A stretch of DNA of 43,434 nucleotides from Prorocentrum cordatum. Lineage: Eukaryota. Each line of letters opens with the position of its first letter. Within the stretch, counting starts at the first letter, position 1. The stretch spans positions 620,001 to 663,434 of the forward strand of contig CAUYUJ010000248.1 of assembly GCA_963575745.1 (NCBI GenBank), in the 5' to 3' direction. The notes below the pieces were generated by a model. That model made no database searches. It worked only from the letters and a program-made list of their open reading frames with translations, and was not told the DNA's origin. The translations under genes and the position numbers were made by a program. Of the stretch, positions 1-43,434 are shown in pieces.

Positions 1-189
1 GACTGTAACAGCAGATGTCCATGCGCCCTTTGCATGGGGCCCTTTGCGTGGGCCCACGGCGGGCCACGCGAGCACAACTGCGGCCACTTTGCCTGGCCCC
101 TTGCAACTGGGGCGCATGCCCGCGGCCGTCGAGCGGGACGTCGCCCCGCGCGCGAAGAGCACACGGTCCCCCCCACACCCAGGATGCAG

Positions 190-420
190 GACCCCCCCGG
201 ACTACATGGCCCCCCCCCCCCGACTACAAGGCTCCCCCCCCGGACTACAAGGGCCCCCCCCCCCGCCTACAAGGCCCCCCCCCCCCGACTACCCCCCCCC
301 CCCCCCCCCTGACTACAACGGCCCCCCCCCCCCTCCTGGACTACACAGGACCCCCCCCCCAGACTACAGGGCCCCCACCCCTGGACTAACTACAGGGCCC
401 CCTCCCCGGACTATGGACGA
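190..420. repeat. Minisatellite: GACTAC(A) core followed by poly-C, about 10 degenerate units
   Basis: ggactacatggccccccc / gactacaaggctccccc / ggactacaagggccccc / gactacaacggccccc etc. recur every ~18-24 bp; this explains the Pro-rich ORFs at 15-898. Confidence 0.85.
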
Positions 421-676
421 TCGGTCACCTCATAACCATCGAGATATGATATACTCATCATACCGCTATTCCTGGGATCTCTCCCCCGGCCGGGGTGCGC
501 TCGGGCTCGAAGTTCGAGGCGAACCCGGCGGTGGCGACGAGGGCCACCCGGGAGGCCCGAACAAAAGGCGGAGTCGAGGGGAGGCCAGTCTTGCCCCCCT
601 TGGCCTCGTGCGCTCGTGCTCGTGCGCCGCGCCCCACCCAGTGTATAATGCAATCCTTCAACCTACTGCCAGCATG

Positions 677-822
677 TTACCAGCCTGGGACATATCCCTA
701 TCCCTATGCTGGGCACCTCCTCATCACGATGCCAATCTTAGGGATTCCCTTATGTTTTCAGGGCGAATCCCTAAGATTGTCATCGCCTTTTGGCGTGTCA
801 ATCATACGTTCGAGGCTGGTAA
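677..822. mobile_element. MITE family D, copy 1 (TIR ttaccagcct...aggctggtaa)
   Basis: 10-bp inverted ends. The internal ccctatgctgggcacctcctcatcacgatgccaatcttagggattccctt recurs at ~24528-24633 (partial), ~31583-31736 and, inverted, ~32383-32532. Confidence 0.75.
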
Positions 823-1254
823 GCATGGCTTCGTGGCCTTACTTGGGTCCCCAGGTTGCCTAGGCAGTTCCCTGGCTAGTACGGGTGGCCTTGCTTGACA
901 CGTCTGGAAAAAGACCCCCCTCCATCCCCGAGGTTCTCGGCTCCCCTAACTCGGGTCCCGTCGCAAAGGGTCCCGGGCACCTGTGCTTCTCATCATCGCT
1001 TCTTCCCACCCTGCCGGCTCTCCGCTGCAGCGATCTTTCGCCTCGCAGATGGCCCTCTTGCCTCGGCCGTTCTCTCCGCGGCTAGGCCGCATACAGCTGC
1101 CTGCGTACGTCCGGTCTCTTCGTGGTGGTTCACTGCTTCGTTCACGGCCCCACGCAGGATGGTCTATCTACATTGCTTTGGAAGGGTGTCCCACCCCGCC
1201 TTGGCAGTTGGCGGGCCGTCGCTTGCACCCCATCGGCGCGGCGAAGGAGCAAGT

Positions 1255-1979
1255 GTGTGTGTGTGTGTGTGTGTGTGTCCACCCCCGGCTGCCCCGCGGC
1301 TGCCGCCCCGACGCCCCAGCGCTGCTCCGCCGCCGCGGCCTGGCCCCGCTCTGAGCGGGCCTGGCCTTTGTCTCCCTCCCGCCCGCGCTGGGCCTTCCCC
1401 CTCCTCCTCACGTGCACCGCTGCTTGACTTGCAAGTATATGCCCTACATTTGCCCCGTCCGCCAGCGCAGCCACTTTGCCTAGCCTCCGACGCAAAAAGT
1501 GTGTGTGTGTGTCAGTGCGTGTCTGCGTTTTCAGGCAAACCTGCATGACCTCAGTTTCGTTTTCACACGTATTCGTTTTGTCTGGCCCCTAGCCCTAATC
1601 TTGGCGACCGCTTGAAGTTCGATGGCATGTTGATTTGTCAGTTCAGTCAGTTGATGACCAGACGGTAGCCCGTCGCTGCAGTAGAGGAGAAGTGTCTGTG
1701 TGCGTGACCGGAATAATGAGAGAAAGAGAGTCTCTCTTTCTCCCATCTTCTCTCTCTCTCTCTCTCTCTTGAGAGAGAGAGAGGAAAGGAAAAGAGCAGA
1801 GAAAGACAAACAAGCACAATAGAGAGAGAAGGAACGAGGGAGGGAGGGAGTTTGGGAGGGAAGAGTGAAGAACATATATGATAGTATGATCTGACAGCAG
1901 AGGAGAGGAGATGAGATAAGTGAGACGGAGGGAGAGCGCGATACATATACATATATATATATATAATGATGGACATAAT

Positions 1980-2010
<31 letters not shown>

Positions 2011-2040
2011 AAATAAAGAAAGAAATAGAGAGAGAGAGAG
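1255..2040. repeat. Cluster of dinucleotide microsatellites: (GT)n, (CT)n/(GA)n, (TA)n
   Basis: Directly visible at ~1255-1278, 1500-1512, 1748-1782, 1941-1975, 1986-2040. Confidence 0.9.
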
Positions 2041-2057
2041 CAACATGCCGACGGGAG

Positions 2058-2138
2058 GCATTCGCCGAGCACCTCAAGCGCCAGGGCAGGTTCGAGATTC
2101 CCAAGTGGTCCGACGTGGTAAAAACGTCGAAGCATAAG
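2058..2138 (+). CDS. RPS19: 40S ribosomal protein S19 (eS19), internal exon A
   Basis: Translates AFAEHLKRQGRFEIPKWSDVVKTSKHK, matching the eS19 N-terminal 'A.A.HLK..G....P.W.D.VKT' motif; AG acceptor before 2058, GC donor at 2139; 81 nt, phase 0. Confidence 0.93.
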
Positions 2139-2669
2139 GCGCCCCCGGCGCATACCAGGGCAGGGCGAGGAGAATGAGGCCGTGGACGATGATCATCAGG
2201 AGGTTGGGGAAGAGAGGAAGAGGGGAGGATGAACGTCTCGGAACATTCGTGCTCGTCCAGAAGAGCCGTGCTGCACCCCACGATGCCCTGCCACCGCGAG
2301 ACAGAGCAGGTGCCTTGCTAGACACAGCACGTTTCCGATATAGGTCCGGCGCGACATCTCAAGTGGGCGTCGCTCCACATTGACTGACGTCAGGCTCACA
2401 TCATGCACGCGTAAGGGAGGAAACGCTTCGTGATGTGAGAGAGAGAGAGAGAGAGAGAGATCGCGTTTCGTGGACGCTTGTTCAATATATTTCGACACGT
2501 CGGAACTGGGGGGGGGGGGGGCCAAAACATTTAAAACGCACCGAGAACCAGGGGGGGCGGGGAGCTGGACATCGGCTTCTCTTGGGTGGGGGGTTCGAAT
2601 CGCCCTCTCGCCCCCCCACCTCCCCTACCTTATTGGTGCTCGAGTGCCAGATCAAACTCTAATTGCGTC

Positions 2670-2812
2670 CTACTGATGATCTAGCCGGATCCATCTTTCA
2701 TAGCCTCCTAGCCAGGTTCGGCCAACCCCAGTAGAATTCTACCTTCGCTGGATTCAGCTCCTTGAGTCCTATCACGGCGCGACCCATTTTTGCTAGATCC
2801 CACCATAAGTAG
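2670..2812. mobile_element. Short TIR-like insertion with a long flanking direct repeat
   Basis: Ends ctactgatgatctagc ... gctagatccccaccataagtag are imperfectly inverted. Flanked by agatcaaactctaattgcgtcc (2649-2670) and agatcaaacacgaattgagtcc (2811-2832). Confidence 0.6.
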
Positions 2813-3645
2813 ATCAAACACGAATTGAGTCCGACTGGGGATCGGTCCAGCTCCAATGGAAACTCACTGTGGCTCCATCTAGCCTCAATAGCATCCTACC
2901 GAGGCTCGATCGTCGTCGTCGTCGTCGTCGCTGCCCGACGGCTCCAGCGCCGGCGCCAGCGCCCGCCGTCATCGGTTGCAGTGGGGAAAAGTCAGGGGGG
3001 GGCCGGTGCGACTCCCCCCCATTGAGATTGAGGAAGGGGGGGGCGGTTCGAACCCTCCCCACCTTGAGGAAGGGGTACCAGTTCGAACCCCCCCCTTGCA
3101 ATTCAGGTCTTCCCCCCCACCCCCTTCCAAGCACGTCCGCAGAACGCGCTCTTTCATTTATATGCTACAGTCAACCCGCATAATAGGGATGGGCAACCTT
3201 CCCAAGGGTACCCTTGCATCATTGCCCCTTCGGCCCATCCTTGGCCACTTCTGCCGGCCGCGCCACGCTCGATGAGAAGCTTCGCAGTGGGCGCCCAAGG
3301 CCTTTGCATCATTCTCGCGCATCTTTAGAACACGGGCAGGCTGCATAAGCTGCGCTCCGGTCGCGCTGCGCTCCTGAGAACGGAAAGAAACGCACACGGC
3401 ACAACACAGCACAGCACAGCACAGCACAGCACAACACACACACACACAACACGACACACGCACACAGACACTACGCGCTCGTGCGCCGCACCTGCGCCGC
3501 AAGGGTCGAGGAGAGCCGGGCGAGGAGCCGCAGTGGCCATGCACAGGCCCCTCTTGCGCTCCTTGTCAGGGGGCCTCCGCTCGGGGCCCCCGCCCCGCAT
3601 AGTCCCTGGCGGTGGCGGCTGCGCCGTTCTCTGCCCCCGCAGTTG

Positions 3646-3800
3646 GGTCGGGCGTGTCCCTCTGCAGGAGGAAAGTTCAAAAAATAGCGCCCAAACATGT
3701 ATGGGAGACGATGTTTGGAATATTATTGTTTTCGTTATCAGTTCTTGACTAAGTATTTATCGTCTCCAAAAATCCGCCTGTAGGGGGACATGCCCGACCT
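3646..3800. mobile_element. MITE family A (TIR ggtcgggcRtgtccc.ct.cagg.gga), copy 1
   Basis: Left ggtcgggcgtgtccctctgcaggagga, right tccgcctgtagggggacatgcccgacc (reverse complement), AT-rich core; flanking near-repeat ccccgcagt/ccctgcagt; at least 7 further copies in the window. Confidence 0.85.
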
Positions 3801-3805
3801 AACCC

Positions 3806-3973
3806 TGCAGTGGAGGTCCATGCCACGAAGCACCCTGCTTGCCTCCAGGGTGCCCTGGGTTTCTTAGGTTTCGATGGTTCTGCTATGGCAAGCGAGGCGT
3901 TCCCGCACCAAAAATCGAGGGTCTCGGGGTTTGTTTCCTGAGGAAGGTTTCTTGTGGACTGGCCTCCACTGTA
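3806..3973. mobile_element. MITE family E (TIR t[a/g]cagtggagg...cctccactgta), copy 1
   Basis: Inverted ends; close second copy at 13940-14119 and a partial copy at ~24352-24430. Confidence 0.8.
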
Positions 3974-4418
3974 CCAGCACGGGCGCCCCGTCCTTCAGCC
4001 AAGACGCCGAAAGAAGGGACAGTTTAGGTTCGGAAGGCGCTCGATATTCCTTAGACCCTTTCATGGTTGTTTCTCGAGCGGTCCTCGTGCACGCAGGCGC
4101 CTGTGAGGTCAAGAAGGGGTTTAGCTCCTTGTTTAGCGTTCCTTTTGTCAGCGGCCCGACTTTACGGCAGAACATTTCACCACGTGCTTGAGTTCGTCCG
4201 CCGCGGACGACAGCGACGGCGGCAGCGGCTGGGGGGGGGGGGACCAAGGCATCCGACGTCGCAATCTCTTCATTGGCGCGCACCCCGTGAGCTCGACCCC
4301 GTCCAGATACCGCTCTTCCGTGTTCTGGTGGCCCCAGGGCCCGAGCATGACCCCCCCCCGTCCGAATCATTGGGAGTCAACGCGCGCCCGCCGTGTCGCC
4401 TGCCCTGGGCGCAAGGAG

Positions 4419-4842
<424 letters not shown>

Positions 4843-4899
4843 AGAGGCCGAGAGGGGGCGCCCCTGCTGGGCGAGAGCGCCCCCGCCCCCGCCCGACAG

Positions 4900-4950
4900 G
4901 AGCTGCCGCCCCTCGACCCCGACTGGCTGTACGTGCGCACCTCCTCCATG
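4900..4950 (+). CDS. RPS19: 40S ribosomal protein S19, internal exon B
   Basis: ELPPLDPDWLYVRTSSM matches eS19 'EL.P.DPDW.Y.R.AS'; cag| acceptor, GC donor at 4951; 51 nt. Confidence 0.92.
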
Positions 4951-4996
4951 GCCCGGCCCCTGACACTGCCGCGCGCGGGGGGCACTCGCCGACTGG

Positions 4997-5165
4997 ACGT
5001 AAGAGTGACCCTTCGCCGGAGTGGCCTTTGGTGCGGGCACAGATGGGTCCCCAGATGGCTGAGAACGAAGCAGCGGCAGCTGCTTGCGCGCCCAGGTTTG
5101 GTCCCCCCGCGGCCCCCCAAACCCCGCGCGCCAAAGGTCACTCTTACCCAGGGTCACTCTTACGT
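4997..5165. mobile_element. MITE family B (TIR acgtaagagtgaccct...agggtcactcttacgt), copy 1
   Basis: Perfect 16-bp TIR plus sub-terminal inverted gtg.cctttgg/ccaaaggtcac; copies at 29825-29992, 30317-30485, 31911-32081. Confidence 0.88.
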
Positions 5166-5289
5166 ATAGCCGAACTCGCCGTGGATCGCTCGAGCCGATG
5201 CGGGCATCGGCTCGATCGGTCGATCGGCCGACCCGATCGCAAGAGGAGGAAATGGTGCCCACACCGCATGCCTTCTCCCGCTTTCACCT

Positions 5290-5415
5290 TCTGTTGGGCC
5301 TCCTGGGAGGCCGGCGTCGCCACCGCTGGATTCGCCTCGAAATTCTGGTCCGAACGCACCCCTGGATTGGTCCGGGGAGTAGCGGCATCGGTGCCTCTTG
5401 GTTTCCCCAGATCGG
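5290..5415 (+). repeat. Dispersed repeat (gggcctcc..ggaggcc..cgtcgccaccg..ggattcgcctcgaa)
   Basis: Related copies at ~465-570 (inverted) and ~42520-42620. Confidence 0.65.
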
Positions 5416-5507
5416 GGGCTCGGCTCGTGGTCGATGCGATCACCAGGTCGTGGCATCGATGGGGGCGTCGACGTGTCCGACGGGTTTTCGGGAGCCTTGG
5501 GTCGGAG

Positions 5508-5668
5508 GGCACCAACCATACACCCACACCGATCTTGGCTAGCCCTATCCTAGCCCCAGGATCGGTGTATAGTGTATACGCATTCTGCCCATGGCAGGAG
5601 GGCGTAGACACAGATCCTGGACCCAGGGTGATCCTGGGCAGGATCGGTGTTGGTGTATAGTTGGTGCC
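5508..5668. mobile_element. MITE family C (TIR ggcaccaactatacaccaacaccgatcc), copy 1
   Basis: ~28-bp inverted ends; full copy at 25217-25370, partial at ~38765-38855. Confidence 0.85.
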
Positions 5669-6479
5669 TTCTGTTTGGGGGGGTCGCCCTTCGCGCGTCT
5701 TTGGGGCTCTCTGGGGGGCTCTACACGGCTGGGTCCGCGTCGAGACTCGGGCCGGGACGCCCCCAAGGATCGGTCTCATCAGGGGCCGTCGACCTCGCCA
5801 TCGTCGGCCACGTGGTCATGATCCTCCTCCTCGCCGCTGTCCTCGTGGCCCTGTCCTCGCCGTGGTTGTGGGCGCCGATTAGTGGAGAGGAAGCATGTTA
5901 CCAAAGACTTTCCATATGTCTAAAAAATGGTTCGGGCATGTCTAAAAATGGTTTGAGCATGTCTTAAGCATGTAGAGCACATGTTTCAAACATGCTGGGA
6001 ACATGTCTTCGACATGTTGCATCCATTTTCCATTCAGTGATAGACTTGTCAGGGCACTGTTGGTGTATCCATCGTCATGACCTCCACAGCGTTGTCGGCG
6101 GCCTCGCCATGTGCCTCCTCTCCATCTCCCTGCTCCTCCCTGGCCCGGGGAAAGGGCGCAGATGGGGGACGGGGCGGCGGCGGCGCCGCAGGCGGGAGCA
6201 GCCTCGGGGATGGGCTCTCGCAGGATCCTCGTCGTCCCTCCTGCCTCTCCCTGCTGCCCCCATCTCGTCCTCGACAGGGGGGCCTCGCCCCCGCCCCCCC
6301 TGCTCACCTGAACCTGATGAGGTTGGAAAGAGAGAAGCAAAAAACAAGACGTCTCGTCCTCCCTGCCCTCCCCTCACCCCCGTCAAGCGCGCGCGCCCGC
6401 CCTGGGCAAGGAGCGGGGAAGGAGAGGGGAAGGAGAGGGGAAAGAAGGAGGGGGCAGACAGACGCGGGCCGACCCTCCG

Positions 6480-6945
6480 CCTTCTTCTCCTCCTCCTCCT
6501 CCTCCTCCTCCTCCTCCTCCTCCTCCTCCTCCTCATCATCATCCTCCTCCTCCTCTCCCCCCTCCCGCGCCTGCCTCCGCCCCCCCCTCCCCTGCGAGAG
6601 ATCGAGGCGCTCTCTCTCCTCCGCCATTCACCTGCTGCTTCCCCCTCGCCGAGAGCGGGGGGTGCCGGCGGGCCGAGAGGAGAGGGGGAGAGGGCCGAGG
6701 AGGGGAGGGGTTGCGGCAGCGAGGGGAGGGCCAGGGCGCGGGACGAGGAGGGAGGAGTGCAACGAGGACGAGGAGGAGGGAGGACAGCGAGGAGGAGGAG
6801 GAGGAGGAGGAGGAGGAGGAGGAGGGGGAGGAGGAGGAGGAGGAGGAGGAGGAGGAGGAGGAGGAACATAAGGAAGAGGAGGAGGAGGAGAAGGAGGAGG
6901 AGGAGGAGGGGGAGGAGGAGGAGGAGGAGGAGGAGCAGGAGCAGA
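6480..6945. repeat. (CCT)n tract (~6480-6555) and long (GGA)n tract (~6790-6945) in opposite orientation
   Basis: Directly visible; source of the poly-L/R/E/G ORFs. Confidence 0.9.
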
Positions 6946-7214
6946 ACGAAGTGGAGAAGGGCGTGGACGAGGAGTCTGATGACGACGACCCGGAGGAAGG
7001 GAACTGGGAGAATCGAGAGCTCCGGGAGGATGAGGACACCGGAATGCACATGCAAACTCATGGGTTGTATTACATCTACATCCTCTTCGTCTTGCAAACA
7101 TCATATGCCTCCCCTTTCCTGTTTTTCCTTCGCTACTCATCCGCCTCAAGTGATGCTGTTCTTCTGTTTCTTGATAATCCTCTCCATGCTCGTCTCGTCG
7201 TTTGGACCTACAAG

Positions 7215-7265
7215 GTTCGCAAGATCTACATCCGTGGCGGAACGGGCGTCGGCGGCTTCCGAAAG
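7215..7265 (+). CDS. RPS19: 40S ribosomal protein S19, internal exon C
   Basis: VRKIYIRGGTGVGGFRK matches eS19 'RKIY.R.G.GVG.F.K'; aag| acceptor, GC donor at 7266; 51 nt. Confidence 0.92.
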
Positions 7266-8369
7266 GCATGGCGGGGCTGAAGCTCCCACGTCTAGGGGGA
7301 GGGCGAGGAGGCGTGAGACAGGGTTCGTTTTGTCAGGCTTGCGTGGTCTAGCATCCTCTCAATTGCAGGGTGGGCTAGTAAACAGCGCCGTTTGGGCGAA
7401 GGCAGCAGGCGTTCCCAGCACGGCGCTTCACATGGTGTGTTCCCAGCGGTGGCGGCACTTGACGCTTCCCATATCCACGCCAGCCCATCTAGAAAGGATG
7501 CCACGGCGAGTTGCACTGACCAGGGACGTGCAGGAGCACGCGGTCCAACAAAGAGTGGACGGCGCCGTCAAGCTGAAGCTCGGGGCAGATCTTTCGATGA
7601 TGGGAGCCTCGTGGCAGCTTACTTGGCCATCTTGGGGTCCCCTTGGATCCATTGTGGGTTTCTTTCGGGCTGTCGTTAGGTCCTCTGGGTGCCCTCTTGG
7701 GGTCCTCCTGGGATCCTCTTCGGAGTCTTCGGGGCCCTCCTGGGGCTGTCTTGAGTGACCTCGATCAGAGACGCGAGGGTTCTTCATTCGGGTCGACCCA
7801 TCCTGGAGTCCGACAAGTCGCCTCTTGGGTCATCTTGGGGCTCTCTTGGGTGCTCTTGGGGTCGTCTTGGAGCCCTCTTGGGCCCCTCCTGGGGCTCTAC
7901 TGGACAATCTTGCAGCCATAGTGAGGCATTGGAGGCTCATCGGACGCGAGACAGCGAGAATGCAACTATCATTTGTTTCCCCTGCGTCTTTCGAGGATTC
8001 TGGTCTTTTGGGGGCAATTTTGAGATGCTCCGCTGCCACTTGAGCAGTCTTGTGAGTGTATTGGGCCCTCTTGGAAGCATACTCTATTTCCCTAATTATA
8101 CGTGGGGGGGCAAACTTCGTGGGGGGTGCCACGCCGGCGAAAATCATCCCAGGGCCTAATCTTCGCGCCGGCGAAAAGTACGTCTAAGGCCGGCGAACAT
8201 TATGCACCATTTCAGGGTCGCCGATGATGATGCCGATGATGATGGTAATGGTGATGACGACGCTGATGGTGAAGACGATTACTTAGCCGATCATGAGGAC
8301 GACAAACATATGTTGATGCAAGTTTTGCCAGCTGTGGATGGACCATTTTACTTCGTCGGCGGTGACGAA

Positions 8370-8612
<243 letters not shown>

Positions 8613-10112
8613 GATCGCAACACGTATGACACATGTCTCAAATATCATCCGCAAGACATGGCACACATATGCTGATCAAAGCGTGTGATAGTTCCCCAGA
8701 CGGGCGAATATGAAGAAACGCGGGAAACGTGCACTGCGCGAGCGCGATTGCTGCAAAGTGCTCGAACGTGTACATGATGCACATACCAATATCCGTAAAA
8801 CTTGCCAACAATGTGTGTTCATAGGCGCCGGCGAAACTTCAGCCGTCACCTCGCAAGTGCAGGCGGCGCGCTTTGAAAATTACACCACCCACGTTGCATA
8901 ACGGAAATAGAGTCTTTGAGGCCATCCCGAGCCATTTTTGAACCTCTTGGGTTGTCTAGGGCCCTCTTCGAGCCATCTTGTGCCAACAAGGACCTTCTAA
9001 CACTTCGGGCCCGCCCCCGTCAAGGCCCGGGGGAGGCGGTGGGAGACGGAGTGGACCCCTCCCCGAAAGGGAAGAAGGGGGTTGGAAGAAGACGCGCCCT
9101 CGGCCACCTTAGCCCATGGGGGCTGGTGGGATCATCGGCCACACGTGATACTGCGTGGATTCAACCGCCAAGGACGCGTAATTATCCGCAGTGTGGCGTC
9201 TGTTGGCCGATCGGGACCTTCACGTGTCCGAGCAACTAGGGGTGAGCACGTCCTCAGTCGATGCTTCGCACGTCAGCGTCACATGACTGCCACAGTCGCT
9301 GCCGATCGCCGCTTTTGTCTGACACTGCGGTCACTTCTGAAGCATAATGCCTGTCTGCTGTATGATACTACTTGACGGGGTCCGCACCAGGACTGCGATA
9401 TTCTCGCTGCTCGTCGTCCCTTGATTCAAAGGGTGCCTAAGGCCGATGGATGACATGGTCGAACACGTGGCATAACGTCGCTCACGTTGCCCTCTGGAGG
9501 TATTCGGAGGCTCTGAGAGGGCCAAAAACTTCCAAGCATCTAGATCTTGCAAGCGACGGGCATACCCGTATCCATGTTCCCGCGATGTGGACGCCAGGAC
9601 GCCAATCCATGGACACGGGAATCTCATCGATGTGGTTCTCGCGGGGCAACCGCCCACAGCAGCCCTGCACCCTCCGGAGGTCTGCGGCCGCAGATTTTGA
9701 GACTCTGTACCGCGAGGGCCTGGTTCGTTCGACCCACGACGGTCCTTCTTTTTCCCAGCTTTCGATTTCTGCTCCCATCCCCTGTGGAAGCGAACGCCCA
9801 GCCTGTGGAACAAAACGCACAGCCTGTGGACAAGCACACACACAGTCTCTGGGCAAAAAGCACGCAGTCTGTGCTTCTGTTCCACAGTGTGTGTGTGTGT
9901 CTGTTTTTTTGCCACTGTGTGTTTTGGGTGTTGCTGCCTCCCAGCAGTGCCTCAGGCTGGGCCCGCCGGCCGCCCTGCTGTGACTCGCTGCCGCCGCCGC
10001 CGCCTCCTTCACTCCCCCCTCCCCTCCTGGCAGGGCTTCGGGCTGCGAGCAGGCATCCCTCCCCCCAGGGAGCCCTGGCTGGCTTCGACGGGCCCCTGGG
10101 CATATAGTCTTG

Positions 10113-10270
10113 AATCGGGCCTGTCCCTCTACAGGGAGGAATATTCAGTTATAATGCAGCAGGAGTCTGGGGACGATGTCGCCAGTATTTTTTCGTATCA
10201 GTTTTGAGTATGTTCTGACTGTGTCTTATTTGTCCTCCAGAATCTGCCTGTAAGAGGACACGCCCGACCT
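10113..10270. mobile_element. MITE family A copy with ~35-bp flanking direct repeat
   Basis: Family A ends. Flanks are ctggctggcttcgacgggcccctgggcatatagtc (10075-10109) and ctggctggcttcgacggagcccctgagtatgcagtc (10275-10310). Confidence 0.82.
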
Positions 10271-10549
10271 GAATCTGGCTGGCTTCGACGGAGCCCCTGA
10301 GTATGCAGTCCCAGCTGGACCCTGCGGCGCGGACCGCTCCCGGGCCCCCGTGGAGCCTTTTGCATTTGGGGTGCCTGTCCAGGACAGCAGGGACTGCTCG
10401 GGGGGTCTGCTGCTGAGGCGAGCCGGGACTGCCTTGGGGGGGCTGCCTGTGCGCGACCCGCAGCCGTCCTTCCCGTCGCCGAGACGCGGGGCGGCCTCCT
10501 CTCGCTTATTTTAAAAAGTGCTTCGGCGGGGCCCGCGCTGCTGGGGAAG

Positions 10550-10620
10550 GTCTACGGCGGGCAGAAGCGCAGGGGCGTCATGACCAACACCTTCTCCAAG
10601 GGCTCTGGCAAGATCGCCAG
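10550..10620 (+). CDS. RPS19: 40S ribosomal protein S19, internal exon D (not listed in ORF track)
   Basis: VYGGQKRRGVMTNTFSKGSGKIA(R) matches eS19 'YGG..RRG....F...SG.IAR'; aag| acceptor, GT donor at 10621 (phase 2); 71 nt. Confidence 0.93.
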
Positions 10621-10835
10621 GTATCCTCCTCCACAAGACAGGAGGGGAGTGATGATGATGATGAGGAAGAGGAGGAGGAGGAGGAGGAGGAGGAGGAGGA
10701 GGAGGAGCAGGAGGAGGAGGAGGAGAGGGAGAGAGGGGAGATGATCAGCAGCATGGATTCGCAATCTGACGAGTCGGCATCAAGCAGGTCACAGGTTGCG
10801 ACGAAGTTTCCGTCACAGCGGCTCAGGAAACGGGA

Positions 10836-11207
10836 ACACACACACACACACATACACACGCACACACGCACACACGCACACACGCACACGCACGCACGCA
10901 CGCAAACACACACACACACACATTCACACACACAAGCACGCGCACACGCACACGCACACGCACACGCACACGCACACGCACACGCACCCCCACACATACA
11001 CACTTGTTTGGCGTCGAGGCCATGCGCGCGGCGGCGCGGCGCAGGTCAGATCATGCGGGCGCGCGCGGGCCAGGCCACTCAACGCATCATGGAGAAGCTG
11101 AAGCGCACATATACACTTACACACACGCAGGATGCCACACACAGACATACACACACACGCACACACACAGGCCGACACGCACACACAAACACACACACAC
11201 ACACATT

Positions 11208-11239
<32 letters not shown>

Positions 11240-11875
11240 CGCACACACACGCACACTGTTGCCACCGCGTGTACGCGCGCAGCGACGCAGCGGAGTGTCG
11301 GAGTCAGTCAAAGAGGAGCGCCCCGAAGTGCCTCCGAGGCCGCGGAAGCGTCCCTGGGCTCCCGCAGTCCGGCGAGGAGCTCAGGGCTCACACCCCTGGG
11401 GGACCTTCCTGTGTGGGCGTGCCTCGGGGGATGAAGCCCAGGAGGGGCACGAGCGAGGGAGCTGCCAGAAGGGTGCCGACCTGCGGGTCGGGAACAGCGA
11501 GCCGACGCACTCGGGCGCACCACTCGCGGACAGTGGCAGACAGCGAGGGACACACGCAGTGACATGCACAGACACACACACACACCTACACACACACACA
11601 CACCAACACACACAAACGCACACGTGCACGCGCACGAACATACGCACACACACACACTCATACACACACAGGCACGCACGCACGCACACGGGCCCGCGAG
11701 CACACGCACACGCACACGCACACGCTCACGCGCGCACGCAGAGTCACACGCACACGCACATGCTCACGCACACACGCACACGCACACACGCACACGCACA
11801 CGCACACACACACACACACACACACGCGCACCCGCGCACCAAGCACACCGGCACGCATACCGCGCACACCACGTC
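10836..11875. repeat. Interrupted (CA)n/(CACG)n/(CACGCA)n and (TA)n microsatellite blocks
   Basis: Blocks at ~10836-11003, 11106-11256, 11565-11870. Confidence 0.9.
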
Positions 11876-12108
11876 ACGCCGTTTCCAAGCAGGCGCCGGT
11901 GCGCTGCACGAGCGGCGCCCGGCTCGGAGCAGCGGCGAAGGCACAGCGTGGAGCGGCAGAGCGGGAAGAGCAAGAAGCCACGAGGAGCGGGCGTCGGGGC
12001 CGACGCGCGAAGCCGCGAAGCGCCACAGCGCACGCCTGCGCGGAGGGAGGCGGAGCCGACATGCCCGCCTGGCGTGACCGCGGTGAGGCAGGCGACCCAG
12101 GAAGGCCG

Positions 12109-12298
12109 GGGGCGGAGAAGAGGGGGGTGATGACGAGGGGGGGGGGGATGTCATGGCGGGGGCCATGATGTGTCCTCAGATTGCATGGCGCCTCTTCTTA
12201 TTTCATTGCGTACCTGGCCCCCCCGCTGGGCCGCGCACATGCCGCCGGTCATGATTTGCACCCCCCCCTCTTGGACACCCCCCTCTTGGCCGCTCCCG
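12109..12298. mobile_element. MITE family F (TIR ggggcgg..aagaggggggtg...caccccc(c)tcttggccgc.cc), copy 1
   Basis: Inverted ends; second copy at ~43050-43262 shares catggcgggggccatgat and catggcgcctcttctt. Confidence 0.8.
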
Positions 12299-12330
12299 AC
12301 AGGAAGGCCTGGCGGAGAGGCGGTAGGTTT

Positions 12331-12487
12331 GAGTCGGGCCTGTCCCTCCACAGGAGGAATGTTCAGAAATAGTTGTAAAACATCGTATCGGGGCGATTGT
12401 TCTGGTATTTCTGACCATCTTTGGATATTTGTGGGATATCCTATATTTTTCGTCCAAGATCCGCCTGTAGGGGAACATGCCCGACCT
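12331..12487. mobile_element. MITE family A copy
   Basis: Family A TIRs; direct repeat cggtaggt at 12321-12328 and 12490-12497. Confidence 0.82.
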
Positions 12488-12748
12488 GACGGTAGGTCGC
12501 CGGTGCAGCGCCCGAGGCTCCGGCGGGCCAGTGCGGGGCACGGCGGCAGGCGCGTGGCTCCGCCGTGTAGCGTCGCCGAGCAGGGCCAGGGCAGGGGGCC
12601 AGGCAGGGGAGGCTCCAGAGGGCCGGGCGGGGCCGAGGCAGCAGACCGAGGGAGGGCTCGGATGGGGGGCGCGCCGTCGTCATCGTCGCCGCCGTCGGGG
12701 ACGCCGTCGTTGCCCTCGTCTTTCTCGTCGTCGCCGTCGCCGCCGTCG

Positions 12749-12787
<39 letters not shown>

Positions 12788-12994
12788 GCGATGCTGACGG
12801 GCGGGGCGCAGGAGGGGCCCGACGGGCGGCGCGCCGTCGTCGTCGTCGTTGTCGTCGTCGCCAGCGAGGCCCCGGACGGGGGAGTGCGGCGGCAGGGCGC
12901 GGTGCCCCGCGCGGTCCGTGGCCGCGGAGAGGGGCGGCGCGCCGGGTCGTGCCGGAGGCCCTGCGCCGGGCAGCAGCGTGCAGCCGAGACGCCG

Positions 12995-13280
12995 AAACAT
13001 AAGGAACGCCTCGGGTGCGGACGGGGCTCGCTGTTCTTGATTTAGCTCCTCCTCCTCCTCCTTCTCCTCCTTCTCCTTCCCCTCCTCCTCCTCCTGCTCC
13101 TGCTCCCCTCCTCCCCCTCCTCCTCCTCCTCCTCCTCCTCCTCCTCCTCCTCCTCCTCCTCCTCCTCCTCCTCTTGGTCCTCCGCAGCCCGGAAGCTCTT
13201 CCATGGCTCCTCCTCCGCCACTCCTCGTGCACCTAATTAGGCGCTTCTGGGGCCAAGACGGGGCTTCGTTCCTTATGTTT
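12995..13280. mobile_element. TIR element enclosing a (CCT)n microsatellite
   Basis: Perfect 14-bp inverted repeat aaacataaggaacg (12995-13008) / cgttccttatgttt (13267-13280) around (CCT)n at ~13045-13173. Confidence 0.6.
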
Positions 13281-13423
13281 GCGTTCCTTCTGATAGTAAT
13301 TACCTCGACTGTGGGACGAAAGGCGACGAAGGGGTAGGAGCGAACTCCGGAGGCAAATAATGGGGCCTGGCATATCCTCTTCACTCCGTCTTCTGCGTCG
13401 GTTCGCGTTTGGGAGTCGATGAG

Positions 13424-13490
13424 ACAGCGCCGACTTAGCGTCGAGCAGCGTCGATCAGCGTCGACTTAGCGTCGGTTTGCGTCGATTCGC
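13424..13490. repeat. Short 10-11 bp tandem repeat (agcgtcga core)
   Basis: cagcgccgacttagcgtcgagcagcgtcgatcagcgtcgacttagcgtcggtttgcgtcgat. Confidence 0.75.
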
Positions 13491-13939
13491 AAGAGCCGAC
13501 AAGATGGTATGGGAGGCTCTCATGAGTTGCCACCGAACACAGGGCGAAAGGCGATGAAGGGGGAGGAGTGACCATGCGTGAACATACGCACGCTCTTCGG
13601 CGGCGAGCCCCAGGGGGGACGTGAGAGGGGTCGCGCAGGGACGTTGCCAGGAGGAGGAGTCAGGCATTGTGGACAGGGGCGGCGCGCTCAGGAAGCCCCA
13701 TCGCGAGTCGGACATACTTCGCCGACCGAGGAGCTGTGGAATGCAGGTGGTGCAGGGCAGTATCGCCAAGGCCACGCCGGGGAGGGAGAGGGAGAAGAGG
13801 GCCGACGGCAAGCCCGAGGGCGCCGCGGAGGGAGCCCGCGGGCCGGACAGACAAGAGGCAGGGTGAAGGGCACGAGGAGCCGCCAAAGGCCGAGTCGGCA
13901 GCGCCGACGAGCGCGAGGAGCAAGTCAGAGGGGCATACT

Positions 13940-14119
13940 TACAGTGGAGGCCCATGCCAAGAAGCACCCTGCTTGCCTCCAGGGTGCCCTGGGTTTCCTG
14001 GGTTTCGATGGCTTTGCTACGGAAAGCGCGGCGTGCCCACACAAGAAGTCAATGGCTGTCCTGGGGTCTCAGGGTCGGGCTTCTTGTGAAAGGTTTCTTG
14101 TGGACTGGCCTCCACTGTA
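13940..14119. mobile_element. MITE family E, copy 2
   Basis: tacagtggaggcc...ggcctccactgta (13-bp perfect TIR); aligns with 3806-3973. Confidence 0.82.
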
Positions 14120-15027
14120 TGTGTTGGTACGCTTCCCCCTGCCAGCGATGTGACACCACAGTCGCGATATAATATGGACGGGTGGCGAACACAAAAGCAT
14201 AGTACATAACTTTGCGCGCAGACGCACACACACTTTTTTTACGCCAGCGGCTAGGCAGAGTGACTTCGCTGGCGAGTATCACACACACACACACGCGCGC
14301 GCTGGCTCCAGAATGTGCCACGCTCATCGACGGGGCCTTCTGTCCGAGGCACGGCGGTGCCGTCCAAGGGCGGGGGCAAAGGAGAGAAGGCGACACGACC
14401 GCATCGTGGCACGAGCGCGTCAGGGTCCAGCAGGGGGCGTGCGTCTGCCTGGTACTGCAAGCGCTGCCCTGGATGCATCAAGTGCGCGGACAAGACCAGC
14501 CGCGTCGAGTGCCACCTGCCCGAAGCCGCCGCCTCCTGCGGGAGAGGTGGGCCCCCGAGGCGCCCTCAAATCGAGCGGCAGGGCCTTGGATCCGTGGGCG
14601 CAGGTGCCGAAAGCGGAGCTGCATGTGGCGCTGGAGGCGGGGGAACTGCCGGCGATGCACCGTGGGAGCTGGCCAGGAGCCAGCTCAAACTCGACGACTT
14701 GGCATCGCTCGGACGTGTGCATGTTTTTCTCGGCGAGGACCATCGAGGAGCATCCTTGATCATTTGGCGAAGAAGCCACGCGCGAAACCGAACAAAAGCG
14801 CAGGAAATGGACGTCCGAGCGATGGCCAGACGAGGCCCTCCAGGAAAACGCTCGGCTCCAGCTCCAGGCCAGCGCCGGCGACCACGCCATGGACGTCGAG
14901 GGCAGCACCATCTCCGCCACGGAGCGCAAGAAGAGGCTCTGGCAAGTGGATGAGCGCATCAGAGCCGTCGAGAAGCTCTTCGCGGCCGACCCAGATGGGG
15001 CCAACACCTCAAAGGCCGGCTTGATGC

Positions 15028-15562
15028 CACACACACACACAGACGCAAACGCACGCGCACGCGCACGCGCACGCGCACGCGCACGCGCACGCGCGCTCGC
15101 AAACGCACACTCACACGCACACGCACACGCACGCGCACACGCACGCGCACACGCACACGCACACGCAAACGCACACGCACACGCGCCCACATACATGCAC
15201 ATACACAAACACACACACACACACTCTCTCTCTTTCTCATACACACAGTCTCTCTCTCTCTCTATCTCTCTCTCTCTCTCTTTCCTCACACACACACATT
15301 TGGGCGGTCGCGGTTTCGCGCGCGGCGTCGAGGCGAAGCAAGACACGCGCTGTGGCCGAAACCTAGGCTGGTTCGCGCACGCGCGGGCTCAGAGGAGGGC
15401 TGCACATTGCAATCCGGGCGTGGGCGGCGGGGCGAAAGGAGAGACGCACACAAGCACACGCAGAAACACACGCACACACACACACACATACGCATGCACA
15501 CACACAAGCACACACCCGCACACACAGACACACACACGCATGCACACACACACACACACACC

Positions 15563-15627
<65 letters not shown>

Positions 15628-15631
15628 GCAC

Positions 15632-15699
<68 letters not shown>

Positions 15700-15970
15700 G
15701 CACGCGTGCGCCGCACGCGCACGCGCACGCGCACGCGCACGCGCACGCGCACGCGCACGCGCACGCGCACGCGCGCACGCGCACGCGCACGCGCACGCGC
15801 ACGCGCACGCGCACGCGCACGCGCACGCGCACGCGCACACACGCACACGCACACGCACACGCACACGCACACGCACACGCACACGCACACGCACACGCAC
15901 GCACACGCACACGCACACGCACACGCACACGCACACGCACACGCACACACGCACACGCACACGCACACGC

Positions 15971-16011
<41 letters not shown>

Positions 16012-16218
16012 CGCACACACGCGCACACGCGCACACACGCGCACACGCACACGCACACGCACACGCACACGCACACGCACACGCACACACACACACGCGC
16101 ACACACGCACACACACACGCACACACACGCGCACACACGCACACACACAGAGACACGCACACACACACACAAACACACACACACACACACACGCGCACGC
16201 ACACACGCACACACACGC
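15028..16218. repeat. Very long compound alternating purine-pyrimidine microsatellite (CA, CACG, CACGCG, CACGCA)
   Basis: Directly visible; nearly uninterrupted over 15445-16218. Confidence 0.95.
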
Positions 16219-16807
16219 TTCCTTCCAACGCTGGTCTCACGCACTCGCGTGTCCACGTGATGGCTGTTGTCGCGTCCTCACCCCGGCTTCGTAGTCCTGA
16301 CCTGCCCTTCTCGTTGATGGCGACGAGTACGTGAGCCTGCTTCTGGCACCGCGCGACGTGGTTCACGCCACATTGTGAATAGGAAAGGCCATCAACCAGG
16401 CAAATTGTTGCAAGTTTTAAAGCGAATTTACGCGGCACTCGCGCGAGAGCCACATTTTGAAAACGAGTCGCGCTCAATCCGTGAAGCTCTTGTACATGTT
16501 ACAGACGAGTGTGCGCGGCGCTAAGCTGAGAGCCACATTTTGAAAACGACCCGCCCTCCATGTGCGAAACTGCTGCCATTGTTTAAGCTCCAGAGTCATA
16601 CATTCTGAGGAAGTCTCAGGCGAAACACCCGACACGCCGCCCTAACAATTGGCCTTGGGGGTGCGACAGTGAGATTTAACTCAGAGGAAACAATGGAGGA
16701 GGAGGAGGAGGAGGATGAGAAGGATGAGGAGGATGAGGAGGAGGGGGAGGAGGAGATGGACCAGCGCATCTGACTGAATGGGTTCTTGTCTGGGCGGCTA
16801 TGGGCGG

Positions 16808-18552
16808 CTAGCTGCCGCTGCCGCTGCTGCTTGAAATTCCCAACGAACGTTGCGTCTCTCGAATCATCATGTCAAGAGGAATGGGAGCAGCAAAGACGAT
16901 GGGGCCATGCATGCCATCCTTGGGATGTCTGCACGACCTGAAACAGCGTATAGCCGTTATCTTGTTATTAGATTTGGGCTCTTTGAGGCACGCTTTCTGG
17001 AAACTTCTGGCCATGAATTCGGAGTAGACACCGCAGTTCCAGCAGGCCATTACACAGCTCTCATATTCGAGGCGGTCGAAAACATATATATATATAGTGT
17101 GTGGCCATTACGGTTGAGGGAGAGGTGAGAGAGGCTCGGGCAGGTGCCTTGGCATCTCTCGTGTTGGCGACGGGTGTTGGCTCCCGTTGTTAAAACTCTT
17201 GTGCGACACAGCTCGCACATCCATCTACCTCTTAGCCAGACCCACTTGCGGTACTGCCCTGGTTCTCTCTGACCACGGGAGGCACCAGCAACGGCCCCAG
17301 GACCCTCAGGGGGAGGGGGAGGCGGAGGCGGAGCAGGGGCGATTAGGGCAGCACCCACAAGGGGCTTTGCAGCCGGCTTGAAAACTGGTTTCCCGCAGGC
17401 TTTTCCCCCTGGTTTCGGCGCTATGGCGGGCCAGGTGAGCATGGCTTGTGAGACGAACCGCAGGAAACGCTTGATGAAGGCCTGATCGGCCTGATACTTA
17501 TCGATTTCGGCTTCCGAGGGGCCCCCGAGCTTCTTCGCGGCCGCTTTGGCGATTCGGTCGGCAGCGTCGTTCCCGAGGGCCAGAAACTTGTCGCGGGAGC
17601 CTTCTGGAAGGCTGTCTAAATCTTGGTGCGCTTTTACTTTACAAACTTGGGGGAGGGCACCTCCAGTGTGTTTACCTTTGGCAACTAGCTCCAGCCCAGA
17701 GTACAGATTCTTCCTATCAAAGCCTACTTGACTGTACTTTCGAATGGCTCCTAAGTGGTCCGAGTGGACCTGGGTAATGTTGGGGTACATGTGGCTGATG
17801 GCAAGGGCAAGATGCTCCGCTGCTCCTGATGTGGGCGGCAGAGCGGCTCCTGTCTGTCCAGACAGGTGTGCCTTGCAGTCACCAGCTTCGTCCATCACAA
17901 CTACCGACCAGCCCGTTTGATGCCAAACGGTGGGACCTTGCTTATAGCAGGATCCGTCAACAACAGCCTCGCCAGACATGGCCTCTTTAAGCGGGGCCTC
18001 GTCTTTGGACCAGAACTCAAAAGCAAAGCCGACCCCCGAGGGCCTTATAAACACGGGGTCGGGAAGGTATTGAAAACCATGGGCTAGTGGAGCTTCATTG
18101 GGGTACCCTCGAAGATATTCCAGATCGGGGGCCTCTAAGGTGTCACTTCTGACATCATCGACGAGCTGGCAGTTGAAACGGTGCTGCGTGGCATCTGTCG
18201 GGTGTCCGCACTCGCATACCTGGTCGATCCCATAACCTGCTGCAGCCAAGCGGGACCTGGTCCAGAGACATTGGGTAAGGTAGGCCAGGAGGCAGCCCCT
18301 CTGGGGCTTGGTAAGGTTCGGGTCGTCCAGCACAGCTTTTGCGGCCGAGCAATCCAGACGGTCCTGAGGGTGTCTCATTTTGGCTGCTGCTTTAAACTCG
18401 AGCTGCGCCTTCCAGGCGTCCTCCAAGTGGTACTTGAGGAGGGCTGGCGGGGTCACAGTGAGCTGGAGGATGAGGCCTTGGCTCGTCTCTATCTCGAACG
18501 GGTTGAGGAGCTTCCAACCTATCCCGTTGAGGCTCAGCAGGGCGGCCCCCAT
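16808..18552 (-). pseudogene. Retrotransposon polyprotein 3' part: post-RT Cys/His region, RNase H and C-terminal Cys-rich motifs (frameshifted)
   Basis: RNase H motifs VVDGSC, GAAEHLAL, HSDHLG, KVKAHQ, GNDAADRIAK (~17540-17970); CECG..DATQHRFNC; RWMCELC...RCQG and MACWNCG. Frame break near a (TA)n at ~17084-17096; stop at 16808. Confidence 0.85.
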
Positions 18553-19955
18553 GGGCCCTCGGCATGCACTCCAGCTTTTTGGGGGTTATCCAAGATTCGG
18601 TTCACCTTCTGTTTCAAAGCACCGTGATCATACTTGAGCAAGCCAGGTTGGGCCGAGATCCTCCATGCCAAAAGACTGTAGTATATGATGGGCCCCAAGG
18701 CGGCCTTCCAGGAGGGGTCTCCAAGCAGGCGCAGGCTCAGGACTCGGGATCTCGTAGAGCTTCTGGGGCCAACGGTGCTGAGGTAGAAGTTCTGGCTCTG
18801 GGCGAGTTCTGAATCGGTCAGGCCTACCACCTCGCTCCCATAATGGTTGGCCTGGTCGAGGCCTGCTTTGTACAACTTCCGCATGTCGGCCCCGGCCTTT
18901 TTGGTAGCCTGGAGCCTGCGCCTGCGGTGCTTCATCTTCTTGAAACGAAGGCGCAGAACAGCGCGGCCACGGCCGCTGCGGACACGACCTCCAGCCGTGT
19001 AGTCTATACCGAGGTTGGCGGCGGCGTCGACCCGCTCCAAAGCCTGGGGTCCTGCTAGTGAGCCGAGGGCCTTGACGAGGGGCTCACGAACCTTTACGGA
19101 GGAGGCTAAGACGGCTGACTTATGGAGGGCAATGTTGCTGTCTAAGTCCTCCTCTACGGGGTCCTTCATACTCTTTGAGGCTCCTGCAAGGGTCTTGGTC
19201 AGGGTCTTGGGGCACTTATCTTGGGCCTGTAAGATGATGTCATCAATAAACATGTGGAGGCTAGTATCTATGTTGTCCTGGACCCAGACATCGAGCCGTA
19301 CAATGCAATATTTCTGTATTGCGTAAGTGGCGAAGCTGCAGCCTGCGGGTACTCCATACTGCGGGCTGCCAACGAAGACTGCTTGCGACCTGTTGGCGAC
19401 TAGACGGGGCGATCCATACTGGTTGGCAATCAAGACCGCCACAGCTTGATTGAAACCGGTGCCGACCGCTCTGGAAAACCATTTGCCCCGATCGATGTGT
19501 TCGTAGTAGTTTGAGAGGCCCCAGAGCACCGCAGCAGTGAACCTGGAAACACCTGCATAATGGGCCGATCCCGCCTCGAGGGCCTGCAAGAAAACGGTCT
19601 CCAAGATTCCTCGCCCTCCCTGATGGGCCAGATAAGGCCTAATGCTTTGAAACTCCCATCGTCGAGCTGCTGGCTGCCTTATCTTGGCCCGGAGTCTCCA
19701 GATCGAACTCATCAATCCTATCCTTCGGTAGCTGGGCTTGTCTTTGGAACCCTCCTGCTGCATATGCTTGGGGATGAGCATGGTGACGGTCGCGCGCACC
19801 TGAGAGGGCAAGAGGCCGACCGCCTCGAAAGCGTGCGTGAAGCGGGCCACGAGCTCGAGCTCGCTGTCACCTAAGAGCGCAAAGTGCCTGGGATGGAAGC
19901 CGTCGTAGGTGGGGGCCGTGTGATAGCTGAATCGCTTTGCTGCTGTTCTTATCAT
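18534..19955 (-). pseudogene. Non-LTR reverse transcriptase domain
   Basis: Motifs YDGFHPRHF, TMLIPK, YRRIGLMS, LWGLSNYYEHIDR (first catalytic D appears replaced by G), GVPAGCSFA, MFIDDI, NLGIDY; frameshifted relative to the flanking segments. Confidence 0.9.
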
Positions 19956-20629
19956 GTCAACTGTGATGGGTTCCAGCTCGGCTAGGGCTTCAGGGCTTGG
20001 TCCGCGATGTTTATGTTTCTGCTCTTGCGGGGTAGTCTCCCAGATATCCGAAAGACGTTCGGCTTCAGCTTTAAGTAAGTCATGCGGCCTTCCTGACCAC
20101 CTTCCGATCGAGGCTTTCCAGACTTGCTGAGGCTTTCAACTGCTGAAATCTTTGGTCCATCTATGGCCCCATCCCACTCCGTGCTGCATAGTTGTCTTGG
20201 CCCAATCAACCCAGTTTCTCGTCGGTCGATCGGTCGCGCTGCATTTCTCCTTCTAAGGCTTAACCGGTGTCGACGAAGAGCTTATCGAACAGTTCCTTCG
20301 CCATTGCGGTATTTAGAGCGTCGCTACGGATGTCGACTAGGGCCGCGCGTAGGGCAGCTTGAACTGTTTGAAGAAGGGCCCCTAACTCATCAACTTCACC
20401 AACTAAAGCCGGGGCCGAACCTAGGTCCTCCAAGACAACTTGAACATCATATTCTAGATCGCATGCTTGGTCTAAGGCACGCCGTGCGTCAGTAATCTTA
20501 TTCTTCAGCCAGCGGAGGGGTCCTGCAAGAGAGCGCCAGCTGCGACGGCGAGCGCGTTCCGCTGCACATGCGGGAACCCATCGGAGCTGAGGTCCTTGAC
20601 CTCGTAGGCGCTGGCTGCGAAGAGGCGTG

Positions 20630-21515
20630 TCAGTGACCTTGCTCAAAAAAACTCGTTAAATCGCTGGCCAGGATCTCGTAGGTCTGGTCCGTGGCCCCGT
20701 CCAAGGTCCCGTAGTCCGACTTCTGTCCCAAGAAGGCTTCCATGTGGTCCAGGGCCGCTTCGGTTCGGGTCCAGGGAGTTGTTTGCGCTATGGGTCCCAC
20801 GGGCAACTTCGTTGGGATCTTCTGAGGCTTTACCAGGACGGGCACCAGGAAGGGCCCATCTATGGCGAGGTCGAAGTGCACGGGCCTGTGGGGGCTCAGG
20901 GGGTACTCCTTTAGGACCTTGGGCTTACTCACGTAGTCCTGGAAACAATCGGAGACGAGGAAGAAATCGATCAGGCTCTTGGTGTTTCTAGTCTAGAGCC
21001 TGCACTCCTGCTCTCGGGCAGAAGTTACTCTTGGTGAGCTTGGCAGGCGAGAGGTTGAAGTCAGCCGCAACTATCAGGCCCATGCGATGCTTCTGGCCGA
21101 GCTGCGCGAGGCTGGCGAGGAGGTCGAGGTTAAATTCGGTCAGCCCAACCTCGCCGGCAAGGTAGGTTGAGGATAGAATAAATGGAGCGTGTCCTGGCAC
21201 CTCCAGAGCTACACCGGTAACTTTTCCCCTTGGCGTATTGGCAGGATAGTCGACTTTTGTGACCCCGAAGTCGTACCCGTCTCTCACGAGGATGGTTGTG
21301 CCCTGCGCTACTGCCCCACAGTCGCTCAGAACCCCAGCCGTGAAATTTGCATTCCATCCACGCTTGCTACACCACTGAGTAGCATCCAAAACTTGATTTT
21401 CAAGAAGCCTGGCCTCCTGAACACACAAAACGTGGATGGACTTGGCGTCTTCGGACTCGACGAAAGTCTTGACGCTTCCCCAACAGCTTCCATTGAAACT
21501 CATGATGCGGAGGTT
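20630..21515 (-). pseudogene. APE (exonuclease-endonuclease-phosphatase) endonuclease of the retrotransposon
   Basis: IMSFNG, LCVQEARL, SSTYL, AADFNLSP, then after a stop/frameshift at ~20988 SLIDFFLVS and SPHRPV (SDH-equivalent). Confidence 0.87.
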
Positions 21516-22654
21516 ACCCCCCCCAGACTTACGGGCGGCCCCCGAGCCCTCAATCCTGGAGCGGAGCCTCCTCTGGGCATCCTCAGCTGATGGTCCCAGA
21601 GCCCCAGGAGTCCCGATCTGCGAGACCGCCGAGAGGGCCTGAACAGCCCGTTTGGAGGCCCCTTCCTCCTTCTCCTTCGCGTCGGAGAGCTCCATGTCGT
21701 CAGCGGCGGAGCCTGCAGGAAGGCCCTCTCCATTGGGAGCTGCGACTGCGGCTGCACATTCAGGGGCTGGTGGGTGACCAGCTGCTGGTTCAGCTGCTGG
21801 TGCTGGTGGTACTTGTCCTTCCCGCGGTTGCTCGTCAGCTGCTGGTTGTGCCGACGCCTGGACCATCCGATTGTACTCGGCGTCGAGCTCCGTAGCCATG
21901 GCGTTGACCTTCTGCTTGAAGTCGGGGCTGATCTCCGCGCCAGGCGGGAGCTTCGCCTTGATGCAGTCCTCGAGCGTGTCTGATGATGCCCCATGTGCTG
22001 CACCATCTGCACCTCCAGCCTGTGGGCTGCTGCCTTCGCTGCGACCTTGAGCTGGCTCTCGAGCTGCTGGCATTCCTTGTAGATATCATTGCACTCATTC
22101 GCGGCCGTCCGGCACTTCTCGGTGAGCTTCTCAATCCCCTCAAGGTACCAGGCCACGTCCTTCAGCTTGCCCTCCAGGCGCTTGCGCTGCACTGAGAGCT
22201 GGTCCGACGAGCTCTGCGTCTGCTGGTCGGGTGACTTGTTTGCCGAGGCGGCGGCCTTGGCTGCTTTACGTTCTTCTGCTGCTTGAAGGTAATGTTGTCC
22301 TCCACCTCCTTCCATCTTGCGCCAGAAGTTGACGGCGGCCACGCAGACCTGGATGGAGTCGGTGGTGTCACACTCTGGCTGCTGAACTGATGCATCATCA
22401 TCGAATTGGACTCGACGAGACCACCGGGTGCCGCGCGAGCTTGAGCGGGGCGGCTTGGGGGGCTGGGCGGTCTGCTTGTTCGCACTGTTGGCCGACTCCG
22501 TGAAGGGCTTCCCGCATTTACCACAATGACGGTGTCCCAAATCCGTCCAGGACCATCCCCCACATGATGGCGTTGAACAGACCATGTAGCACCTCGGAGT
22601 CTTGGCCGAACCTCTCGGGCGCGAGGGGCGACGCGCTGAGCCGCCTGGCGCCAT
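21516..22654 (-). pseudogene. ORF1-like leader: C4 zinc finger plus coiled coil, frameshifted near 21983
   Basis: ATG at 22654 (MAPGGSARR...); CSTPSCGGWSWTDLGHRHCGKCGKPF; heptad-rich QLSVQRKRLEGKLKDV...CQQLESQLK; continues in another frame (TLEDCIKAKL...) that runs into the APE domain without a stop. Confidence 0.72.
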
Positions 22655-22857
22655 GGCTGCGCCGCACACAGCAGAACAGCGGCCAGCAGCAGGAGCTGGA
22701 CGCCTCGGCGATGGCGGCAGCGGCCGAGGAGGCAGAGGGGGCGCGGCTGCGGGGCGCCCGTGCTGGCAGAGGCAGCCAGGCCTAGGGAAGGGGCTGCCTT
22801 TCCACCTCGGCCTCGAGCCTCTGGAGTCGGGACCCACGGGAGGTAAGCTCCGTGAGA

Positions 22858-22878
22858 CTTGAGCCAAAATGGCTACGG
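22858..22878 (-). other. Dinoflagellate spliced-leader (DinoSL) sequence in genomic DNA, 21/21 exact
   Basis: Plus strand cttgagccaaaatggctacgg = minus CCGTAGCCATTTTGGCTCAAG, the conserved DinoSL (DCCGTAGCCATTTTGGCTCAAG) lacking only the first base; followed by TCTCACG, not GT, so not an SL-RNA gene. Confidence 0.97.
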
Positions 22879-23229
22879 GGGAGGAGGATATGGAGGAGGA
22901 GGAAAAGGAGGGGTAGGGAGAGGAGGTGGAAGGGCTTCGGGGCCTCGGGGCGGCGGACGGGCCAAACAGCATACGCGGTGGCTAGAAGCCAGGGAAGTTA
23001 GAAGAAGAGCGATCGGCACGAGCAGTTTCTTTCGACGGTCCAGAGGAGGCCCCAGCGTAGATCCAAGAAATGCGCGGGGACCGTCAAAAGTTGATATTCA
23101 TGCAGTTACTCCGTCCTCTTCTCTAGGAGGAGAGCGCGCACACCGTCAGGGCGGGAGCGCGCCGTGGCCATCCTGGCCCTGGCCGTGCTGGGCCGCGCCC
23201 GACGAGGCTCGCCGTCCCGTGCGGCGGCC

Positions 23230-23305
23230 ATGGCGCCCTCCGAGGTGGCCTCCGAAGTCGGCGGCGGAGCGGCCTTCCGGGACGCGGAAGGCTTCCCAGT
23301 CGTAG
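23230..23305 (+). CDS. AN1-AN1-PUB protein (ZFAND2/AIRAP-like), exon 1
   Basis: gccATGgcg; MAPSEVASEVGGGAAFRDAEGFPVV(G); 'FP.xG' precedes the first AN1 finger as in ZFAND2 proteins; GT donor at 23306, phase 1. Confidence 0.78.
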
Positions 23306-23508
23306 GTGCAGAAGGAGAAAAACGCCATAAACACAAATTTGTGGCGTTCCGCGCGGAGTCTTGGATCCGCGCTGGGCCCCCCCGGCGGCGCCTCCGGCGC
23401 CGCCATTGGCGCGCTCCGCGCGCCAGGCAGGGGGGGTCTAGCGCAGATCCACGAAATCCGCGCGGAGCGCCAAAGAATTTTGTTTATAGCGTTTTTTCTT
23501 CTTCTAAG
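23306..23508 (+). mobile_element. Introner-like GT-AG intron that is almost entirely a TIR hairpin element (family G)
   Basis: 23310-~23385 is the imperfect reverse complement of ~23430-23505; removing it restores the frame (FPVVG|GRCS). Related cores at ~23895-24012, ~26866-26987, ~40120-40206. Confidence 0.8.
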
Positions 23509-23856
23509 GTGGCCGTTGCTCCCTGAGGGAGTGCAACGTCCACGATTTCCTGCCAGTGGTGTGTGGCTTCTGCCAGGCGCCCTTCTGCGACCTGCATGCG
23601 GCGCCAGACCAGCACAGCTGCCAGCGCGCCCCGCCTGCAGTCGCCGGTCGCCGCGCCACCGTGTGCCCCGCGTGCGAGGAGACCCTCCGGTGGGACACCG
23701 CGGACTCCACGGAGGAGTCCACCCTGGAGGCACACCTGGCCGCGTGCCCGGGCCGACGGCGCCCGAGGGAGCTGTGCCCGAACCCGCGCTGCGGGGTCGA
23801 GCTCGGCCTGCTCAACGCGTTCACCTGCGCCACCTGCCAGCAGAGGGTGTGTATCG
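23509..23856 (+). CDS. AN1-AN1-PUB protein, exon 2 (AN1 finger 1, linker Zn motif, most of AN1 finger 2)
   Basis: GRCSLRECNVHDFLPVVCGFCQAPFCDLHAAPDQHSC...VCPACEETL...LEAHLAAC...CPNPRCGVELGLLNAFTCATCQQRVCI; 'C....C...DFLP..C..C...FC..H.....H.C' is the ZFAND2 signature; 3' edge uncertain by a few nt. Confidence 0.88.
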
Positions 23857-24016
23857 GAGGAGCAAGAAAGCTGCAGAAGCAGAGGGTCTCCGAGGTCCGC
23901 GGCGGATCTCTTGGATCGGCGCTGGCCTCCCCTCCCTGGCGCGCCTGGGGCGTCGCCAGAGGCGCCGCCAAGGGGGGCCAGCACAGATCCAAGACATCCG
24001 CGCGGATGTCCGCGTC

Positions 24017-24172
24017 GTCGGGCGTGTCCCTCTGCAGGAGGAAGACTCACAACTAGTAGGAACATTGTCTGGGGACCACTTTTGACAGCGTTTTGCAATG
24101 TTTGTTGATTGCTGGATTTTTTTGGGGGGCTTTCCTCCCACAAGATCCGGCTGTAGGGGGACACACTCCAGG
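24017..24172. mobile_element. MITE family A copy inside intron 2
   Basis: gtcgggcgtgtccctctgcaggagga ... atccggctgtagggggacac. Confidence 0.75.
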
Positions 24173-24210
24173 CCTCAGCGCATGCAGTTATTTTGCACCT
24201 CGACGCGTGG

Positions 24211-24224
24211 AGCACCGCTTCGAG
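24211..24224 (+). CDS. AN1-AN1-PUB protein, micro-exon 3 ((E)HRFE)
   Basis: Supplies the first His of AN1 finger 2 (C..HRFEDAHPC); GA donor at 24225; start is 24211 or 24213 depending on the acceptor. Confidence 0.7.
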
Positions 24225-24834
24225 GACGCCCACCCCCACCGCCTCACCGTCGTCGCCGCCATCGCCACCACCAGCAATTTGCGTCAGCGTCATGTCCGGC
24301 GTCAGCATCGCAGTCAGCATGCCCAACTCTCGTCACCGTCACCAGCTCCAGTACAGTGGGGGCCCATGCAAGACACACCCTGCTCGCCTCCAGGGTAGCC
24401 TGGATTTCGTGGGTTTCGATGGTTTTGCTTCAAGAATGGGCGGCGGCAACAGAGGAGTGTGTTGCTGCACGCGCAGCAGCCCGCGCAGGGCGCGCTCCGG
24501 CGCATGCTGCGACCTTGACCCCCCTGACCCCTATGCTGGGCATCTCCTCATCACGATGCCAATCTTAGGGATTCCCTTATGGTTTGAGGGCGCGTGTCAA
24601 TCTTAGGGATCGGGAGAAGTCCGAGGCTGGTAACGCTGGGCCCCGACGAGCCAGAAGTCCGAGCGGCGCCCCGCGGGGGCGACCCGCCGCAGGCGGCAGG
24701 CGGGCCCGGAGCCCCCCGAACACCGAGGCGGGCCCGTGCCGGCCACGCGGAGGCACACGCACCGCCCAAGCGGCCGCCGCGGCACACGCACCGCTCCGGC
24801 CTCGAGGAAGGGCACCACCGAGGAGGATAATTTT

Positions 24835-24990
24835 CAGGAGGGGAAACAACACACAGACACAATGAATCGTCGATTCCCCCGGAAATATAGGAAAATACGG
24901 GAATTGGGCGGGAAGACAGAAACCCAGAACATATATGAAAATATGGAGCATCATTTGATTTGTGTGTCTTTGTTTGTGTGTCCTTGTGCC
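24835..24990 (+). repeat. Dispersed AT-rich repeat family I (acacacagacacaat.aatcg...ggaaaata.gggaa)
   Basis: Copies at ~38414-38575 and ~39027-39185. Confidence 0.75.
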
Positions 24991-25216
24991 CCTTGAAATT
25001 ACCACCGCGATCCAAAGTACTGAAAAATGCAGACGGTTTTTTTTCAACATTTTGGGCCGCTGGCGGCCCTCGCCGGGCCCTGGGACCGTCAAGGAACGAC
25101 TCTGGACGACAAGCCGGTGCGGGGGAGTGTGTCGAGACGTCTGGGGACCCCGTGTTGAACAGATCACGACATCGGATCTCTGGGACGGCAGGCTCATGCG
25201 GCGCTGGCGATCGGAG

Positions 25217-25370
25217 GGCACCAACTATACACCAACACCGATCCTGGCCCAGGAACCCTGGGTCCAGGATCGGTGTATATGCCTTCTTGCCCCAGGCAGG
25301 AGGGCGTATACACCGATCCTGGGCCCAGGGTGATCCTGGCCAGGATCGGTGTTGGTATATAGTTGGTGCC
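25217..25370. mobile_element. MITE family C, copy 2
   Basis: ggcaccaactatacaccaacaccgatcctggcc ... ggccaggatcggtgttggtatatagttggtgcc, near-perfect 33-bp TIR. Confidence 0.88.
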
Positions 25371-27084
25371 TTCCTAGGCGACGCCAGCGAAGGCGTTCAA
25401 GGTTGAATTCTGCGACGCTGAAGCACCGAGCTACACGGTGGCGCCAGCGGACCCGACGGAATTCAACCTTGAACTGTCGGGGCCGCGACCGCTGCAAAGC
25501 TGAGCGATCGACGCGGACGCGGTGTCCGAAGCCACCGTCGACGTCATCGCTGCACGGACTTGCCGTAGCACCACCAACTTCGTTGTCCGTTGTCTGCCCC
25601 TCGATTCGGGCTGGACGAAAGGGTAGGATAGGGAAAGGGGGGGGTGCTACGGAATCTGCTGCATGCAGCTGGTTTCCGCCTCGCCGCCGGGCCCATTCCT
25701 CGATACGTGGGCGCACGCCAGCGCCAGGAGGCGTCAGGAAAACCATCCACGTTAATTGATTCTCTACCCTACCCGTTGCTACCCCACCCTCCCAGGCGTG
25801 CGACTTCCTGATTTTTCCAATACGGGCTTCCTGGAAGTCCCGACCCTTTCCCCGCAACCGGTTCTTCCTCTTGAGCCGTTTGTTCACGGTCCCGGGGCCC
25901 GGCGAGGGCCCCCATGGCCGAAAATGGCCAAACATTTCCCGTCTTGATTTTTCTACGACGCGAGGATGGTGATAGTTTTCTTATTCATTGTTTTGCCGAT
26001 CGGCGCGGGCCCTCGCACCCCCCTCCACCCCCACCCCTGGAGTAGATATTGGCTGGTTTTGGCGCCTCTGTCAAGCAATTGGAGCCTCTCCCCCATAGGA
26101 CGCACTGCGGCAAACAGTCGCATTAAGCAGGGGTCTGGAGCTAGACCCCCCTCATTCCCCTTCCTCTTTCCGCCCAATATCTTAAGGCCGAGTAAGAAAA
26201 CGTTCACATGTTTGGGCTTTCGCCCCCCCCGATCGATGCACGGAGGACCGCTCCGAGAGGACGCAAAAAATCACGACTGGAGCCCTGAACCCCATCTTTC
26301 TGCGTCATTATTTCAGCCGCGTTGATCTGTGAGGGCCACAGGGCCCGAAGCGGGGCGAAAAAGCATCGGGCTCGAAAACATGGAGTGGCCAGGATCTCAG
26401 GGCTACGATTTTTTATCCTAATCCCAGACGCCCGACGTCTCGATTTTTTCGAAACACGGGCCCCCGACCTCCTGAATACTTCCCCGGGACCAGTTTTATA
26501 TCCAGCGTCGTTTTTGTTGACGGTCCCAAGGCCCGGCGAGGGCTCCGAGATGCCAAAACGACGAAGCACCTCCGTCTCGATTCTTTCGAGGCGCCCGATG
26601 TCGAAGATTATCTTTATGCCCCCCCGATCGATGCGCTGAGCACCGCTCCGCGAGGATCGGGACGATCGAGATGGGTACGGAAAGAATGGGTACAATGCCC
26701 ATCAACAGTTCCTGTTCATTTTGAACAGGACTCGCTGTCCGCGCCGCCGCGGCCTGTGCCCACATTTGAAACAGAAGGCTGCCTGCCCAACAGCGGCCGC
26801 TGTTGGTCTTGGACAACACTGTAAGCTTTGCTATCCTAATTTAGGCGAACGAGATATGGTTCAGAGGTCCGCGCGGATTTCTCGGAACGACGCTGGTCCC
26901 CCCTGGCGGCGCCTCCGGCGCCACACTTGGCGCGCTCCGCGCACCAAGGAGGGGGTTCAGCGCCGACCCCAAAAATTCGCGCGGACCTCAGAGTTTTTTG
27001 TGTTTTGTGTCATCCTTCGTTCCCCTTTAACTACCTTTTTGCCCCCCCCCCGACCGGTGCACGGAGCACCGCCTTGCGAGGAGT

Positions 27085-27238
27085 AAGTCGGGCGTGTCCC
27101 TCTACAGGAGGCATCGTATATAAGATAGTCCAGAAATAGCCTGGGGACGATGTTTCTGAGCTTGTTTTGACCACTTTGGGGCACTTCTTGACTACTTTTG
27201 TTCCTTCCTCCATAATCCCCCTGAGGACAGGCCCGACT
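27085..27238. mobile_element. MITE family A copy
   Basis: aagtcgggcgtgtccctctacaggagg ... aggacaggcccgactt. Confidence 0.75.
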
Positions 27239-27274
27239 TCACTCGGGTATGGCCAGGACCCCGGGTAAGGGGAC

Positions 27275-27451
27275 CCGGTTAGTGGTAGGGCCCCAGAGCC
27301 TTTGAATTGGCCAGAATCACTAAACCAGGTTTGCCATAGTTTGTGTTTTTTCGGGTGACGGCAGTTCCGGTTAGTGGGAAAGGGACGGGGGGGCGCCCCC
27401 GGTACAGATCACTAAACCAGGTTCCACTAAACCCAGTTCTACCAACACCCG
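27275..27451 (+). repeat. Dispersed repeat family H (ccggttagtgg...atcactaaaccagg)
   Basis: Aligns with ~37472-37651; lies immediately upstream of the exon 4 acceptor. Confidence 0.75.
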
Positions 27452-27462
27452 GTTCACGCGAG

Positions 27463-27590
27463 GACGCCCACCCCTGCCGACGGCCGCGGCCCGCGCCCCC
27501 GGCGGCGGGCGAGCCCGCGGGGGCCGGCGCGGGGGCGGGGGGCGCGCCGCCGCTGCGCGGCCTGGCGGGGCCGAGCGGGCTCGCCGAGGC
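27463..27590 (+). CDS. AN1-AN1-PUB protein, exon 4 (end of AN1 finger 2 plus Pro/Gly/Ala linker)
   Basis: gag| acceptor then DAHPCRRPRPAPPAAGEPAGAGAGAGGAPPLRGLAGPSGLAE(A); H.C completes the finger; putative GC donor at 27591 (3' edge inferred). Confidence 0.75.
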
Positions 27591-27619
27591 GCGGGCGGAT
27601 ATGCGCCGTAGCTTCGGTG

Positions 27620-29548
27620 GACCTTCTGCCTGTCCTGTAAGCGTCTCGAGTAAACGTCGAGAACAGGGAAACATTAGTCAGAAGACGTTCTTGTTCGTTT
27701 TTTAGAATCTGCTTTAAAACGTAAGATGTAATGGCTCGCCCGACCTGTCCTGTAAAACGTTTCGACTACACTTGGGGCGGGCATGTCCCCTTACAGGCAG
27801 ATGTTGGACGAAACATATGGGAAAGATTCAAGACGCCTTCAAACGTAGACAGAAATGATTAAAAAAGCTGCCCCTTCGGGGGCCTTTTGCCTGTGCTGTT
27901 AACGTTTCGGCAGCACCCAAAAAAACTGTATTTAAGTCGGGCCGTTTCCTCCACAGGGGGAATATTCAAGAACAGGAACAATTAGTCAGAACACATTTTT
28001 AGTTCTTTTACTACATGCTTTAAAAGAAAAGTATAAGGTTTCGCCCGACCTGTCCTGTAAACGTTTGGACTATAATTGGGTCGGGCATGTCCCCTCACGG
28101 GCAGATGTTGGACGAAACATATGGGAAAGATTCAAGACACCTCCAAACGCAGACAGAAATGATGAAAAACAAGTAGTCAGAAGACGTTTGTTTTCTTTTT
28201 TCTTTAAAACAAAAAAATATAGGTTTCAAAACATGTTTGGAAAGAAAATCTATTATGTCGCCCGACCTGTCCTGTAAACATTTCGGCTACACTTGGGTCG
28301 GGCATGTCCCTTTACGGGCAGATGTTGGACGAATCAAGGGAAACATTCAAAACATCTTCAACAGCAGGCAGAAATGATAGAACAAAATTACCCCTTCGAG
28401 GGCCTTCTTGCCTGTCCTGTAAACGTCTCGGCTGCACCCTTGAAAACTGTATTTAAGTCGGGCCTGTCCCTCCACATGAGGAATATTCAAGAACAGGAGC
28501 AATTAGTCAGAAGACGTTTTTTTTTTTTTTTTTTTTTTTTTTAATAGTTGTTTTTCTTTACTACATGTACATGCTTTAACAGAAAATATAATGTTTCGCC
28601 CGACCTGTCCTGTAAACGTTTTGACTACACTTGGGTCGGGCATGTCCCCTTACGGGCAGATGTTGAACGAAACATGGGAAATATCCGACACATCTTCAAA
28701 ACCAGACAACAATAACGAAACAAGCTGCCCCTTCGGGGGCCTTTTGCCTGTCCTGTAAATGTTTCGGCTGCACCCTTGAAAACTGTATTTAAGTCGGGCC
28801 TGTCCCTCCACAGGAGGAATATTCAAGTACAGGAGAAATTAGTCAGAAGACGTGTTTTTGGTTTTGCGTGCATGCTTTAACAACAAATGGAATGTTTTGC
28901 CCGATCTGTCCTGAAAACGTTTCGACTACACTTGGGGCGGGCATGTCCCCTTACGGGCAGATGTTGGACGAAACATATGGGACAGATTTCAAGACGCCTT
29001 CAAACGTAGACAGAAATGATGAAAAAAGCTCCCCCTTCGGGGGCCCTGTCCTGTAAATGTTTCGGCTGCACCCTTGAAAACTGTGTTTAAGTCGGGCCTG
29101 TCCCTCCACAGGAGATATATTCAAGAATAGGAAAAATAGTCAGATGACTTTTGTTTACTTGTTATTGCATGTTTTAACAAAAAATAGAATTGTTCGCCCG
29201 ACCTGTCCTGTAAAACGTTTCGACTACGCTTGGGTCGGGCATATCTCCTTACCGGCAGGTGTTTGACGAAACATATGGGAAATATTCGAGACATCTTCAA
29301 AGGCAGACAGAAATGATGAAACAATCTGCCCATTCGGGGGACCCTGTCTGTCCTGTAAATGTTTCGGCTGCACCCTGGAACACTGTATTTAAGTTTGGCC
29401 TGTCCCTCCACAAGAGGAAGATTCAAGAATAGGGAACACATCAGTCAGAAGACGTTTTCTGTGTACAGATTTTAGCGTATGTTCCAAAATTCAAAAATGT
29501 TGATAATGTTTCGCCCGAAATCCCCTTGTAGGGGGGCAGGCCCGACCT
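27620..29548. repeat. Tandem array of ~300-bp units built from MITE family A ends (6 units plus a partial one)
   Basis: Marker ttggg[t/g]cgggcat.tc.c at ~27772, 28076, 28293, 28631, 28932, 29230 (one unit internally deleted). Most units also carry aagtcgggcctgtccctccacagg; the array ends in a family A right TIR. Confidence 0.88.
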
Positions 29549-29824
29549 ATATCTAGATTGTTGGGGGCACGGCTAGAAAAAATGCGCCGCCAAAAGAAAC
29601 CATTTTGAGGCCGGGGCGACGTGGGCGCCAAACTGACGGATCCGGCCATTTGTGGTAAATGTCTACACGTATTTTAGAAAGGGGGTGCCGTATGTAATTT
29701 GTCCGACCCCCTTCCAGGATTGGTTGAATTTTTGCTTCATTTTGGAAAATCCCAAACCGTTATGTTTTAAACACGTTTCGGGGCCCATTTTGAGCAGCCG
29801 TGCCCCCGGGTATATCACTTGCTA

Positions 29825-29992
29825 ACGTAAGAGTGACCGTTCGCCGGAGTGACCTTTGGTGCGGTCCCAATGTGGCCCTCAGACCGCCGAATGCGAGGCG
29901 ATAGCAGCGGCTTTGCGCGCCTGGTGGTGTCTCCAAAGGGCCCCGCTCGGCCGCGCACCAAAGGTCATTCTTGCCTAGGGTCACTCTTGCGT
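29825..29992. mobile_element. MITE family B, copy 2
   Basis: acgtaagagtgacc ... gggtcactcttgcgt. Confidence 0.82.
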
Positions 29993-30316
29993 GTCGGCGC
30001 GGATGTCGACGTGGACTCGGCACGGTGTCCGACACGCATGCGACACGGATGCAACCCCGATGCGACGACGCGCTCGACACCGATTTTCGGCACGGGCTCG
30101 ACGTGGATCGCGGCGCGACGGGACAGGCAAGGTCCTCCGGATGGGCAATAAATACAAGGGCGGTTGGTCATAGGGGGTGACCTGAATCGACTAGACGGAC
30201 GAGGAGAGGAAGGACGAGGAAGAGTTCTTGGTCCCCCCCATGGGCCGAAGGCCCATCCGGCGCAACACCGTAGCCGCGCTCTGCATTTGCGCATGCCTCG
30301 CCAGATGATCCACTGG

Positions 30317-30485
30317 ACGTAAGAGCGACCTTTCGCCGGAGTGACCTTTGGTGCTGGCCCAGCGGGGTCCCTCGATCGCCGAACGCGACGCGGTAGCAGC
30401 GGCTTGCGCGCCCAGGTTTGGCCACTCCGCGTCCCTCGTTCAGCAGCGCGTCAACGATCATTCTTGCCTAGGGTCACCCTCACGT
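30317..30485. mobile_element. MITE family B, copy 3
   Basis: acgtaagagcgacctttcgccggagtgacctttggtgc ... gggtcaccctcacgt. Confidence 0.8.
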
Positions 30486-30585
30486 GTAGTCGACCAAGTG
30501 TCGCTGCGCCGATTTGTCCGATGCGCGGTCTTACGTCTTGAGGAGAGCGCCTCGGCCACCAGGGCAAACTCCGCCTCGGACACAG

Positions 30586-30607
30586 GATGCGCCGTGGGTT
30601 TTCCGCT
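30586..30607 (+). CDS. Candidate exon 5 of AN1-AN1-PUB gene (MRRGFSA)
   Basis: cag| acceptor, GT donor at 30608, phase fits exons 4 and 6; atgcgccgt is duplicated just inside the preceding intron (27601-27609). Inferred, no homology support. Confidence 0.45.
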
Positions 30608-30775
30608 GTGCTGGCATCGTCTGCCCGGGCGGGGGGCGCAGGGCCTGCCGCGGGTTTGCCTTGGTGCCGGCGTTGTCCTACTGGGCGCGTCGAGATCACG
30701 GCGCGGCGACACGTGGGGGGGGAAGAAAAGGGCCGTCAAGGGGCCCCACGGGGCCCTTTTAGGGCACCATTCTTA

Positions 30776-30921
30776 ACCTCCTCCTCCTCCTCCTCCTCCT
30801 CCTCCTCAACCTCCTCCTCCTCCTCCATAACCTCCTCCTCCTCCTCCTCCTCTTCCTCCTCCTACTTCTCCTCCTCCTCCTCCTCCTCCTCCTCCTCCTC
30901 CTCCTCCTCCTCCTCCCCTCC
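30776..30921. repeat. (CCT)n microsatellite
   Basis: Directly visible. Confidence 0.93.
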
Positions 30922-31582
30922 CAATGTAGGTCACCGTTCATGACCAGCCGCCCGCGAGGCGAGAGCTCAGCTGGGTGGCACCACCGTGGCGCGCGGGGAG
31001 TGCCTATACTCGAGTTGGGGCCGACTGGGGATCTGAGGTTCGCCAAGGGGGAAACGGGCCCTGAGGGGAACGGGTCCTGGGTTGTGTCGCCGACTTCGGG
31101 CTGTCGGGGCCCCTCCACGGGCCCCCAGACTGTCAGACGACGGCTCGGGATGAAGACCCCCAGGGCCCAGGTCCCCGTTTCCTTCAGGACCTGCCTCCCC
31201 AAACAGGTGGCCCGGCGTTGGTTCCGGCCAGCAGGAACGGGGGGGGGAGAGGTTCGAGGTTCGAGCTTGGACCAAACTCGTTGTCTTTCTCGGCCTCTGG
31301 GGGAGGCTTTTCGCCGATTTCGACCTTCCGAGGACCTCGCCGGGCCCCGGGACCGTCAAAGAACGCCTCAGGATGAAAATCTGGTTCCGGGGAATGGGTC
31401 GAGACTTCCGGGGACCCCGCATTAAACAAATCGCGACGTCGCGACGTCGGAGGTCTGGGGACTCTGAGCGGCCTTGGCCTCGTCCCCCGTCCTGCAGATG
31501 GCAACATGCCCGCAGGGGCCCCCACCAGCTCAGACCCCCAGGCCGCCTCCGGCTTCCGAGGAGCAGAACGCGGCACCCCTTC

Positions 31583-31736
31583 TTACCAGCCTGGAACAGA
31601 TCCCTATCCCTATGCTGGGCACCTCCTCATCACGATGCCAATCTTAGGGATTCCCTTATTTTTGGAGGGCGCATCCCCGAGATTGCCATCGCCTTTTGGC
31701 GTGTCAATCTTAGAGATAGGGATACGTTCGAGGCTG
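31583..31736. mobile_element. MITE family D copy
   Basis: Aligns with 677-822; an inverted copy lies at ~32383-32532. Confidence 0.8.
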
Positions 31737-31850
31737 ATCACCTTCGGAGCTCCGCGCGGGACGCTTGCGGATGGGCGCTATGGCCCCCCCCTGAGGCGGC
31801 GCCTCAAGGCGCCGCCCGTGGCCTTGCCTCCCAGCGCCACGCCCCTGTCG

Positions 31851-31889
<39 letters not shown>

Positions 31890-31910
31890 CCAGGGCCCCA
31901 GTCGACGAGT

Positions 31911-32081
31911 CGTAAGAGTGACCTTTCGCTGGAGTGATCTCTGGTGCGGGCACCGATGGGTCCCCAGGTGGCTGGCAACGAAGCAGCAGCAGCTGCTTGC
32001 GCGCCCAGGTTTGGTCCCCCCGTGGCCACCCAAAAAAGGTCGCGCACCAAAGGTCACTCTTACCCAGGGTCACTCTTGCGT
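31911..32081. mobile_element. MITE family B, copy 4
   Basis: cgtaagagtgacctttcgctggagtga ... aaggtcactcttacccagggtcactcttgcgt. Confidence 0.85.
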
Positions 32082-32691
32082 ATATAGCCGACCCGGGTAA
32101 GGGGGCCCAGTCAGCAGCAGGGCCCCTGGAGCCCCGAAGTGGGCCAGAGTCGCTCAGCCAGGTCAGCCGTATAGCTGATGTTTTCTTCGGGTGACGGCGG
32201 CTCCGGTCCGTGGAACGGGGCGGGGGGTGGGGGCGTGGCGTCCCCCAGTACACATCACCAGAAGCCAGGTCCCACGGAACCCAGTTCTGGCCACGCCCGA
32301 CCCTGGAGCGCACTGAGCGCCAGAGAGGGGGGGGGGCCCGTGGCCGGTCCCGGGAAGCCCGCGCGGAGCTCAGAGGAAGCCCCAGCCTCGAACTGATCCC
32401 CATCCTTGAGATTGGCACGCCAAGAGGCGATGGCAATCTTAGGGATGCGCCCTCAAAGAATGAAGGAATCCCTGAGATTGGCACCGCGAGGAGGAGATGC
32501 CCAGCACAGGGCTAGGGACCTGTTCCAGGCTGGCAGAGGCAGTCCCCAGGCAGCGCTCGGGCTTCTGGGGGAACCGGGCCCGGGGCGTCGGCCTAGGCGG
32601 CCCCGGTGCTCGCCGCCGCCCCGCCCCGTCGCCGGCTCGTCGCCGCCCGCGTGGGCTGAGGTCTGGGTGTCGGTCTGGCGGCTCGGTCCAG

Positions 32692-32738
32692 TGCTCGCCG
32701 TCGCCGCCCCGTCGCCGCCGCGCGGCGGCCTCGCAGAC
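32692..32738 (+). CDS. Candidate exon 6 of AN1-AN1-PUB gene (CSPSPPRRRRAAASQT)
   Basis: cag| acceptor, GT donor at 32739 (phase 2). Joining to 39711 gives AAASQTIRRCLSDV, resembling the PUB N-terminal helix. Inferred. Confidence 0.45.
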
Positions 32739-32752
32739 GTCCTTTCGAAAGG

Positions 32753-33058
32753 AATCGGACCCTGCCCTCAAAGTCGGGCATTGTCCCTCTGCAGGAGGAG
32801 AAGGCACAAACCGGTTCAGGATGGGCAGGGAACCTGGCGCATGTAGAAAGCTAGTGTTGGTTAGTTTGGCGCATTCTTCAAACAAATCGGATTCTGCCCT
32901 CAAAGTGGGGCATGTCCCTCTGCAGGAGGAGAGGTCAAAAACAGTTCAGGATGGGCAGGGAACCTGGTGTATCTAGAAAACTGGTGATGGTTAGTCTGGC
33001 GCACTCTTCAAGCCAACCGTCTTCCGAAATCCGCCTATAGGAGGACATGCCCGACCTA
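32753..33058. mobile_element. MITE family A copy with ~132-bp tandem duplication of its left part
   Basis: aatcgga..ctgccctcaaagt.gggca.tgtccctctgcaggaggaga at 32753 and 32885; a single right TIR at ~33030-33058. Confidence 0.8.
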
Positions 33059-33261
33059 GGTCTGCCCGCCTCGGGTGTATCGCTTGCCCCTGGGATGGTA
33101 CTCTTTACGTACGATTCTGCCCCATCGCTCATTTCCACTACGCATTTCCATCATCCCAGGGGGCACCCGGTATCATCCCACCCCACTCATCCTTGATTGA
33201 ACAATGCTGTGCTCCCACTCGCTTGTTATACATCAGCCACGTTTAAGAATCCATTGTCCAA

Positions 33262-35240
33262 ATGCGACAATTTCCACGCGCGCGGCGTCGCGCGCGCATG
33301 CTGAATTCTTCAAAAACGGATGATTCCGTAGGATTTCACGATCCAGGTTCCCGAACACATTTCAAACCACACAAATGGTTGTGCACCATGGTTGTGCACC
33401 ATGGTTGTTCAAAAAGCTCTGCGCGCTTTTGCGAAGTCTACGGGTTAACACGATGTTATATGATTCCCAGCAGTGCCACCATGCGGGCCTTTCGCGCGGG
33501 CATGTCGAAATCACTCGGGCCCCTCTGCACGCTTGCTTTAGGGGGCAGCATCTGTTTCAAACAGTTTTCCATGCGGGCCACTCGCCCGCATCGGCCACGC
33601 TCGCATGTCGAGATCCTTCGAAATTATGGTTCACCGACGCGTGGACACACCATCATCGTCATCGGCGTGACCCGCAATGGCGCCGTCATTGGCCTTGCCG
33701 TCGTCACCGTCGTCATCGTCACCATCTTCGCTACTATCGTAATCGTATCTGCTGTTGTCGACGTCATGACGATACCGCGGCCGCCCGAGTCATTGACTCG
33801 CACTGAAGTGCCCGCGCGTCAGCGCGGACTGCGAGACGCACTGGGAAGTCCCCGGCCTGCGGCGCCACCGCGGCCGCGCCGTTGTCGCTAAGCTAGCTGG
33901 CCGCGGCCGCAGCGATGTGCCAGCCAGCCCAAAGCACTCGTCGCAATCGCCGCTGAATAGGTTTTGCAAACCAAGTTGCGGCTGGGTGGTGTGATCGCGC
34001 GGGCAGTGGATTCGACATTTTATTGCGAACAACAAATCGCAGCACCACATAGATTCCAGCACAAGGGCTGCACGACGCAAATTGCACCACATTGACTGTA
34101 CAGTAAGTGCACGACGCAGATTTGCAATACACTGACTGCACAGACCTTGGATCGCACCGCATAGATTTTCCTTCCTGAAAAAGGGAATACACTCCCCCCT
34201 CTCCGGATTATCGGCACCCGATTTCGCATGCGATTTTGCCCCATCGTCCATCCGAGATACGATTTCACACCGTTCCAGCCCAAGCGGTATCGCCAACCCC
34301 TGCCATCTTTTGCACAAAAACTATGCGCGCACTCGTGCACCAAAAATAAGAAGTGTCCCACTGCCCCTTGCAAAAACAAAAAAAAACAAGTGCGCACGCG
34401 CGCGTGGTCGCGCGCGCATGCCGAAATTCTTGAACAACCTTCGAACCCGTAAGCAGCTCAAAATCGAGTGTCCAACACTTTTGTTTAACACACAAGATTT
34501 CGCAACACGGATTCTTTCTTTCAAAATAGAATGTGCGTGCGGTTTTGCGAAGTTTTAAGACAACCATCGGTTTTTCAACATGTTCAGAACATGCTACCAA
34601 ACGGGCTTCGCGCGCGCATGTCGAAATTGCTCGAATGCCCTTGCGCGCGTGCTGTCGCGAGGACTCTTTGCAACAGATGCGACGAGATAAATGCATACGC
34701 GCGCGTCGTCGCGCGCGCATGCCGAACTCAGTAAAATGCGCGCGGCTCGGAAAGGGGTTTCAAAACCAAGCGCCCAAACAACTACAACACATGGCTTCGC
34801 AACAACAGTTTTCAAACAAGCGTGCGCTCGCGCTCTTGCGAATTCCTGACAAAACAATGTTTTTTTTGTTTTCACAACATGTTCATGGAATTCTGCCAAA
34901 GGGGCCTCTCGCGCCGCATGCCGACATCATTCGCGCGCCCTTGCGCGCGTGCTGGGGGGGCACGATCGGTTTCAAATAATACCATGCGGGCCACTCGCGC
35001 GCCCGCCGCGCGCACATGTCGGACTCTTTCCAAAACCTTCATCACCGACGCGAGGACGCCGTCATCGTCGTCGGCGCGATCAGCATCGGCGCCCGCACTA
35101 GCCGCGCCATCGTCGTTGTCAACATCGTCACCAGCATCGCTACGATCATCATCGTGTCTACCGTTGTCGACGTTGCCGCGACGCCGTGCCCGCCCAAGTC
35201 ACCGACTCGCAGTGAAGAGCCCCGCTGGGATGTGCCCAGC
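33262..35240. repeat. Degenerate long tandem repeat (gcgcgc.tcgcgcgcgcatg.cgaa units)
   Basis: ~33262-33830 aligns with ~34690-35220 (ccatgcgggccactcgc, caccgacgcg.ggac, gactcgca.tgaag.gcccgc); a partial unit at ~34390-34690. Confidence 0.72.
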
Positions 35241-37888
35241 CGCAGGCATGGGTTGAACCTCGACTGCGCAACGCGATCTGCACCATATATACAGATTTGA
35301 GCACACACGCGCCACATCAATCACACTCCGGTGATCGCACAACATATGCTGCACAACGTAGATTGCGCAGCATACTTTACACAAACTAGATCACACAGCG
35401 TATGTAGCGCAACATACACTGCGCAGCACAAATCGCCCCCCCATACATTTGTTTTGTGTGTATATATACAGATATATATATATATACATACACCATGCTG
35501 ACACCATGCTGTTATGGAAAGACAATTCCTGGAAGGGTTGTCCAAGGGGGTTGTCCGGGGGAAGGGTCCGGTTTCTCGCGAGGTTGTCCAAGGAGTTGTC
35601 TGGGCCGTGCCGGTTTGCCACCGTTCGCTTATGCCTGACTCATCCATATATTCAGAAGCATGCGCGCAGCCCGTCAAACCCAGATGGAACCGGCGCATCT
35701 CTCCTCCTTGTTCGTTCCTCCTCTCTCGCGTCCTCGCGCTCCCGCCCGCACATCCTCATTGATCGTTGTTTCCCACGAAGCGTGGCTGGCTGGAGTCTTG
35801 TAGTTGTTGAAGCTAGTTCCAGCCGCGGGACCAGCGCACAGAGACATGCTCAACATGAGGAGGTTGTCTTGCCACTTTCGTTCGAGACATCCTCGTAACG
35901 CTGGGCTCACGCATGCCCCGATCTGAAGTGTTCCGGCCGGTTTCGCACGCGATGTCTTTGCAAGTCTGGATTCGGAGATGCCGCCCACGAGGTGGTCCGT
36001 TTTCGCAACCTTGGTCCCAGAGATACCCTGACCTCAGGTGGTCCGTGAGAAGACATCCACCGGCGACCCCCACTACCAGGACAAGGCGGGATTGTCCGGG
36101 GGGTTGTCAAGCGGGTTGTCCGGGGGTCGTCCAGGCGCAATTTTCCCAATCCCTCTCTTGGGCCGCCTCATTCTTCAGCCTTCAGCCTTCTCCTCATTCC
36201 TCAGCGTCCGGCCGCTTTCCCTTGCGACATCTTCGCAACTCTGAGCTCGGGGATGGCACGTCCTGACCTGAGGTTGTCCAGCCAGTTTCGCCTGAGACAT
36301 CCCCGAAATTGTGGCTTCTTAGATGCTGCGCGCGAGGTTGTCCAGCCAGTTTTGCCTGAGACTGCCTCGCAACTCTGTGCTCAAAGATGCCCTGACCCAA
36401 GGATGAGCAGACACAGGATTCCCACGGAACCGGGGGAAAGGTGGCGAATGGTGCTGTTGTTGGAGCGCCAGCCAGATCCCTGAACAGGGGTGGTGCACTC
36501 GCCTGACACTGAGCGGTGACTACACTCTCGATTGGGAAGTGAGCCGTCGCCCGAGCACTGGATGTTGCTCTCGCCTGAGCGCCAGTCACATCCCTGATTG
36601 AAAAAGGTTATTTTCTCCAGTGCGCCGGCCACATCCCTGATAGGGGAGGGTGTTCTTGCTCCAGCAGTGGCCACCTTTACATGCTATGGCACTTGAGGTC
36701 TCCATCTCGGCGGGGTTGTCCGGGTTGTCTGGGGAGTTGTCCGTTCTTTGTTGATACGTTTTTTCAATGCGACAGAATACATATGTGTATATATAAATAT
36801 ATACATTTATCGTACCACATAGGTTGCTCCGCATGTATAGCACCACATAGATTGCACATGTGTTGCTTCACACAAGCTGCACACCGTGGAGTGCTATCGA
36901 ACTGCGCTGTTTGGGGTCCACGCCGCAAACGCTTGATCTGGGCGTGTTCAGCTTTTTGCTCCTCCATGTACGCCATCACCGGCGGCTCGCGCACATCAGA
37001 GGAGGGCCATCCGAGCCATCCTCGGCGGTTATCCCCCGGGCGCACCTCGCTCCTGCTTGGGCTCGCCGAGGCTTCCTGCCGCCACGGCCGGATCCTGGCC
37101 GAAAGCAGGTCAGGCTGGGCCGACACACCAAACGTGTCAGCCCGACACGCCAAAAGCGTGCCGCGGCGGTATAGCTGTGCGAAGCTGTCTGGCGGGCGTG
37201 GGCGAACGGAGGACCTGCCCGAAGCTGTCCGCCGGGCGCCCTCGCTCGAAGCCGAGCCAGGCCTCGGGAAGGGTCCGGGGACCCGGGCAGGGCCCAGGGC
37301 AGGGCCGGACCGCCTGTCCGAGCGGGTGTGGACCGGGCGGGAGAGCCGTCGTGGTCTCGGCTGGCCCTCCTACGAGCACTGGAGGGCGGGCCTGGCGCCG
37401 CCGAGGTGTAACAAGCGCGCGGCAGTGGTCTGTGCCACTCTCGGGCACAGCCAGGACCCCAGGTGACGGGACCCGGTCAGTAGCGGGGCCCTGGAGCACC
37501 TAAGTTTGCCAGACTCGCTACACCAGGTCTGCCGTTTAGCTGGTGCCTTTTCGGTTGACGGCTGTTCCGGTTAGTGGAATGGGCGGGGGGGGCGTCCCCC
37601 AACATACATCACTAAACCAGGTCCCACTAAACGTAGTTGTGCCAACGCCCGATATTCCTGCCCTGCGCGCGGGAGGGCGGCAGGTGTTTTGGTTTCCTGC
37701 CAGGCGGTTCCACGCGAGACCTGCCCCGCAAGCACGCGGCCTCGGGGTTTTGTTCCGAAAGCTATCCTGCCGCAGCCCGGCCGGAAGAGTTCAGAAGCCC
37801 CGCAACGGTCGGGCATGCGCGTCGCTCCGCCGGCTCTGGCCCGCCGCGCTCCGGGCCGACGCGCCATCCACTTCCCGGCCAGCCCCTG

Positions 37889-38062
37889 GGAGGAGGAGGA
37901 GGGGAAGGGGGAAGGGGAGGAGGAGGAGGAGGAGGAGGAGGAGGAGGAGGACGCGGAGGAGGAGGAGGAGGAGGAGGAGGAGGAGGAGGAGGAGGACGAG
38001 GAGAACGAGGAGGACGAGGAGAACGAGGAGGACGAGGAGAACGAGGAGGACGAGGAGGAGGC
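37889..38062. repeat. (GGA)n microsatellite grading into an 18-bp unit gaggagaacgaggaggac
   Basis: Directly visible. Confidence 0.9.
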
Positions 38063-39488
38063 AGGTCGCGTGCGCTCCCGAGTCCTGGGTCCTTCCCGGC
38101 CTCCCGCCCCGCGCAGCGGAGCGACATGCAGCCCGTCGTCGGGGCACAGCGTGGCGCCGGGGACGCCGCCGCGACACGCTAAGCAACAGTTCCCCGGACA
38201 GGATCGCGTCGCAAAAAATCAGCCTTTCTTGGCGGGCGGGCGGGTTTTTGGTCAATGTCGGCCTCGGGGGGGGGGCCCTCGCTGGGCCTCGGGACCGTCA
38301 AGAAACGACTCGGGGTGAAAAACGGGTCCCGGGGAGTGGGTCGGGGCTTCCAGGGATAACCCGTCCTGAAAAAGTCAGGACGTCGCATGCCTCGGTCCTG
38401 ACCGCAGAGGTATCAGGAGCGGAAAAAACACACAGACACAATTAATCGTCGACTCCCCAGAAGATATGGGAAAATATGGGAAGTGGGAAGCGGGGGGAAG
38501 ACAACAACATAGAACATATGGGAAAATATTGGGATTTTTTATTTTGTGTGTATTTATTTGTGTGTCCCAGGGCCCCTTCAAGAAACCCCTGCCTTCGCAG
38601 GAGACTGCCCCCCCCCGGGCGCGCTCCCCCTCGCGGGCCGCTGGCCGGAGCTCGCCGCACCCCGCGTCGTCCAGGTTCCTCCGGCCTGCTCCGGCTTCAG
38701 CCGTCGTCTTCATCCTAGCCTTTTGTTTTCGGGCGACTAGAGGGCCCTGCACATGCACCGAAGCTCGGCCAGGCCCATCCTGGGCCCAGGATCGGTGCAT
38801 ATAATATGCATTCCCGGCCACGGCAGGAGGGCGTATGTGCACCGATCCTGGGTCCAGGGTGGGCCTCTGGCCAGATAAGCGGTGCACGTGCAGAGTTCTC
38901 TTCCCCCCATGCTCTGGCGCAGTCCGGCGCAGTGGCCCGTGCATCGGGCCCAGTCGCCCTGAACCCCTTGGCATCGCTCGGACGTGTGCGCTCTGTCCTG
39001 GGCGAGGACCATCGAGGAGCATGTCTCAGGAGGGGAAAAAACACACACAGACACAATTAATCGGCGATTCCTAGAAAATATGGGAAAATATGGGAAGTGG
39101 GCGGGAAGACAAAAACCCAGAAAATATGTGAAAATATTGGGGATAGTTTTGTTTGTGTGTATTTATTTGTGTGTCCCAGTTCCCCTTCAATGTCGGATAT
39201 CCCGGGCGCACGAAATCGAAACAGGCACGGGGCATGGGCGTCCCGTGCGAGGGCGAGCGCTCGCTCTGGAGGAGATCTCCGAGGACCTGCTCCTCAACTC
39301 GACGGCGAGGGAAGGGGGAAATGGTGAGAAGGAGGCCGCTTCCTCGGGAGGCGGCGGGACTTCTCAGAGGCCCTCCTGCCGCCCGACGAGTGCTCCGCGC
39401 CCCCAGGGCAGGCTTGGAACATCAGTTTTCTTGCCAGAAGGCCGGGGGACCTCCGAGCCTTCTGAGGAGGCCCGCCCCTTCTCGCTTT

Positions 39489-39640
39489 CCCTGACCTTCC
39501 AGGAGGGCTAAAAAATAGCACCCGACCTAAAAACCTAGTTATTCCAGAGCTATTCTACGTCTTGGTTTTAGGCTGTTTCGTTCAGTTTTTTAGGTTTTTA
39601 GGCCTCCAGTGCTAAAAAATAGCTCTCTGGAAGGTCAGGG
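39489..39640. mobile_element. Short AT-rich TIR element
   Basis: ccctgaccttccag ... ctggaaggtcaggg, 14-bp perfect inverted repeat; internal direct repeat gctaaaaaatagc. Confidence 0.6.
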
Positions 39641-39710
39641 TTCCCCCCCCCCCATGCTCGCCGCCAACGAACCCCTCCCCCGGTCCGCTGCCCTGTGCGC
39701 GCGCCGCTGG

Positions 39711-39853
39711 CATCCGGCGATGCCTCTCGGACGTCTCGCGGGCCCCCGGGGACCTGCGGCTGCGCGCGCTGCAGAAGGGCAGCCCCGAGGTCGCCGGCAA
39801 GATCCTGGCCGTGCACGGCGCGGACGCGCTGCTGGCAGCGATCGGCTTCCAAG
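39711..39853 (+). CDS. AN1-AN1-PUB protein, PUB-domain exon (not listed in ORF track)
   Basis: IRRCLSDVSRAPGDLRLRALQKGSPEVAGKILAVHGADALLAAIGFQ fits the PUB consensus 'L.k.l.Ni...P...kyR.l...n..f..ki..v.Ga..lL.a.GF'; GC donor at 39854; acceptor non-canonical or uncertain. Confidence 0.75.
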
Positions 39854-40244
39854 GCACGACGAACAACAAGCCGACGTAAAGCATCAGCTTTCGGAGGACC
39901 GAGGCAGATTTCTTGGTTCTGCGCTTCACCCCCGTGTCGGCGGCGATATTCAGACCCTACCCTTGCCGATCGACGATTCAGGCAACCAGAAGAGTGGCGG
40001 GGGTAGGGTCGGGAATGTGCTGACCACGCGGCGAGATCCGAACCCTACCACCGCCCCCTATCGATTCAGGAGAATCGATGGTTGGTGGGGGTATGGTTCG
40101 GATGTCACCACCTACCCCTTGCGGCGCCTCCGGCTCCGCCCCTGGCGCGTGGAGCGCGCCAGGAAGGGGGGCTCAGCGCCGATCCAAGAGATCCGCGCGG
40201 ACCTCCGAGAAGTGATGCCTATGCCGTGTTTTGTTCCTCGAAAG

Positions 40245-40321
40245 ACATGGGATCTACGCTGGAGCTGCCCACGAGCGTGGGCAAGGGGCGAGTGGACATG
40301 GTGCTGCGGTGCTTGTCCTGA
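40245..40321 (+). CDS. AN1-AN1-PUB protein, terminal exon
   Basis: aag| acceptor, phase 1 matches the PUB exon; (D)MGSTLELPTSVGKGRVDMVLRCLS* continues PUB 'GF......L.lp'; stop TGA at 40319-40321. Confidence 0.68.
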
Positions 40322-40808
40322 CGCTGGAAAAGCACAACGCGCGCCCACTAGAAAACAGAAGCATAGCCTGCCAGATGCCCGCGGAATGCGTGGGTTTGCG
40401 CTTGGCACCGTGCACCTGGGCCCCCCGGCAACTTTGGCGCCGCCCTGTGGATCTCCGAAAGTTTGTGTCTAAGGTGGTGCTGAGGTGCTCGTCCTGACCT
40501 CTTGAAATACAGACCAGACCGCCCGCGCCGAGGCAATTGGAAGAGCAGCAGGGGCATCAGTCCGAGTCCGTATCCGGCATCACTCAGGCGAGCGCAGACA
40601 TGGATCAAGAGGGCGTGGATTAGCGACGGGTCCCGTTTCCGTGGGAAATGGCGGATTGCCGCCGCCGGGCGAGGCGGCACCTGCGGCATTTTGGGAAGGG
40701 CACATCCCCCGATCCGTGGATCGCTAATCCATGAATTCGCTAATCCATGTCTGCGCGCCCCCGACTGTGGCACGACTCTCGCTCGGCGTGTTTTCCTGCC
40801 TCCCCCCT

Positions 40809-40918
40809 GAGGAGGAGGAGGTGGAGGAGGGAGGAGGAGGAGGAGGAGGGAGGAGGAGGGTGGAGGAGGGAGGAGGGAGGAGGAGGAGGAGGAGGAGGAG
40901 GAGGAGGAGGAGGAGGAC
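40809..40918. repeat. (GGA)n microsatellite
   Basis: Directly visible. Confidence 0.92.
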
Positions 40919-41112
40919 TCGCATTCCAGATTGTACGCCGCATGGGCGGACCCTTCAGGAATGAGCAGCGGCCGCCGCACGGAGAGGCCAGGGCCCATCC
41001 ACTGTCTCGTCTGGCTCGGCCTGCACGGCGACGGCGGGGTCCCAGGCTTTCTCCTCCGAGAGGGCCTTCTTGTCCAACGCGACAACCAAAGCCAAGGAGA
41101 GGATCAAGGTTG

Positions 41113-41325
41113 GAAAGGATCAGTGCTGGATTTTCTGGCTGCTCCACCTTTTTGCAGTTTGTCGCAAAGGGGGGGGTTCAGGCCCAGGGACAGGATTCTT
41201 TGACACTTTCTCTCCAAATTCCGACGTCTTGAAAGGATCAATGCTAGATGGTCTGGTTGTTCCTACAACTTTGGCAGTTTTTCGCAGGGGGGTCTTCGCG
41301 CCCAGAGACAGGATTAACACTTCCT
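41113..41325. repeat. Tandem duplication, ~118-bp period
   Basis: gaaaggatca.tgct.gat..tctgg.tg.tcc...gacaggatt...acactt at 41113 and 41231. Confidence 0.75.
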
Positions 41326-41427
41326 ATCCTGATGCCTTCAACTCTGGACACGCGCGCCGCCTTCAGGAGGGTATCCGTGACATGAACGCCATGCCGTTCC
41401 GGAGCATGATTGTTGACTCAAGGCTGA

Positions 41428-41597
41428 AGTTGGGCACGTCCCTCTACAGGAGGAAAATTCAAAACGTGTCAAATAATAAACATGCCAAATAATAGTGTGG
41501 GGACAATGTTTCAACTATGTTTGGCTATGTTTGCATATGTTGGGGCTATTCTTCATTTGTCACCCAACATCCGCCTGTAGGAGGACATGCCCGACCT
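41428..41597. mobile_element. MITE family A copy
   Basis: agttgggcacgtccctctacaggagga ... tccgcctgtaggaggacatgcccgacct; ctcaag on both flanks. Confidence 0.8.
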
Positions 41598-41632
41598 AGC
41601 TCAAGCCCGAGATCGAGCCAGCACAAGTCGGG

Positions 41633-41840
41633 ACCAGGGGCCGTCAAACCAATTAGGCCACAGAAAGTCCCAAGTAGCGGTTCCCCCAAGCAAAAATCTT
41701 GCAGGCGTTTTGCTCGGGGGCCCCCCAAATAAGATCGTACCCAGGGGCCGTCAAACAAATCACGCAAAGAAAGTCCCAGGCAGCGGTCCCCCAAACAACA
41801 AAAATCTTGCAGGCGCCATGCTCGGGGCCCCCCACACGAT
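41633..41840. repeat. Tandem duplication, ~107-bp period
   Basis: ccaggggccgtcaaac...agaaagtccca...caaaaatcttgcaggcg...gctcgggg.ccccc occurs twice. Confidence 0.8.
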
Positions 41841-42169
41841 GCGGTGACCACACCGCGTGGTGGGGCAGTGGGGTTTCGGGGTCTCCGCACGAGTTCAGGG
41901 CCCGGGTCGTTTTTCGAGGAGGTCTCGGACGATTAGTGCCTCCTGGGTCCCAAAACCGTGCGGTGGCGGACCGTGCGGTGAGGTCCTTCGGGATTCCGAG
42001 GTCACCGCGCGGTTCGTCACCACACGGCTGTGGCATCCCTCCTGACGTTCTTGCTCTCCCCCGCCGCATGCCGACCGACGCGGCCTGCCCTGTCGTCGCA
42101 GGTGCGCCCTCGAGCCGCTGCGAGGCCGCCTCGCGTAGTGTCGAGAACGGGTGCGCTTATTCCAACAGT

Positions 42170-42300
42170 GGGGGGCCCAAGAATATACACCACCACCACC
42201 TCCCTCACCCCCTCCCTCCCCCAGGAGAGAGCAAAGGACGAGGAGGGTAGAGGAGAGAGGAGGAATCGACGTGGTGGCGGTGTATATTCTTTGGGCCCCC
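42170..42300. mobile_element. Short TIR element
   Basis: gggggcccaagaatatacaccaccaccac ... gtggtggcggtgtatattctttgggccccc. Confidence 0.68.
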
Positions 42301-43049
42301 AAACCGTGCGCAGTTCAGTTGAGCGACGACCGACACTTCGTCCTGGGCCCCGAGGGAGAGACGGGTCCCGAGGTGTCGTCCACAGTCCTCGCGCCCTCGG
42401 GGCCCTCCACGGGCCCCGGGGCGGTCGGCGGAAACGACCCCGGATGGAGGTCGCACTTTGGGAGAATACTCAGAGAAGGAACAGGGTCCCATACCTCTGC
42501 CTCCTCGACCGTTTTCCCCTTCTTGGGCCTCCTTGGAGGCCCTCGTCGCCACCGTCGGATTCGCCTCGAAATCCGGGTCAGAGCGCACCCCAGAGAGGTC
42601 CGGGGGATAGCGGTATCGGCACAGTCGGGGCCCTGAAGAAGGAACCCTTTTCGTTGGGGAGGGGCTCAGTGTTCCTTAGTTGTTTTGCAGTTCGCCTTTG
42701 GTTTTCCTTAGGTTTTTCATAGGGGAATTGAAGTTTAACTTATGGGAAAAGGAGGCCTCGTTCCTTATTGAGGGTTCCTTAGGTCAAGGCCCCGACTGTA
42801 CTTCTTGGTCTCCCCAAAGACCCCAGGGTCCCGGATGCGTTTCCCTCAGGACTCGCTGCCCCAGTGCGAAGGCCACGGGGCCGATGGCTTCGGGCCCCCG
42901 TGGAGCGTGCCGACACGGCCTGGCGCGGCATTCCGACGGCCGAGCCCCTTTCCCCGGAATCGAATCGGTTCCTGCGTGGGCCGAGTCGAGCCGAGTCGAT
43001 TCGCAGGTTCCCGCTCGCGGTTTTAATTTCGAGTTCGCCCGAGCGTTCG

Positions 43050-43262
43050 GGGGCGGAAAAGAGGGGGGTGGTGACTAGGGGGGGGGTGGATAGCATGGCG
43101 GGGGCCATGATATTTCCCCAGAGTTCATGGCGCCTCTTCTTGTTTCATCACGTCCCTGGCCCCCCGCTGGCCTTGCGGCCGAGCACATGCACACGTCACG
43201 GTGAATGATTTGTGCACCCCCATCTCCCCCCCACCTTGGACACCCCCCTCTTGGCCGCCCCC
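43050..43262. mobile_element. MITE family F, copy 2
   Basis: Aligns with 12109-12298; inverted ends. Confidence 0.78.
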
Positions 43263-43434
43263 GAGAGCGCGAGCTTTCAGAGCGCCGCCAGCGGAGCGTC
43301 CTGCTGGGGGCCATGCGGACGCCCCCGGCGGAAGGCGCCCGGCGGGTCTCCCGGGCGGGATTTGGCTCGCAGTGGGCCCCTCCCCCGCAGAGGAGAGCTG
43401 CGGAGAGCCGACGGACAGCCGATGGCGTCCTGAG

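What the first reader, a model, noticed from the sequence alone, without database searches (positions are those of the whole stretch)
16761..22894. A LINE-type retrotransposon whose 5' end is the dinoflagellate trans-spliced leader
Seen: the APE-RT-RNase H element starts, on its own strand, with an exact CCGTAGCCATTTTGGCTCAAG (22878-22858). This abuts one copy of a 16-bp TSD (22879-22894); the other copy is at the 3' end (16745-16760). The SL is therefore inside the insertion and is its terminus. It is followed by TC, not the GT of an SL-RNA gene intron. Established: DinoSL is added to nuclear mRNAs by trans-splicing, and relic SLs mark retro-copied host genes; SL-gene-targeting elements exist in trypanosomatids (SLACS/CRE) and nematodes (NeSL). 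Inference: this element may use host trans-splicing to cut itself out of read-through transcripts, gain a cap and define a precise 5' end without an internal promoter. The terminal AG of the integrated SL could serve as the acceptor in the next round, regenerating the same end. Such elements would also be candidate drivers of dinoflagellate mRNA recycling.
Basis: partly seen in the sequence, partly recalled or inferred. Interest (0 to 1): 0.9.

Follow-up and report, generated by a model that had tools for sequence, protein, structure and literature searches.

The report
Dinoflagellate LINE copy capped by spliced leader
A broken 6.1-kb jumping gene of the LINE type begins exactly with the 21-base leader that dinoflagellates splice onto their messenger RNAs, so it was copied back into DNA from a leader-capped RNA, which points to this kind of element as a possible source of the gene "recycling" typical of these algae.

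Summary
An exact 21-nt DinoSL lies at 22878-22858 (-). It is followed by TC, not GT, and a 16-nt target-site duplication abuts it. The second duplication copy, at 16745-16760, matches 15 of 16 bases. The two copies enclose a 6118-bp non-LTR element: SL, a 203-nt leader without an ATG, an ORF1-like zinc-finger and coiled-coil region, APE, RT, RNase H, and a 3' UTR without poly(A). This copy is dead, with five frame changes and one in-frame stop.

The RT belongs to a large family (1636 cluster representatives). Relatives carry Exo_endo_phos, RVT_1, zf-RVT and RNase_H, and the family profile matches human L1 ORF2p best.

No genome is held, so the 5' ends of all copies could not be counted. Contigs from four public runs do cross the same SL-leader junction, in two allelic forms.

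My reading is a full-length TPRT copy of an SL-trans-spliced LINE RNA, probably typical of its family. I found no explicit description in print. Verdict: a new variant of a known kind, of moderate interest.

The parts
22879..22894 (-). 5' copy of the target-site duplication, TCCATATCCTCCTCCC, the last 16 nt of a roughly 50-nt polypyrimidine (CCT-rich) tract
22858..22878 (-). Exact 21-nt dinoflagellate spliced leader (DinoSL without its variable first base); 5' terminus of the insertion
22655..22857 (-). 203-nt leader (5' UTR) with no ATG; the first ATG, at 22654, sits in GCAGCCATGG. The first roughly 60-80 nt are far more abundant in public runs than the element body
22034..22654 (-). ORF1-like region: Cys-rich stretch (CSTPSCGG...HRHCGKCGKPF), then a region that reads as coiled-coil by eye, not tested. 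The frame stays open to 21500, but coding sense moves to the APE frame near 22050. No Pfam, atlas or relative match
20651..21515 (-). Apurinic/apyrimidinic-type endonuclease, split over two frames (21515-21006 and 20992-20651)
   Evidence: Exo_endo_phos E=0.0027, below the Pfam cut-off; 8 of 9 relatives align here; family profile matches the L1 endonuclease chain 2v0s, E=0.0019
20422..20646 (-). Linker between APE and RT, in a third frame. A contig of run X1 lacks one base at 20647, where the frame changes
18639..20252 (-). Reverse transcriptase (FIDD motif), with one in-frame stop at 20138-20136
17053..18582 (-). Zinc-binding stretch, RNase H (DGSC, AAEHLA, HSDH, GNDAAD read from the translation) and a Cys-rich C-terminus, in another frame; stop codon at 17052-17050
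16761..17049 (-). 3' UTR ending ...GATGCGCTGG, with no poly(A) and no simple-repeat tail
16745..16760 (-). 3' copy of the target-site duplication, TCCATCTCCTCCTCCC (15 of 16), the first 16 nt of a roughly 80-nt CCT-rich tract

Best explanation
This is a decayed but full-length copy of an L1-like LINE with APE, RT, a zinc-binding stretch and RNase H.

Inferred mechanism: its RNA template had received the host spliced leader by trans-splicing, as dinoflagellate nuclear mRNAs do. Target-primed reverse transcription at a CCT-rich site then ran to within about one base of the capped 5' end. That wrote the 21-nt SL into DNA as the element's first bases and produced a 16-bp target-site duplication.

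Shown directly: the SL, the TSD, the domain order, and the missing poly(A). Shown indirectly: the same SL-leader junction recurs in contigs of other public runs, so it is probably the normal 5' end of this family's RNA or DNA copies.

Inferred only: the element needs no 5' end of its own, because the host supplies cap and terminus. New copies would be re-expressed by read-through transcription, or from the T-rich SL motif that others have proposed as a promoter, and would then be trans-spliced again. Such elements could be an enzyme source for SL-tagged retrogenes.
For: - The SL is exact and unique in the window and is followed by TC.
- The TSD pair encloses SL through 3' UTR and is unlikely by local composition.
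- There are no terminal or internal long repeats.
- Domain order is APE-RT-RNase H. All 9 relatives tested align to the RT and to the RNase H/C-terminal regions, and 8 of 9 align to APE.
- Of 10 relatives scanned, RVT_1 is found in 7, Exo_endo_phos in 5, RNase_H in 5 and zf-RVT in 3.
- The family profile matches human L1 ORF2p at E=1.3e-13, R2 at 1.9e-5 and RNase H chains at about 3e-5.
- The leader has no ATG in 203 nt, and the first ATG sits in GCCATGG.
- Other runs: all four have depth at 22854, 4 nt from the SL (X1 196, X2 3094, X3 28, X4 2.1).
- Contigs with a 4-nt gap at 22854-22857 exist in X1 (1), X2 (5) and X3 (1), so the junction has two allelic forms.
- X3 record 23 aligns to 22762-22879 and begins at the SL's 5' end.
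- X2 record 14 links the leader (22647-22791) to the ORF1-like region (22322-22432) in a copy roughly 85% alike.
Against: - Only this one copy is seen together with its flanks.
- No genome is held, so copies without SL cannot be excluded.
- All laid runs are Logan contigs whose kind (DNA or RNA) is a guess. The junction-spanning contigs may be transcripts rather than integrated copies.
- The copy is dead, and most laid contigs are under 95% alike. This may be an old family.
- The first roughly 60-80 nt behind the SL have 10-100 times the depth of the body in all four runs, which I cannot explain.
- X3 record 23 has 70 further letters for which no aligned piece is listed beyond 22762, so it may run on unlike the window.
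- The ORF1-like region matches none of the 9 relatives, no Pfam family and no atlas cluster.
- No close protein relative of the 5' piece was found.
Confidence: 0.7

Rival explanations
1. The family has no promoter of its own and depends on trans-splicing. The integrated SL's terminal AG, helped by the polypyrimidine target tract, is the acceptor in the next round and regenerates the same end. The family drives mRNA recycling.
For: There is a single SL with no tandem relic behind it. A roughly 50-nt polypyrimidine tract lies directly upstream, formed by the target site. In X2, 11 contigs run through the SL and 10 nt of flank and then continue as other GGA-rich (CCT-rich on the SL strand) sequence (loose end at 22888). 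A review states that the retroelement type behind retroposition is unknown (PMC6050394, passage seen).
Against: The first AG after the pyrimidine tract is the one in CCGTAG, not the terminal one. By my recollection of the recycling model (Slamovits and Keeling 2008, not read here), that AG is the acceptor, and its use should leave CCATTTTGGCTCAAG relics. Target preference rests on one locus; the 11 contigs were selected by needing a GGA-like first 10 nt. Promoter absence is untested. The copy is dead.
Confidence: 0.3
2. Chimeric retrocopy. During TPRT the RT switched from a 5'-truncated LINE RNA to the 5' part of an unrelated, abundant SL-capped host mRNA. In that case the SL, and the leader or the whole ORF1-like part, are not the element's own.
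For: Depth is 196-264 (X1) and about 3100 (X2) at 22832-22854, against 7 (X1) and 175 (X2) at 22744-22751, and about 15-60 in the body. X1 record 8 ends at 22796. X3 record 23 has no listed aligned piece beyond 22762. The ORF1-like part has no homologue among 9 relatives.
Against: X2 record 14 joins the leader to the ORF1-like region in a diverged copy. ORF1-like depth is similar to RT depth in X3 and X4. The reading frame is open from the leader through the ORF1-like part into APE. LINE ORF1s are commonly unalignable between families (general knowledge).
Confidence: 0.12
3. The LINE landed next to, or was assembled next to, an unrelated SL relic. That would be either adjacent independent insertions or a mis-join at the high-copy 21-mer.
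For: The SL is a high-copy word: 74 X2 contigs match only the SL and diverge at 22858. No listed contig bridges this locus's own flank into the leader.
Against: The 16-nt TSD abuts the SL on one side and the 3' UTR end on the other. Independent runs contain SL joined to this leader.
Confidence: 0.05

Closest known systems
[quoted passage not shown] 2017, PMC5585692; PMC12014239; PMC6050394)
   Same: A DNA-encoded SL sits at the 5' end of a retro-copied transcript and is not followed by an SL-gene intron.
   Different: The copied transcript is the retrotransposon's own. A clear 16-nt TSD is visible, there is no poly(A), and there is no tandem relic. Song et al. report 'RNA-dependent DNA replication' enriched among relic-bearing genes (passage seen). 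RT genes with relics were therefore seen in bulk, but no element with an SL terminus and a TSD is described in the passages I read.
L1-like APE LINEs with RNase H (human L1 ORF2p is the best solved match)
   Same: APE, RT, zinc-binding stretch and RNase H order, a TSD, and no LTRs.
   Different: There is no poly(A) or repeat tail. The 5' end is a host-derived SL. The RT is only about 30-39% identical to the nearest long database proteins. The clade is not placed, because I had no reference RT set.
SLACS/CRE/CZAR of trypanosomatids and NeSL-1 of nematodes (recalled, no call)
   Same: These are non-LTR elements associated with spliced-leader sequence in trans-splicing hosts.
   Different: They insert site-specifically into SL-RNA genes with a restriction-like endonuclease. 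Here the endonuclease is APE-type, the target is a CCT-rich tract, and the complete SL lies inside the TSD.
Pr77 of L1Tc/ingi/NARTc/SIDER (abstracts in the listing: PMC1874656, PMC8190864)
   Same: A short conserved 5'-terminal module is shared by many elements in a trans-splicing host. It may parallel the over-abundant first 60-80 nt seen here.
   Different: Pr77 is an internal promoter that gives unspliced transcripts. Here the 5' end is the SL itself, and promoter activity is untested.
dinoRNAV with a 5' dinoSL, and its endogenous copies near relict dinoSL and LINEs (PMC10235124, passages seen)
   Same: A non-host genetic element carries the host SL at its 5' end. LINEs are proposed as the integrating machinery.
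   Different: That case concerns an RNA virus and its fragments. Here the LINE itself carries the SL.

Membership tests
Non-LTR (LINE) retrotransposon, APE type | Reverse transcriptase of the non-LTR type | tested here: met
   There are 1636 relatives at E<=0.001. RVT_1 is present in 7 of 10 relatives scanned. The family profile matches L1 ORF2p at E=1.3e-13. The window's own ORF alone matches no Pfam model.
Non-LTR (LINE) retrotransposon, APE type | N-terminal apurinic-type endonuclease | tested here: met
   Exo_endo_phos scores E=0.0027, below the curated cut-off. Eight of 9 relatives align at 21515-20651. The profile matches the L1 endonuclease chain 2v0s at E=0.0019.
Non-LTR (LINE) retrotransposon, APE type | Target-site duplication and no terminal repeats | tested here: met
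   The TSD matches 15 of 16 bases. Self-BLAST of 16701-22950 gives only the self hit.
Non-LTR (LINE) retrotransposon, APE type | Poly(A) or simple-repeat 3' tail | tested here: not met
   The 3' end reads ...GATGCGCTGG directly before the TSD. Tail-less LINE families exist (general knowledge).
Non-LTR (LINE) retrotransposon, APE type | Multiple dispersed copies | tested here: inconclusive
   The whole element is covered in X1 and X2 by thousands of short contigs 80-99% alike. No second copy with flanks was seen, there is none in the window, and no genome is held.
DinoSL-relic retrocopy | SL encoded in DNA at the 5' end of the copied unit, without an SL-gene intron | tested here: met
DinoSL-relic retrocopy | Truncated or tandem relic SLs from repeated rounds | tested here: not met
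   There is one complete SL only, and no further match to the SL core at up to 2 mismatches in the window.
SL-RNA gene | SL exon followed by a GT intron; often in tandem arrays | tested here: not met
   TC follows the SL. There is a single occurrence. Rfam gives no match in the window at gathering thresholds.
SL-gene-targeting elements (SLACS/CRE/NeSL) | Insertion within an SL-RNA gene; restriction-like endonuclease | tested here: not met
   The target is a CCT-rich tract duplicated on both sides. The endonuclease is APE-type. The family's features are recalled, not read.

The most novel reading that the evidence does not exclude
A dinoflagellate LINE lineage has given up any 5' end of its own. 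Host SL trans-splicing supplies cap and terminus. Insertion into polypyrimidine (CCT)n tracts rebuilds a working splice acceptor in front of the integrated SL at every new site. The same machinery, acting in trans on other SL-capped mRNAs, would be the long-sought engine of dinoflagellate mRNA recycling.
Probability: 0.2. Interest if true: 0.85.

Novelty: new variant of a known kind. Interest (0 to 1): 0.55.

Why it matters
Over 20% of genes in some dinoflagellate genomes are reported to carry upstream DinoSL (PMC11453091, passage seen). The enzyme source is still called unknown, and a 2018 review leans towards LTR elements (PMC6050394, passage seen).

A LINE copy that carries the SL inside a 16-bp TSD indicates that a target-primed, non-LTR machinery copies SL-capped RNA to its very 5' end in a dinoflagellate. 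It also supplies concrete signatures to compare with SL-tagged retrogenes:
- TSD length
- a CCT-rich target
- no poly(A)

That comparison makes the question of which retroelement drives retroposition directly testable on existing assemblies. It also raises a general question: how does a retrotransposon persist in a host where trans-splicing removes everything upstream of the acceptor?

Tried and rejected
**Whole genome.** None is held, so the proposed BLAST of 22650-22857 against the genome could not be run.

**Other copies in the window.** None.

**Protein word-index searches.** The RT at near lengths gave nothing among 8000 scored candidates. The 160-aa piece covering SL, leader and ORF1 start gave nothing at near lengths or shorter lengths.

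**SL-encoded peptides in relatives.** These are not SL.

**Collection scans.**
- The leader 18-mer in metagenome contigs gave 2 hits, both chance matches in unrelated coding DNA.
- The SL-leader junction pattern gave 0 hits in genome contigs and 0 in viral contigs.
- RT relatives gave none in viral contigs and none in genome contigs.
- The exact SL in viral contigs gave 119 stretches, and 0 of 119 loci carry this LINE superfamily. Nearly all are AT-rich giant-virus contigs.

**RNA fold.** The SL plus leader (139 nt) folds no better than shuffles (z = -0.71).

**Other look-ups.** The atlas gave no usable hit for the ORF1-like part. Rfam gave no match in the window. Earlier findings of the scan gave nothing relevant in 4 look-ups.

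**Sequencing runs.** No RNA holder is listed. Parts of the element without cover in X3 and X4 are not interpreted.

**Literature.** No listed title, abstract start or read passage describes a LINE whose terminus is the SL. bioRxiv supplements, and the supplementary tables of Song et al. and of the P. cordatum paper, were not seen and might list such genes.
Full report
**Observation**

The minus strand reads ...TCCATATCCTCCTCCC|CCGTAGCCATTTTGGCTCAAG|TCTCACGGAGC....

- The 21-mer is the DinoSL without its variable first base. It occurs once in 43434 bases. No match with up to 3 mismatches arose in 100 shuffles.
- A 16-nt SL core with up to 2 mismatches is also unique in the window.
- TC follows the SL, so this is not an SL-RNA gene. 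Rfam finds nothing in the window.
- At the other end the element stops with ...GATGCGCTGG and is followed by TCCATCTCCTCCTCCC.

The two 16-mers agree at 15 of 16 positions. Both flanks are CCT-rich, so I tested the repeat against local composition.

- It is the only pair with at most 1 mismatch among all 16-mer pairs of the two tracts.
- Dinucleotide shuffles of the 3' tract reach it in 0.18% of 20000 trials anywhere, and in 0.005% at the first base.
- In the whole window there are 3 matches at up to 2 mismatches, against an expected 0.04.

The repeat is therefore real. It ends one base before the SL and begins one base after the 3' UTR. The junction is ambiguous by up to 2 nt, because CC follows both copies. 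The insertion spans 22878-16761, which is 6118 bp.

**Anatomy**

Behind the SL lie 203 nt without an ATG, and the first ATG (22654) sits in GCAGCCATGG. It opens an ORF1-like region with a Cys-rich stretch and a part that reads as coiled-coil by eye.

Nine relatives were laid on the element by tblastn.

| Region | Coordinates | Relatives aligning |
|---|---|---|
| APE | 21515-21006 and 20992-20651 | 8 of 9 |
| Linker | 20646-20422 | 1 of 9 (2 of 9 with a 14-residue piece at 20538-20497) |
| RT | 20252-18639 | 9 of 9 |
| Zinc-binding / RNase H / C-terminus | 18582-17053 | 9 of 9 |
| Upstream of 21515 | | 0 of 9 |

- These blocks lie in four successive frames, and the ORF1-like part lies in a fifth reading. 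The RT block holds one in-frame stop at 20138-20136. The copy is therefore non-functional as assembled.
- One X1 contig lacks a base at 20647, exactly where the frame changes. At least that shift seems private to this copy or to the assembly.
- Self-BLAST shows no terminal or internal repeats. There is no poly(A) or repeat tail.

**Family**

- The window's ORFs alone barely touch Pfam. Exo_endo_phos scores E=0.0027, and nothing matches RT or RNase H.
- An exhaustive HMMER search with the RT ORF finds 1636 cluster representatives at E<=0.001, 685 at 1e-10 and 135 at 1e-30. The best long matches are 35-39% identical. Short fragments are 69-87% identical.
- Of 10 long relatives scanned, 7 carry RVT_1, 5 Exo_endo_phos, 5 RNase_H and 3 zf-RVT. 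Some of these score below the curated cut-offs.
- A profile of 15 family members matches human L1 ORF2p (E=1.3e-13), then R2 (1.9e-5), retroviral-type RNase H chains (about 3e-5) and the L1 endonuclease (1.9e-3).

This is a bona fide APE-type LINE of L1-like architecture. I could not place its clade, because I had no reference RT set.

**Other copies**

No genome is held, so the decisive count of 5' junctions was impossible. Eleven public runs were listed for the 5' end, and nine of them hold part of the stretch. I laid four of them on 16400-23300 at 80% likeness. All four are Logan contigs, and their kinds are guesses.

- X1 and X2 cover the whole element with thousands of short contigs, mostly under 95% alike. 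The family is multi-copy and fairly old.
- All four runs have depth at 22854, four bases from the SL (196, 3094, 28 and 2.1).
- Contigs with a 4-nt gap at 22854-22857, which must be anchored in the SL, occur in X1 (1), X2 (5) and X3 (1). A second 4-nt gap at 22832 occurs in X1 (2), X2 (1) and X3 (1).
- X3 record 23 aligns to 22762-22879 and starts at the SL's first base.
- X2 record 14 links leader 22647-22791 to ORF1-like 22322-22432, with the 214 nt between replaced by 223 other letters. That indicates a diverged copy with the same layout.
- Three X2 contigs break at 22878/22879 and continue differently. Eleven run through the SL and 10 nt of flank into other GGA-rich sequence. Whether these contigs also hold the leader is not shown.

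SL joined to this leader therefore recurs outside this locus, as RNA, as DNA or as both.

**Results against, or unexplained**

- The first roughly 60-80 nt behind the SL are 10-100 times deeper than the body. At 22832-22854 depth is 196-264 in X1 and about 3100 in X2. At 22744-22751 it is 7 in X1 and 175 in X2. X1 record 8 stops at 22796. X3 record 23 has 70 more letters with no listed aligned piece beyond 22762.
- This could mean a 5' module shared by more elements, as Pr77 is in trypanosomatids. It could also mean that the leader comes from an abundant host mRNA, which is the chimera rival.
- The ORF1-like part has no detectable relative. No close protein relative of the 5' piece exists in the word-indexed collection.
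- Scans of metagenome, genome and viral collections gave no further copy. None of 119 viral-collection loci with an exact SL holds this LINE.

**Mechanism**

The most economical reading has three steps. The element's RNA was trans-spliced at AG|TCTCACGG. The RT primed at a nick in a CCT-rich tract. It then copied the RNA to within about one base of its 5' end.

- A switch onto SL RNA itself is unlikely, because no intron sequence follows the exon.
- How a daughter copy is expressed is inferred only. A roughly 50-nt polypyrimidine tract from the target now precedes the SL and would suit a 3' splice site.
- The first AG downstream of that tract is the one in CCGTAG. By my recollection of the recycling model, use of that AG leaves CCATTTTGGCTCAAG relics. 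This copy has none.
I cannot tell which.
- Others have proposed that the retroposed DinoSL's T-rich motif acts as a promoter (PMC6050394 and PMC5585692, passages seen). That would be a third route.

**Literature**

I saw search listings and passages by term search in these papers:

- PMC12014239
- PMC3229502
- PMC7245778
- PMC8045281
- PMC11453091
- 10.1101/783902
- PMC3942190
- PMC5585692
- 10.1101/2022.07.25.501386
- PMC10235124
- PMC9651163
- PMC6050394

What they say:

- None of the passages describes a LINE whose terminus is the SL.
- Song et al. report 'RNA-dependent DNA replication' enriched among relic-bearing genes, so such genes were seen in bulk.
- A Symbiodinium preprint reports no overlap between functions enriched in DinoSL-relict genes and in RT genes.
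- A review says the mediating element type is unknown and favours Ty1/copia.
- Slamovits and Keeling 2008, and the SLACS/CRE/NeSL papers, are recalled and were not read.
- Supplementary tables were not seen.

**Verdict**

It is probably a family trait. The adaptive 'strategy' and the link to mRNA recycling are open but now testable. This is a new variant of a known kind, and I rate interest at 0.55.

Noticed in passing
L003-L121 (IMG/VR viral contigs): The exact 21-nt DinoSL occurs in 119 stretches, nearly all on AT-rich giant-virus MAG contigs. In 136 distinct contexts the base before the SL is A in 129. Many contexts have a recurring AT-rich motif directly upstream, and different sequence follows, in many cases with an ATG within the 60 nt shown. 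These viruses appear to encode the host leader at the 5' end of many of their own genes, behind a promoter-like motif. No title in the listing addresses this.
   Followed up: partly
window 22797-22878: The SL plus the first roughly 60-80 nt of the leader have 10-100 times the contig depth of the rest of the element in all four runs laid. This may be a shared 5' module, non-autonomous relatives or a host mRNA leader. It remains unexplained.
   Followed up: partly
window 16443-16561: A very high-copy repeat (unit containing GAGAGCCACATTTTGAAAACGA...), with summed depth of 5.7e4 in X1 and 9.8e4 in X2. Many contigs show tandem-type 'goes back 57-59' joints. It lies just beyond the element's 3' flank.
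   Followed up: no
P0008, P0014, P0015 (also P0009, P0155, P0019), N-terminal to APE: Relatives carry a 2A-like motif just before the endonuclease: RIGEA.NPGP in 3 of the 8 N-termini printed, and variants ...TPGP or ...HPGP in 3 more. The window's element has no NPGP in any minus frame of 20900-22900.
   Followed up: no
window 23508-24053 (+): An ORF with an AN1-type zinc finger (PF01428, E=5.6e-11) lies about 600 nt upstream of the element's 5' end on the opposite strand. The nearest recognisable host coding sequence is therefore antisense to the element.
   Followed up: no
L069 (5319 nt) and L049 (4952 nt), viral contigs: These are two contigs of ordinary G+C with two or three long ORFs and an exact SL. 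In L069 the SL is the very end of the contig, as in a leader-capped RNA. I did not identify them. dinoRNAV-like viruses with a 5' dinoSL are described in PMC10235124.
   Followed up: no
window 14760-16330: A roughly 1.5-kb tract of CA/TG-type microsatellite, which translates as HTHT, RTRT or CVCV in all frames.
   Followed up: no
P0004 (117 aa): The closest RT fragment (87% identical over 117 residues) is labelled in EukProt as coming from a Pyramimonas sp. transcriptome. It may be carry-over from a dinoflagellate. It suggests the family is transcribed somewhere.
   Followed up: no
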